NCBI GenBank assembly: GCA_963713605.1
Contig: CAVQMO010000010.1
Location: forward strand, 1,056,001-1,120,000
Origin: an uncultured Nitrososphaerales archaeon
Lineage (GTDB): Archaea > Thermoproteota > Nitrososphaeria > Nitrososphaerales > Nitrososphaeraceae
DNA: 64,000 bases
Direction: 5' to 3'
The translations under genes and the position numbers were made by a program. The notes below the pieces were generated by a model. It made no database searches and was not told the origin of the DNA. It was given only the letters and a program-made list of their open reading frames with translations. This document shows, piece by piece, positions 1 to 64,000 of the stretch (position 1 is its first letter; each line of letters opens with the position of its first letter).

Positions 1-1
1 C

Positions 2-187
2 ACAGAGAAGTACGGTAATCAGCTTGTTCTGACCAGTGGTGCATCATCGGTATTCGAAATGGTATCAGGAAGATGTTTTGATGCATTACTCCAACTGTGT
101 GATATTAAGCCTGAGACGTATTGGAATAGTTTGAATAATTGGTTAGAACATAAGATTAGCATGAGATGTTATACCTTTGACGCTTAA
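2..187 (+). CDS. C-terminus of probable RNase P protein subunit Rpp30 (partial, runs off window start)
   Basis: Frame 2 reads TEKYGNQLVLTSGASSVFEMVSGR...DA*. The LVLTSGA motif resembles the PHP-like Rpp30 C-terminus, and it overlaps the start of a Pop5 gene as in the usual archaeal order. Confidence 0.6.
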   Translation, partial: TEKYGNQLVLTSGASSVFEMVSGRCFDALLQLCDIKPETYWNSLNNWLEHKISMRCYTFDA

Positions 188-515
188 GAGAAGATACAAG
201 CGTCGATACATAGTAGTATTATGTCGGTCCTCTTCCGAGGATCTTTTATCAGTAACAAGAGGTAGGGTGGTAAACATGTTCGGCCACGTTATGGCTCAAA
301 AGGCTTTCCTAAAATTAATAGATAAGATTGGGCCCGACTTACATGTGATCCGATGTAGGTCAGAGCTTTTAGGAGAGGTTTTGTGTGCATTAACTTTAAT
401 CGATACTGAACATTCAGCGGTAGTCTTAGATGTATCTGGGACATTACGGAGTCTGAGAGCTCGTGCTATGATTAAAAAAAATGTCCTGGATACTGTCTTA
501 GGTGCCAAGTACTAA
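177..515 (+). CDS. RNase P protein Rpp14/Pop5 family
   Basis: KRRYKRRYIVV N-terminus, IRC motif, VSGTLRSL C-terminal motif. Confidence 0.8.
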   Translation: MTLKRRYKRRYIVVLCRSSSEDLLSVTRGRVVNMFGHVMAQKAFLKLIDKIGPDLHVIRCRSELLGEVLCALTLIDTEHSAVVLDVSGTLRSLRARAMIKKNVLDTVLGAKY

Positions 516-636
516 GTCATAGATTGCACTTTTAAATTAGTAATCCAGTTCACTCTTTCAATCTCAATCACGTTCTACGCCAAATTGCAAGTAAACAAAA
601 TGGGACAATAGGCCATTCCCAAAATGTGAAACTGTA

Positions 637-802
637 TCCCGCGGGCAGGATTTGCCCCAAAATGCATTTCAGCATTCTTGATTGAGCCTGCGACTCTTCG
701 GTTACTGCTAGTATGTTAGCCCGATAGGCTGCTTCACGCGGTCAGCACCAACATTTGCCGACATCTACAGCCGAAAGCTCTACCAGGCTGAGCTACCGCG
801 GG
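637..802 (-). tRNA. tRNA-Tyr(GTA) with two introns: canonical 37/38 (703-764, 62 nt) and T-loop ~58/59 (652-681, 30 nt)
   Basis: Minus strand reads CCCGCGG TA GCTC AGCCTGGTA GAGC T TTCGG CTGTAG[intron]A CCGAA GAGTC GCAGG CTCAA[intron]AT CCTGC CCGCGGG A. Bulge-helix-bulge-like motifs can be drawn at both junctions. Confidence 0.88.
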
Positions 803-928
803 ATAATCCAATCGTTAAGTTCATGATATATAATTGTGATGCCGCTTGGTTGTGTTGTCTATATTTCATAATCATTTACATTGAAAGATGGCAGGTGAGT
901 CGAGAATTCTTTCGGGGGGGGCATGGCT

Positions 929-1877
929 TCAAGAAATCTTCTTGTTAATTTGTTCAAGAATATCCCTTGCGATATATGTGATCACTCTATCTGATCCCGC
1001 GCGTTTGACTGAGATCAACGTTTCAATTAACTCATCAAATCCGCCCCGTATTTGTCCCCCCACCTTCTCGCCGTTCAGAAGCATCAAATATTCTCCAGAC
1101 ACCACTTGAACTACCAATGGTACATCAATCATTTTTTTGACTTCGTACACTAAATCTAAATACCATAATGTCGGTTTGATCATCACCATATTCGCCCCTT
1201 CGTTGATATCTTGCTCAATTTCTCGAATGGCTTCTCTTCTATTAGAATATGGCAATTGATACGTTGATTTGTCAAATACCAGATTGTGAGTCTTACTCTT
1301 AGCGAAGGCAACCGATCTAAATGGACCATACAACGACGACGCATGTTTTGCTGAGTAGGACATTATTTTCACAGCTCCAAAACCACAAGAATCAAGGGAC
1401 TTCCTAATTGAATATACCTGCCCGTCCATCATGGATGAGGGTGCGACGCAATCGGCTCCACTATCTGCATGACTGATTGCTATTTTGTCAAGTAGTGCAA
1501 GCGATTTGAAATTATCGACGATATCATAAGTGTTGTCTGATATTCCGCAATGTCCTGAAAAATTGTACTGACATACACAGACATCGGTAATAACATTTAT
1601 AGTCGACCCAATGATCTCGTTTTATCTCTTTGGTAGCAATCTGAACTGCTCCAAATTTGTCTGCCGCTGAGGTTCCGTATTGATCTCTTTCAAAAGGCAG
1701 TCCGAATAGAAGGACGTCGGTGATTCCATTGTTAATCAGATCTTTCACAAGTAAACAGATCTCCTCATCCGAGGAGGCTAGTATCGGACCACCTTTTCGG
1801 ATGTCAAAAATGAGATGCTTCAAGCTCCTCGGATATACTAGAATAGGAATGATAAGGTCTGAGACCGTTAAGGACAC
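929..1877 (-). CDS. hemB: Porphobilinogen synthase (ALA dehydratase), split by frameshift(s)
   Basis: ORFs 1524-1877 and 929-1432 plus bridging sequence (GADCVAPSSMMDG); motifs IMSYSAK, YGPFR, MIKP, SGEY. Confidence 0.85.
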
Positions 1878-2074
1878 TTAACTACATAATTTCGACTACC
1901 CGCTATAATATCATTTCATTCCAAGTACTGAGTTGTCCGAGTCATCAAACTCAAGGTCAATAAAAAAGAAGTGGATAACGAGTATTAAGGATTCGAATCC
2001 GCATGCATATTTCTCGTCGTATCTGCGTGCAAAATGTTAAATATCTGATACCTCGATTGCCCATCGAAGGGATC

Positions 2075-2970
2075 ATGTTGAGAATTACAATTGGAATCCC
2101 ATCCTACAATGAAGGAGCAAGAATTATATCATTAATTAGATCGGTGTATGAAAGTACGCTCAATGGCGATGAAGCATTGATTACTGAAGTAATAATTTGC
2201 GACCATTCCTCCGACTCGACTCCTCAGATCATAAGGACATTTATGTCTCAACACCGTTACATACCGATACATTTTGTGCATCATGATGAAAGAGGAGGTG
2301 CCGCTTCCGCATGGAATGAAATTTTTTCCTTAGCTACAGGTGACATCATAGTGCTATTTGACGCCGATGTCTTGCCCGACAAAGAATGTATAAGTGAACT
2401 TGCGTCATGCATGGAGAATAACAAAGTAGAATTATGTGCATCTAACCCCATTTGCCTAAAACCAGGTTCCTCAGCCGCAAGAGCAGCTTCTTTCATCTCA
2501 AGTTGGTTAGAAACTATCAGAAAGCGTGGAGTCTCCCAATACACTGTTATGGGAAGATCGCTTTCTATACGTACTGACTTGGCCAAAAGGATTATCATTC
2601 CTAAAGAAACGATTGCAATCGACTTGTATCTGCAATGCAGAATTTTAGAAATGGGGTATCGCATCCTTTACAGAGAAAAAGCCAGGGTGTATTTCACACC
2701 ACCATCTACTATGAGGGACTTTGCATCCCAGGTCTTGAGGTCTAGGAATGGCCACAGACAAATATCCACTCAGGTAAGAGGGCGTAGGAATCAGTGCTTC
2801 GCCGTGGTCAGTTTTTACGGTGTCTATAAAGACTGCTTATGGCAATCCAACTAATGCTTTTTTTATGCTCCTATGTTCAAGCCTTCTCCCTTTCTATAGT
2901 TCGAGACTTCCTGGAGACTAATTCATACAAATGGACAATTGCGACCTCCACAAAAAGCCAGGCTGGATGA
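2075..2970 (+). CDS. GT2 family glycosyltransferase (probable frameshift near 2800; 3' end approximate)
   Basis: ITIGIPSYNEG, DHSSDST, LFDAD motifs in ORF 2003-2854. Confidence 0.8.
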
Positions 2971-3082
2971 CTAAGTAGCAATTTTCCTTCATTCAGAATT
3001 GCCTTTCCCGACTTAAAGTTCTAAAACGAAGTAACAAAATTTCGTAGCATATAAATACTTTCCATAATAAAAACCATCTGGG

Positions 3083-3690
3083 TTGGAGCACCAGCGAGAT
3101 AGTAATCAGAGTTACCTATGTATTCCGCACCATGCGAGCCTTGATATGGCTCTGGAAAAATGGAAGGGCTCCCAGAGACCTAAGAGGAGTGTACTTTGTG
3201 ACTGCAACGTTTACAGAAGAAACCAGGCTTTACTTTCCCGGCAGAGCAAATCATTATATCTTAATTTCCAATCTAGGTCAGCAAGACAAGGAGAATACAA
3301 CGGAAATAATTTCCACCCAATGAGAGACACGTATTTGAGTTCAAGATAACGACTACTCTCTTCGAAAGACTATGCGAGCGACTTAACTATGTTTCCATTT
3401 ATTTCATGAGGTACACATACGGGCAGAAAGAATTGATTGACCTGGCCAGTTCGATGGCCAAAAGAGACAGGGTAACAAAGGCCGCACTGGCGGAAATGAC
3501 AGTATCCTGTTCAATGAAGCCTAAATTTAGCTTTCCCTATTCAAGGAATCTATTGATTCTTGAGGTTGATGGTGGTCGTACTCATCAGAGCGATCAGCGG
3601 TATTGTGAAAGAACTAGAAGAGATGCAATCCGAAAGGGAATGTCCCTTTCTAACTTGTTTAGTTTTTCCATTCTAGAGGAATTTGAGTAA
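3083..3690 (+). CDS. Hypothetical protein, apparently one gene broken by indels
   Basis: Successive protein-like ORFs 3132-3323 and 3406-3690 after a TATA-like element at ~3050. Confidence 0.4.
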
Positions 3691-3743
3691 CTTAAGCAGA
3701 AATATTAAATATATCCCATCAGGTTCCTGATACCTGATCGACA

Positions 3744-4136
3744 TTGAGTAAGCCAATGGAATTAGGTAGCCTAAAAGTAGGATCCTATATAATAATCGAC
3801 GATGAACCCTGCAGAATAGTATCATACGACCATAGTAAACCTGGCAAGCACGGGTCCGCTAAGGCTCGAATCTCAGCGATTGGCGTTTTCGATGGTTCTA
3901 AACACAGTATGGTTTCCCCGGTATCTGCTAACGTTGAGGTGCCACTTATTGACAAACGAAGCGGTCAAATCATATCAATGTCTGGCCAGTCGCTACAAAT
4001 TATGGACCTTGAAACCTTTGAAGTATTCGAGACTGATGCCGCTGATGATGAAATGAAGGACAAAATCAGGCAAGGTGGCGAGGTTGAATACTGGAGAGTG
4101 CTGGAACGAATTAAAGTCGTGCGAGCGAAAGGTTAG
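3744..4136 (+). CDS. eif5a: Translation initiation/elongation factor aIF5A
   Basis: Hypusine motif SKPGKHGSAK. Confidence 0.97.
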   Translation: MSKPMELGSLKVGSYIIIDDEPCRIVSYDHSKPGKHGSAKARISAIGVFDGSKHSMVSPVSANVEVPLIDKRSGQIISMSGQSLQIMDLETFEVFETDAADDEMKDKIRQGGEVEYWRVLERIKVVRAKG

Positions 4137-4364
4137 AACGGACAGAGAGGTAATTCCTTGATGCGGGTATGCCCTTATTCCCAAGTACTTGAGTTCGAAA
4201 GTATGTTCTGCAAACCACCTAGATCAAACTAAATTTCTTGGAAACATTCAAATGACCTAATTCAAACACTTGCGTAATTCGACTCAAAAGGCACATGGTA
4301 AAGATCTCAACAATGAAGATGAAGCGCATCTATTACACGGTGTACATTCAAATTAAGATGACTT

Positions 4365-4710
4365 TCATATCGCCGCTTCACCTCTGGATTTTGACCCTAT
4401 GTCTACGGCATCATCTACATCGTATATGAATATCTTTCCTTCTCCCTTAAGTCCAGGTACTACAATTCTCCAGTACAGTGTTAACTATGCTTTCTACGGT
4501 TGATCTTGAGCCACGACTACCAATGTAGCGTTGAGATTGAATTCTGGGGTATAGGTGGACGTACCTCTCCCAGAATGTAATATCGGACGTGGGTTCTGCC
4601 CCCTACCCCTGGACTCGTAGTACGTGAGGCCTCCCAATCCCATATCCATTAGCGCCAGAGAGCACAAGTTCCAAACGTGCGTATGGCATTACTGCCTCTA
4701 TCTTTTTCAT
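4365..4710 (-). CDS. glnB: P-II nitrogen regulatory protein, frameshifted (absent from the ORF track)
   Basis: Piecewise translation MKKIEAVM...GLTYYESRGRGQ...GRGTSTYTPEF...GEGKIFIYDVDDAVDIGSKSRGEAAI*; needs ~3-4 indels. Confidence 0.85.
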
Positions 4711-4850
4711 AGATGGGGTCAACTAAACAATGACCTTTTATTAAAGTATTATGAGATTAGATTATGAAGGAAATTTAGAAATGACAACCTATTTGAAATC
4801 ATCAGTTAATTTGGCGCACCAAACACAAAAGGAAAACGTCGACTACAAAT

Positions 4851-5048
4851 TTGCTTTTTAAGAGAAATAAGTGCGAAGAATGTGGTAGATCCTTCAGAAA
4901 AATCGAAGAGTTAATGCAGCACCAACAAACCGTGCATGGAAAAGACAAATCTTATAGATGTAATTCATGCGGACTTGAATATTTTGGGATGGAACAGATG
5001 CGGGCTCACATCATGAAATTTCATCGCTACAACAATAGGAGAGTGTAA
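4851..5048 (+). CDS. C2H2 zinc-finger protein (two fingers)
   Basis: CEECGRSF...HQQTVH and CNSCG...HIMKFH. Confidence 0.85.
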   Translation: MLFKRNKCEECGRSFRKIEELMQHQQTVHGKDKSYRCNSCGLEYFGMEQMRAHIMKFHRYNNRRV

Positions 5049-5168
5049 TGGTTAGATCATGAGGTTGCAGAATGAAAAAACTGAAGGGAAAATATCCATA
5101 GAAGATTTATGTGTCATTTTTTGTTAAAGTAACAAACAATAAAATATTCGAAAGCTAGAAATCGGTTG

Positions 5169-5442
5169 ATGTCTAAAACTTGCATAAAGTGTGGAAAGGA
5201 TTTTGATGACTCCTCTATTACAGACCAGATTCTCCCAGAAGTATCCTTCATGTCCGACTTGTTGGGCCGAATGGAGCACTTATTCCGTGATGGTAATCAA
5301 CGAACTGAGGCTTGATATGTCTCTTCCCGAACATAGAAAAGCGTTACGCAAGCATGAAAGAATGTTCTTTGGATTGGAAAAGCCCGAGGAATTGCAAAAA
5401 AATCCAGACAGTAGGGGACAGGACAATTCAACGCAACACTAG
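5169..5442 (+). CDS. YggX-like Fe(II)-trafficking/oxidative-damage protection protein, frameshifted
   Basis: ATG at 5169 (MSKTCIKCGK) joins CPTCWAEW...MVINELRLDM...RMFFG. Confidence 0.75.
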
Positions 5443-5475
5443 TGCTGAGCGTACTTTCTTAGGCAAACTGAGCAT

Positions 5476-5874
5476 TTATCTACCTAGAGGTTGATTGAAT
5501 ACCACTTTAACAAGACAATCACGAAGGATAATCCTTTGATTTTCTTCTAACGATTGATAGGGTTCAAAGAGAACCATCAAAGCTAGTTCCTTTTCGCATA
5601 ATCTTTTATAAAAGGCAGCAAATACTGTCAAGATTATATTGCTCTCTAGCCTTGACACTTCAAGCTAGGTTCAAATTACCTTCATCAAGGGATCCTTTTC
5701 TGCTAAGGAAACACCGATTAATATCGAGTCCATAAATTCTTCCCGTGCACTTGGATCCTTGGCACAAAGTTCCTGAAGTCGGCTTTTCATCATCGACTCA
5801 CCTAAAAATTCAGGAATCTTCGACAATATTAGAACAATATTCTCGGTAGGGTATTGTTGTAATTCATCATGCAT
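5476..5874 (-). CDS. Hypothetical protein, two ORFs probably one frameshifted gene
   Basis: Adjacent co-oriented ORFs 5671-5874 and 5476-5658. Confidence 0.45.
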
Positions 5875-5973
5875 ATTTTAGTAATTTAGAAATCTTGCTT
5901 ATTAATGTAAGATGGTATTTCGCACAACAGTGCCATTTGCTTAAAATATCTGAGATCCTATCTATGAGACGGG

Positions 5974-6972
5974 ATGCCGTGCACAGTTATAGTAGGTGGA
6001 TTTTTCGGCGATGAAGGAAAAGGGAAAATTGTTGCATATCTAGCTAGGAAAGATAAAGCCGATATAGCAGTTCGAGGCGGTGTGGGACCCAACGCCGGAC
6101 ATACGGTAGTTTTCCATGGAAAAGAACTTAAGACTAGAATGCTACCCAGTGCGCTGGTAAGCAATCAAACCAGACTTATGATTGGCCCAGGAGTTCTTAT
6201 TAACGTGAACGTCCTCCTTGAAGAAATCAAAAATTTCAATACAAAAGATAGAACTTTTGTTGATCCTCAGTGTGGCATAATAGATAGTACCCACATTGAC
6301 AAGGATGCCCCCGATCCAAATCTAAATAGGATAGGAACAACTGGAACTGGAACAGGGCCTGCAAATGCTGACAGGGCTTTGCGCAAAGCCTTTCTTGCAA
6401 GGGATTCATCAGAGCTATCGGAATATTTACAGGACATACCTACTATCGTAAATAGTTCAATCGACAGTGATAAGACTGTTCTAGTTGAAGGTACACAAGG
6501 TACATTCCTCTCACTTTACCATGGGACATACCCTTACGTGACCTCAAAGGATGTGACGGCATCTGCTATATGTTCCGATGTTGGAATTGGACCAAAAAAA
6601 GTCAGTGAGGTAATGGCAGTGTTTAAGGCATATGTTACAAGAGTGGGATCAGGTCCCCTAGAGGGTGAACTAGGGCAAGAAGAAACTACTTCAAAAGGAT
6701 GGACTGAATATGGTAGTGTCACGGGACGATTGAGGAGAGCCTCACCTTTTAACTTTGAGTTGGCCAGGCGTTCGATAATGTTGAACAGCGCCACACAGGT
6801 TGCATTGACAAAACTCGATATTGTTTTTCCTTCTGACGCCGGAAAAAGGGAGTTCAATAATCTGTCCCATGATGCCAAAAGGTTTGTTAATAATATAGAA
6901 AAAGAAATAGGCCTAAAAGTGACAGTAATAGGAACCGGGCAAGAACTTGACGACATAATAGATTGCAGGTAA
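5974..6972 (+). CDS. purA: Adenylosuccinate synthetase (short archaeal type)
   Basis: GDEGKGK, GPNAGHT, EGTQG, TGRLRR, LTKLD. Confidence 0.97.
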   Translation: MPCTVIVGGFFGDEGKGKIVAYLARKDKADIAVRGGVGPNAGHTVVFHGKELKTRMLPSALVSNQTRLMIGPGVLINVNVLLEEIKNFNTKDRTFVDPQCGIIDSTHIDKDAPDPNLNRIGTTGTGTGPANADRALRKAFLARDSSELSEYLQDIPTIVNSSIDSDKTVLVEGTQGTFLSLYHGTYPYVTSKDVTASAICSDVGIGPKKVSEVMAVFKAYVTRVGSGPLEGELGQEETTSKGWTEYGSVTGRLRRASPFNFELARRSIMLNSATQVALTKLDIVFPSDAGKREFNNLSHDAKRFVNNIEKEIGLKVTVIGTGQELDDIIDCR

Positions 6973-7317
6973 TAGTTCAATCCAAATTTCTCCAGTTGAG
7001 TGTTCAAATTGGTTCGTTAAAAATCCGTGTTAGTTATATTCTCCCAAGAATCTATATCAGGACGCGTAGGCCCGGGTACCGATTTTGCATTTAATTCAGA
7101 GGGTGAGAGAAGACGCTTAACTATCCCAGTAAATTTCTAGTATTCATCTCCTCTAATCAATAAGAATGTTATCTACCTACACTTTGTCGTGCCATGCTGT
7201 CGTAAGGCTCCCACCGAGCAAATACAGAATGCCTCATCCTACCGTTTTCAATATCGCAGTATGAAAGCATCGTTTATCTTTTTCACATGCTTTTAATAGG
7301 CTCTCTGATGAATCTAT

Positions 7318-8022
7318 TTGAAATTGCGGATAAAATCTCCATGGTATGTTCAACTTTCTGGATTGAAGGACTTTGGCAGGCTTGTTTGTGCGCTGGAACG
7401 TGTACCTCTCCCGTCCTTTGCCCTTTCGTTGAATGGATCTTCGGCCTTGGCAGTTCAGGTCGATTTTGTGAATGGGAGACCTGTCATCTTCTTCGTGAAG
7501 AATGAGTTTGAGAGAGTTGGGGAGTATTTGGCGTATCGAATTGTAGGTGAAGTTGAAGAGATAACCCTCGTCGATTATGTTTCAAATCCCACCTTTGTCT
7601 ATTCTCCAATTGTAAGGATCGATAAATCTCCCAAGAGTTTTTCGAGATCAAGCAAGGTCACATCTACATTTGAGTATATAGCCATCAGGCTGATGGATCT
7701 TGCAAGTTTGGCCAAGGTGTGTGCCTACAAGACCATCTATGAAGAACCACCATTACCCCTTTTGGTATTTGAACAAAAAATCGAAAATGATATAAAGTAT
7801 ATCATAGGAGCACCAATGAGCGTGAGTGAGAGCGACACATTCTCTTATTTTTATTATGTAGTTTTGGATGAAAGTCCAGCCGCATCTTTCCTAAGATATT
7901 CAAGCCAGAAATCCGAAGCTACCTCATTTTACAATAGGATTGATGAGCATGGCTATATATATCTCAAGTTGATACGACTTGCGAAACCACACCCATTAGT
8001 GAGATCCCTTGAGTTTAAGTGA
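7318..8022 (+). CDS. Hypothetical protein
   Basis: 234-aa intact ORF overlapping the pyrF start. Confidence 0.75.
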   Translation: MKLRIKSPWYVQLSGLKDFGRLVCALERVPLPSFALSLNGSSALAVQVDFVNGRPVIFFVKNEFERVGEYLAYRIVGEVEEITLVDYVSNPTFVYSPIVRIDKSPKSFSRSSKVTSTFEYIAIRLMDLASLAKVCAYKTIYEEPPLPLLVFEQKIENDIKYIIGAPMSVSESDTFSYFYYVVLDESPAASFLRYSSQKSEATSFYNRIDEHGYIYLKLIRLAKPHPLVRSLEFK

Positions 8023-8770
8023 TGATTTCTCCTCTCGAATTTTGAGATCTTCCAAGAGAAAGCAAAGCAACATTATCTTGGCCCTCGATCCCGTCCGAAA
8101 AAATGACCTATCCAAATATTTGTATGAAACAATCAGTCTCCTAGAATCTGGTCTTTGCGCTATCAAATTCAACCTTCACGTAATCGTACCTCTCGGTCAA
8201 GATGAAATAACTGAAATTATACAAATGTGCCATTCATATGGCATGCAAGTAATAGCCGACATTAAACTTAATGATATTCCTTCGACCAATGAGATAGCCT
8301 TAGAATGCCTAATTGAAGAGGGTTTTGACGCAGTAATAGCGAATCCCATTATCGGTAGATTGGAGATAATTGAATTAGCAAAAAAAGCCCACTTATTAGG
8401 AGCAGGCATTTTGGCGCTAATCTACATGAGTCATCCTGGAGCCTCCCAAACATATGGAATCCGGGTTTATGATAAGACTGAAGAGAATGGAAATAGAATG
8501 GTGCCACTATATAGAATGCTTTTAAAGTATGCCAAAGAGGCAAGGGTTGATGGATTGGTGGTAGGAGCTACAAAGCCCAATGTAATCAAGGAAGTTGCAT
8601 CAGCAATGGCGGCACCGATTTTCTCTCCCGGCTTAGGACGTCAGGGAGGATGCATAACGGACGCCTCGAAGTATGGGATAGATTATTTTATCATTGGGAG
8701 AAACATAATTCAGAGTGCAGAACCATTGAAGACTCTGGGTTTACTTAAGGACAGCCTGAGAAAATGTTAG
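8009..8770 (+). CDS. pyrF: Orotidine 5'-phosphate decarboxylase
   Basis: IILALD, DIKLNDIPST, VVGAT, SPGLG.QGG, IIGR. Confidence 0.95.
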   Translation: MSLSDDFSSRILRSSKRKQSNIILALDPVRKNDLSKYLYETISLLESGLCAIKFNLHVIVPLGQDEITEIIQMCHSYGMQVIADIKLNDIPSTNEIALECLIEEGFDAVIANPIIGRLEIIELAKKAHLLGAGILALIYMSHPGASQTYGIRVYDKTEENGNRMVPLYRMLLKYAKEARVDGLVVGATKPNVIKEVASAMAAPIFSPGLGRQGGCITDASKYGIDYFIIGRNIIQSAEPLKTLGLLKDSLRKC

Positions 8771-8778
8771 GGCTACAT

Positions 8779-9207
8779 TCATAATGTCTGCTTGCCATTG
8801 ACAAACTCGTTTGCTGAGATGAGAATATCTCTTGCCGATCTGTATGTTAAAGTCGCTAAAGCTGAAGGAAAATCTACCCATAGAAAATCCTGGTGTTCAT
8901 TTGAGAGCCTAATATTACTGGTTGGTGTTTGGGCAAGGTAAAAGCTGACCTTCTTTTGTACCAATTTCCCATCTCGTCTATAATTATAAAATATTGCTTG
9001 GACAAATCCTTCCAAGAATCTCACGTCGGTTATTCCAGTCTCTTCGAAAATTTCCCTAATGACAGCTTCTACTTCAGTCTCCCCTGCTTCGACATTTCCT
9101 TTTGGGAAGTCCCAATGACCTGAAGCATAATGTAGCAACAAATACTTTCTTTCATCGCTTGCGAAATATCCAAAAAGAACTGCTCCTGCTGAATGCTCCT
9201 TAATCAT
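8779..9207 (-). CDS. Nudix hydrolase (Ap4A hydrolase-like)
   Basis: HWDFPKG and Nudix box GNVEAGETEVEAVIREIFEETG. Confidence 0.9.
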   Translation of the reverse strand: MIKEHSAGAVLFGYFASDERKYLLLHYASGHWDFPKGNVEAGETEVEAVIREIFEETGITDVRFLEGFVQAIFYNYRRDGKLVQKKVSFYLAQTPTSNIRLSNEHQDFLWVDFPSALATLTYRSARDILISANEFVNGKQTL

Positions 9208-9391
9208 TTTTTAGAACGTCCATAAACAGCTAAAGTTCAGTGTCAGTCTCAGTCTCTGTCCACAGAAGTACCTCCGATTATGAAGCAAATCCATTCTTCG
9301 CCTACGATAACTTCCATCGGGCAAGTTGGAATCGATGCAGCATTTATCCACAAAATTATAAATCACCGGGTGATACAAATTGCATAATTTT

Positions 9392-10201
9392 CTAAAGACC
9401 GTATTTTCTGACTCTGTTCTGATAAATTCTAATTGCTCGCATAAAATCAATTTTCCTGAACTGAGGCCAGAAAACATCCATAAATACGATCTCGCTGTAT
9501 GCGCTCTGCCATAACAGGAAACCACTGAGGCGCTTTTCTCCAGACGTCCGTAGAACAAGATCAGGCTCCGGTTGTGGTAAATGGGAAGTATAGAGGCACG
9601 ATTCAATGGTTTTTTCATTGATATCCTCCACCCTAATATCCCCCGTGACGGCCATAGCAGCTATTCGCCTGATCGCATCAATAAGTTCCTTTTGTCCCCC
9701 GTAGGCCACTGCTATATTTAAAAACATTGAGTCATATTCACAGGTTGCTTTTTCTAACTCGAATAGAATCTTTTGTAGCTTAGGCGGCACCAACTTTACA
9801 TTCCCAATTGCCTTTATCTTCATTCTTCTTTTATGAATACGCGAATCATTGTAAAGCCTTTGTAGTTTTATATGTAGAAGATCATAAATATTGTTGATTT
9901 CTTCATCATTTCTATTGAGGTTTTCCGTTGAGAGAATGTACAGGGTCGTAATCCGAATCCCAATGTCATGGATCCAATTGAGAAGCTCTTCGGCTTTGTC
10001 CGCGCCCACAAAATGTCCTTCATCTACATTTAGGAGATTTAGTCTCGCCCAACGTCTGTTTCCGTCTAGAATAATAGCGACGTGATTTGGTAACGGATTA
10101 TGTAGGATGTGTGATTGTAGTTTCCTCTCATAATATCGGTATAGCCCACTCAGTTGGAGAAGAGTTTCAGCAAATGCCTTCCCGTTCTCAATTGTCTGCA
10201 T
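9392..10201 (-). CDS. uppS: cis-prenyltransferase (undecaprenyl diphosphate synthase family)
   Basis: HVAIILDGNRRWA, STEN, RTSGEKRLSGFLLWQSAYSE. Confidence 0.95.
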   Translation of the reverse strand: MQTIENGKAFAETLLQLSGLYRYYERKLQSHILHNPLPNHVAIILDGNRRWARLNLLNVDEGHFVGADKAEELLNWIHDIGIRITTLYILSTENLNRNDEEINNIYDLLHIKLQRLYNDSRIHKRRMKIKAIGNVKLVPPKLQKILFELEKATCEYDSMFLNIAVAYGGQKELIDAIRRIAAMAVTGDIRVEDINEKTIESCLYTSHLPQPEPDLVLRTSGEKRLSGFLLWQSAYSEIVFMDVFWPQFRKIDFMRAIRIYQNRVRKYGL

Positions 10202-10273
10202 TGGAGCCTATCCAAGTTAGCGAAAGCCACATCTGCGATTTTATTGTTTGGACCTAATTTAGGATCAGTTAGC

Positions 10274-11456
10274 TTAGTGTTTCAGAACTTCTCCGCCCTT
10301 GCGATTTTTAAAGTCACTGTAACAAAAATGTAGCCGCAACAAGCGTAACTGCTAAACCAATCAGGATAGACGATATTAGACTGAAGGGATTTGCTCTCTC
10401 AGTAAGAATCGAAGTGAACTGAAGGACTGGAATATAAAGCAACGCTAGGACTACCAATCGGAGAATATCTGACATCGCCTTGATACTACCTTTGAACCAA
10501 TTGCTGAGCAGCGAACCAACAAATATAGTTGCAATACCAATCCACAGGAGTGTAATTGTGCCTTGGATAAAAGACCCGACTATCAGTCTATTCGTAAGTA
10601 TTGCGGTAAGGCCGGAATTAGGTTCGATGAGATTAGCGGGAATATTTGAAAATCCATTGACTATCGCAACCAAAATTATCAGTATTCCTGAGAAAACCGA
10701 AAATATTCTAATAAAACCAGAAGGTGTAGGCCTACCTAACGATCCGATTGCTTTATCTAAATCAAAGGCTCGCATAATAAAGGCAATGCCAAGAATGCTT
10801 AAGGCAAGGGCAACTGCTTCCTTGGTAAGCCCGAAAACAGTAGCGATCCCTGTCGCAACCAACAATGCTCCGGGAACACCCAAGAAGAATTTGGAGTATC
10901 TTGGATCATATACTAGCATTTTTACATATCTGCCTAGAACAGCATAGGAATACTCCACACTCCGGCTATGCTTTATTATTATCCGTTGGAGTGAAATAAT
11001 AGGCACTAGTGTTTGCAAAACAGGGATTACTGATTCATCATCTTCCCCGTCAGATACCAAAACAACCGCATCCGCTTGGTACGAATTGATAATTAGTTGA
11101 ACTTCTGAATAGATTTTTTCATCAGCCTCTATTCCTCTTTCATATCTTCCAGCAACCAATGCGACCTCAGCATTATGTCCTTTAGAAATCAACTCTTCAT
11201 ATGTTTTCACTGCTCCAAAGATTGCATTTGCATCAGGATCTTCTGGGTCCTCGATGGCCAAGCGTATCCCTGCATTTATGCATGAACTTCGTCCGACGAT
11301 AGGCGTCTGCAGTCCTCCCTTAGAGCCTATATCGTCATCTCTATCAACACAAAGGACAAGAATCTTGTTATGTGATGCAGGTTTCTTTATGATTTCCTCT
11401 GAGGATGAAAGTAGGCTCTTTCGATATCCTTTACTCTTACCGATCACATCTGACAA
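10274..11456 (-). CDS. DUF373 family membrane protein (last codons probably frameshifted)
   Basis: LVLCVDRDDDIG, DPEDPDAN, VSDGEDDE and multiple TM segments. Confidence 0.85.
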
Positions 11457-11636
11457 TTCGAGGGCACGTACAGATTACAAGAATGTTGAACCTCCTAATT
11501 AATCTGATCAAGAAGAGATTTGAGAAAAAAACATTTAACCGTGAAAAGAAAAAAATCGATGACGTTGATTTCTACATTATATGATCAAACTGCTTCATTC
11601 AAAGACGATAATTGATTTATTAACGTGTGACTTTAC

Positions 11637-11969
11637 ATGAAGTCGATGCGCGGAGATATCCAAATCTATGCCGCCAGAATGACAAAATACAGTGACTCTT
11701 TAATGATAAATGTCTGCGATGCAGATCTAGTTGGTAAAACATTGAATCAAGGAGAAATGGTCATTTCCCTATCGCTAGACTATTTTCAGGAAGAAATAAT
11801 TGAAAAGGAGAAAGCTGCTGACCTTCTGAATAAGTGCTCGATTGCTAATCTTGTTGGTGAGAAGATTGTCGCATTGGCCATCTCTATGGGACTAGCAAAA
11901 GAGGTTAGTGTGAAACGAATCTGCGGCGTCCCTTTCTTAATGATTTTTAAGTTCTGCCAGACATCGTGA
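11637..11969 (+). CDS. DUF424 family protein
   Basis: CDADLVGK, IANLVGE, ICGVP motifs. Confidence 0.85.
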   Translation: MKSMRGDIQIYAARMTKYSDSLMINVCDADLVGKTLNQGEMVISLSLDYFQEEIIEKEKAADLLNKCSIANLVGEKIVALAISMGLAKEVSVKRICGVPFLMIFKFCQTS

Positions 11970-12082
11970 TTCGCATAAAACTAGTTGATGGTATTGTTGT
12001 TGTTCGACTTTTTTTGAATTTTCAAAGCTGTTACTTTAATATATCTAACTTATTCCAATGAAGGAACAGGGACGTACCAGGA

Positions 12083-12715
12083 TTGAGTGTGGAAGATAAC
12101 TTGAGAGCGTCTAAACATGGGGCAGAAGTCTCCCAACAGTTCATCAAGATTCCAGGAGAAAGGATAGGGGTTCTGATAGGCAAGAAAGGTGCAGTAGTAG
12201 AGAGAATAAAACAGGAATGTAGCGTAAACGTTGAGATTGAGAGCGAGACCGGAAACGTGATTGTTAGATACGATTCCATGTCTCTACTTGAAGGACATCC
12301 TTTCAAAGCGCTGGAGATAATCTCTGCCATTGCCAGAGGCTTTTCACCAGAGAGGGCATTCAAATTGCTCCATGAAGATGTTGTTTTTCAACTGCTTGAT
12401 ATGAGGGACTATGTAGGGAACTCGCAGAGTTCATTGATGAGATTAAAGGGCAGAATAATCGGTGAACGAGGAAAGTCCAGGCGCACCATCGAAGAGCTAA
12501 GTGGGGCCGATCTTTCAGTCTACGGACACACCGTTGGCTTTATTGGGATTTTTGAGGCCATTAAGGTAGCAGTTGAGGCGATAATTCTATTGACGAAAGG
12601 AAGTTCTCACAGGAGTGTTTATGCAATGTTGCAGAACTACAGACGCAAACTAAAACAAGAAAAGATATCCCTCTGGGAGGGACAGTTAACCATGGGTAAA
12701 CAAAAATTAGGTTAG
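12083..12715 (+). CDS. KH-domain ribosome-biogenesis protein (Dim2/Pno1-like)
   Basis: RIGVLIGKKG, AIARGFSPERA, GRIIGERGK. Confidence 0.92.
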   Translation: MSVEDNLRASKHGAEVSQQFIKIPGERIGVLIGKKGAVVERIKQECSVNVEIESETGNVIVRYDSMSLLEGHPFKALEIISAIARGFSPERAFKLLHEDVVFQLLDMRDYVGNSQSSLMRLKGRIIGERGKSRRTIEELSGADLSVYGHTVGFIGIFEAIKVAVEAIILLTKGSSHRSVYAMLQNYRRKLKQEKISLWEGQLTMGKQKLG

Positions 12716-12758
12716 GACTTCACCATTATGAATGAAGCCATTATTCCGCTTCTGATGA

Positions 12759-13340
12759 CTAGGTATCTAATTTTTTTCTATCGATAGTTCGCGCCCATCG
12801 CTTGAAGACGTTATTTGGAATACGGAATTGGTCTAAGACCTTTCCTACGATGTGGTTCACTAGATCGTCAATAGTTTCCGGTTTATGGTAGAAGCCGGGC
12901 ATGGCAGGGAGCAACACGGCACCGGTCTTATTCAACCGAAGCATATTGAGAAGATGAATTCTCGATAGAGGCGTTTCGCGGGGAACTATTACCAATCTTC
13001 GTGTCTCCTTCAAGCAAACGTCTGCAGCACGTGAAATTAGATTATCATCATAACCATTCGCTATGCTTGACAATGTTTTCATGCTGCATGGAATAATCAC
13101 CATGCCATCTGAGAGAAAAGACCCACTGGATATTTCCGATGCCATGTTATGAGGGTCGTAATTTACAGATGCAAGTGATTTAATGTATTTGGTGGTGAAA
13201 TTTGTTTCAATTCTAATAGTTTTTTCGGCCCATTCACTAATAATCAAATGACTCTCAATATTCAACTCAAAGAGTGCCTCTAGAAATTTTATCCCATAGA
13301 TAACGCCAGAGCCCCCAGTGATCCCTACAATGAGTTTCAT
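12759..13340 (-). CDS. ubiX: Flavin prenyltransferase
   Basis: GITGGSG, PCSMKTL, RAADVCLKE, PRETP, PGFY. Confidence 0.95.
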   Translation of the reverse strand: MKLIVGITGGSGVIYGIKFLEALFELNIESHLIISEWAEKTIRIETNFTTKYIKSLASVNYDPHNMASEISSGSFLSDGMVIIPCSMKTLSSIANGYDDNLISRAADVCLKETRRLVIVPRETPLSRIHLLNMLRLNKTGAVLLPAMPGFYHKPETIDDLVNHIVGKVLDQFRIPNNVFKRWARTIDRKKLDT

Positions 13341-13433
13341 ATTCTACCTTAGTAAAAGGCAATTCCTATTTATTCCTGATGACCCGGTAGTAACAAAACA
13401 AATTAATGAACATTCATCTACGACAATTCTACA

Positions 13434-14334
13434 ATGCGCTTAACAGTATTTGGAAGTCTTGCATTGGACACTACTAGAACTCCATTTAGGACGGAAGTGG
13501 AAATAATGGGAGGCGCTCGCTACATATGCAGCTCTTGCCTCCAGCAAGTTCGTCGAAACAGAGATCCTGGGAGTAATCGGATCTGATTTTCCAGAAAAAT
13601 ACCTGGAGATCTTGCGATCAAAAGTTGGAACAGCTGGACTTGTGATGAAATCTGGTAAAAGAACATTTAGATATGATTCTTCATTTAATTACGATCTTTC
13701 GCACAGGACTACTAACAAGACGGAGCTTAACGTGATATCAGAATACGAACCGTCGGTACCAGATCAACTTAAGAATTCAATGTATATCTATTTGGCAAAC
13801 AACGATCCGATTCAGAATATGAAGATGCTTAAGCAATTCATAAATCCAAAGTTGGTAGTTTGTGATACCATAGAATTTTGGATTCAAACCAAACCCGATG
13901 CGGTGAAAAAAATGTTTGGAATGGTCCACGGTGTGATTATTAATGATCAGGAAGCAAGAATGCTTTGTGGCATGTCAAACCTAATTAAATGTGCCAAAGA
14001 GATACTCTCGTGGGGTCCAGAATTTGTTATCATCAAAAAGGGGGAACACGGTTCGGTCTTGGTGCGATCTGATATGATCTTTGTTGCTCCTGCTTATCCG
14101 CTTGAGGAGATTGTCGACCCTACTGGAGCTGGTGACTCCTTTGCCGGAGGATTTATGGGGCACTTGGCCTCAATTGAAGCTAATGATGTGAAAGAATTTA
14201 GGTCTGCAGTAGTTTACGGTAACGTCATGGGCTCTTTTGCAGTAGAAGACTTTGGTTTGACCAGACTTCTTAACATCGGCAATGAAGAAATTATCAAAAG
14301 ATTCCATCTCTACCGAACACTAACACAGCTTTAG
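13434..14334 (+). CDS. PfkB family carbohydrate/nucleoside kinase (frameshift near 13517)
   Basis: ATG 13434 MRLTVFGSLALD; DPTGAGDSFAGG signature. Confidence 0.9.
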
Positions 14335-14389
14335 ACTTCGCAGATTTTTTAAGCTTGTTGCTTCGAAAACAGGAAGTAAGCATGCACCA

Positions 14390-15019
14390 ATGACGATCGC
14401 ACCTCTCAATCATGTAACGGCTTGTTTAGGACGTACTTTCTACGAAAGGGATACCTGTGAGGTAGCAAAATCACTTTTGGGGAAGATTTTTGCACGGAAA
14501 ATAATATCGCCAGGTGGTAACATAAGATTGGCTGGTTACGTTGTCGAAACTGAAGCATATGGTTACCGAGATGACCCCGCTAGTCACGCGTTTAGTGGTA
14601 ATAGGCCCAGGAACTCTATTATGTTCGGGGACGTGGGCTGTTTATATGTATATTTTGTTTATGGTAAACACTTTTGTGCTAACGTCACCGCAAGAAAGAA
14701 CGATACCAAGGCTGGTGCCGTACTAATTAGATCCATTCTGCCTTTAGCGGGACAAGATATGATGAGCAAGATGAGAAAGAATTCTAAGAATTTGACAATA
14801 GGTCCTGGTCGGGTTACAGAGGCTATGTCAATAACGTTGGCTCACAATGGCTTGGACGTTACTCAAGAGACCTCTCTTATCTCTATCCATCAAGGGCTAG
14901 AGATCGCCGACTTTATGACAAGCACAAGGATAGGGATATCAAAAGCCATTGACAGGCCTTGGCGATACACCGCTACCAGATTTGCTTCTGGCTTGAAGAT
15001 TAAATTCCGTGATAGGTGA
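14390..15019 (+). CDS. 3-methyladenine DNA glycosylase (MPG/AAG family)
   Basis: VETEAY, DDPASH, YVYFVYG, GAVLIR, GPGR, RIGI. Confidence 0.93.
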   Translation: MTIAPLNHVTACLGRTFYERDTCEVAKSLLGKIFARKIISPGGNIRLAGYVVETEAYGYRDDPASHAFSGNRPRNSIMFGDVGCLYVYFVYGKHFCANVTARKNDTKAGAVLIRSILPLAGQDMMSKMRKNSKNLTIGPGRVTEAMSITLAHNGLDVTQETSLISIHQGLEIADFMTSTRIGISKAIDRPWRYTATRFASGLKIKFRDR

Positions 15020-15081
15020 TATCATGCTTACAATCTTTCAAGAAGTCATATAATCTTCTTGAAATTGTTCAAATTGCATTG

Positions 15082-16581
15082 TTAGGCGAGCAACACTTTT
15101 TTTCCTGCATTCATTATGTTTTTCTTGTCAAAAATCTTCTTTACTTGAACAAAAAGTTGGTAAGTATCAGCACCAAACATTTCTTTAATGTAGCGAGAAC
15201 GCACCAACCCATCCCCATGTTCCGCACTAATGCTCCCTCTAAGCTCCTTCACTTTTAAAAAAACCTCGCTGGCAAGCTGCTCGATGACCAGTTCGCCCTG
15301 AGCAGACTGGGCATTAATTAGAGGTCTGGTGTGAATATTCCCATTACCAATATGACCGTACATCACATAATCCAACATATACCTATCATAAATTTTCTGA
15401 ATGAATGGAATGAATTCTTCTAACAAGGACGGATTAACTATAGTATCCTCAATAATTCCTATAGCCTTCTTATTACCATCACTGATTCGCAGAATGTGGT
15501 TTAATGAGTTTCTTCTTTCTTCCCATGCAGCATTACAACTATTCGTGTCAGACAAGATCTCTATCGAATTGCATCTCTGTTGGAGTGCAGATCTACATCT
15601 ATCAACTTGTTGTTCTAGTTTTGTCAGGGACTCTCCACAGAATTCCGCATAGATGGTAGGGAAATCCGTTAATCCTTTCTCTTTAAGGCGTCCGAAACTT
15701 AGGAGCTCAACAGCTGAAGGATGAAACGATAATATTTTCGGGATGAATTGCAATAAGCTTACCATATCTAAGAATTCGCAAACAAGTAAAATCTCATATT
15801 GCGGAATTTCTATTGTTCTCAGTTTAGCTTTAGTTATGATTCCAAGCGTACCCTCTGCTCCTGCAAAAACCCTTTGGGGAAAATATGATCCGTTTCGGAC
15901 CAAAGCATCCAGCCTAAATCCGGAGGAATTTTTTGAGGTATCTGGGTAAGACGCGGCGATCAGGCCTAAATTTGATAAGACTATGGGAAGAATTGACCCA
16001 CAGCGTTGATCAGGCTGGATTGATGAGCCGATTGTACTCGTGGATCCATCACAGTAGACCACGTCCAATTCTTCGATGTAGTCAATAGTCCTACCATATC
16101 TTAACGTGTGAGCTCCACTCGAATTGTTGGCAATCATGCCACCAATCGTGCAAAAATTACTGCTCGATGGATCGGGGGGAAGCAACTTTCCTTTTTTCTT
16201 AAGCTCTTTGTCCAATACTGTCTTTACAACTCCGGGTTCGAGCACCACACAACTTTCTTCAATTTCAATGATCCTGTTCAAATGCTTGCCAATGTCAACT
16301 ACTATTCCCTGGGTTAGTGCTTGTCCTAGTAGGCCCGTCCCACCTCCTTTGGGAGTTAATGGAATTTCTCTTCCATATGCGTATTGACATATATTAATAA
16401 CATCAGTCACGTCCTCCGGCACAAAAACCATTGACGGAAGAATCTGAAAACGACTAGCATCAACTGAGTGTATGAGCCTTGTCCATTGATCAGTGTACAC
16501 CTTGCCTGCCAATTTCCCCCAATGGTCATCGTCTAGCATCCGGATAAAATATACCGTATCAACGATATAAGTGAGCGGCAC
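15082..16581 (-). CDS. FAD-binding oxidoreductase (GlcD/D-lactate dehydrogenase family)
   Basis: GGGTGLLGQ, PDPSS, TIGGM, GAEGTLGIIT, GHIGNGNIH, SAEHGDG, MNAGK. Confidence 0.92.
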   Translation of the reverse strand: MPLTYIVDTVYFIRMLDDDHWGKLAGKVYTDQWTRLIHSVDASRFQILPSMVFVPEDVTDVINICQYAYGREIPLTPKGGGTGLLGQALTQGIVVDIGKHLNRIIEIEESCVVLEPGVVKTVLDKELKKKGKLLPPDPSSSNFCTIGGMIANNSSGAHTLRYGRTIDYIEELDVVYCDGSTSTIGSSIQPDQRCGSILPIVLSNLGLIAASYPDTSKNSSGFRLDALVRNGSYFPQRVFAGAEGTLGIITKAKLRTIEIPQYEILLVCEFLDMVSLLQFIPKILSFHPSAVELLSFGRLKEKGLTDFPTIYAEFCGESLTKLEQQVDRCRSALQQRCNSIEILSDTNSCNAAWEERRNSLNHILRISDGNKKAIGIIEDTIVNPSLLEEFIPFIQKIYDRYMLDYVMYGHIGNGNIHTRPLINAQSAQGELVIEQLASEVFLKVKELRGSISAEHGDGLVRSRYIKEMFGADTYQLFVQVKKIFDKKNIMNAGKKVLLA

Positions 16582-16801
16582 TTTGTTGCTTACCTTTGGC
16601 TATGATTGCACCCATGCAAGTATGTGGATCGATTTGATGTAAGAAATTTTTGTCCATCTAATAACCCAGGATCCCGCTAATCCTTTCGCTTGCAAGGGGG
16701 CCTCTGGACTGACCCTTTTGAGTTGATACCATAATTAAAAGGAGGTAACATTATGTAACAATTATTGGACTGGAAGGGCGGAAAAATGTCTATATCTAGA
16801 G

Positions 16802-17425
16802 TTGTGTCTTGATTCCCTTGTGAATAAGGGAAAATTATTTTTCATCTATGTTGCTAAAGAGTCAGAATGGAAGGACAGAGAAAGTCAAGATTGGATCTAT
16901 GTTCTAGCTATGGTGCGCTTTTTCAATTGGTGGATGAAAAGAAACTTCAATACTAGTTTCACAATAGATGCTGATATATTACCTGTGATTCCAGGCCATC
17001 TATTTGATCGAATGTCTATTGGCTATCTGACAAGAGATCACAAAGAAAGAGGGTCATCGACATATCATTTCTATCTGGCCTATTTTAAACCAATTTGGAC
17101 TGATTGTAAGATCGAAGGATATTCAGCTGAAAATTTTTCGATGGTATATTGGAAGAGACCAGAACATAACGTATTTGGATATGATAGATCAAAATTCTTC
17201 GCGGAAAATAACTGTGCAAAAATATCTCACCTTCTTACCCATGAATGTTTGAGACTCTTAGGAAGACACAGAAAAGAGTATTTTTCATCGGTACATGACC
17301 TATGGGAAAGCCATATGAGAGGTTCAATTCCCTTTGTGTACCATAATGATAAATTTGCACAGGTTTCAGATGACTCAACATACTATTACAAGGTAATAGA
17401 TGTGAAACGACTACGCCATCTGTGA
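16802..17425 (+). CDS. Hypothetical protein (possible zincin-like HE motif)
   Basis: Intact 207-aa ORF; HLLTHECLR. Confidence 0.7.
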   Translation: MCLDSLVNKGKLFFIYVAKESEWKDRESQDWIYVLAMVRFFNWWMKRNFNTSFTIDADILPVIPGHLFDRMSIGYLTRDHKERGSSTYHFYLAYFKPIWTDCKIEGYSAENFSMVYWKRPEHNVFGYDRSKFFAENNCAKISHLLTHECLRLLGRHRKEYFSSVHDLWESHMRGSIPFVYHNDKFAQVSDDSTYYYKVIDVKRLRHL

Positions 17426-17446
17426 CGCAAGTAAGAGTGAAAAAGA

Positions 17447-17722
17447 TTGGATCACTTTGAAGAAGTCGTGATTAAGTGTGGGGCGATTTCCTCTCTAATT
17501 GGGGTTGCCATCTTGACGACATTGATCATTGTCCTTTTAGCCTATCCGGTCTCAAAGTACTGTAAGGGTAACACTGACAATTGTGAATTCATTTCTCAGG
17601 CTCCCGAACCACTCAGAGGTATTGTTCAACCTATTACCTTGATTACGTCGTTGGCAGGAATAGCTGCTGGGATATTATTGCTAAGGTTAGGGATGTGGCG
17701 CAGGACTAGAAAAATCACTTAG
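17447..17722 (+). CDS. Small two-TM membrane protein
   Basis: Two hydrophobic helices around a Cys-pair loop. Confidence 0.7.
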   Translation: MDHFEEVVIKCGAISSLIGVAILTTLIIVLLAYPVSKYCKGNTDNCEFISQAPEPLRGIVQPITLITSLAGIAAGILLLRLGMWRRTRKIT

Positions 17723-18087
17723 GACAGCGATATCCATTTAATATGAATACGGACGTCGCATCATTACCGAAAGTGTATCGGGTTCAATGAGATGGTCACG
17801 CGCATGAGTCTTAATATTCACGACATGAAGGATGGGGCCGAAGGGATATGTTCTACCTGCACCATCAGGTGTCAGTAATTGAACCCTTGATCCACGGGTT
17901 TCTGCCCAATTACGTTGGTTGGGATGTAAGATCTGGAGCCCGTTGCGATTCCTGGCTTCGCTACGACCCCACCCAGCAACGGCTGTAAATATTGAAGCGT
18001 AATATCTGCGTATCTGTGTAATCTGAACCTCAGGCAAAAATACTTGTCAAGGAAAGAGATAAATAATTTCGGAGCATACCCAACGAT

Positions 18088-18947
18088 ATTGACCGGAGAA
18101 ACGCAGACTGCGGGCAAGACGAACCAGAATAAAGATCTTGAGAGCAATAGCAGATAAAAGTGGCGCTGCAAGGTTCTCCGACATTAAGAATGCCACGCGA
18201 CTTTCTACTGGTTCAATATACTATCATCTTGAACGAATGGCTGATTATGTAGGGAAAAATTCGAAGGAATATACCCTTACTGACCAAGGATTTCGGTTTC
18301 TTGAAGAAATCGATCATAGCTATATCGACAACCGACCAGAACAGATCCCTGTCCCTCAAAAGGTGATGGAGGCTCAGATGCCTTCCGGAGAAAGCATAGG
18401 CCGACAATCATTGAAGGGGTTTATGTGGATAATTCCTTATGCAGGTATAGTTGCCGCAATAATATCTGTGTTGCAGGTTAATTCGGCCTTGGGTCTCCCC
18501 GGATTGGATTTAGACAAGATGATTGCTAATGCAAGTTTAATATCATCTTTATCGATAACAGGTATTCTCGCTGCAGCATTCTTGATTATGTTCAGGAGGC
18601 AGATAATCCCTAGGGGAGTTAAAGGTATCATCTTGTCTACGGCGACTATAGTATCAGTACTTGCCGTGAATTTAATAGTATTCTCGGGGCTTTATACACA
18701 GATAGGTGTGATTTCTAGTGTTTCTTATGCCACTGAAATAATTGCCAATGCAAGCTTAATATCATCTTTATCAATAACAGGTATTCTCGCTGCAGCATTC
18801 TTGATTATGTTCAGGAGGCAGATAATCCCAGGAGGGGTTAGGGGATTGACATTTCCTGCTCTAATTGTAATATCGGTAGTCATTGTTAATATTCTTGTGT
18901 TCTCAGGGCTGGATGCACAAGTAACGATGAATCAAGTAGTTTATTAA
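18088..18947 (+). CDS. Winged-helix (ArsR-like) regulator fused to multi-TM domain with an internal 73-aa duplication; 5' end probably frameshifted
   Basis: RIKILRAIA...FSDIKNATRLSTGSIYYHLERM; repeated IANASLISSLSITGILAAAFLIMFRRQIIP. Confidence 0.75.
18522..18829 (+). repeat. Intragenic direct repeat (~89 bp near-identical, copies start 18522 and 18741)
   Basis: attgctaatgcaagtttaatatc...gataatccc versus attgccaatgcaagcttaatatc...gataatccc, 219 bp apart. Confidence 0.9.
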
Positions 18948-18959
18948 ATTAGATTACGT

Positions 18960-19382
18960 TTGAGCCAGTCAACATGGCTATTATACCTTAATAAAGGCTG
19001 TTGCAAGGTACTGGATACTGTAGTGGTTGCCCGCCGTAGAAATTGCGACATTATGTTGAAATCAGTTTTAGGACTTGAACCAAATGAAGCCCAACTTTAC
19101 TTGTTGGTTGTTTATTCAGGGAAAATGACTGTCTCCAAAATTGCGGAGGCTTGCAATTGGAACGTTGAAAAGGCGAAGCTCTATTCAATTATGTTGATGG
19201 AGAAAGGAATGCTTATCGAGATCAACGACGATGAATTTGAGTCACTTCATCCTCGATTCGCATTATCAAACAGGTATAGAAGGAGATGCAGTGAGTTAGG
19301 CATCGAATATGGTAGGAACGATCAAGTGGATAGCCTAGCGATCTATTTAGAAAAGCACTACGACTTGGCGAGAACCAAATAA
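18960..19382 (+). CDS. TrmB-like HTH transcriptional regulator (true start probably ~19053)
   Basis: LGLEPNEAQLYLLVV.SGKMTVSKIA...LMEKGML. Confidence 0.7.
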   Translation: MSQSTWLLYLNKGCCKVLDTVVVARRRNCDIMLKSVLGLEPNEAQLYLLVVYSGKMTVSKIAEACNWNVEKAKLYSIMLMEKGMLIEINDDEFESLHPRFALSNRYRRRCSELGIEYGRNDQVDSLAIYLEKHYDLARTK

Positions 19383-19415
19383 ATATACCGAAGATTAAAT
19401 CTAAGGACGAATTGA

Positions 19416-19853
19416 TTGACAGCGGATACGAGTGATTCCAATTCTGTCACCGGAGTTGTGTATTTTGGGGTAATCAATATAAATGAACGACATAGAAATA
19501 TTGGATCTGTTGATGTCTGGCGAAGCGTAGTGACCAAAGAGTTTTTCTGTGAGGAAAAAAGAATCGGTATTCTGGATATTTCAGACAAGATTGGGTTGCA
19601 TAGAATTGACAAGAGTAAAAAATGGGCAGTTGCAGTACATAGAAAGAGAAGAGGAACTAACAGATGGAAGCTAGTTGAACTTATTGGAAAGGGTCCTCAA
19701 CGATTCATAGATTCTGATGATGAGTCAGTAGTTGAAGTAAGTAGTGATAGCTATAGCATTGTTGATGTTGATTGGTGGAGTTTTTTGGTAGAACCCAATG
19801 TAAATCGAACAGTGGACGTTACTGAGGATCTTCCCGGAAATGCTGCCAGATAA
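19416..19853 (+). CDS. Hypothetical protein
   Basis: Intact 145-aa ORF in operon-like arrangement. Confidence 0.7.
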   Translation: MTADTSDSNSVTGVVYFGVININERHRNIGSVDVWRSVVTKEFFCEEKRIGILDISDKIGLHRIDKSKKWAVAVHRKRRGTNRWKLVELIGKGPQRFIDSDDESVVEVSSDSYSIVDVDWWSFLVEPNVNRTVDVTEDLPGNAAR

Positions 19854-20157
19854 AACTTCAGAATTCCACCACCCTTATACTGCAGTTATAACATCCTCTA
19901 GAGGAGGCAACATCGCAAGTAAGTTGAGAGGATATATACTGATAGATGGCAAGAAATTTCATTTCAGTGCGTTGGCATTTGGGAGGATCGGCGGGCATAA
20001 TATTAACCTTAATCTTTCAAAGAAAACTCTTGCAGAGGTGACAAAGATGGGTCTAGATGGTGAAAAACTTTCTCTAAATCTGCAGAGAAAGCTCATTGAA
20101 GGGGACGTAATTCTGAAACCTAGTAGGCAAGTGGATAGAGATAAAATGACTGTCTAG
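19840..20157 (+). CDS. Hypothetical protein
   Basis: Intact 105-aa ORF overlapping the upstream gene. Confidence 0.65.
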   Translation: MLPDKTSEFHHPYTAVITSSRGGNIASKLRGYILIDGKKFHFSALAFGRIGGHNINLNLSKKTLAEVTKMGLDGEKLSLNLQRKLIEGDVILKPSRQVDRDKMTV

Positions 20158-20957
20158 ACCAGGGCATCTTTAAGTGAAGTTCCACAGTTGCATTTTTTTC
20201 TTCTTTTAGGGACCTCTACGATCAATTCCTTAATCAGGGTTTTAGTCTTCCCAATATTTGCTTGCAATTGGCTCAAAATACCTTGAGAGCTCACGGGGTG
20301 TTGAGCCCAGACATCGAAGTCAGTAATTGTTGCCAACGACACATAGCAAATTTCTGCCTCCCTAGCCAACACACATTCAGGAACTAGGGTCATCCCGATT
20401 ATGTGGGCACCTACCACCTCTCGGTAATATTTGGATTCCGCCCTGGTTGAGAATCTCGGACCTTCGATACACAAATAGGTGGCATGATCGTGACAAGGGA
20501 ATGAATGTTCTCTAGCCAATTTGGCAGTTATATCTCTAAGCTCAGGACAAAATGGATCGGCGACAGAAATATGACAAACTCTTCCACCATGGTAGAAGGT
20601 CTGTTCCCTTCTTCTAGTAAAGTCTACAAACTGGTCAGGTACGATGATGTCTCCTGGGACAAGAGACTTATCAAGACTTCCGACGGCGGAGGGAGAAATT
20701 ATTCTTGATACTCTAATCTCCTTTAATGCCCAAATATTTGCTCTATAGTTGATGCCATGAGGAGGTATTGTATGATTCCTACCATGTCGAGGCAAAAATG
20801 CGACCTTTACACCCTCTAATTCACCTATGGTGATGAGGTCAGAAGGTTGCCCAAATGGTGTACTCATCTTAGCTTCAACTATATTTGTGAGCATGGTGGT
20901 ATCGTACATCCCTGTTCCTCCAATAATAGCAATATCAGCAGTGGGTCCGGTTGTCAT
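20154..20957 (-). CDS. mtnP: 5'-methylthioadenosine phosphorylase
   Basis: IIGGTG, LPRHGRNH, NYRANIWAL, EGPRFSTRAES, GMTLVPE. Confidence 0.95.
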   Translation of the reverse strand: MTTGPTADIAIIGGTGMYDTTMLTNIVEAKMSTPFGQPSDLITIGELEGVKVAFLPRHGRNHTIPPHGINYRANIWALKEIRVSRIISPSAVGSLDKSLVPGDIIVPDQFVDFTRRREQTFYHGGRVCHISVADPFCPELRDITAKLAREHSFPCHDHATYLCIEGPRFSTRAESKYYREVVGAHIIGMTLVPECVLAREAEICYVSLATITDFDVWAQHPVSSQGILSQLQANIGKTKTLIKELIVEVPKRRKKCNCGTSLKDALV

Positions 20958-20963
20958 CTTGAA

Positions 20964-21497
20964 TTAGTATACAATTAATGACTGAATATTATACCCTAAC
21001 TCCCGCAATGATGCTCCACCTTTCAGGTCCTTTAATTCAATCAAAAAAGCGAATCCAGAGATATTAGCCCCCTCATCCCTCAATAACCTCGCAGCTGCCA
21101 AGGCCGTACCGCCTGTTGCTATCAGATCGTCTGCAACTATGACATTCTGTCCAGGTAGAAGACTCCCTTGTTGGATCTCCATCTCTGCTGTGCCATATTC
21201 AATCTGATATGATTGTCGACTAGTCCTGCCTGGTAATTTTCCAGCTTTTCTAATCATGATTACACCTAAACCAAATCTTATTGCGATACAGGTCGCAATG
21301 ATAAAGCCTCTAGATTCAATTCCTGCAACCACCTTAGGCTTTTCTGCAATAAACCTGCGATGGAATTCTTCCGAGATATAATTTAAAGCATTTCCGTCAC
21401 TAATTAGAGGATTAATATCTCTGAATAATACTCCTTGTTTTGGGAAATCGGGAAAATCCTTTATTAGTTTCTTTAGATCGAGTGGCTTCGCAGTCAA
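20964..21497 (-). CDS. apt: Adenine phosphoribosyltransferase
   Basis: DFPKQGVLFRDI, ESRGF, RKAGKLP, DDLIATGGT. Confidence 0.95.
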   Translation of the reverse strand: MTAKPLDLKKLIKDFPDFPKQGVLFRDINPLISDGNALNYISEEFHRRFIAEKPKVVAGIESRGFIIATCIAIRFGLGVIMIRKAGKLPGRTSRQSYQIEYGTAEMEIQQGSLLPGQNVIVADDLIATGGTALAAARLLRDEGANISGFAFLIELKDLKGGASLRELGYNIQSLIVY

Positions 21498-21936
21498 TAA
21501 ATCCCTACGGAAATCCCGTAGATAAAAAACCTTTCTAAACTAACTGCGAAAGCGTCGATAAGCTAATACGTCCAATCATTTGTTTATTCCCCATTCTTAG
21601 TAATTCGAGTCGTGCGCAGTTACGGAATAAGAAATATTAACAATAGTAATCATATTAGCATTCAATTGGAATCTTTAAGCAGGGCAAATATTCCAGAATT
21701 CCACTACTTAGATATAACTTTCTCATTTGTTACACTACTACTTTTCGAATTGAGAATTTAGAATGCTTTATTTTCAAGTCCATCTTTCTGCTATATCTAT
21801 TCACAAGTTTGGTATCCTACCGAATAAGACGAATAGTTTACTTTAATTTAGTGAAATAATTCTATTTTAGAGATTGTACTTTTCAAAAAGTTGAAAAGAA
21901 GATATAAATAATATCAAAGATAATATTTAGATAACT

Positions 21937-23460
21937 ATGCCTATTCGCAGTGGGGGAGAATATATACAGAGTCTTAGAGGGCGAAATCTAGAGGTATATT
22001 TATTTGGAGAACTTGTAAATGAACCCGTTGATCATCCTATGATACGACCCTCGATTAATGCTGTCGCTGAAACCTATGAATTGGCCGAGAAGGAGCCTGA
22101 GCTAGCTTCGGTTCAATCGTCCCTGTCTAAAACGAGAGTGAATAGATTTCTACACATTACTGAAAGTGCAGCGGATTTAGTCAATCAGAATCGTATGCAG
22201 CGAAAATTAGGACAACTGACCGCCACTTGTTTTCAGAGATGTGTCGGAATGGATGCTCTGAATTCTTTGTATTCCACTACTTATGAGATCGATAAGAAGT
22301 ATAATACCGAGTATCATCCTCGATTAAAAGAATTTATAAGATTTGTTCAAACTGAAAATTTGGTTATTGGTGGAGCAATGACTGACGTAAAGGGTGATCG
22401 AAGTCTTTCTCCCAGCCAACAGGACGACCCGGATATGTTTCTCCATATCTCAAAAAGAGATGAGAATGGTGTATACGTGACCGGAGCTAAAGCACATCAG
22501 ACTGGCTGCATCAATTCACATTGGATACTGGTAATGCCTACCATGAGATTGCGATCAGAAGATCGGGATTACGCGATAGTGGGCGCAGTACCCGTTGATG
22601 CTCCTGGGATAATATACATTTACGGCAGACAATCATGCGATACGCGGAGCATGGAAGGTGGAGAGATTGACGCCGGAAATGCACAGTTTTCTGGTCAAGA
22701 GGCCATGATAATTTTTAAGGACGTATTCATTCCAAAAAAAATGATTTTCATGGATGGAGAAGTCGAGTATGCATCAATGCTTGTTGAGCGCTTTACATGC
22801 TATCATAGACGGAGTTATGTTTGCAAGACTGGTTTAGGGGACGTCTTAATCGGAGCTGCTGCTGCAATCGCGGATTACAATGGGGTGGCAAACGCTTCTC
22901 ATATCAAGGATAAGCTAGTCGAAATGACTCATTTGAATGAGACTATTTTTGCAGCAGGAATTGCTTCGTCGTACCAATCCCAACAGACTGCTTCTGGTAA
23001 TTTTCAAAACGACGATATGCTCGCTAACGTCTGCAAGCACAATGTAACTAGATTTCCTTATGAGCTGAGCAGAATAGCTCAGGATGTTGCAGGAGGTTTA
23101 ATGGTGACAATGCCTTCTGAGAAGGACTTTAAGAGCCCAAAAGTTGGGCCTTTGCTTGATAAATACCTAAAGGGAAGAAAAGGTGTATCGACGGAAAACC
23201 GTGTTAGAATATTGAGATTAATTGAAAACATGACACTTGGCAGGAACGCGGTGGGATATCTTACTGAATCAATGCATGGAGCCGGTTCACCTCAGGCACA
23301 ACGCATTCAAATTGCAAGACAAATGCAATTGGGATACAAAAAGAAGTTAGCAAAGAAATTAGCAAATGTCCACGAAGGTGAAACAGAAGAGTTAGACCAT
23401 GAACAGGCAGATTATTTTAATAAGATATTCGGAATGGACGATTCAAAACGCGTCACTTGA
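21937..23460 (+). CDS. abfD: 4-hydroxybutyryl-CoA dehydratase (HP/HB carbon-fixation cycle)
   Basis: TCFQRCVGMDA, GAMTDVKGDRS, GAKAHQTG, YHRRSYVCK, MHGAGSPQAQR. Confidence 0.95.
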   Translation: MPIRSGGEYIQSLRGRNLEVYLFGELVNEPVDHPMIRPSINAVAETYELAEKEPELASVQSSLSKTRVNRFLHITESAADLVNQNRMQRKLGQLTATCFQRCVGMDALNSLYSTTYEIDKKYNTEYHPRLKEFIRFVQTENLVIGGAMTDVKGDRSLSPSQQDDPDMFLHISKRDENGVYVTGAKAHQTGCINSHWILVMPTMRLRSEDRDYAIVGAVPVDAPGIIYIYGRQSCDTRSMEGGEIDAGNAQFSGQEAMIIFKDVFIPKKMIFMDGEVEYASMLVERFTCYHRRSYVCKTGLGDVLIGAAAAIADYNGVANASHIKDKLVEMTHLNETIFAAGIASSYQSQQTASGNFQNDDMLANVCKHNVTRFPYELSRIAQDVAGGLMVTMPSEKDFKSPKVGPLLDKYLKGRKGVSTENRVRILRLIENMTLGRNAVGYLTESMHGAGSPQAQRIQIARQMQLGYKKKLAKKLANVHEGETEELDHEQADYFNKIFGMDDSKRVT

Positions 23461-24199
23461 GCAAATGTAGCTATTTACACCTGTAACGCGTGGTTCATTC
23501 AGTTCACAAAGATTAGCTAGAATACAAGTAATGATTTTAAAATAGTAGCTCGAGCGACAAATATAGAACTACGAAGCGTTTTACTATTTAACCAAACGAT
23601 TTTATCCAATAATTCCCTAATCATCTTTAGACCATCAACTTTCATTCTCGTTCATACCTCCTCTTAGTTCAATTGTTTGCTAAAAATATTGACAATACTT
23701 CTGGCAACACAAGATATAGGCGCCTCATTAACAAATGATTATGACGCAGTAGTCACAAAATAGGGTGATGCTAAGTCATCTTCATTGACCAATACGCACA
23801 ATGCATTAATTCTTGCCGAGTTGCTTAATCAAATTCATTTTCTTAAATCTACTTGTAGATTCGAGTTATGTCTAGCTATCAGATCAAGAAATAATCCCTA
23901 TCTACACGAGATAACATGCGTCTTACCATTCACGCAGGCCCTAAACGAAAATCCTTGAAGAACCATAAAATTCAGTCGAATGGTTTTTACTAGAAAGCTT
24001 TCCTTCAATGTAATCCAAATCTCTTAAATAGTAAACACCAATTCATAGGACAGTAGAAATTTTAGACCTCGTACCGAAGATCAAAGTGCTCGTTTCTTGA
24101 ATAAAGTATCATGAACCCCACATCGATATGGTAATAAAGACTACATTGGCCCTGTAATAGGAGCTATTCTTATATTTAAGCAGGATAGATTATCTGTCG

Positions 24200-24460
24200 T
24201 TGGCAACACAAGCGTATTGTGTAAAATGTAAGGCAAAACGAGATATGGAAGATGAAAAGCAGATAACGATGAAAAATGGTCAAAGGGCTTTGTCGGGAAC
24301 TTGTCCTGTTTGTGGTACAAAAATGTTCAAGATAGGTGGTGGCAGAGTGAAAGTCGCAGCTGCTCCTAAGGCTAAGGCGGGCAAAAGCAAAACAGCAAAG
24401 AAATCTAGCCCTAAGGCTAAGGTTAAGGCAAAGACGAAGTCAAAAACTAAAAGAAAGTGA
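24200..24460 (+). CDS. Small zinc-ribbon protein (DUF5679-like) with Lys/Ala-rich C-terminal tail
   Basis: AYCVKCK...MKNG...GTCPVCGTKMFKI then AAAPKAKAGKSKTAKKSSPKAKVKAKTKSKTKRK. Confidence 0.8.
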   Translation: MATQAYCVKCKAKRDMEDEKQITMKNGQRALSGTCPVCGTKMFKIGGGRVKVAAAPKAKAGKSKTAKKSSPKAKVKAKTKSKTKRK

Positions 24461-24646
24461 AAAAATCATCTGCACTTGATAAACGGAAGCAAGTGTTAGA
24501 TAACAAATTTTTTCTTCTTGTAATCGCAACAATCCTGGCGTACTTGATCGACGAAACCTAATTCTCTCCCATTACAATAGAGCATTATCAGTAGTAGTGG
24601 TGTTGATTAATTCCTCCCCCCTGCGGCCTCATGATTGGTTTCCCAC

Positions 24647-25729
24647 TCAACGTCGCTTACGAAGAGTTCGTTCGACCGTTCCTAGTTTCTCCTCGTCGCC
24701 ACACTCCCTTATAAGCTCGCGAAGAATCTCGCGAGCATTTCCATTCTTTATGTTATTTCTTGCTAATTCTATTCCTTCACTTAGCTTGTCTACTACATTC
24801 CCTATTAACAAAGCAGCAGCAGCGTTTAACACCACTACATCTTGTATTTGCTCTGGGGCATAGCCATATATGGTCTCAATGGTTACTCTAACAGATTCCT
24901 CTTTCGAACTTATTGTAAGATCGTCCCTCTCCGAAAGAGTCAAATCATATTCTTGTGGGCGGATGAGGATTGTGCTTACCTCGCCTTGATTGAAGTAAAT
25001 AACCTTACTATCGCAAGTATTAGTCAGTTCATCAAACCCATCTTGTGAATAAGCTACCATGAACCTCTTAAGACTTGAGTTTTTCATAACATTCGATATT
25101 TGTGTTAACAATGACGGTTTGGACACACCAATTAGTTGACCACTCAAGTTAACACAAGGATTGCAAAGTGGACCTACAATATTTAGAATAGTTCTTATTC
25201 CCAATCCCCTCCGGGCGATGGAGATATTTTTCATCAAGGGATGAAAATTTGGCGCGAACAGAAAGGTAACTCCAACATTATCAAGTGTATACAGCAACCT
25301 CTCGTTAGGCGAAAGAAGATCAAACCCTACAGCTTCAAGAAAATCTGCACTTCCACAAGGACCAGACATGGAACGGTTTCCGTGTTTTGCAACTCGGCAA
25401 CCCGAAGCCGCTGTGACAATGGCGGCAGCAGTACTTATGTTAAAAGTTTTCAACGTTTCTCCACCTGTACCGCAGATATCAATGGATGGTCCTAATGCGG
25501 GTCCAAACGCGTTTTCTTTCTCTCTAACTGCCTCATAGGTACCCAATATCTCGTCATCGGATTCACCCTTCATGGCTAACGCGGTGAGAAACGAACCAAT
25601 AGCTATGTCGGATTCGCTTCCATTGAACATACGTTCGAAGGCAAAAACCGTTTCCGCTTTGCTAAGATTGGCCTTTTCTGTGACCACTCTCTCGATCAAC
25701 ACTTGCAGAGGAGATCTAGCAGATTTCAT
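24647..25729 (-). CDS. trpD: Anthranilate phosphoribosyltransferase
   Basis: DICGTGG, FNIST, AKHGNRS, GSAD, GFDE. Confidence 0.95.
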   Translation of the reverse strand: MKSARSPLQVLIERVVTEKANLSKAETVFAFERMFNGSESDIAIGSFLTALAMKGESDDEILGTYEAVREKENAFGPALGPSIDICGTGGETLKTFNISTAAAIVTAASGCRVAKHGNRSMSGPCGSADFLEAVGFDLLSPNERLLYTLDNVGVTFLFAPNFHPLMKNISIARRGLGIRTILNIVGPLCNPCVNLSGQLIGVSKPSLLTQISNVMKNSSLKRFMVAYSQDGFDELTNTCDSKVIYFNQGEVSTILIRPQEYDLTLSERDDLTISSKEESVRVTIETIYGYAPEQIQDVVVLNAAAALLIGNVVDKLSEGIELARNNIKNGNAREILRELIRECGDEEKLGTVERTLRKRR

Positions 25730-26313
25730 CTTCTTATCATATTCAAAAAATTCAAAAGAATCTGAGGGCCTTGCGTTGTCATTACTGATTCCGGGTGGAA
25801 TTGTACCCCTTCAATTAGATACTTCTTGTGCTTCACTGCCATTATTTCACGATCATCCTTGGAAAGTGCAGTAACTTCTAGGCAATCCGGGACCTTGGAC
25901 GGGTCAGCAACTAGCGAATGATATCTTGTCGCTACAAATGGATTATCAATATTGATGAACAGATCACTTGAAGCATACTCTATCTCACTTACCTTTCCAT
26001 GCCTAATCTCCTTAGCATTAATAATCCTTCCGCCAAATGAGCTGACAATGCCTTGATGTCCTAGACAAATGCCAAGTATAGGAAATGAAGGGCCCATCTC
26101 ACTGATAACACTGCCGCATATTCCAAAGTCTCGCTTCTCTGTAGGAGTTCCTGGACCTGGCGATATCACGATACCATCCGGATTCATTTTCCTAATTTCT
26201 CTAATAGAGCTTTCATCATTTCGCACCACCGTTGGTTTATATCCAAGCTTGCCAATTAGTTGAGCCACATTGTAAACGAAAGAGTCATAGTTGTCAATGA
26301 TAAGGATTTTCAA
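25726..26313 (-). CDS. trpG: Anthranilate synthase component II (glutamine amidotransferase)
   Basis: IDNYDSF, SPGPG, GICLGHQ, RYHSL, QFHPES. Confidence 0.95.
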   Translation of the reverse strand: MKILIIDNYDSFVYNVAQLIGKLGYKPTVVRNDESSIREIRKMNPDGIVISPGPGTPTEKRDFGICGSVISEMGPSFPILGICLGHQGIVSSFGGRIINAKEIRHGKVSEIEYASSDLFINIDNPFVATRYHSLVADPSKVPDCLEVTALSKDDREIMAVKHKKYLIEGVQFHPESVMTTQGPQILLNFLNMIRR

Positions 26314-26494
26314 CTTGAAATGTCACCTCCATATGAAATCTCTGCACTTCGTTTGTAGTTGAAGCCGGAAGTGAATCGATCACGAGTGTATGCATAATTA
26401 AATTTCTTCAACCTATAAAAATCTAATTGATACTTGGATAGTTTTCTATAGGACAACTACAGTATATAAAAGCAAACCTTCTGCTTCTTATTCT

Positions 26495-27541
26495 ATGGTG
26501 AAGCAAAAGGTCAAAGTATTCATTAATGGATATGGGAATATAGGAAGGAGAATCGCTTCGGCCCTATCAAAGGACAACGAAATTGATTTGTTAGGGATTG
26601 CCAAATACACCATGGATGAGCAGATGTTAATAGATCTCAAGGCTAAATTTGATATTTACGTCCCTGAAAACTTAGTCCATAGATACAAGAACTCGATAAC
26701 CGGCTCTATTGGAGAAGCTGTCTCTGAGTGTGACCTAGTGTTAGATGCGGCTAAGGAAGGCGGCGGATACAGTAATAAAATTAAACTCTATGAACCTCTC
26801 CGAAAACCTGCTATCTTCCAAGGAGGAGAAGAACGACATGGTGATAGAGCAGTCGCAAAAATGATACATAATTCCAGGGTAAATTACGATGAAGCTTCAG
26901 GGAAACAGTACGTAATCCAAGGCAGCTGTAACGTATCTGGAATGGGGAAGATCATTCAGCCGCTGATGGAAAGGTTTGGGGATGAAATCCAACGTTTTGA
27001 TGTCACTTTGGTTAGAAGGTGGGCAGATCTAGAAGATTCCAAAGAAGTGAAAGATTCCATCCAGTGGGACAAGAATCCACATCATCAAGAGGACGTGAAG
27101 GACTTTATTCCTCGTGCCAATCTTTTTGTTGAGGCTTTTAAAGTGCCTTCTAGAATGATGCATCTTCACCAGATGATTGTCCGATTTGGTTCAAAATCAC
27201 CTACCAAGGACCAAATTCTAGACGTATTTACTAAAGAATTCGCTGTAGCCATTTTAAATTCTGCTAAAGGAACTGCGGATGTTAGAATGAAAGCAATTGA
27301 GCTCGGATTTGAACATGGAGACACGAACATGGTACACATTCATCAAGACGTGCTACGAACCCAAGGTGAAACCCTAAAGATTGTATATTCAGACGACCAA
27401 ACAGGTCTGGTAATCCCAGAGAATCATCTTCTTCTCCAGTCAATGATTATGCGGAGACCTAGGTTAGAAGCAATAAAAAGAACAGACGAATTATTTCGAA
27501 TTAGCGAAAAGAAAGAAAAGCTGGAAAAGGAATTTGGTTAA
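26495..27541 (+). CDS. gap: Archaeal (type II) glyceraldehyde-3-phosphate dehydrogenase
   Basis: NGYGNIGRR, IFQGGE, SCN, RRWAD, HHQED, IPEN. Confidence 0.9.
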   Translation: MVKQKVKVFINGYGNIGRRIASALSKDNEIDLLGIAKYTMDEQMLIDLKAKFDIYVPENLVHRYKNSITGSIGEAVSECDLVLDAAKEGGGYSNKIKLYEPLRKPAIFQGGEERHGDRAVAKMIHNSRVNYDEASGKQYVIQGSCNVSGMGKIIQPLMERFGDEIQRFDVTLVRRWADLEDSKEVKDSIQWDKNPHHQEDVKDFIPRANLFVEAFKVPSRMMHLHQMIVRFGSKSPTKDQILDVFTKEFAVAILNSAKGTADVRMKAIELGFEHGDTNMVHIHQDVLRTQGETLKIVYSDDQTGLVIPENHLLLQSMIMRRPRLEAIKRTDELFRISEKKEKLEKEFG

Positions 27542-27790
27542 AATTTTGAAACTAGCTTTTTTGTATTATCAATTCCCATGTTATACTTTCTTCTGGACCT
27601 TGCATAGTATCGATCGTATGAGAATATCTTTATTTATTGTTCACTGTTGAGTTTGGTCCTGATGCCATAGACTTATTCAAAGGATGCAAGGTGGTTTTGA
27701 ACTGACTTCGTCCTATTTAGTCATTGTATATCAGGACACCATAGGAACAGACGCCTAACCTTCAGGAATGGATGGTCTTACCTAATTAGA

Positions 27791-28687
27791 CTAACGAGTA
27801 ATAATATCCACATGATCAATCTTGGGTATTATGGTGTGTTCAGACTGAGTTACGATTTGGCCTTGAGTCTCGATCAGGATAGGATAGGCATGAATATTTT
27901 TCTTTGCGACTAGAACGTCTATTGAGCTGAGCACTTCAGCAGCTTCATAGCTATCCATCAACCATCTAGCTGCGAATGGTAAGGTTTTATACGTGTTCCA
28001 TATTGTTTCCAAGATATTATCAGCTTTCTTGTCTTTGGAAGGTTTCCTAGATCGAATCGCAAAGATGTTCCTTGTTTTCCCCTCGAATACAACACCCTGA
28101 CCATTCTTTGTGGTCACAAATGGTTCGATTGCGTAAGCTTGGTTTTCCACTAACCCAAATGATGGTCCTATGGTGCGTATATTTGGTATCGATTTCCCTG
28201 CGTGAATAGTATACTGTTCCAAAGAATGACCGCTCAAATTCTGGATGGGTTTGAAGCCAAATTTGGCTATCGTGCTTTCAATAACCTTTCCTATTTCGTT
28301 TACGCGGGCGTTAGCGGTGGCGTATCTTACTGCCTCGGCCAATGCGGCCTCTGATGCTCTTACTAGAGGATCATACTTCGCGTCGTAGCAAACCGTTATA
28401 GCAGTATCAGCTATATATCCGTAAATTTGCACACCTATGTCGATCTTGAGTACGTCACCGTCCTTTACCTCTGTTTCATCGTATGGCTCGGCAGTATAAT
28501 GTGCAGCTACATCATTTAGGCTGACATTGACAGGGAAGGCAGGAAGTCCTCCAAGTACCCGAATCTTATTTTCCAAAGTATTACAAATGTCCAGCAGTCT
28601 TCTTCCAACATAGTTGGTATTTCTTGCAGTCTCCCTAACCTCGGACGCTATTTGTCCTGCCTTCTGATAGCACTGCAGATAATCCAT
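27791..28687 (-). CDS. map: Methionine aminopeptidase type II
   Basis: AFPVN, AAHYT, KIDIGV, IADTA, NLSGH, AIEPF, EHT. Start moved to MDYLQ because the longer ORF overlaps tRNA-Pro. Confidence 0.93.
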   Translation of the reverse strand: MDYLQCYQKAGQIASEVRETARNTNYVGRRLLDICNTLENKIRVLGGLPAFPVNVSLNDVAAHYTAEPYDETEVKDGDVLKIDIGVQIYGYIADTAITVCYDAKYDPLVRASEAALAEAVRYATANARVNEIGKVIESTIAKFGFKPIQNLSGHSLEQYTIHAGKSIPNIRTIGPSFGLVENQAYAIEPFVTTKNGQGVVFEGKTRNIFAIRSRKPSKDKKADNILETIWNTYKTLPFAARWLMDSYEAAEVLSSIDVLVAKKNIHAYPILIETQGQIVTQSEHTIIPKIDHVDIITR

Positions 28688-28759
28688 GGGACAGGAGAAT
28701 CTGTTTATCATGATATATATAGAGCTACTGTGTGTGAAAAAAAGGAAACTGAATTGACC

Positions 28760-28833
28760 GGGGTCGTTGTCTAGCTTGGTATGATGCCAGCCTTGGGCGC
28801 TGGAGGCCGCCGGTTCAAATCCGGCCGATCCCA
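28760..28833 (+). tRNA. tRNA-Pro(TGG)
   Basis: GGGGTCG...CCAGC CT TGG GC GCTGG...GCCGG TTCAAAT CCGGC CGATCCC A cloverleaf; TATA-like element at ~28713. Confidence 0.95.
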
Positions 28834-28928
28834 TGGTTATTCAATCTGCAATGGTTCGTTCGGCTTCTTATGAGCTATCCAGAGCTGGTAGCAGATATAC
28901 TAATAAAGTTTAGCTGGTTAAGTGTAAC

Positions 28929-29102
28929 GTGAAGTCAATAATCATAGAGGATTCAACATTTAAAAGATTATCTGGAATCCTCGCTGAGACTATGCATATC
29001 TCCAAGAGAGATCTTACGTATGACGATCTTTTCAATGAGCTCATAGATGTTTACCAGGAACACAATTGGGGGGCTCTCGGTGGTGGTGCAGGTGGAGGTT
29101 AG
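28929..29102 (+). CDS. 57-aa ribbon-helix-helix-like protein with Gly-rich C-terminus (below ORF-track cutoff)
   Basis: MKSIIIEDSTFKRLSGILAETMHISKRDLTYDDLFNELIDVYQEHNWGALGGGAGGG*. Confidence 0.65.
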   Translation: MKSIIIEDSTFKRLSGILAETMHISKRDLTYDDLFNELIDVYQEHNWGALGGGAGGG

Positions 29103-29248
29103 CTTTTTCACTCCGTATGTGTCATATCAAGATTTGCAAGAGCTAGATAACTATCAAAATAAGACGATAGTGAAGAGGATAGTAGTTAAGGCTAGTATCT
29201 AGAATATTTAACGTAACTCCTTTAATATTAAAAACAATAACAGGCCTT

Positions 29249-29560
29249 TTGGCGATGGTCAAAAAGGAGTTCATTATGGTAGTTGATGATACCCAGATCC
29301 CAGTTTTGGGCCATACTCACAGAAATGTCGCTGTAAAGTACCTCATGAAAAGGAGAAGATCCCTTTTGATGACCAAAGATCCTTCAAAGGTTGAAAATAT
29401 GTATACGAGTCTTCCTACACAAATAATGGTAAGGAGTAAGAGGGTTAGTCATGCATATGATATAAACTGGGAGAGGGTAGGTACAGAAAATTTTGAGGGT
29501 TCTAGGTTCCCATTTACGATCTCAGAACAAGTTCAGCTTCAGACCTTGAGCGGACCTTGA
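29249..29560 (+). CDS. Hypothetical protein
   Basis: Intact 103-aa ORF behind an AT-rich promoter-like region. Confidence 0.7.
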   Translation: MAMVKKEFIMVVDDTQIPVLGHTHRNVAVKYLMKRRRSLLMTKDPSKVENMYTSLPTQIMVRSKRVSHAYDINWERVGTENFEGSRFPFTISEQVQLQTLSGP

Positions 29561-29978
29561 CTATGCTAGAATACTAAGTTAAGGAGAATAAAATCATCTC
29601 AGCGCAATTCTCATGTCGTCCAAACCAAGTCGGTTCATCATCACTAGCCCACCCCGAAGAGCGATCCAATTAGCGTTATCATCTATTTTTCTTTACATAC
29701 CTCTCCTTCTACGAACCTTTCGAACGATGAAATTGCCTTAAGCCTTCTCCATGCCTCCGGGCGATTCTAGTTGTTCATCTGCTCACGATAATGTTTATTC
29801 GACATTGACCTTTGAGGTAGGCAAAAGAAGCTTAAACTGTCTTGCTGAACAGTAGCGATCAACCAATGGGTCTGACATTTGGATGAGGTATGCAACGGGT
29901 GCTTCTCAAAATATATAGGCAGGTAGCTTCTATATACTTGTTAAGAGGGATTTGAGTTTATCTGGAGGCTACTGGTGA

Positions 29979-31418
29979 ATGTCAGGTGATTTTAAAGCAA
30001 TGGTTGAGGTCCTGCTTGAAAAAAAGCCAGAGATCAGCGCAGAAGACATTAAAAATCTTGTAGACGAGAAAAAGCGGAAGATTGGGGCGGGTTACCTGAC
30101 TGATCAGGGGGCTTTATTTCTCGTCGCCGCTGACCTGGGCATCTCACTTGAACGAAATCAGTCCAGCCTCCAGAAACTAAAGGATCTTTATGTGGGGGCA
30201 AGAGATATCAGTGTTGTTGGCAGAGTAATGTCGATCTATCCCACACGTACTTTCATGAGAAAGGATAATAGCGAAGAGTTGCGCAACAGAACCCTTACGA
30301 TTCTTGACGGCGATGCTGCAATAAGGCTCAAACTTTGGGAGAAGAGAGTCGAATTTCCAGAGGAATCCGGTTTACGTCCAGGAGATCTCATTAAAGTGAC
30401 CAAAGGTTACGTTAAATCAGGTCTAGACGGAAAACCAATCCTTAACGTGGGAGATATGAGCGCTATTGATGTAATTAAGGAAGGTATTATGGATATACCA
30501 ACTCTGGACCATTTTGCATGTGATATTTCAAAAATTTCCGGTCAAACTGACAATGTGGTAATTTTCGGAAGGATTTCATCATCACCTAGAATAGTTGAAT
30601 ATAAGAACATTAGAGGTCAAGACAGCAAGGCTCTTCAGTTGAATGTATCAAACGATGATGGCACAAAGACAGTGCGAACAGTTATCTGGAATATAGACGA
30701 ATCGAGACTTCCCAAGATTTTGGCAGTGGGTTCGAATATAAACCTCGTAGGTGTAAGAATTAAGCAAGGAAGTGCGCAATATGGAAACTCCGAATTTGAA
30801 ATACACGGAGATGAAGGGACTTCTCTGGATATATCCAACTCTGGAGTAGAACCTGATGTACTAGCCCTCAAATTGATTTCTATCGGAAAGGACTTAGGAA
30901 CTGGCTACCTAGAATGTCTCGCTTTCCAAAAAGATGGGAAGATCACCATGCTTAGAATTGATTCTAAGTTGTTGAAAACCTCGATCAATTCGGGTACAAT
31001 AATTCAATGCATACCAAGCATGATTCTTGGTAATCAAATAACTCTGTCTAGGGATGATTCCTATGTCAGCGAGATCGAAGATGATTCATCATTCCCATCC
31101 ATTGAAACGCTCGAAACCAAAATCGAAGACATTACCAATTCTGACCGTCCGTATCTGGTTGAAGGAATCGTGCTTCAGACACCCTCAATCAATACCGTTA
31201 CTACAAGAAATGGGGAGAATATCTCACTGGCCGAGACTATGTTAGGGGATGATACTGCTGAAATAACCCTTTTAGGGTGGAGAGATCTATCTAATCTTGT
31301 AACCGATCTTAAGGTTGGCGAGAGAATAAAAATCAGAGGAGTCGTCACTAGCACCAGTAGGGACGGCAAACTTCAAATCTCATTGAAACCTTATTCTAGC
31401 ATTCACAAAATTGGGTAA
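29979..31418 (+). CDS. Multi-OB-fold single-stranded DNA-binding protein (RPA-like)
   Basis: N-terminal GYLTDQGALFLVA motif and several OB folds (LKLW, TVIW, LGDDTAEITLLGW). Confidence 0.88.
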   Translation: MSGDFKAMVEVLLEKKPEISAEDIKNLVDEKKRKIGAGYLTDQGALFLVAADLGISLERNQSSLQKLKDLYVGARDISVVGRVMSIYPTRTFMRKDNSEELRNRTLTILDGDAAIRLKLWEKRVEFPEESGLRPGDLIKVTKGYVKSGLDGKPILNVGDMSAIDVIKEGIMDIPTLDHFACDISKISGQTDNVVIFGRISSSPRIVEYKNIRGQDSKALQLNVSNDDGTKTVRTVIWNIDESRLPKILAVGSNINLVGVRIKQGSAQYGNSEFEIHGDEGTSLDISNSGVEPDVLALKLISIGKDLGTGYLECLAFQKDGKITMLRIDSKLLKTSINSGTIIQCIPSMILGNQITLSRDDSYVSEIEDDSSFPSIETLETKIEDITNSDRPYLVEGIVLQTPSINTVTTRNGENISLAETMLGDDTAEITLLGWRDLSNLVTDLKVGERIKIRGVVTSTSRDGKLQISLKPYSSIHKIG

Positions 31419-31436
31419 TCTTAAATGTGTCCCAAA

Positions 31437-34265
31437 CTACTTTGGTTTATTAGTCATTCCAAAAGCCTCGGGTAAGTACATGTACTGTCTCTCTGCTTCG
31501 TATATACTTCTATACAATGTTGACTCATCGATGCTATTGCGAAGAACCCTAGCAGCAGTGTCTGCGCCGATACCATGTCCTGATAAAACTGTAATTGCCT
31601 TCCTCCCGAAGTTATTTATTAGAGAAGCAATTTTCCATGCTCGATCAAACCTTCGGTTGTCATCGGCTGTGATCCTGACTCCTTTAAGCTTTTTTATAAT
31701 TATACTAGGAAGTTCAAGATCCGAAACATAAGTTGCGGTAATTAGGCGGGAACTGCATTTCTTACAATGAATTTGGTCAGGTACATCCTTCGTTTCAAAT
31801 ACTCTTTCCCACTCTCCGCAACGAATACAGATTAATCGGTGTTTAGCCCTTAGGAGTCTTTCTTTAACGAGCTCAATGATCCCAGTTTCTAAACTCAGCG
31901 GTGCAGCAGAAAATCTTTGATAGCGTTCCACTGTAGGCTTGGCTAAGTCAGTAAATTCTTCAACTTCGACCCATTGAAGCCTAATCAAGTCATTTGCATA
32001 TCCTTGAAGAATCCTATTCGTAGTAAGCACATCGTATTTTTCATGGACGAGTTCTCGTATTGCTTCAGCACTAACAGGGGTCTTCATATACCTATCATAC
32101 AGCAATCTGGCTATTTTCTTGTCGTATACTGACTCTTTCGATACAATACCAAACCTCCTCCCTACTGTCCATACCTTCCAATTCATAACATAGGTACCAG
32201 AGAATGAAGCAATCAGTATAGGTTCGCAGTCGACTAATTCATTGAATATCCGTTCAATGTGAGCTTTTCCTATTTTTGCAGCAGCCGATGTAAGCAAAAT
32301 CCTGTAAGCGTCAGATCTGCTTTCGATTATATATCCCAGTTGAGAAGAAAGGAGCGTAGAGAGAACCGATGCAAAGGTGTTGTTCACTTTTGTTCCAAAC
32401 GGCATATGCAAAATCAATGCATTATTCTTTCGGCTACTTTCAATCAAAATCAGCTTCGAACCAGGTAGCTCCTTCAAGAAGACCAAACTGTTTTTGACAG
32501 TTTCTCCACTGAAGAATTCATCAGAATTAGCACTGCGTCGTCGGCTTTCGGCTACCCTGACAGCTGTTAAATAATCTACTGGGATCGTTTCTCCTGCCCA
32601 ATATGGCACATTCATAGTGACCCCCCGCAGAGGCTCAACATTAACTACTAATCGTTTTTCATCAATTGAGACAATTTTCCATTGCAAACCCTTTAAAACA
32701 AAAACGTTTCCCCTTTCTCCATAATCTCCAACAAATTGTTGGTCCAACATCCCTATTTTTCTTTTAGCGACAATATCTATGACCTCGAATTTCTGAACAA
32801 AAGGTATCATTGAAAGATTATTGAAATAATACTTGTAGGATCTGAGCGTATATCTATATGAGTTTTCTGCGATGTCTATTCTTATTAATCCAACATCAGC
32901 AAGGATCTTGAGCGACATCATCAAATCCGATATCTGAAGGTTTCGAAAAGGATACGACTTTCTGATGAGTTGAAATGCCTCACTCATAGGGATAGATCTC
33001 CTTGCTTGCAAAGAGATACCTACCAAATGGTGAGCCATTACATCAAATGGCAACTGATGTATTACTTGCTCCTCCATTTCCCCCTTCCTCGTTCGATATA
33101 ATATGGCATGGGCTTCAAGTTCATCATCATGGGAACTGGTAATAATTAGTCCCTTTGCGGACCTTCGATTATTATGTCTACTTCGACCAATCCTTTGAAC
33201 AAGTTTTGATATCTGTCTTGGGGATCCATAATGGATGACCAGATCAACTGAACCAATATCCAATCCCAATTCCAGAGATGATGTGCAAACGACTAGTCCA
33301 GCAGAACCTTCACGCAATTTCTTCTCTGTTTCCTCCCGACTGGTCTTCGAAAGGGAACCGTGGTGAACATCGACCCCGAACCTGGCACGCGATTTTAGGA
33401 TTGTTCCTATATATTCTGCTTCATCTCTAGTGTTAGTAAAGACCAAGATCGATTTTCCTTCGTGTATCATGGGATCAACATATGTAAGAATCAGCTGACA
33501 CACGTCGTTTATAGATCCGTTAATGTATTTGATGTCTATATCATATTCTCTCAATGACTTATCCATCAATACTGCGATGTCCCTACCAGAGCCAGCCACG
33601 AACTTCCCCGCTTCACGCGGATCTGCCACGCTTGCAGAAAGGCCTATTCTGGATGGTCTATTCCTGGCAACCTTTTCCAATCGTTCTAGACTCACCGATA
33701 GATGAGATCCCCTTTCGTTAGGAAGTAGCTCATGGACTTCATCAACAATGACCCACTCTACCGATGCTAAATGTCCAATGAGTATGCTATTTGTTAGAAT
33801 GTTCCCGAGAGTCTCAGGAGTAGTTATCAATACATCAGGAGGATCGTTGGACATCTTTTTCTTTTTAATTGCACTTGTATCTCCGTGTCTTATCTCTAAG
33901 CGCAAGCCCAGGTGGTTCGCGTATTTCTCAATTCTTCTAAAGACGTCATTGTTTAACGACCGGAGTGGAGTAATATACAAAGCCCTAATCCCTTTAGACT
34001 TTTCAACATTCGAATCCCTGATCATAGTTAACACCGGCAGGATCGCTGCTTCAGTTTTACCCGAACCAGTTGGTGCAATAAGTATCGAATCTATTTTTCT
34101 ACAAATTACTGGTAGAGATCTGGCTTGAATATTTGTAAGATTTGTGAAGCCCTGGTTCAGAAAAAATTCTCTTGTGTTAGCCTCAATTCCCAAGCATCTA
34201 CGACCCGATGTCGGAACTCTTCCTTGAGTTTCTTGTTGAATGCTGTCGTGCGTCAGACTTTTCAT
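31437..34265 (-). CDS. lhr: Lhr-like SF2 DEAD/DEAH helicase with C-terminal Zn finger
   Basis: APTGSGKT, TTPE, DEVH, HHGSLS, TSSLELGLDIG, QRIGRS, CIRC...CKKC. Confidence 0.92.
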   Translation of the reverse strand: MKSLTHDSIQQETQGRVPTSGRRCLGIEANTREFFLNQGFTNLTNIQARSLPVICRKIDSILIAPTGSGKTEAAILPVLTMIRDSNVEKSKGIRALYITPLRSLNNDVFRRIEKYANHLGLRLEIRHGDTSAIKKKKMSNDPPDVLITTPETLGNILTNSILIGHLASVEWVIVDEVHELLPNERGSHLSVSLERLEKVARNRPSRIGLSASVADPREAGKFVAGSGRDIAVLMDKSLREYDIDIKYINGSINDVCQLILTYVDPMIHEGKSILVFTNTRDEAEYIGTILKSRARFGVDVHHGSLSKTSREETEKKLREGSAGLVVCTSSLELGLDIGSVDLVIHYGSPRQISKLVQRIGRSRHNNRRSAKGLIITSSHDDELEAHAILYRTRKGEMEEQVIHQLPFDVMAHHLVGISLQARRSIPMSEAFQLIRKSYPFRNLQISDLMMSLKILADVGLIRIDIAENSYRYTLRSYKYYFNNLSMIPFVQKFEVIDIVAKRKIGMLDQQFVGDYGERGNVFVLKGLQWKIVSIDEKRLVVNVEPLRGVTMNVPYWAGETIPVDYLTAVRVAESRRRSANSDEFFSGETVKNSLVFLKELPGSKLILIESSRKNNALILHMPFGTKVNNTFASVLSTLLSSQLGYIIESRSDAYRILLTSAAAKIGKAHIERIFNELVDCEPILIASFSGTYVMNWKVWTVGRRFGIVSKESVYDKKIARLLYDRYMKTPVSAEAIRELVHEKYDVLTTNRILQGYANDLIRLQWVEVEEFTDLAKPTVERYQRFSAAPLSLETGIIELVKERLLRAKHRLICIRCGEWERVFETKDVPDQIHCKKCSSRLITATYVSDLELPSIIIKKLKGVRITADDNRRFDRAWKIASLINNFGRKAITVLSGHGIGADTAARVLRNSIDESTLYRSIYEAERQYMYLPEAFGMTNKPK

Positions 34266-34411
34266 AGACTAGTATCCCAATTATGCCTAGCACGAATAAC
34301 GAAACTGCTATCCAGGCATACGAGTCGAAATTTGATATTGCTTCTACAGTCATTCAATATCGAGATTCCGATCCTCCAATATAATCGTTGGTCACGCACA
34401 TGCAGAATGAG

Positions 34412-34818
34412 TTATTTTTCTTCGATTTCATTTTCTATGTACAATGCAAAATCACGAGAGCTCAAGATTCCGAGAGGCTTATTTGGTTCATCAGTATTCA
34501 CGACCAAAAGATGTCTAACATTATTCTGTTTCATCACATCTGCTCGCAGCTTCAACTGGAGAATATGGATCAATTGTAACGATAGGAGTAGACATTAGGT
34601 CTTGGACAAGGATACTATTGCAAGGAACATCTTCAATACATGAACTCCTTACCAGGTCTCTATGCGTAACAATTCCTACTGGAGTCTCATTCGAATCCAA
34701 AACAACTAATGCAGAGGCACTGTCCTGGTCCATTTTCAGGGCCGCCTCCTGTGCTGTACTGGTTTGAAGTATATACGACAATTTCAGCTGTCATAAATTT
34801 TCCTATAGAATTTTTCAT
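34412..34818 (-). CDS. CBS-domain protein, frameshifted
   Basis: MKNSIGKFMT...PVGIVTHRDLV...DLMSTPIVTID...VRHLLVVN. Confidence 0.75.
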
Positions 34819-34949
34819 GTCCTATATTCTGGTTTCCATCCTATAAACGATATACCTAGTTTACACAGTACACGTCAATAGAGCCATCCCTGTTCAAATC
34901 CAGTTGGGGCAAACGATATAATACCTAGACCTAAGATTCATCATTATCA

Positions 34950-35999
34950 ATGTCATCTTCATCTGAAACAAAACCCTCTAACTTAAAGAAACGAAAGGCA
35001 GTTGTGCTACTGTCAGGGGGGCTAGATAGTAATCTCTCCACAAGACTGGTACTGGATCAGGAAATTGAAGTGGAGGCTGTTGCAGTAAAAACTCCATTCT
35101 GTGATTTTGATTGTGGAAAGGGATGCGGCCACAGAGTAAAGGAGGTTGCAGACTCATTGGGGATTAGATTAAAAACGGTTTATTTTGGAGATGAATATCT
35201 TGCAATGCTCAAGAATCCGAAACATGGTTTTGGATCGGGTATGAATCCATGCATCGACTGTAGGGCGATGATGTACAAGGCTGCGAAAGAGCATATGGAG
35301 GACATCGGAGCTTCGGTACTTGGTGACAGGAGAAGTATTGTCCCAGAGACCTATGAGCCAACACCATCACGCTCTCAGAACAATTGAGGAAGAATCCAAC
35401 TTGGTCGGCAAAGTAATTAGGCCTCTTTCAGCAGGAAAGCTCCTCCTTCCAATGCAGAAGAATTAGGTTTTATTGATAGAAGCAAGCTGCGTTCTATCTC
35501 AGGCAGATCTCGAAAAGAACAATTGGCATTGGCTAAGGAGTTTGGAATTCAAGACCCTCCAAATTCTGCAGGTGGGTGTCTTCTTACCGATCCCTGCTTC
35601 TCAAAGCGGGTTTATGATCTTTTTGACCATACTGATGGAATTCCGACCCTTAACGACGTCGAACTTCTCAAAGTGGGAAGGCATTTCAGATTATCGACTG
35701 ATGCCAAGCTTATAGTTGGTAGAAACCAGAGGGAAAATGAAATCATGAAATTTCTCTGTCTCGACGACGACTACTCTCTTGAGGCTATTGAGTTTACTGG
35801 GCCATTAGGGATATTAAGAATTAAAAAAGATTCTGATGTTAGGAACGATCTAATGCCAATTGCGGGAGGAATTGTGGGACGGTACAGCGATGCCCCAAGA
35901 GGTCATATCGTGAAGTTGACCCTTATCAATCAGCAAAAAGAGTCAAGGATAGATTGTCAAATGTTGGATAATTCTGTAGTAAGAAAATTAAGTATATGA
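34950..35999 (+). CDS. PP-loop tRNA thiolation-type enzyme (ThiI/MnmA-like) with DUF814-like C-terminus, frameshifted
   Basis: LLSGGLDS, MNPCIDC, AGGCLLTDP, LKVGRHFRL, IVGRN. Confidence 0.85.
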
Positions 36000-36083
36000 T
36001 CTAACCTTACGGGTCAATATCTTTTGACCAGAATGACTATTTGATTATTTCTGAAATTCATTCAATGGATAAGAGATAATTTA

Positions 36084-36362
36084 ATGCTAGCGCATGAGCC
36101 ACAGGTTTATTTGAAAGCGATAACTCTTCGCGATCCTACTGAAGTTCAGTTGATTAAAGAAGACTTGGAGAAACAGATGATCGTGATCATTAGGGTCACA
36201 CCACTCACTCAAAAGAGCGTCGACGAGTTACGAAGGGTCATCGACGATCTATACAAATTTGTTCAATCCGCAGGCGGAGATATAGCAAGATTGGGTGAAG
36301 AACGGGTCGTAATTACTCCGTCAAAAGTAAAAATTTGGAGGGGTTCTTCCGGACTTACCTAG
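36084..36362 (+). CDS. sepF: SepF family cell-division protein
   Basis: GGDIARLGEERVVITP. Confidence 0.85.
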   Translation: MLAHEPQVYLKAITLRDPTEVQLIKEDLEKQMIVIIRVTPLTQKSVDELRRVIDDLYKFVQSAGGDIARLGEERVVITPSKVKIWRGSSGLT

Positions 36363-36455
36363 TAATTTAGAATCGAGAACAACAATTAATTCACTTTGGA
36401 GTTAAAATAGTATTTTAATATAAAGCGATGCGAAAAGCATTTGCAATTGAAGCTT

Positions 36456-38331
36456 TCATATTAGTTTCACTGCCTCTTCTACTAGAGGATGCTGTGTGTG
36501 AATCCTGAGAATCCGATTAATCGATCCAGCCAGGTTCTGAGCTTTATTCTTATCTCCGTGGTTTACAATAACCTTCCTTAGCTTTTGCTTCATTCTTTTT
36601 ACATATGCCAGGATCTGCCCATAATCTGAGTGATTTGTAAAATCTGTAAAGCTCTCTACTCTACATTCAATACTAAACCTCTTTCCTTCGATCATTAAAT
36701 CCTTTTTACCTTCTATTAAATTACGGGCTGGAGTGTTTAAAAAGGGCTGGGACGTTAAGATAACGGCGCTCAGAGGATCATCGCACATCTGCTGGAGATA
36801 ATCGACAGACGGGCCATGAGTTAGCATTGACGAAGGTGAGATTATCAGATGTGAGCCTTTCCTAAGTTTCTTAGATTCAATAATCTGAGAATTTGGTGGC
36901 CAGAACATGTTTACAGAATAACCATCAATTTCCTGCTTGATTTCCTTTGAAAGATATTCCATATAGGTCTCGTAAATCGAACTTGCCTCACCTATCGTTT
37001 TCTCAATGCAAATTCTTGCAGAAAGCGAACCCGCCTTAACAAAATTGCTCAAAGTCAAAATCAGTTCTTGAGATTGTCCTAAAATAGGAACGGGAAAAAG
37101 CAGATTCCCACCTCGGGATAAGCGAGCTGTTGATCAGTTCGAGTAGTTTTTGATTCATTTCTTCACTTGATTGAAGGATGTCTTCTTTACCTCCCAAAGT
37201 AGATTCGACTATGAGTGTCTCTACACGTTGGAAATTCCAATAGGCGTTTTCAAGCGCCAATGATCTACCAAATTTAAAATCTCCTGTATATAGTAGGTTA
37301 TGGTCACCATTTCCAAAATGCAGATGAGTGACCGATGATCCCAAAATATGACCTGCGTTCGCAAGGGTTAGCCTAACATCAGGAGTAATATCTGTGACCA
37401 CCGCATAAGGTAATGGTATCATATGACTAATGACGTCCTCGATCTCACTTGAAATGGAATTCATAAAGCCCAGCTCTTTCATTGATTGCAGGCTACCTTT
37501 AAGTAGCAAATACGTCAAAGGAATGGTAGGTTCAGAGCAGTAAATTGGGCCCTTGTAACCATGCTTGAGCAGCATTGGCAGGAAACCTGAGTGATCTAAA
37601 TGGGCGTGACTCAATAGCACACAATCAATATCGTCTATACTAAGGCCAGTAATGTCAAACCTGGGTGCGAAAGTCGCAATGCCATTGGCAAATGAATTGA
37701 AACCACAATCAAGAAGGACGTTACTCTCATTGGTGGTCACTAAAATGCAAGATCTACCTATCTCATTAAATCCACCCAACAAAACTAGGCTAACTTCAGT
37801 TCTTTCATTTAGTCTTGGACGAAAGATCTTTTCACCTACTTCTTTATAGAATCGAATTCGGTCATTGGCCCTTCGAACCATAATAGCGTTAACCTGTTCC
37901 AACAATTCAGTATCCTTTGGTGAACGTCTGATGATGAACTTCCATCCAGTTTTTTCAGCTAATATTGCGTTGTCTTGATCGTTTATCAAATATTCTCTTG
38001 TTAAATCTTCGACCAAAGCTGTGACTTCTCCAACTGCAGGATCAAATAGTAATTTTGAAACCTTATAACCACTAGGAAGTGTCGTTCGTAACACGTCAGC
38101 GCATTCTGCCTCTGATCTCCTGATGGACTCATCAGTTCGAACGACAATCCTTTTTTTTACCGTATTAACCATATTTGAAACGATGTTACTGTTTAGGATA
38201 AAATATGCAGGATTAGTAGAGAACAAAGCGATTCTTGGTCCCTCGTATTCTATTCGCGTGAGCCCAGATTCTGAAGGTAATGTATTCAATATTTTCACCA
38301 TTAAATTCTGTCCGGTCTGTTCGCGAATCAT
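36456..38331 (-). CDS. KH + metallo-beta-lactamase/beta-CASP ribonuclease (aCPSF1-like), frameshifted ~37100
   Basis: IEYEGP, EIGRSC, LLDCG, SHAHLDH, NAGHILGS, YTGDFK, HSD, NHG. Confidence 0.88.
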
Positions 38332-39040
38332 AGGCTAAGATCGTTCTCAACCTATGCATATATATATGCTTGACGTTAAACGCTTCGGAACAATACAATA
38401 ACAGCCATTAACAAGCAGAAGTATGTCCGATTATGGACAGACTTGCATTTGCATCGGGATTAATTTTATTTCCCTTCGACCAATGTAGATAAGTATAGAT
38501 ACTTATCAAAGTCACTGCATAAATGTAGACGTTACAAATAGTAGAAAATATCCACTAAAGGAATCAAGCTTCTGGGGATAGTTGCTAACATTACATTGGA
38601 TTCTTCAAAGCCAATGGATATGAAGACATGTCACCAGGATCTACTTTACATACAAACATTACAAGTTCAGATTCATAATCTGAAGATTTTGTGAAATAAT
38701 TATTCAATAGTAATGGCAAAGTTGAATTCAGCAAATTCAGAGGTTAGTTCAAATTACGTTTTGAATAATCTACAGATGGATCTGATCCTTTAATACAATA
38801 ACAATCTTCGACTGGGGAACATAATTCTTAGAAATCAATTAGGATCTAATCGATTTGTCAGGCAGCGATATTTGGAGGTTGAATTCCAAATCATTTTCCC
38901 TGCCATAAAACTACTCCGGCTCAAAATTATTAAACGGAGGAAATTTCAGAGCCTAATGATAATTCGACACATCCAAATTGTCCAGATACGGTTATAGATA
39001 GGATCAACTGATGGTAAGGTAGCTTTGTGGTAGCTTACCT

Positions 39041-40105
39041 TTGACCCAGGAATCGCATTTGATGGAGTTGCCGAGAAAGATATTGATAGGATCAACTGTT
39101 ATTGTGGGATTGGGTAATTTCATTCAGCAGCTTGACCACTCTTTTTCAAGAGTAGCATTTATCAGCGGTGAGACTGTGAAAGAGAGGACCCAAATAAGTT
39201 CCCAAAAATCCATGAGAGATGCAGGGTTAAACGAATACAAATGGTTTGTAGCCGCTGACGCTAATGTTAATGAAGCAGGAAAATTGGCTAGAGCACTTAA
39301 AGGGTACGACCCTGACGTAATAATTGGACAAGGAGGAGGGCGTTCCGTCGACCTCGCCAAGATGACAGCATATAGTTTGGGTAAGTCTTTCATAAGCGTC
39401 CCTACTTCTGCTTCGCATGATGGGATATCAAGTCCTTTTGTTTCAATGAGGGGATCAGACAAGCCATATTCGATAAAGGCAAAAACTCCTATTGGCGTAT
39501 TGGCAGATGTGGAACTGATGTCAAAAGCTCCACCTCGCTTGATGATAAGCGGATGTGGAGACCTCGTTGGTAAGATAACAGCTGTCAAAGATTGGGAACT
39601 TGCTAGAGACGAAGTAAATGAATACTATGGAACATATGCTGCGAATCTTGCATACTTAAGTGCAAAAATAATTCTCGACGAGGGTTACAATCTTGTGAAA
39701 GATAATTTGTATGGATTAAGAACAGTGGTAGAGGCGCTAATAAGCGCAGGGGTAGCGTCCTGCATTGCAGGGAGCAGCAGACCCTGCTCTGGCTCGGAAC
39801 ATCTTTTTAGTCACGCAGTCGAATATGTGGCAGGTAAGAATTCTGGACTTCACGGAGAACGAGTCGGCATTGGAACAATCATGATGGCCAAGTTACATGG
39901 GTTAGATTGGGAAAAGATAGTCGAGACTTTAGCTTTATTTGGTGCCCCAACAAGAGGAAAGCAGATCAATTTGACTGAAGATGAAGTGGTGCAATCGCTG
40001 GTTTTAGCAAGTTCTTTACGACCTGAAAGATACACGATTCTCAATAGAGAAAAATTAGACAAAGGTAAGGCAGCTAGTCTTGCAAAAGCGGTAAAAGTGG
40101 TCTGA
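39041..40105 (+). CDS. egsA: sn-glycerol-1-phosphate dehydrogenase
   Basis: GGGRSVDLAK, PTSASHDG, SRPCSGSEHLFSHA, LHGERVG, RPERYTIL. Confidence 0.96.
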   Translation: MTQESHLMELPRKILIGSTVIVGLGNFIQQLDHSFSRVAFISGETVKERTQISSQKSMRDAGLNEYKWFVAADANVNEAGKLARALKGYDPDVIIGQGGGRSVDLAKMTAYSLGKSFISVPTSASHDGISSPFVSMRGSDKPYSIKAKTPIGVLADVELMSKAPPRLMISGCGDLVGKITAVKDWELARDEVNEYYGTYAANLAYLSAKIILDEGYNLVKDNLYGLRTVVEALISAGVASCIAGSSRPCSGSEHLFSHAVEYVAGKNSGLHGERVGIGTIMMAKLHGLDWEKIVETLALFGAPTRGKQINLTEDEVVQSLVLASSLRPERYTILNREKLDKGKAASLAKAVKVV

Positions 40106-40147
40106 GCCGTTGAAGACAAGTAGCTTATACTAAAGGTAGGTAATCTT

Positions 40148-40949
40148 TTAATTGCTTCCTTGCTCTTCTACTTTCTTGCTTCCTTGCTCTTCTACTTTCT
40201 TGCTTCCTTGCTCTTCTACTTTCTTGCTTCCTTGCTCTTCAATATTGTTGTCCTTTTGAGCATTCTCTCTACTGACATATTCTTCAATGAATCTGACTGA
40301 TGTTATTGAAGGTAACGTACTTAAAAATTTCATTTGAAACCGCTCCTTTTATGATTTGTATTCCGTCCAATAGAAAAGTTTCCTCTGGTAGGATCAGTTC
40401 AAGAATCGGATCTTTCATTTCGAATTTGATCTTATCTTCTTTTAGCGGTATCCACCTTCTAGTCAATGACTTTACTTTATCTTCGTCCGTTTGAATTTTC
40501 TTTACCACATTGACACTGTAGAGTATAACTCTACCGGCATACCTATGATTGAAATCTAGTTGAACTCTGCCTGAACCTACATACCTGACTATGCCCTTTC
40601 GTTTTTCTATTTCGATTTCGTCACCAATAGAGACCTCATCTGCCTTGTCACCAAGCTTCCTTTGAGGAATCATTCGGATTTTACTAGGATCTCTTTCGCC
40701 AAAGCCCTTATCTGGCGAAATTTCCACATCCATCTTATCACCTTCGTTTGCTGTGGATAGAGCTTCGTCCAGTCCCTTCAAGACCCAACCCTCCCCCACC
40801 GAGATTAATTTCGGTTCATATTTGTGGGAAGGATCGTGTGTGCCCGATTTTTTGGCATCTTCTTCAATGGTGGTTTCTATTATATTATCAGTATCCTTAA
40901 TCTTGGCTGTGTAATCTAAGAGTATGAGCGAACCTTTCTCTAAGGGCAT
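40148..40949 (-). CDS. Long-type FKBP peptidyl-prolyl isomerase, frameshift ~40330, repeat-containing tail
   Basis: DYTAK, GLDEAL, GFGERD, DFNHRYAG; tail VRFIEEY...(EEQGSKKV)n. Confidence 0.88.
40152..40240 (-). repeat. 24-bp tandem repeat (~3.7 copies) encoding EEQGSKKV
   Basis: ttgcttccttgctcttctactttc repeated. Confidence 0.92.
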
Positions 40950-41008
40950 ACATGTCGCTATCGAAGTACCATATATTAAGTTTGAGTGTTCCTTACAAGA
41001 GATTGCCT

Positions 41009-42148
41009 TCAAACATTCAAGGCTTTCATCGCGACAGGTATGGCTTCAGATTTCGTTTGAATACCCATCATTTTCAAAGCTGACACGATAGCCGACAAAG
41101 TTCTAATTACATGATAGCGATCTACCTCACCCATTGAGCCTATCCTAAAAACCTTTCCTTTCAACTCGCCGAAACCGCCTGCAATCAGAACTCGGAAATG
41201 TTCGCCAAGGATTTTTCTGAAAGTCTTGTCTTCGATGCCAGGTATGTAATTAAAGGCTATCACTACGTTACTCCTTGCTTCTGGATGGGCGAAAGGAGTG
41301 AACCCTATCTCACTCAGACCGGTGTAGAATGCATTGGCACATTTCCTATGGCGCTCAACTCTCTTTTCTAGTCCCTCTTCCAATACCATCTCCAAAGCTT
41401 CTCTGTATGCGAACAATAGCGGTAACGCAGGAGTGAAGGGAGTTTCACCATTGTCTCCGAAATATTTGAAATATCTTTTTAAGTTAAAGTATTGGGTTGG
41501 AGGCGGGCTTTCGATCATCTGTTTCTTTGCCCTGGCGCTAATGGATATAGGGGCAACACCTGGTGGTGCGGCGAGTGCCTTCTGGGAGGCGGTCATACAC
41601 ACATCTATTCCCCATTTGTCAACCGGAAGTTCGTCTCCTCCTAAAATAGACACCGCGTCTACAATGAAAAGGGACCCATACTTCGAACAAAGTTCTCCAA
41701 GCTTTTCTAGATATCTTAAGGTTGTTCCAGTTGAAGTCTCATTATAAACCGCATAGAGTGCTTTTATGTCCTTATTTGCTTCAAATGCACCCTCTAATTG
41801 TTCAAGAGGCGGATTCTCTCCAAATTTCGAATTTATCCGAATGGGATTGCCGCCCCAACTTTCAATGAGATCAGCCAATCTACCTCCAAATTCCCCATTG
41901 ACAGGAATCACGATATTATCACCCTTCTTAACTAGATTGACAACTGATGCTTCTACTGCGCCTGTGCCTGAAGCAGTTAAGACGACTACATCATTAGAGG
42001 TCTGAAAAACGCGCTGGGTTTTATCTACTACGTCTCGGTAGAGGCTTCGAAAGTCGTCGCTTCTATGATTAATTATTGGGGAAAGCATAGCGTTCATCAC
42101 TCTGCCTGGCACATTTGTGGGCCCAGGAAGCATTACCAGATATTCCAT
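41009..42148 (-). CDS. Class V PLP aminotransferase (serine/alanine-glyoxylate type)
   Basis: MLPGPT, NETSTG, VDAVS, ASQKAL, FRIGSMG. Confidence 0.93.
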   Translation of the reverse strand: MEYLVMLPGPTNVPGRVMNAMLSPIINHRSDDFRSLYRDVVDKTQRVFQTSNDVVVLTASGTGAVEASVVNLVKKGDNIVIPVNGEFGGRLADLIESWGGNPIRINSKFGENPPLEQLEGAFEANKDIKALYAVYNETSTGTTLRYLEKLGELCSKYGSLFIVDAVSILGGDELPVDKWGIDVCMTASQKALAAPPGVAPISISARAKKQMIESPPPTQYFNLKRYFKYFGDNGETPFTPALPLLFAYREALEMVLEEGLEKRVERHRKCANAFYTGLSEIGFTPFAHPEARSNVVIAFNYIPGIEDKTFRKILGEHFRVLIAGGFGELKGKVFRIGSMGEVDRYHVIRTLSAIVSALKMMGIQTKSEAIPVAMKALNV

Positions 42149-42237
42149 TTAGGTCTCAATACCGTGGAACATCATCCGTTATTTATACAATTACGTTTAT
42201 TACCTAATTGCCTATTGAGGTATGTAACAATATAACC

Positions 42238-43330
42238 ATGCATATCAAGGAACATAGGAAGCGAGTATTGGATTACGCGGAGAAGATTAATTGTAGTACA
42301 GTGGTATCATTTAATCCAGAAGACACATACTATCTAACAGGTTTTTGGGGAGAGTCAGTAAGCATTTGTACTGATGAAAGCACCAAGATTATTACTCCTG
42401 CTCTTGAGACGGATAGAGCCCAAGAAGCCGCTCTTTCATGTGAGGTAATATCTGCAGAAAGAGGAAAAGACATGCTTTTACGCGTAATAGACGAATTAGC
42501 AGGGAAATCCGTGTGTACAGATACGTACCAATTTTCATACTATTAAGATGATGGCTGAAAAACTTGGTGAAAGAAATGTAAAAGTGAATAACAAACCCTT
42601 TACCATGAGTCGAATCATAAAGGATCTTGATGAACAGGAATATATCACTAAGGCTGCAAAAATTGTTGACCGCTTGTTCGATTTAAGCGCTGAACAAATT
42701 AGAGTGAATAGAACAGAAATTGAATTAATGGCATTGCTTGTTTCTGAAACTTATCTTCTTGGAGGAACAATAGTCTCATATAAGAGTACTCGATATCCGT
42801 TTATTATCGCTGGTGGCCCTAACGCAGCCTTTCCTCATTCTGAGATCACCACACGACCATTTTCAATGGGGGATACGGTAATTGTTGATTTGGTAGTTCA
42901 ATATAGGGGGTACGTGGCAGACGCTACACGGACATTTGTTATTGGTCGTGTGACTGACGAAATAAAACAAATCTATGAATGTGTAAAGGATGCACAACAA
43001 GTCGGTTTGGACTCGCTGCGCTCAGCCGTAGATTTCGGGCATGTCGATCTGGCCTGCAGAAATCTAATTATTGATAGAGGATATGGAAGTAAATTCGTAC
43101 ACTCCACAGGCCACGGAATAGGATTGGAAGTGCATGAATCGCCCTGGATCAGCAAAACTGGAAAAGAGAAGGTAAGGCCAGGGATGTGTGTCACGATTGA
43201 ACCAGGTGTATATATAAATGGAAGGTTTGGCGTGCGAATTGAGGACAGCGTCATAATCAAAACTGCGAACGGCAAAGATAACAGTCCCAAAATCAGAAAC
43301 ACGATCTCTAATCTAAATCAGCTTTCCTAA
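42238..43330 (+). CDS. Xaa-Pro aminopeptidase (M24), frameshift ~42535
   Basis: YLTGFWG, FPH, ADATRT, HSTGHGIGLEVHE, TIEPGVY, GVRIED. Confidence 0.9.
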
Positions 43331-44635
43331 GGAGCTGATTTGTTTAGGCTAGTAGTTTCGGACGAAAGATATTTTCTTTCAATCAAATCCAATATTTGTG
43401 CCGCTATCTTATCTTTTGATTGAATCGGTAAGTGTACGGTGCTCTTTTGTCGATCGATTATGTAGACTTCATTATTATCTGATCCAAACCCTATAGTCCC
43501 TTTTCCGACGTCATTTGCTACAATCAGATCCGCTCCAGATTCTAGTAGTTTAGTGTAAGCCTTTTCAATAAGGACTCTCGGTTCTACGTTATGCTCAGCC
43601 TTAAATCCAACCAAGAAAATGTCATAATTACATACCTTCTTTACTTTTGTAATAATTTTGTCGACCGGTACAAGAGTGATTTCTACCTTTCCTAGAGAAC
43701 TTTCGATTTTGTTCTTCCATTTCTTTGCAACAGAAAAATCAGAAGTGGCTGATGTAAGGATAACTACATCAAATCTCTTCTCAGATAGTTTGGACATTAC
43801 TAATTCAAACATCTCTTGAGCTGTATTCACCCTTTGAATTTCCATGCCTTGAGCTTGTAGGTAAGTGCCAGGATCCACCGATCCATGTCCATAGACTAAG
43901 GTCACACTTGCCCCTCTGCCGCATGCCTCCTTTGCAAGTGACATACCCATCTTTCCCGAACTCATATTCATGATAACTCGAACTGGATCAATGTATTCAG
44001 CAGTACTTCCAGCAGTAATCAAGAAGCTCCTTCCTGCCAATTTTTTGTTGTTGCCCAATTGATTGTTTAGAACATACTCAAGAAGTTCATTGGCAGCAAT
44101 CAGTTTGGCTTTTCCCTGTTCAATCCGCGGCTCCAGAAATTCTACTCCGTTTGCTTTGAGCTTGTTGATATTCTCCTGTATGATCTTATTGGAGTACATC
44201 GCTTCGTGCATGGCAGGACAGATAACAATTGGGATACCGGATCCAAGTGCCACAGTTAGGACAGAAGTCACAACCGTGTCATCTATTCCACTAGCTAATT
44301 TTCCAAGCGTATTAGCGGTACACGGGTAAACTATAACCATGTCAGTAGTATTTCGATCACCCAATGAAATATGTTCCAAATTACCGGTCAATTCAGTAAC
44401 TACATCATTTCCTGTTGCCCATTTCATCATCTCATTGGAAACGAATGTTTTTGACGTCACATGATTCATGGCTGCGAAGACCTCTGCTCCATGCTTAATC
44501 AACAATCTAGCGACGTCAATGGCCTTGTATGCCGCAACACTGCCTGTAATGCAAAATATAATGCGGATGCCTACTCAGCTCTTCTCCTTCAGTACAGTAA
44601 ATGTCTCTAGTTGGACGATACGAATACTTTTTCAT
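43327..44635 (-). CDS. coaBC: Bifunctional phosphopantothenoylcysteine decarboxylase/synthase, 5' frameshift
   Basis: CITGSVAAYKA, PCTANTLGK, PAMH, IDPVR, SSGKMG, VGFKAE, IVANDV. Confidence 0.93.
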
Positions 44636-45525
44636 TTGGTAACTCGAAGACTGCATTCATTCAAAAATTCTCCATATTCCTTAGAATCCATGTGGATAAC
44701 ATTCTCATTGCTGGGAAATATTCCTGATTTTACCTCCCGCGAATAGGTTTGAACAGAAGCGGCAATTAATTGATTTAAATCCAGATACTTCTTTACAAAT
44801 CTTGGCTTCAACTTTTGATAGATTCCCAGCATGTCATAAGTTACTAATACTTGACCATCGCAAATAGGTCCTGAGCCTATTCCTATAGTTGGTATCGATA
44901 AATTCTTGGTTATTATTTCGGCGGCTTCAGTAGTTACCATTTCAAGTACAATACTAAATGCTCCTGCCTTTTCAATAGACTTTGCATCTTGTAAGAGTTT
45001 TAGGGCTGATTCCTTGGTTTTTCCGGCAGCATTTGATGAATTCCACATGCTCGAAGTCTGAGGTTTGTATCCAATATGTCCCATAACAGGTATCCCTATA
45101 TCAACCAAGGCTTTTATTCGATCAAATATTTCTTCCCCGCCCTCGACCTTAACTGAGTCCGCTCCGGCCTTGATCAATCTTACTGCGTTTGAGATGGTCT
45201 TGTTGATGCTATTTTGGTATGATCCAAATGGCATATCTACAGTTATCATTGCTTTATTTGCGGCATTGGATACAGCCTTACAAAATAGTAACATTTCTAC
45301 CATATTAACTGGCCGTGTGGTTGGGTATCCAAGCATTACCATTCCTGCACTATCTCCTACGAGTATTATGTCAATGTCACTCGTGTCAATAATTAAAGCA
45401 ATTGAAAAGTCATATGCAGTCAAAACCGCCAGTTTTTCTCCTTTCTTCTTTGTATCTACGATTTCGAACACCGTTTTTTTTCTAGATTGGTTGCTAAATG
45501 GTTGCACTAATTTCAGAACCTCCAA
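44632..45525 (-). CDS. panB: Ketopantoate hydroxymethyltransferase
   Basis: LTAYD, LVGDS, DMPFGSY, VKVEGG, GHIG, GIGSG, DGQVLV. Confidence 0.96.
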   Translation of the reverse strand: MEVLKLVQPFSNQSRKKTVFEIVDTKKKGEKLAVLTAYDFSIALIIDTSDIDIILVGDSAGMVMLGYPTTRPVNMVEMLLFCKAVSNAANKAMITVDMPFGSYQNSINKTISNAVRLIKAGADSVKVEGGEEIFDRIKALVDIGIPVMGHIGYKPQTSSMWNSSNAAGKTKESALKLLQDAKSIEKAGAFSIVLEMVTTEAAEIITKNLSIPTIGIGSGPICDGQVLVTYDMLGIYQKLKPRFVKKYLDLNQLIAASVQTYSREVKSGIFPSNENVIHMDSKEYGEFLNECSLRVTK

Positions 45526-46263
45526 GACGAATGAGTCTTAGGCTTTCATTCAAATTCCTAATATTGTCAAATCTACTAATCATGTCTGTTAAAGAATGTC
45601 TATTCTTGCTTTTAAACTCCAATATGGTCCGAATCAAAATGGGGATTACCCTGACAACGTTATCAACTATGCAAATAGTAGCATGGACTGCGGTCCTTGA
45701 GAGTGGATTTAGATCAACTGCTATTACCTTTTTACCCATTCTTATCAGGGCTTCAGTCCTATCTCCATCTTCTAGAGGAACAAATACGGTGTCAGCAGCT
45801 GCAATCCCCCTTGGATCAATGCGCTTTCGTTCTCCATTTAAGTTGGGAATAACTGCAGTCCTATCTCTGCCTACTCCTAGAACGTCTGTTGCTCCTAATC
45901 TTTCGAGATGATTCCTTATTGCGCGCTCTCTGCGCACTGAATGATAAAATAGATTCACCTCGATCAGTGCCCCGCATGCTCTACTCAGCTCTACTATCTC
46001 TTTTCCACACAGAGTAGCAAAATTCCCGTTCACAGATATGATGGGATGGCTAGAAGTAAGTAAGATGGCCGACAGGCAGCGTTGATAGCCATGATGGCAC
46101 TTCGGGTTGTTTTCTCGCCTATTAGATAGTCAAAGGTCTCTCCCCTTCCATATGCAATCAGACCTTCTTCAACAACAAGTCCATCTTTTAATCCATCCAC
46201 GAGCATTTCTCTTATTCGTAGTGACACTGCTCTCGGATGATCCTTTGGAATACTAATTCGCAT
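45494..46263 (-). CDS. Phosphopantothenate synthetase (archaeal PPS), frameshift ~46060
   Basis: HPRAVSL, GRGETFDYLIGE, SVNGN, EVNLF, VPLEDGDR, DLNPLSRT. Confidence 0.9.
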
Positions 46264-47202
46264 ATTTACATTCGCATATCAGTCTTGCGCCCATCGAATC
46301 AATGTTAGCTTCGATAATCATTCCATCAAATTTACTCAGACATGATCGCACCTCTTTTGCTCTTTCGCGTCGGACAATCGTGAACACAGTTTCACCGAAT
46401 AATGCAATACTGCATTTGAATCCTTCAGATTTCAGAGCTCTAATGGGTTCATTGCAAATGCCATTGGTCAAGCCCAATGCATTAGCAAGACTAAAGGATG
46501 AATCCAGAAATCCGTCTATGTCATCCATTAACTTTAATCTATTCAACAGACTCTCTAGAACAGCAATTCTTATCACCTATGTTCATTAATTGGTTACTCA
46601 GCATCGTCTTGGTTGATAGCGGCGAAATGCATAGGATAGTTGCAACGTAGCCGTTAAGTTCCTTTCTCAACGTCAGTCCCTTTCCAGGTGCACCTGGTTT
46701 CAACCGAATTTCGTACCCCCCTACATATAACGCCGCAACTGTACCTAGCCCTGTTTTGCACGCAATATCTGCGCAATGAGCTACCTAAGCCGCCCTCTAC
46801 CTTGCTAAGGCCTATATTCAGCGAATTGTTTAAGGCATAGGAAAGGCTCACCGCCGCTGCGCCACTTGAGCCAAGACCAAATCCAATCGGTATCCCAGTG
46901 GTGTGACTAATCTGCAGAAAAATAGGCTTGTCAATTAGATTGAGATAGTACTCTGCAACATACGATGATACAGGTGCCTCTTGCACTTGAATACCGTCAA
47001 TAGAAATACAATAGCCTTTGGTTTTAGCTTCAAAGGTGGTAGCAGTCGTGGTAATGCCCCTAGAAATTGAAAAACCCGCACCTATTGAACCCGTACTAAG
47101 AATATCTGTCTTCTGTGGTTCTGCAGGAGCAAATATACCTGTTACGTGTCCGGGACTGAATGCCGTAGATGTAGCAACGATATCTGAGAGTAACGTAGCC
47201 AT
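46253..47202 (-). CDS. Pantoate kinase (GHMP family, PoK), several frameshifts
   Basis: FSPGHVTGIF, GSIGAG, GFGLGSSGA, LFGETVF; lies in the CoA operon. Confidence 0.88.
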
Positions 47203-47269
47203 AACTTATTTAGAATTTATTGATAATATAAGAATAATGTTTAATTAGTTTAAATATGTTTAAATTTAA

Positions 47270-48270
47270 ATGGTCTCCTACGCTCGCCGACTTCAGAAAA
47301 TAGGAAGTAGCACGCTTGTATCACTGCCAGCTAATTGGGTCCGTCAGAATCAACTAAAGAAAGGTGATACCATTCTAATGGAACTTAGCAATGATAATTC
47401 AATTGCCATAATTCCGTCAAATGACAGGGATGGAATCATCCGGGGATTTGGTATCGGTTATCCCGCTAGGGTTGTAGATATTCTCATTAACCAGTTATTC
47501 GGAGCTTACCTTTTAGGGTTTGATAACATTAGGATCAAGGCTAGAACCCCAATAGACTATGAAGATCGGGAGAAAATCCTAACTGCCTCAAGTAAGCTAG
47601 TAGGACTTGAAATTGTTGACGAGGATAGCCTCAACATCAACTTTCAATTCCTTATAGATGCTAACTCACTAGATGCCGCGAAGATTCTCCGTAGAATGAA
47701 TGCAATAATCAAAGGAATGATGAGGGATGGGCTTAAGGCTATAGTGAACAAAGACATGAAGCTAATAAAGACTCATTGCAAGACGAGACGACGAAATCGA
47801 TAGACAGTACTTTCTTGCTGGTTCGTCTGATCAGAAGTGCAATGCTAAATCAACGAATTGCACGCAAACTCGATCTGAGCAATATCGACATTCTCGATTA
47901 CAGAGTAGCGGCGAGCTACCTAGAAAGCGCTGGTGATTATGTTTCAGAATTTTCGTCCTCAATACCGAAATTATGGGGAACTGGAATTGGAAATGATATT
48001 GTAGAAGCTGGCATGATCGTTGACAATATGCAGCACAGAGCTATAAGCGCATTTATAGCTAAGGACGATTTGCTGAGCGAGGAAGTAGTGACGATGTACC
48101 TAAAATTCTCAAAACTATCTGTTTCTATAAAAGAGAAGTCCACTAAGGGCTCACAACCTGACCCAAACATTTCGATTCTCAACTGCGTCTATTCTATGGA
48201 CCGGATTGCTAAATGTTGGGTCGACATTGCGGATCTTGTAAAACCAGGATATCCAAAATCACAAATTTAA
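47270..48270 (+). CDS. phoU: AbrB-PhoU phosphate uptake regulator, frameshift ~47775-47800
   Basis: RRLQKIGSSTLVSLP, AYLLG, DEIDRQYFLLVR, LESAGDY, DRIA...DIADL. Confidence 0.85.
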
Positions 48271-48563
48271 GAGTCCAATTGAATCTGTTCCCCATGCAAT
48301 ATTCCTACTTAATTGAAAATGATAAACCAAAGATGCGAGATGATGGTCAATTTTGCCCTAATCGTTGATGAGTTCTCAATCACCTCTGTCTAACCTGATA
48401 GTATGCAGCCAATAAATTTAGCATATGCTCTGCGTTCTTCTTCGAGGAGCTCAGTTGAATGAATGAACGAATGAAAGGAAATAATCTTTAGATCACAGTT
48501 GCAAATCTTGCGCGCACAAAACCAAATGAAGAATAAATAATACTACGCCTTATATGATGCCAT

Positions 48564-48996
48564 ATGCCCCCAACAGAAGGGAATTCCCTCGGAAAAAAAT
48601 AAGTCTATCATAAAATCATTTATTGAAGAGATTTTCAACGAACACAATTTATCATCAGCCGAAAAATACTTCGGTCAAGATTCTGTTGAAGGCATTCCTC
48701 AGGCAGGGCAGGGCGTTGAAGGATTTAGACAGTTTTCAACCGCATTCTTTAAGGCATTTCCTGACATGCATACAACGGTAGAACTTTTCGTGGCAGAAAA
48801 TAATCATGTGATGGTATTTCTAAATGGATCTGGAACTCACATAGGCAAGTTTCACGGTTACCAACCTACACACAATAAGGTGAACATCAGATCCGCAGGT
48901 CTGTACAAAATATAAAATGATTTAATTACTGGGCATTGGGATGTGGTAGATCACCTTGATTTGCTAAAACAAACTGGTGCATTACTTCCTGGGTAA
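48564..48996 (+). pseudogene. SnoaL-like ester cyclase (NTF2 fold) with frameshift and in-frame stop
   Basis: NKSIIKSFIEEIFNEHNL...AFPDMH...GTHIGKFHG..PT...LYKI*NDLITGHWDVVD. Confidence 0.8.
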
Positions 48997-49563
48997 GAGT
49001 ATTAGGAAACGGCAGACTCATTAGGTATGGTGCGAGCTGGGTCTGTCGGTATTTAAATCAGAAAGTCAGATTTGGATTTGCGCAAGGCGACGGGGTGTGT
49101 CATACACCCGGCTCCTAAAAACTTCAGCAGTCTTATAGATAAATGAATTACTGAAATCTGGAAATTATAGTGATATTTCTGCTAGTATCGCAAAAATCAA
49201 TTTTCCTTTATTACAACCAGGATGTAACCCAAATCATCTTATTCGATGTGATGGAATATTTAGTTTATAATTTTATACAATCGGAGGACGGTTTTTACAT
49301 GAGGCCATTAGTTTGTCAATTTTTACCTAATGGTGTAAAAACCTATAAATAACAAATTTGATTGGTATTAGTAGTATTAGTGTACAGTAATAAAGCATGT
49401 TGGGTAAGCTGTGTATGTAGCTGTCCTTCTCTATCTACTTTTATGATATGTCGAATTTAACTTGTTATTAAATACATCGAACAATTCTGTGTTAGTATAC
49501 TTATTTTTACCTTCAGTATTCTTATGACCGTAATCGGTTCTTATGTGCAAGATGAATATCACT

Positions 49564-49619
49564 TTGGACTCTAAAAGAATACTCCTTGGACTCTAAAAGA
49601 ATACTCCAACGTGTATTCT
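49564..49619. promoter_or_regulatory. 22-bp tandem repeat overlapping an inverted repeat, just upstream of a TATA box
   Basis: (ttggactctaaaagaatactcc)x2 at 49564-49607; AGAATAC-N8-GTATTCT at 49598-49619; TTTATATA at ~49633. Confidence 0.5.
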
Positions 49620-49656
49620 CTTCTAGTAGAATTTATATAAAAATGCTTATATACTA

Positions 49657-51398
49657 TTGTTATACCCAGGTACTTTGAGTAACTTGAGAAACAATGTTTT
49701 TTCATACATATTTGTAGCAATACTAATGGGGGCACTTGGACTTCACGTAATACCAATTAATCAGGTATTTGCGTCCACTGGTGCATCCTCAGCCGCAGCA
49801 GCGGCAGCAGGTGACGCCGCAGCAGCAGCCGCAGCAGCAGCTGGTGGTTCAGCGCGCGCAGCTGCAGCCGCAGGTGACGCCGCAGCAGCAGCCGCAGCAG
49901 CAGCTGGTGGTTCAGCGGCGCAGCCGCAGCTGCAGCAGGCTCAGCAGCCGGCAGCAGCAGTAGCAGCAGGTGGCGGTTCAGCAGCCGGCAGCAGCAGCAG
50001 CAGGTGGAGCGAGCAGCAGTAGCGAGCAGCTGGTGGTTCAGCAGCCGCAGCCGCAGCCGCAGGTGAAGCAGCAGCAGCCGCAGGCAGCGGCTGGAAACGA
50101 TCCAGCAGCAGCGGCCGCAGCAGCAGCAGGTAACTCCGGAGCCGCAGCAGCAGCAGCAGCCGCAGCTGGCAATGGTGCAGCTGCAGGTGGCAGCAGCAGG
50201 CTCAGCAGCCGGCAGCAGTAGCAGCAGCCGGTGGTTCAGCAGCAGCCGCAGCAGCAGCAGGCTCAGCAGCGGCAGCAGTAGCAGCAGCCGGTGGTTCAGG
50301 CAGCAGCCGGAGCAGCAGCAGGTGGAGCAGCAGCAGCCGCAGCTGCTGCTGGAGGAGATCCTGGCTCAGCAGCCGCAGCAGCAGCAGCCGGCAGCAGGTG
50401 GTTCAGGAGCAGCCGGCAGCAGCAGCAGGTGGAGCAGCAGCAGCCGGAGCAGGCAGCGGGTGGCGGTGGTTCAGCAGCAGCAGCCGCAGCAGCAGGTGGA
50501 GCGCGGAGCAGCCGCTGGAGCAGCAGCAGCGGGTGGTGGTTCAGGCAGCAGCAGCCGGAGCAGCTGGCGCAGCAGCGTCAGCAGCAGCCGGAGCAGCTGG
50601 TGGTGGTTCATCAGCCGCCGGCAGCAGCAGCAGCAGCAGCGGGTGGTGGAGCTGCAGGCGCAGCAGCTGGCTCAGGAGCAGCAGCAGCCGGAGCAGCTGG
50701 TGGTGGTGCTGGAGCGGCAGCAGCAGCCGCCTCAGCAGCCGGCAGCAGCAGCGTCAGGCGGAGCCTCGGCTGGAGCAGGAGCAGCAGCAGGTGGTGCGAG
50801 CCGGAGCAGCCGGAGCAGCTGGCGGGGATGCTGCTGCAGCAGCCGCAGCAGCAGCAGAAGAGAATGGAGCCTCGGCCGCAGCAGCAGCAGCAGCAGGTAG
50901 CGGCAGCAGAGCAGCTGCGAGCAGCAGCAGAAGATGCAGCTGCAGCAGCTGCTGCTGCTGGAGGAGATGAATCTACAGCAGCCGCCGGAGCAGCAGCTGC
51001 TGCTGGAGCAGCTGGTGCGGCAGCAGCAGGAGGCGCAGATCCAGAAGAAGCAGCCGGCAGCAGGTTCTTCAGCAGCAGGTGCAGCAGAGGAGTCTCAGAG
51101 AAACATGGTAGCCGCTGAACAACCGGTTATAGATAACATGGTAGCCGCTGAACAACCTGGCGCAGCACCAGCTGTTGAAGCTGAACCTCCTGCAGAACAA
51201 CCTCCAGCTGACGAACCAGAACAACCTCCAGCCTGACGAACCAGAACAACCTCCAGCTGACGAACCAGAACAACCTCCAGCTGACGGCGAAGGCAATGGC
51301 AATGGTGACGGCGAAGGCAATGGCAATGGTGACGGCGAAGGAATGGCAATGGTGACGGCGAAGGAAATGGCAATGGTGACGGCGAAGGCAACAATTAG
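49657..51398 (+). CDS. Secreted Ala/Gly-rich low-complexity (silk-like) protein with acidic Pro-rich and GNGDGE-repeat tail; many indels
   Basis: Signal peptide ending QVFA, then AAAAAAAAGGS/GD blocks hopping frames, (EQPPADEP)n, (GNGDGE)n, TAG at 51396 and T-tract. Confidence 0.75.
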
Positions 51399-52087
51399 TG
51401 GAAACAAAACCCACTTCCTTTTTTTATAATTAATACTTGAATGAAATAGATTCGAACCCCTTTTCTTCTCTGTGATTCAGAACGTTAATTCTTACTTAAA
51501 GTAGACTATGTTTTATGCCAATAAACAAACATCTGAAACTTTCCACATATTCTTTTTCAAGTTGCAGTTCTTCCTGATAACGAAGTACCTCCTGAAGGTA
51601 GAGCACCTGTGAAGGAGAAGAAGGCGGAGTCTCCTATGCCACACGTTAGACATTGTAATTTAATCATCTAGCTGATGATCGTCTGCTCTTTAAAGATGCA
51701 ATTTAAAGGGAATAGATAGTAGCGATTAGGGCAGGGGGGGCCGTAGATCCTATTGAAGCAAAAAAGAATCGGATTTTCTATCTGTCTCAGAAAGGCAACT
51801 ACTAGCCAATCAAGGAATTCAGTGCTGGCACAACATATCACTCTGCGAGTTTTTGTCTGGTAGTCCGATTAAATATTACCATACTTATAATTCGTATGTA
51901 TCCTTGACTGACTTCGTATCTAATTATTCGTAACTGTAGGTAAAAGAATGTTTTCACAGGATTAAGATTGCTTAATCAAAATTTCCCAAACACATTCATG
52001 TTTGTGCCTGACAACATGGGTTTTCACCCAATTTTATAAATTGTGGTTTATGTTGTTTTTCTTTTTCGCATTAGATGATGATTTAAA

Positions 52088-52969
52088 TTGTCAGAGAACC
52101 CTTGTGAGCCAAAAAATTCTGTAATGGATTACATATTTGGCCAGACTCTCAAAGATGATATAACAGTGTTGGTAGACCCAATCCTGAGTCGAAACGGTGC
52201 ATGTTATTGCGGCACCGGAAATAAATATAAAAACTGTCACTTGAAGCCATTTTATTCAACCGAACATTGTTCATGTAAGATTAGCGAATTTGACACCATC
52301 AAGTTTGAAAATAGGCTTTCACAACAACACTTCGCAGCCCAATTTCATGGAATATTGAGATAGCCGATTTGTTAAAGCCGTTTTCGGATTTGAAAGAAGA
52401 TGATGGATGGGAAAATCGTATTAAGAAGAGATTAAGTAAAATTCATCATAAATTAGACGCGATAGAGTATCACATTGAATCGTTCAAGAAATTTGAAAAG
52501 AATGTCGAACCCGATTGGAATCATATTGTTGAAAATACTACGATGAACAAGATATATGATGATCCCCTGTTAATTTGCAATTTTGAGTCATTTCTTTTTC
52601 AATCGAAATCTTGACTAGATGTTTTTTCTCAGTTACTTGCATATAGTTTCAATGAGAACAATACCACTAATGCCAACAATGGAACCGATCTCATCAACCA
52701 ATTGCGGAAGAAACTGCAGAAGGATAACAGTAAGGAAGTAAGAAGGGTGATTGATGTTATTCAAGGTAGTCGAAACTGGATCAAGGAATAGATTGAAATG
52801 CGTGACGAAGTCGCCCATTTCTCATCTCGAAGGGCTTTCCTGCTTTCTAATCACGCAGAGTAACGAAGCCGACGAATATGTCAGGGTTTATTATCCATCT
52901 ATACCTTCTGGAGAGCGAGTTTCTAAAGTCTGCACCGAGATTGCTTGTCTGTACTGCAGTACAATTTGA
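52088..52969 (+). pseudogene. SEC-C motif plus HEPN-like domain protein, disrupted by several in-frame stops
   Basis: RNGACYCGTGNKYKNCH (SEC-C); FESFLFQSKS*LDVFSQL; WIKE*IEMRDEVAH (RxxxxH). Confidence 0.65.
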
Positions 52970-53033
52970 GCACCTTTTCCTCTATGGTTTATTATAGTCT
53001 CATTAGCGCCTTTATTTTGCTGCTGTCGTAATA

Positions 53034-54056
53034 TTAGTGACTACCATTTCCTGCGGTAGGTATACTTATGAATGGTGTTTCTCCCCCTCCTGCTCCTCCA
53101 CCTACCACTAGAGGCAACTGGCCATCCCATTTCTGGGATTTGAGCCAATCTAGATAGCTAGGACTCTGCCGCAGCTGCTCATCTATTGTGGTTATAGCTT
53201 GTGCTTCACCTTGTGCCTGTAGTACGTTCGCTTGTCTAACTCCTTCAGCTCTAGCAATGTTTGCTTGCTGCTCTCCCACTGCTCTTGCTTCTGCCTGTTG
53301 CGCCTCAATCTCAATTCTACGCAGCTCATTCTGTGCCTGCAATGCCCTCTGTTGGGCTGCTACTTTTGCCTCTACTGCTCTTACGAATTCTGGTGAAAAT
53401 TCAAACTCAGTAATTGATATTGCGTCTACGACGATATTGTATGCAGCTAATCTGGCCCTAATCTGTTGCTCAATCTCTGTTTTGACACTCTCTCTTTGAG
53501 TAATGAGCTCCTCTGCATTAAATCTGGCGGTTACTTGTTTGACCGACTCTTGAATTGCTGGTACAATCACTCTGTTTGCGTAATCAAGTCCTAGATTTTT
53601 GTAAACATTCTGTGCATTATCAGGATCTAGATGATAATTCAGTGCTACCTGTGTTCTTACGTCTTGAAGGTCCCCGGATGCAGAAGCTGCATCCTCTGTT
53701 ATCCTTTGTGTTCTTACTTCCATCTGTACTACATTATCTCTTACTGGAACTACGAAATGAATCCCCTCATTTAATGAACTACTAACGTCAACGGCACCGA
53801 AATTTAACAATACTCCTCTATTTCCAGCGTCGACGATCTTTACACTATTTGTAACTAGGAATGCTACTATGATTATGCCAATTACTGCGGGAATGACTAT
53901 TTTTATGAGTGAGTTTGATCCCTTACCGATTCCAGGTCCTCCTGATCCTCTACGAAAAAAACCACCTCCACCTGGAAATCTGTCACCCCCACCTGTGTCT
54001 TCAAGGGGCTCCCCTTCTGGAGTCATCTTTCTATTTTTCCCTGGTTTTAAGTTCAT
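53034..54056 (-). CDS. Prohibitin/SPFH (band 7) membrane protein
   Basis: Single TM, EGIHFVVP, DLQDV, ESVKQVTARFNAEELITQR, AVEAKVAAQQ, KWDGQLP. Confidence 0.92.
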   Translation of the reverse strand: MNLKPGKNRKMTPEGEPLEDTGGGDRFPGGGGFFRRGSGGPGIGKGSNSLIKIVIPAVIGIIIVAFLVTNSVKIVDAGNRGVLLNFGAVDVSSSLNEGIHFVVPVRDNVVQMEVRTQRITEDAASASGDLQDVRTQVALNYHLDPDNAQNVYKNLGLDYANRVIVPAIQESVKQVTARFNAEELITQRESVKTEIEQQIRARLAAYNIVVDAISITEFEFSPEFVRAVEAKVAAQQRALQAQNELRRIEIEAQQAEARAVGEQQANIARAEGVRQANVLQAQGEAQAITTIDEQLRQSPSYLDWLKSQKWDGQLPLVVGGGAGGGETPFISIPTAGNGSH

Positions 54057-54565
54057 AGTGGTTGTAACTTTTGAGAAAACCCATGTCCAACATCGATAGG
54101 TATATTGTCATGATGTAAAGCAGTTTGAGATATCCAGAGCAATTGTGAATGAAAAAAATGCACATTTACTACTTATATACATATGTATATGTAAAGTGGG
54201 GGGAATCTTTCAATCATTGAAGTAGTTTTAAATCAATCGAATTACATTTATTGTTAAATGAGAAGAGATCCCCGAACAGGACTAAATAACGCAGAATCTC
54301 ATCTCATAATACTGTAAGAATAGAAGCAGAGTTGCTTAAGGGATATATCAGTATTGGGACATGTTTTTTGTACCAATTTCTAAGTGGTAGTGGTAATAAA
54401 ATTCGTGCTCCTGCCCTGGTGACAAATAACAATGTTTTAGAAATGCTTTATCCTTAACATTGAATGCAGCAATTGTTGCTGCTACTACCAGTTAGAAAAA
54501 CTGGTGAATCATTTTTGACGCAAGGTTCAGGCTCAAACTAAGGGACCCGAAATAATCATTTGCCA

Positions 54566-54877
54566 CTAGCAACTATCAAACAAAGTACAAAGTGGCTGTG
54601 TGGTGTGTGTTTTAGAACTTGTTTTCGATTCATCTCCCGAACTTGCTTCCGATTCATCTCCCGAACTTGCTTCCGATTCATCTCCCAAACTTGCTATACC
54701 ACCAGTTCCTTCCGTGGAATTGCCTTCGGTCATGTTGCCGCCAGTTGTATTTCCCATAGTCATGTTGCCAGTCGTCTGTGTCGATGCTAGACCAATTCCA
54801 AGACCAGCTATCATTACGGCTGCAGTTGCAATCATCGCCGATATCATAATATGAAGTGTTTGTTGATTCATTTTCAC
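54566..54877 (-). CDS. Small secreted protein: signal peptide, N-x-T-rich linker, TGGIA, GDESEASS repeats, terminal Cys pair
   Basis: ORF translation; paralog at 55494-55715. Confidence 0.7.
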   Translation of the reverse strand: MKMNQQTLHIMISAMIATAAVMIAGLGIGLASTQTTGNMTMGNTTGGNMTEGNSTEGTGGIASLGDESEASSGDESEASSGDESKTSSKTHTTQPLCTLFDSC

Positions 54878-55493
54878 GATATAGAAGTAGGTACTATAAC
54901 CTGCTTATAACCTTGGGTGGTGCGGTGAGGAAGGTGGAGCGGGGACTTCGTGGTGGTTGTGTTTCGATGCAAACAACATAAGTGAACCTGAAAAATATGA
55001 TGAATATAGCGTCAGAATGGAATTGCCAGCATATGCAGACTCTGACGTCGACAACGACTGTGATGACACGCTGTGTTTGATATTTGTAAGGGGAGATAAT
55101 CACTGGCTATCTCGGTTACAGAGGGTTTACAATACCGATTATTAGTAACGGCGCGATGGACGAAGTAGCTGCAGATTGGAGAGAACAGCATTGAGATAAA
55201 TTCTTGAGGTCACCCCGTCGGTGTATGAATCATATTTGACTTAACAATTAGGCTCAGCATTCTATGATACATCGATTAGCAACAGAAGAATAAGGCCGGT
55301 GAAATAAAGATTTCAAACAATTTAAACTCCTTTAAACTCTATAATGGACGTTCGTATATGTATATCACAAGCGATATCTACACACTTTCACGCTCAGGAC
55401 TTTGTTACCCTCTCATTAGTAACAAATTAGTGCTTTGAATTAACTAGGATTTCAATTAAAAAAGAAATAAGGATATTATGACATTGTTTGCTC

Positions 55494-55715
55494 TCAACAA
55501 GGAGGCATGTGAGGCCCACCGCACATTTTGGTCGCGGCTATGCCACCAGTTTCTTCCGTGGTAGTCCCGCTGGTCATATTACCGCCAGTCATATTTCCTA
55601 TAGTAGCGTTGTCAGCTGTCTGTGCCAATGCTAGGCCAATCCCAAAATTTGCTAGTGCAGCCATGGCAATTACCATCACCGTCGCCATAGTTACCACTAA
55701 AAGTCTCGATCTCAT
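55494..55715 (-). CDS. Small secreted peptide: signal peptide, N-x-T-rich linker, TGGIA, tail ATKMCGGPHMPPC
   Basis: ORF translation; TATA-like element at ~55741; paralog at 54566-54877. Confidence 0.75.
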   Translation of the reverse strand: MRSRLLVVTMATVMVIAMAALANFGIGLALAQTADNATIGNMTGGNMTSGTTTEETGGIAATKMCGGPHMPPC

Positions 55716-56048
55716 CGTGATAATCTAAATCTTGATGAGTATATATATCGTTTGTACAACTTACTCGTGTATGATTCAGAATAATAGTATTTTTGATATC
55801 AAACTAAACAGCGGCGGGTTAAATTGTAGCAAAACCCAATAAACCGTTCTATCTTCATAAATGTTGTAGTTTGATTAAAACAGAATTTACAATTTGACAG
55901 TAGATACCTTACCCACACAGCATATGAGCAAACTACTACTGTATAAAGTCAGTGAACCTGTTACTCGAGCTAATTGGCGTTGTATATGCATGCCGGACAA
56001 CATCATCGTTTATATCCTTTTTTGAATATCATTTCTAATCATTACTCC

Positions 56049-56124
56049 TTATGACCAGCATGCACATTCTCATAGCATCAAGCAAGTCATCAAATGAAGT
56101 TGCATCCTTATCAAGCATACCTTC
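56049..56124 (-). pseudogene. Terminase large subunit 3'-end fragment, copy A
   Basis: EGMLDKDATSFDDLLDAMRM aligns with the end of ORF 59925-60245. Confidence 0.7.
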
Positions 56125-56290
56125 CTTTCGTACCTACTTCCTTTTCATAGCGCTCTTTTGCAGTCGGGCATTGGTACTGATTGTAACTGTAGTATATTGC
56201 AACGACCAATTTTGATACTAAGACAACAACCGGTAATCTACCCTTACCTTACCTTCGTGTATCGTTCCTGATTATCTGAATTCTGACATT

Positions 56291-57190
56291 CTACCTCATA
56301 GAGTCGTTCCTCATTATCTGAAATGAATCGAACATTCTTTTGACAACAGGTAGATAGGTGTCAAAATAACCGGGTTCTGCCTGATATTTTATTTCAAACA
56401 TTTCATTTTCAAGAGGAGCAGCCACTTCTAGCCATTTTCGAGTCTCATTATTGACATATGAGTAATGGACGATCTGATAAGCAGGAATCCCGGAGAGAGT
56501 AGTATTGGATTGGTCAACTAATCACTTACTTTATGTTTCCGTTAAAGTATGACTCTAAAGCAGACTCATGCTTGAATTTGGTAATATACGAGTACTTATC
56601 GATACGCTAACCGGCTCGGCTAAATCAAAAATACTTCTGTTTATTTCCAATGAATAAAGGAAGGCTACGTGATATGCTGCAAGGTTTATTTCAGATTTTG
56701 TCCAATTAGGCGGATAATCCATCTTTATATCATAATCTGGGTTTTCATAAGTTAGAAATTCGTTCGAACCAAAGACATTATCGAAATAGACTAGGCCTAA
56801 GCCCCCAAATGCCATAACTATAATTATGATTGAGCCTATTAACGCAACCGATTGCTGAGGAGTTAACACTTTGTTACTTTTAATTTTATGTTGCAATTTA
56901 TTACTGCCAATGTCTGCCTTTCTAAGTGCCGAATCGAAAGTAAGCGCATGGGTATATGACCGCTCTAACTTTGTTGGTAGTATTTCTCTAAGTCTTCGTT
57001 CCTTGACTATTCCATCAAATGTAGTTTCTATGTCTTTGCGGATTGCTTCGTTTGACAGGCCGTCCTTCTTACCCTGCTCGTATAACTTTACGGCTACATC
57101 AGCAGCGCTAACAAATGCTTGTTTTAGCTCCTCAAGAAGTTTTGAATATTCTCCGGAGCGCTTGGGTTCTATCCCTTCTGCGGACGTCAT
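56291..57190 (-). pseudogene. Chimeric/disrupted ORF: helical N-terminal domain joined to TM plus PsbP-like domain
   Basis: FLTYENPDYDIKMDYPPNW, then after a stop TTLSGIPAY...IKYQAEP..FDTYLPVVKRMFDSFQI. Confidence 0.55.
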
Positions 57191-57384
57191 TTCTTAGACT
57201 TTTTAGCCGGAACGACAGTCTTACGTACTGCAGCGATTAATTCGCCATCCTTACAGACTTCTAAAGTCCATTCAACTTCTTCCCCTGCCTTCAGGCCCCA
57301 CTGTTTTACGATGAACATTGGAACCGTCGTCTTCAAGGATGCCTTGTTTTTCGTGTTCAAAGATAGGGCTGTTCTCTCTCCCAT
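57187..57384 (-). CDS. AbrB/MazE/SpoVT-type DNA-binding protein
   Basis: SLKTTVPMFIVKQWGLKAGEEVEW; start taken at MGERT. Confidence 0.75.
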   Translation of the reverse strand: MGERTALSLNTKNKASLKTTVPMFIVKQWGLKAGEEVEWTLEVCKDGELIAAVRKTVVPAKKSKK

Positions 57385-57592
57385 AGTAATACTACTTGTA
57401 TACATACAATGGAATATATAATCAGCTAACTTATAAGTATACCTTCTAGTATCCCCAAATGTATATATACCTGTTGGTGGGTATATTAATAGTAATATTA
57501 GAAATGAGTCAAAATCAGATTCAAAAACAAGAAAATAATGAAATACGGCAGTACCCTCCAACTGCCCCCTCCTGCAGAATTAACTGTACAGC

Positions 57593-57979
57593 GTGAGGAT
57601 TGAACAAACCGTGAAAGGTGCAAGGATAAGCGTCCACTGCTATAAAAGGATTCTTGAGTTAGCGGCTAGGGAAGCGATAGAGGCGTACTTAAGTACTCGC
57701 AGACAGTTAAAAGAGGTAGGTCTTAAGGTGGCCTATGATTGTAGATCCAATGGATTCGCCAATGTTCAAGTCTATCTTGCGGGGAAAGATGATCAGGGTC
57801 GTGCAATTCGACTAGAAAGTGACGGGGTAACACCCCATGTACACAAAACTAAAGTACCTTCCCAACAACAGGCACAACAGCAGCAGCAACAATTCCGACA
57901 GTCGGAAAATAATGTTGTTACTACTATGCATTGCTTCGAACGATGGACGCAAAACTCGACAGGATTCTTAATGTTCTAA
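57593..57979 (+). CDS. Hypothetical protein, divergent from the AbrB gene (mobile-element-like)
   Basis: 128-aa ORF with poly-Gln segment. Confidence 0.5.
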   Translation: MRIEQTVKGARISVHCYKRILELAAREAIEAYLSTRRQLKEVGLKVAYDCRSNGFANVQVYLAGKDDQGRAIRLESDGVTPHVHKTKVPSQQQAQQQQQQFRQSENNVVTTMHCFERWTQNSTGFLMF

Positions 57980-58212
57980 CGGCAAGGGAAACCAGCAGTA
58001 CCAGGACCTAACTAGTAATTAGTAAGAATGACTAAAGTTAGCATGCAAGATCGGGAATGGGGCAAGAGGGATAAAGTGACCAACATCCGAGAATGGTAGA
58101 AGACGGAAAATACCATCTTACTGCATCCTACAACCATTGGTCATATCACGAGGCGAGGCGATTGAGCTCGTGCACGAAGCCATCGGCCGCCCTGTTCCCG
58201 GAGGTCGTGAAC

Positions 58213-59028
58213 TTACGCCTTCAGCGCCAGTGTGAGCAGGTAGTCCTGCCTCATCAAATTCTCATGTATGTAAGGTGTAATGGCTCGTATAAAGTCGTGT
58301 TCTAGTGCCTCGACCTTAGCTAGTACCCTGTCCCCCAAGTGCTTGGATGGCGCGTATCAGGGGCCCATATTTTGTACTAAACAATTGCCAAAAATGGTTT
58401 GGGCTCAATACAGGAATGTGTACGGCACCTCGTTCGAAGTGAAGGTCCTTGACGTTGCTACTGCCTAGACGCTCCTGTACTGTCTGTGGAATTCCCCATT
58501 GCATAGGCGAGGGAGGGCTCCCAGGAGGAGGCGGGACATGCTTTACAATAGCCGCGAAGAATCTTCCTACTGTATGTTCAGGAGGCCAAGTTGTAAATGC
58601 GATACGGCCCCCTTCCTTTGTGACTCTGATCAGCTCTTTGGAGCAACCTCTGGACGAGGAGTAAACATATGTCCTAGACTTGATAACACTATGTCAAATG
58701 AATTATCAGGAAAGGGAAGGTCTTCAGCATCACCGTGTTTCCATTCGATCCCTTCCGTTACACCGGCAAGGGCTGCTTCTTCCTTCGCACGTGCCAAAAG
58801 TTCAGGTGTGAGGTCTATCCCAATTACCTTCCCCCCTGCTCTGCACGCAGTGATAGCTGTAATGCCAGTACCACATGCTACGTCTAGCACTTGCTCACCA
58901 CGACTGACACTTGCGGCACGTACTAAGTGAGCGGACATAGGAGAAAGGAAGGTCGCTATGTCGTTATAAGAACCCAAGGCCCAAGTTGCCTTCGCTTTCT
59001 CCTTGAGATCTGCAATAGGGTCGCTCAA
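58213..59028 (-). CDS. Class I SAM-dependent methyltransferase, frameshifted; locally higher GC
   Basis: VLDVACGTG, GIDLTP, GDAEDLPF.DNSFD, GGRIAFTTWPP, ends QDYLLTLALKA*. Confidence 0.85.
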
Positions 59029-59133
59029 AACAAATCTTCAAAGTACTATTCGACTAGTTGTAATAAAGTTTTTATGTTCTAAGGAACGGTATCACCGAGA
59101 ATTGTCCCTCTAAATTTCAGAACCTACATCATT

Positions 59134-59542
59134 GTGAGGGTCATGTGTCGTTCCCTCTGTCGTCATTCTACACATGTGACTCTTCATGATGATGCAGAGG
59201 GATATGCCGCGGGATGGAATCCTGGTAATGTTCCTATTACCCCCCTACAAATTCCTCCTATAATTAGCGCTCCACCCTTCGGACTCATCACAATCAAATC
59301 ACCGGTTGAGTTGGAGGGCTTCATTTTCTATAGAAGCCACGTTCGTAAATCCTCAGAATCCTGAAACATTCCAAACACCAGAAGAACCACCTATAGTGAT
59401 TACTAGAGCAGGGCAATGCGAACTGGGTGATGTTAATACATCTACAAATACATTTGGCCTAGATTGTACTCGGGATGATGGTACTGGTTCTGTAAGTAGA
59501 CCCCTTGATGGAGCCATCCTTACATATATTATCACTAAATAG
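59134..59542 (+). pseudogene. Fragment of an extracellular-type beta-rich domain, frameshifted
   Basis: Overlapping ORFs VTLHDDAEGYAAGWNPG... and ...CELG...FGLDC...PLDGAILTYIITK*. Confidence 0.4.
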
Positions 59543-59569
59543 TCTCACAAGAGAGTAAAACTGACTCGA

Positions 59570-59659
59570 TCAATGGCAAAATAACAAACTCATTCGAAAC
59601 GCATCGAATAAATCATCCTGGCTAGTTGCTTCCTTGTCTAATGCACCTTCCCCATTTTC
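59570..59659 (-). pseudogene. Terminase large subunit 3'-end fragment, copy B
   Basis: ENGEGALDKEATSQDDLFDAFRMSLLFCH*. Confidence 0.75.
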
Positions 59660-59924
59660 TAGAGAAACATTATTAGAGAACTATAGAAGAATCCATTCTT
59701 ACATAACTATAGAAGAATCTTATATAAATGATGTTTACGTTATAATAGTTTTACAGTGAGATGATATGAGACGATGAGATGGGAATGTATTTACTGTAAC
59801 AGCGTAATGGATAGCACAAACTTTACAGAATTCATAAAACAAAGTGACAACGACAGGAACAGCGTTCAACAAGCGAAAGTGCAATATCATACTTGGAGAC
59901 CGCTGCCAGAGTCAGGCGACGAGG

Positions 59925-60290
59925 CTAGTGCCAGAACAGAAGCGCTAGTCTAAAACCGTCGAACAAATCGTCATATGAAGTAGCATCTTTATCTAGGGAC
60001 CCTTCTCCTTTTTCAACTGCCGTACGTAATGCGGTAATTAACTTCGCATGCTTGGGATTAATTTCTACTTGGCCATCATTGTACTCGAGCATCTGCTTAC
60101 AATGGGCAAGCATCTTTTTATGTTCCTTGGAAAATGCTACCGGGATCACAAACATATTTTCCTCCAGGAATTTCAAGTCGTAAATTGATGGGTACTGTTT
60201 CTTCAAATAAGAACATACGCGTTCATAGTTTGTATCCTCATCCAATCTTTCCTTTAAAGCACGGATAAAGGATGGATTAGCGCCGGAAAC
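59925..60290 (-). pseudogene. Terminase large subunit nuclease-domain fragment, copy C (longest)
   Basis: SGANPSFIRALK...LITALRTAVEKGEGSLDKDATSYDDLFDGFRLAL. Matches the D-x-A-x-P and DDxxDAxR motifs of TerL RNase H-like domains. Confidence 0.72.
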
Positions 60291-60291
60291 A

Positions 60292-60357
60292 ATACCAGAA
60301 CGCTAAACTCATTCGAAACGCATCAAATAAATCATCGGTTGACGTTGCTTCCTTGTC
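60292..60357 (-). pseudogene. Terminase large subunit 3'-end fragment, copy D
   Basis: DKEATSTDDLFDAFRMSLAFWY, abutting copy C. Confidence 0.72.
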
Positions 60358-60531
60358 TGCATTACTAAATCATCTTAGCGTACTTACTAAGTTAAAGGAC
60401 TCAAGTTCGTACTTGGTAGCGTTCGACAGTAAATCTACGGAAGTCTCATTTAACTCTGGATCACCTGTTTCTACAAAGTCACGAAACAGAGCATAACTTG
60501 CACGCTCAGAATTCAAACTTTTTATGTATGT

Positions 60532-60957
60532 ATGGAAAGCAGGCAGCGTGAAGTAAGTGATATAAGAAGTATTGAAACAGGTATTCAATTCCTTTCTCAG
60601 GCTGAGAAAATGGATGAGCTTCATGATGAAATTGGCTTATCTAAGAATGGTTGTAGTTTTCTGCTGCAGCATCCCAATGGCCTAAAGATATCAGTTGTAT
60701 CTTTCGAAGATTTGAGGGATGGTGAATTCCTCGAGTTAGCCCATTTTGGAAGACGTCCCAATGATATACAAAGGAAAAAATGGATTGCTGAAAATGGTAT
60801 GCAAAAGGACCACGAGCGGCTAGCAGAAGTACTTAGGCAGAGGATGGAAGGCGAGATCCCGGATAAAAATATGACCGCGGAAGAAGTGAAGGGCATAATA
60901 TCATCGGCTCTCAACGATAGTAACAGTAGTAATAGTAGTAGTAGTACTAGGTACTAG
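60532..60957 (+). CDS. Hypothetical protein/fragment (5' part overlaps an opposite-strand gene remnant at 60370-60624)
   Basis: 141-aa ORF. Confidence 0.35.
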   Translation: MESRQREVSDIRSIETGIQFLSQAEKMDELHDEIGLSKNGCSFLLQHPNGLKISVVSFEDLRDGEFLELAHFGRRPNDIQRKKWIAENGMQKDHERLAEVLRQRMEGEIPDKNMTAEEVKGIISSALNDSNSSNSSSSTRY

Positions 60958-61627
60958 TGGCAATCGTAAGAGAAAGCGCAAAGAATGACTATTCGCTTTC
61001 TCGGAACTCCATTAGCCACGATCGACCAATCTTAATACTTAACACACGTTATAAAGCCACCTCATACTATCTCCTTACCGAGTGGCCTTAATAACAAGGA
61101 GAGCCTATCAGATTCAGGGCCTTACTAGGGTTCACAAATACTCGCTAGAACAAATATTGTATTTCCTTCTAAGAAGGACGATCGGTGGGCATTGGTCGTG
61201 TCGTTGACAATAACAGGCTAGACTCATCTGCATATTCCTACATTACAAATAAATCAAAGACGCTAAAAAGTAGTGGAGCCGGTATAGGATAGAGACCCGC
61301 CAACCACTGACCGTCCATATGAAGTAATATCTATTACTGTACCTTGCAGAACGGATAACTTCTTCATATGAAACTGTTTATTGTAATGATGGTATCTCCA
61401 TGTGATCCTTTCCTGACCGCTTTAAATCACTGGGTGTGGTTGGGCCAAGTTAACGAGTTTATGCCTAAATAGGTCAAGAGTTAAGTCCTAACTACTTTGA
61501 TGACAAATCGACTAGGACGAGCAGAAGCGCATTTTAACTAACTAACTACTTGACTAACTAATCGACTAATGCCAGAACTCCAGTGACAATCTGAAACTCA
61601 ATCTCAGTCATAAAAACATCTTTTACA

Positions 61628-61690
61628 TAAACTATAGATGATAAATCAGATTTAAGTAGAGAACATATCTCACCAAATCCAGATTAGTCA
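61628..61690 (+). promoter_or_regulatory. Conserved upstream block of collagen-like gene 1 with palindrome TAAATC-A-GATTTA
   Basis: taaactatagatgataaatcagatttaa...caccaaatcca, near-identical to 63159-63220. Confidence 0.7.
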
Positions 61691-61722
61691 TTTTGTGTTT
61701 TTGGATGCTTGTAGCAGAAGGT

Positions 61723-63042
61723 ATGGATAATAAGACCAACAACGGAAATCGAAAAATATCAGTTTCAGTAGTCACGATAATGCTCATAGTTGGAGCAGTA
61801 TCAACAGCACAACTATCGTCTATGGTAATAACTAATGGTAATGTAGTCTACGCCTATTCTGCCAATTCTGAATCAAGCAGCATCTCAAGTCATTAACTGC
61901 TCGGGACAAGATGAGAGTAGCCAAAATTGTGTAAACAATAATCTTGAAACGCAAGGAAAAGATAATGATGTAAATGCTCAGATCTCGACACCATCAGGAC
62001 CCCAAGGGCCTTCTGGACCTCAAGGACCGGAGGGACCCCAAGGACCACAAGGAGTGCAGGGACCAGCAGGTGCAGTAGGACCAGCAGGACCACAGGGTGA
62101 ACAAGGACTACAAGGGATTCAAGGAATTCAAGGAGTTAAAGGAGATACTGGCGCTACAGGACCAGCAGGACCAGCAGGTGCAGAAGGACCAGCAGGACCA
62201 GCAGGTGCTAGTAGGACCAGCAGGACCAGCAGGTGCTGAAGGACCAGAAGGTGCTGAAGGACCAGCAGGACCAGCAGGCAGCAGGTGCAAAGGACAGCAG
62301 GCTGCAACAGGTACCAGTAGGACCAGCAGGTGCTGAAGGACCAGCAGGACCAGCAGGGCCAGCAGGTGCAATAGGACCAGCAGGACCAGCAGGTGCAATA
62401 GGACCAGCAGGACCAGCAGGATGCAATAGGACCAGCAGGACCAGCAGGACCAGCAGGACCAGCAGGTGCAAAAGGACCAGCAGGACCAGCAGGTGCAGCA
62501 GGTGCAATAGGACCAGCAGGTCCGAAGGACCAGCAGGTGCAGAAGGACCAGCAGGACCAGCAGGTGCAATAGGACCAGCAGGACCAGCAGGTGCAATAGG
62601 ACCAGCAGGACCAGCAGGTGCAATAGGACCAGCAGGACCAGCAGGTGGCAGCAGGTGCAATAGGACCAGCAGGTGCAATAGGACCAGCAGGACCAGCAGG
62701 TGAATAGACCAGCAGGACCAGCAGGTGCAATAGGACCAGCAGGTCCAGCAGGACCAGCAGGACCTGACAAGGTATTACAAACTACGAGCTACAAGCAAAT
62801 CCGCCCACTACAATTACGCCCAACTCGGGAATTGGAACTAGCATGGTGACCTGCCCTCCAGGAACAGTCGTGACGGGAGGAGGAATGGAGCTCCTCGGCG
62901 CCCAACCAAGTTACGTTCTCTGTTGAAACGGGCCACCAGATTGGCAATGGATGGACGGTTGAATTTTTTAATGGTACTCCTACTTCTGCTAATGCCCAAT
63001 TGCGTGCTGTGGCAACCTGTGCTTCACTAATACCACCTCTAG
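61723..63042 (+). CDS. Secreted collagen-like (Gly-X-Y) protein 1 with Cys-containing N- and C-terminal domains; many indels, end approximate
   Basis: Signal peptide ...[21 protein letters not shown], long GPA/GAI/GAE repeats, [12 protein letters not shown]...GWTV...AVATCASL. Confidence 0.8.
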
Positions 63043-63113
63043 GTACCTTAAGTAAGGACAAACCTCCACCTCTTTTTTTCCATTCAAACTTCCCACTCTT
63101 TTTATCTTTTTGA

Positions 63114-63147
63114 AACACGAATATTTTTAGAACACGAATATTTTTAG
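63114..63147. repeat. 17-bp tandem direct repeat
   Basis: (aacacgaatatttttag)x2. Confidence 0.8.
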
Positions 63148-63158
63148 AATCCTTGATA

Positions 63159-63220
63159 TAAACTATAGATGATAAATCAGATTTAACTAGCAAACAGATT
63201 TCACCAAATCCAAATAAATC
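63159..63220 (+). promoter_or_regulatory. Conserved upstream block of collagen-like gene 2 with palindrome TAAATC-A-GATTTA
   Basis: Matches 61628-61690. Confidence 0.7.
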
Positions 63221-63250
63221 AATTTCCCCTTCTTGGTACCGCTAGAGAGC

Positions 63251-64000
63251 ATGGGAACCAATATTAGAAAAACCAAGGGAATTCGGACGTTATCTATGTC
63301 GGTAACTACGATATTGCTCGTTGGCAGCATCAGTGGTACAACTGTCGTCTATGACATTATCCAATGGTAATGTAGTTTACGCGTATTCTTCCAACTTTAA
63401 TTCGGCAGCGTCTCTTGTCATTAACTGTTCAGGAGATCATGAGAGTAGTCAAAATTGTGTAAACAATAATCTGGAATCACAGGGAAAAAATAATGACAAT
63501 AATGCGCAGGTAAGCACACTACCTGGACCGCCAGGACCTCAAGGACCAGCAGGACCAGCAGGATCACAGGGTGAACAAGGACTACAAGGAGTTAAAGGAG
63601 ATACTGGCGCTACAGGACCAGCAGGACCAGCAGGTGTACTAAGGACCAGCAGGATCACAGGGTGAACAAGGACTACAAGGAGTTAAAGGAGATACTGGCG
63701 CTACAGGACCAGCAGGATCACAGGGTGAACAAGGACTACAAGGAGTTAAAGGAGATACTGGCGCTACAGGACCAGCAGGATCACAGGGTGAACAAGGACT
63801 ACAAGGAGTTAAAGGAGATACTGGCGCTACAGGACCAGCAGGATCACAGGGTGAACAAGGACTACAAGGAGTTAAAGGAGATACTGGCGCTACAGGACCA
63901 GCAGGACTCACAGGGTGAACAAGGACTACAAGGAGTTAAAGGAGATACTGGCGCTACAGGACCCGCAGGTGCAGTAGGACCAGCAGGACCACAAGGAGAG
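63251..64000 (+). CDS. Secreted collagen-like protein 2 (partial, runs off window end)
   Basis: ...VVYAYSSN...[17 protein letters not shown] then Gly-X-Y repeats. Confidence 0.8.
63552..63958 (+). repeat. 63-bp tandem repeat encoding [21 protein letters not shown] (~6 copies)
   Basis: ggaccagcaggatcacagggtgaacaaggactacaaggagttaaaggagatactggcgctaca repeated almost identically, no spacers. Confidence 0.92.

Follow-up and report, generated by a model that had tools for sequence, protein, structure and literature searches.

Terminase gene ends lie between exchanged cargo modules in a Nitrososphaerales genome

In the genome of an uncultured Nitrososphaerales archaeon, short 3′-terminal copies of the gene encoding the large terminase (terL), referred to below as tails, are set between small cargo modules, and the flanking DNA is exchanged at these tails. 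The window analyzed comprises 64,000 nucleotides (positions 1,056,001 to 1,120,000 of contig CAVQMO010000010.1, here C10), and a first-pass annotation of it had singled out four minus-strand segments, A to D, encoding the same C-terminal peptide. All four are present at the coordinates given and with the translation claimed, and they are the 3′ ends of a large terminase (TerL) of about 495 aa. This identity, already proposed in the annotation, was borne out by the full-length relatives of copy C, which matched phrog_2 in 7/7 cases (E 2.5e-17 to 4e-26), and by the best PDB matches of the TerL model (T4 gp17, Sf6 gp2, and the HK97 and D6E TerL); copy C alone gave no significant match to Pfam or PHROGs.

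The local array and the tail population

The features of the window (window coordinates) and of the adjoining DNA (C10 coordinates) are as follows:

56044-56125, minus strand: terL tail A, about 82 nt (nhmmer); reads MRMCML.. with no FWH-stop (3′ end altered); the final tail of the array
within 56555-57979: AbrB/MazE-like ORF and unnamed ORFs between B and A (MazE_antitoxin E 0.004, below the cut-off)
58316-59028, minus strand: class I methyltransferase (Methyltransf_25 E 2e-20) split over two ORFs, perhaps by a sequencing indel; cargo between B and A
59403-59569: DNA directly after tail B, 78% shared with the DNA after tail C3:8429, whose upstream flank differs
59570-59661, minus strand: terL tail B, 92 nt
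59662-59924: 263-nt cassette between C and B, holding a 59-aa CxxC ORF (plus strand, 59774-59953)
59925-60292, minus strand: terL fragment C, 368 nt; covers the nuclease domain in its C-terminal part (DGANP motif through stop)
60289-60358, minus strand: terL tail D, 70 nt, stop lost; runs straight into the 5′ break of C
60359-61565: module of 1.2 kb separating tails E and D; carries an unnamed ORF of 141 aa (plus strand, 60532-60957)
61566-61612, minus strand: terL tail E, the fifth copy, 31-47 nt
61613-64000: collagen-repeat cargo; the array goes on past the window end
C10:1120275, 1122102, 1123572, 1124156, 1129158 and 1130589, minus strand: tails past the window
C10:1124319-1124900, minus strand: truncated tyrosine integrase, 4.3 kb beyond the window and in the same orientation as the array

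The tails of the window are part of an 11-copy, single-strand array extending past the window to the truncated tyrosine integrase. The earlier count of four copies was incomplete (a fifth lies at 61566 and six more just past the window), and the view that the array has no local integrase does not hold. Unrelated genes, which had been said to separate the copies, are absent between C and D, where the last codon of D abuts the 5′ break of C. The three short copies do begin within 8 codons of each other, but this cluster is due to local chance, since the starts are continuous genome-wide.

The wide synonymous divergence described for copies A to D was confirmed: over 18 shared codons the six pairs have 59-83% DNA identity (B and D being the closest, at 83%), with 5-14 third-position differences versus 1-3 at position 2, which supports their suggested origin from different donors in the sense of different functional alleles. 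The 263-nt cassette recurs at nine further genomic sites, seven of them flanked on one or both sides by a co-oriented tail, and the module between E and D has a 67% homologue just upstream of a terS-terL pair at C10:219.5-222.7 kb. Misassembly is unlikely, because tails are present in each of the 13 other genomes of the genus (1-94 matches) and flanks recur across genomes; the single junctions of the window are known from the assembly alone. The loci of these relatives were chosen for holding tails, so the spread of tail lengths among them is biased to long copies.

In the whole genome we identified 171 tail positions, clustered and co-oriented, with a median length of about 40 nt and nearly all shorter than 140 nt. 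The scan thresholds exceeded the best score of the reversed genome, which excludes a chance origin of the matches. The fixed point of the tails is their 3′ end. On the 5′ side, the 124 copies measured (6/130 tails were absent from the length table after merging) form a continuum, with starts lying <25 to 140 nt ahead of the stop codon (median 40.5), and the length distribution drops sharply at about 140 nt, 118/124 being shorter; the clustering of 5′ breakpoints that the annotation had expected was thus not found. In the controls of this measurement, planted 30-nt tails were measured at 30-43 nt and the non-seed gene L145 extended to the 600-nt limit. A minimal unit of 35 nt, considered at one point, proved to be an artefact of the 36-nt scan window, as shorter windows reach copies of 18-25 nt. 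Profile coverage was 66-68 at the TerL end versus 5 in the ATPase domain.

Analysis of 155 copies revealed that neighbouring tails ≤5 kb apart lie on the same strand in 70 cases versus 9 on opposite strands, and that the median distance to the nearest tail is 1470 nt versus 9216 nt at random. Within 42 intervals, 28 cargo ORFs are oriented forward and 20 in reverse. DNA within 2 kb of a tail makes up 11% of the genome, and the density of repeated DNA near tails is roughly double that elsewhere (19% versus 8.6% at depth ≥3). Other TerL subfamilies, with differing end sequences, form the same kind of arrays.

Donor elements with intact terL genes

The TerL family is present in 94 of 151 genomes of the family, and the 79 cellular loci analyzed contain 40 intact terL genes that have kept the ATPase and nuclease motifs. 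Their products show 32-53% identity to the viral set and are placed in the tree beyond a 100%-supported branch from the viral TerLs, except that two long-branch viral rows fall among them. The donor elements share a plan of integrase, replicase, TerS-like HTH gene and TerL. An integrase (PF00589 on the neighbouring family) is located ≤10 kb upstream of 9/27 intact terL genes, and an HTH gene ≤3.5 kb upstream of 21/27. The latter is TerS-like by position, its profile match to the viral gene in the same position reaching only 25% or less; Atlas placed it with HTH families and one viral cluster (at 0.94). In some loci only (L058, L103, L102 and L067), a D5-type primase-helicase, MCM or PolB is encoded upstream of terL. 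With regard to a PICI regulator (alpA/stl/merR type), several loci have a divergent gene next after the integrase.

Behind intact terL genes come cargo and co-oriented tails of the same subfamily. Near the 40 intact genes, 10 extra same-strand tails were found downstream and 1 upstream (9 versus 0 without one full-gene pair), and in L135 the order is integrase, intact 508-aa TerL, cargo, 24-nt tail, cargo, 24-nt tail. The gene order that had been anticipated for intact proviruses, with cargo right after terL, does therefore occur, but in elements in which neither portal nor capsid genes were detected.

A portal gene adjoins terL in 44/49 viral loci (L001-L049) versus 0/79 cellular loci. No portal or capsid match was obtained in this genome or in 2.08 Mb of cellular loci, and searches with the portal of the relatives, PF04860 and PF05065 matched in 0/14 genomes of the genus (Pfam controls were positive in 4/14). 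The PHROGs search of 115 cellular-locus proteins, mostly drawn from among 182 cluster representatives of 230-900 aa, yielded no portal or capsid, while three viral controls matched; nor did any conserved gene behind terL, whether in L103-L114 or in the viral rows L004 and L046, match a portal or capsid profile. Two weak ClpP-like "head maturation protease" matches and one lysozyme-domain match among the cellular-locus proteins were not counted as virion genes. The donors are thus without a portal or capsid detectable by the profiles used, which distant forms could escape. For this reason the idea that the array is fed by head-tail proviruses is unsupported, and assignment of the elements to the Caudoviricetes, which calls for a portal and an HK97-fold capsid gene beside terL, was rejected.

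Flank exchange at the tails and its possible causes

Flanks were compared for 392 distinct tails (413 before identical 100-nt contexts were merged), and of the pairs among them 66 have just the upstream flank in common, 71 just the downstream one and 6 both. The ends of homology were analyzed for 285/392 tails, 107 with too little flank or a length >140 nt being excluded. In upstream-sharing pairs at ≥88% identity, homology ends at −10 to 0 in 11/18 cases and at +10 to +122 in 4/18 (0.42 versus 0.01 ends per nt), and in 10/14 groups the end lies in the tail. Most of these pairs therefore switch flank in the last 10 nt. The tail thus functions as a joint between cassettes, and the terL 3′ end is, as first proposed, a recurrent breakpoint at which cargo modules join and exchange.

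In seven triples (not all independent), informative sites at −36 to −19 followed the upstream partner 28 times versus 4, and sites at −4 to −1 followed the downstream partner 9 times versus 0. Swaps in short tails fall in −17 to −5, where both parents are usually identical, and long tails switch at about −95, −50, −48, −42, −40 and −21. The motif TGCAG is present in 42/84 short versus 22/88 long copies when those positions are omitted from the score (p=0.0009, a value that overstates the difference because the copies are related). In the case of a SnoaL gene, one constant junction is combined with synonymously different tails.

We consider it somewhat probable that capsid-less, satellite-like integrative elements use the terL end as a short-homology recombination joint, so that tails sit between exchanged cargo modules. 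Starting from the observed order of intact terL, cargo and co-oriented tails, loss of DNA from a tandem or circular element would fuse the cargo end with the interior of the following terL, creating a cargo-tail unit, and the terL piece would then erode from its 5′ side. Exchange would then occur in short tails within the last ~17 nt, where a 13-nt block (TGCAGTTCTGGCA) is common to both parents, and in long tails at any point of the 20-100 nt held in common, which is the pattern seen. A unit that inserts at an intact terL gene would keep the encoded protein complete, because it brings identical last codons and a stop; arrays could therefore grow behind a working gene, and the tails would remain protein-like. 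Candidate catalysts are host homology-directed repair, for which an identity of 13 nt is short, or a relaxed-specificity tyrosine integrase of the element, with putative packaging by a helper virus. Archaeal integrases with low-specificity recombination have been described (PMC8371274).

Counted against the joint model are the lack of any excised circle or empty-versus-filled strain pair among the data seen and the few short copies in the second subfamily of this genome (7/31 at ≤40 nt). The larger number of off-profile residues in shorter tails (1.52 of 9 at 33-49 nt versus 0.68 at ≥200 nt, a trend that is partly circular because damage shortens the measured length) also counts against it, as do the 9/48 downstream-sharing pairs that resemble plain deletions; both fit passive erosion. 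It is nonetheless unlikely, in our judgement, that the arrays are a product of passive decay alone, with tandem integration at tRNA sites, selection keeping the cargo behind terL, deletions clearing the rest, and tails as leftover spacers with incidental swaps. Such decay would account for the arrays behind tRNA-integrase pairs (tRNA-Met, with two downstream 3′ fragments, and tRNA-Lys), for the location of tails downstream of same-strand integrases (38 versus 8, 9 and 5 for the other three arrangements) and for the state of the shorter tails, and recombination between tandem elements has been described (PMC8371274); it does not predict the homology ends ≤10 nt from the stop in 11/18 pairs, the TGCAG enrichment in short copies, the renewed tails behind one SnoaL junction, or the finding of only 3-9 copies of the terL 5′ end, given that cargo often lies upstream of terL. 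A true integron analogue, with a site-specific recombinase dedicated to the 13-nt block (TGC-N7-GCA, with a 7-bp spacer and 3-bp inverted ends), is highly improbable: the narrow range of short-tail swaps and the presence of five tyrosine-integrase frames of about 400 aa (8 PF00589 matches) agree with it, whereas the switch in long tails occurs at more than one position, the same arrays are built by subfamilies whose end sequences differ, the tRNA-Met att core (the one read) is unlike the block, and a right arm, hairpin and covariation are all absent. An attC-like hairpin noticed by eye in the 37-nt tail consensus was ruled out by folding (mean z −0.26 for the top and −0.06 for the bottom strand, 40 tails each) and by covariation (8 candidate pairs, equal to the independent expectation), and a conserved att arm after the stop by an information content of ≤0.15 bit.

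The boldest rival, which we regard as rather unlikely, is that the terL end serves as the packaging site (pac- or cos-like) of the element. The terminase would cut 20-140 nt before, or at, the stop, the downstream DNA would go into helper capsids, and the cut ends would join new DNA or recombine with resident tails, so that the terminase defines the cassettes. A fixed 3′ anchor with a 5′ spread falling sharply at ~140 nt is what scattered pac cuts should leave, and the intact TerL in loci with no detected capsid gene, the roughly five-to-one ratio of tails to terS-like or integrase matches, and the 13-nt switch block, which is the size of a cohesive end, are in line with it; the several switch positions of long tails and the lack of a conserved sequence after the stop are not, neither a cut site nor a pile-up of read ends nor particle DNA was seen, and described pac sites are mostly elsewhere, in or near terS. 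In the doubtful event that archaeal satellites have turned their terminase into a gene-cassette engine, with TerS-TerL cutting in the last codons of terL, borrowed capsids carrying cargo and ends plugging into 100-plus resident tails, the result would be an integron-like system driven by a packaging nuclease, and some of the gene-family expansion seen in Nitrososphaerales could be explained by it.

Known systems and biological meaning

Integrons, archaeal ones included, contain co-oriented repeats between one-gene modules, with exchange near the 3′ end of the repeat and the repeat body travelling with the upstream module. The tails described here likewise are co-oriented between modules, are exchanged near their 3′ end and move with the upstream module; to this extent the annotation's term "integron-like" is apt. 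It does not extend to an integron-type att site: the integron repeat is an attC hairpin whereas the repeat here is the end of a protein-coding gene, cargo lies in both orientations, and neither a single crossover bond nor a conserved downstream core was found. In polymorphic toxin loci, orphan cassettes (5′-truncated gene pieces in tandem behind a full gene) are exchanged by homology, which alters the protein C-terminus; in the tail arrays the end of the protein is retained, and it is the adjacent genes that change. The TerL of head-tail proviruses of Nitrososphaeria (Nvie-Pro1) and of the viral loci L001-L049 is homologous to the cellular TerL, the viral loci differing in the portal that adjoins terL.

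The elements resemble PICIs and cf-PICIs in the order of integrase, replicase, a gene that is TerS-like by position, and cargo after the terminase, and in tRNA integration, with no tail genes seen (PMC10085698). As described there, PICIs are without TerL, which is a core gene here, and cf-PICIs combine TerL with portal, capsid and head-tail genes; a plan of TerL and a putative TerS with no detectable capsid or portal fits neither. The only described parallel that we found is NitKor-E1 of Ca. Nitrosopumilus koreensis, a cryptic integrated element, called enigmatic and a likely relic, which has a tyrosine integrase and TerS-TerL and no other tailed-virus gene, the likeness being one of gene content (PMC6563490). 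NitKor-E1 is a single case, whereas the elements described here are common and are followed by terL-tail arrays, of which the passages on NitKor-E1 in that paper make no mention. The "enigmatic relic" is thereby recast as a likely example of a widespread plan.

It follows that terL matches are poor provirus markers in these genomes. The expansion of Nitrososphaerales has been attributed to duplication (PMC7603488), in a paper whose main text contains the words "terminase" and "integrase" 0 times; the tail arrays suggest a specific way, open to testing, in which this order may gain and duplicate genes. If the terminase makes the cuts, they would constitute a new class of cassette system, and terL-tail joints as such would give these archaea integron-like gene gain and reshuffling.

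TerL identity and the extent of the array

Searches with fragment C recovered 88 relatives of greater length, often 475-550 aa, and those named by organism came from Nitrososphaeraceae. The proposal that the repeated peptide is the end of a large terminase (TerL) was confirmed by profile comparison, in which 7/7 of the longer relatives tested matched phrog_2 (terminase large subunit), and a structure model of one relative (pLDDT 78) gave the TerL proteins of T4, Sf6, HK97 and D6E as best matches. KKATGLG, DE and STxN are retained in the TerL alignment, as are the acidic positions within DxG, DGANP and DDxxD; we take these to be the Walker A/B and nuclease residues. In cellular and viral members alike (alignment A1) the P-loop is KKATGLG[VIF]TE, lacking the usual lysine before Thr, which we assume to resemble the deviant lambda-type Walker A.

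The four minus-strand terL ends (segments A-D) were present as described in the first-pass annotation, and their synonymous divergence was borne out, the differences lying mostly at third codon positions. Tail A (about 82 nt) has lost the FWH-stop end, tails B and D are 92 and 70 nt long, and fragment C comprises 368 nt. Genes had been placed between the copies, but D adjoins C directly; C and B are separated by a small CxxC cassette that occurs nine further times elsewhere. The array is much larger than first seen, and its initial interpretation was right only in part.

Features of the window, C10:1056001-1120000, and of adjoining DNA on contig C10
43327-47202, minus strand: run of housekeeping-type genes (presumably the coenzyme A pathway), holding half-gene-like ORF pairs
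49657-51429: Ala/Gly/Gln-rich low-complexity coding repeat; similar DNA self-matches up to 34 times in the genome
53034-54056: SPFH/Band 7 gene (E 1.9e-30), with four paralogues elsewhere in the source genome (76-86% DNA identity)
61566: fifth terL tail (E), initially overlooked
61693-64000: collagen-repeat genes, two in tandem, whose N-termini resemble each other; in cellular locus L135, the first cargo gene after the intact terL has a related N-terminus (by eye)
C10:1112044-1130589: 11 tails, 11/11 on the minus strand, overrunning the window
C10:1124319-1124900, beyond the window end: truncated tyrosine integrase (profile positions 13-196 of 391, 99 bits), contradicting the claim of no local integrase; just upstream, a weak 21-nt match to a tRNA-Lys 3' end

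In the source genome (G000), the TerL profile gave 120 hits of at least 12 bits, with a coverage of 66-68 over the last 25 residues against 5 over the ATPase domain. DNA matrices, with thresholds placed above the best score of the reversed genome, located 171 tail positions, including a few near-identical cross-contig duplicates. There are two end types, lettered separately from the window segments: type A (..SLQFWH-stop; most copies; median gapped length 40.5 nt, 118/124 below 140 nt) and type B (..CNYEPPK; 31 among the matches listed). The tails are clustered and neighbours share a strand (70 co-oriented vs 9 opposite); 22 islands with at least three tails together span 230 kb. A 36-aa tail query matched 13/13 other genomes of the genus (1-94 matches each), 5/11 other genera of the family and none of 16 genomes of other families. 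The full TerL profile was positive in 94/151 family genomes, a tally that takes in G152 and G172 (marked unpublished), on which nothing else in this account depends. Many small-protein families in G000 are repeated 10-37 times, and the density of repeated DNA roughly doubles within 2 kb of tails. PMC7603488 names duplication as the driver of expansion.

The tail as a joint between cassettes

Around the 40 intact terL genes, extra same-strand tails numbered 10 downstream and 1 upstream (9 and 0 once a single pair of full genes is left out), and downstream tails also occur in subfamilies with quite different end sequences. In L135, an integrase and an intact TerL gene are followed twice over by cargo and a 24-nt tail.

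Flanks were compared among 392 distinct A-type tails from G000 and 132 relatives' loci chosen for holding tails: 66 pairs had the upstream flank alone in common, 71 the downstream flank alone, and 6 both. Upstream-sharing pairs remained above random identity until about -10 (0.93 vs 0.53; minus positions are nt before the terL stop, plus positions after it) and were random at -4 to -1. When homology ends were mapped, differing downstream flanks not being a condition, upstream-sharing homologies (n=18) ended at -10 to 0 in 11 cases, at -43 in 1 and at +10 to +122 in 4, and 2 ran on; downstream-sharing ones (n=23) started at -25 to +8 in 13, further up within the tail in 4, and above the tail or at the edge in 6. 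Seven triples switch at -17..-5, where both parents carry TGCAGTTCTGGCA, and one within-genome case has, at -9, a private base of its upstream partner, but matches a third copy in the -1 base and the flank. A SnoaL gene lies between tails at four loci, whose tails differ synonymously.

Two rival readings are cutting by the terminase at a pac/cos-like position in the tail, which we consider unlikely, and the action of a dedicated site-specific recombinase, which we regard as very improbable. Several results speak against a strict site. Homology by itself accounts for part of the 3' preference, since the longest identical run falls within the last 10 nt in 344/1174 random long pairs. In long tails the switch points, read by eye, lie at about -95, -50, -48, -42, -40 and -21, short copies are few among B-type tails, and neither hairpins nor covariation in the tails nor conserved sequence 3' of the stop were found. 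The likeness to an integron array proposed at the outset holds for cassette behaviour but failed in the integron tests. Erosion is real, as short tails are more decayed than longer ones and 9/48 downstream-sharing pairs look like deletions; passive decay as the whole explanation appears slightly less probable than terminase cutting. Adjacent ORF pairs at 44.5-47.2 kb of the window look like halves of single genes; the G000 assembly seems to carry indel errors, which makes it uncertain whether genes that look "broken" really are so, among them the terS-terL pair at C10:220.8-222.7 kb.

On balance we favour short-homology recombination at the terL end as the source of the arrays. Deletions within tandem or circular elements would give rise to cargo-tail units, which would be eroded from the 5' side, as the decay data support, and would be exchanged at the tail, as seen in the flank pattern. 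The incoming unit would restore the last codons, so that an array could grow behind a working terL. Archaeal integrases of low specificity, described in PMC8371274, offer a precedent for the catalyst.

The donor elements

The 40 intact terL genes (at least 440 aa) were recovered among 79 cellular loci. An HTH gene occupies the terS position in 21/27 with enough upstream DNA (more than 300 nt from terL in 9 of those 21), a tyrosine integrase lies within 10 kb in 9/27, and the neighbouring replicases are of varied kinds. The portal family was found in 44/49 viral vs 0/79 cellular loci, and portal and capsid profiles gave no match in G000, 2.08 Mb of cellular loci or 14 genus genomes, which argues against the head-tail provirus origin suggested earlier. 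After a tRNA-Met at C10:850575 in G000 come an integrase and several co-oriented tails, along with two 3' fragments of tRNA-Met at 881-883 kb. The integrase/tRNA context and the absence of detected portal and capsid genes identify the donors as integrative, capsid-less, satellite-like elements, which would presumably use helpers. In a quick tree, cellular TerLs fall on one side of a branch with 100% SH-aLRT, with two long-branch viral rows inside, and most viral TerLs have a longer C-terminal extension than cellular ones.

Several further observations concern these loci. The interval from the terS-like gene to terL frequently contains cargo (L051, L060, L063, L069, L072, L087, L098), and lone terS-like copies recur; there may be a second insertion hotspot here. 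Defence-type cargo (GmrSD-HEPN, NurA, HerA and a type I restriction subunit) directly follows the intact terL of L056 (11499-21413), and in L067 (400-11383) the gene for a PolB-containing replication protein of 1792 aa is flanked by an integrase-like gene on one side and terS-terL on the other. Two RadA/Rad51-family ORFs among the tails inside the tRNA-Met element (L131:9802-13687; G000:C10 about 875.8-879.7 kb) may bear on homology-directed exchange. The IMG/VR contig L004 (9514-16726), with a TerL nested among cellular ones and no portal recognised, may represent a helper virus or the element in its free form; the gene after its terL is common to several Nitrososphaera-type loci (L103, L107, L108, L114).

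We found no published account of terL-tail arrays among the titles and abstract starts listed from a collection poor in subscription papers; more elements with a TerL may be described in the supplements of PMC6563490 and PMC11849493. In PMC11849493, soil AOA virus TerLs group with provirus-derived TerLs, a cluster that may include the donor clade or its helpers. Earlier archaeal satellites number two by a 2025 preprint's count, both of spindle-shaped viruses (10.1101/2025.02.15.638363). The donors match neither the PICI nor the cf-PICI definition as worded in PMC10085698; they share the gene plan of NitKor-E1, called an enigmatic relic in PMC6563490, and are new as a variant among satellite-like integrative elements.
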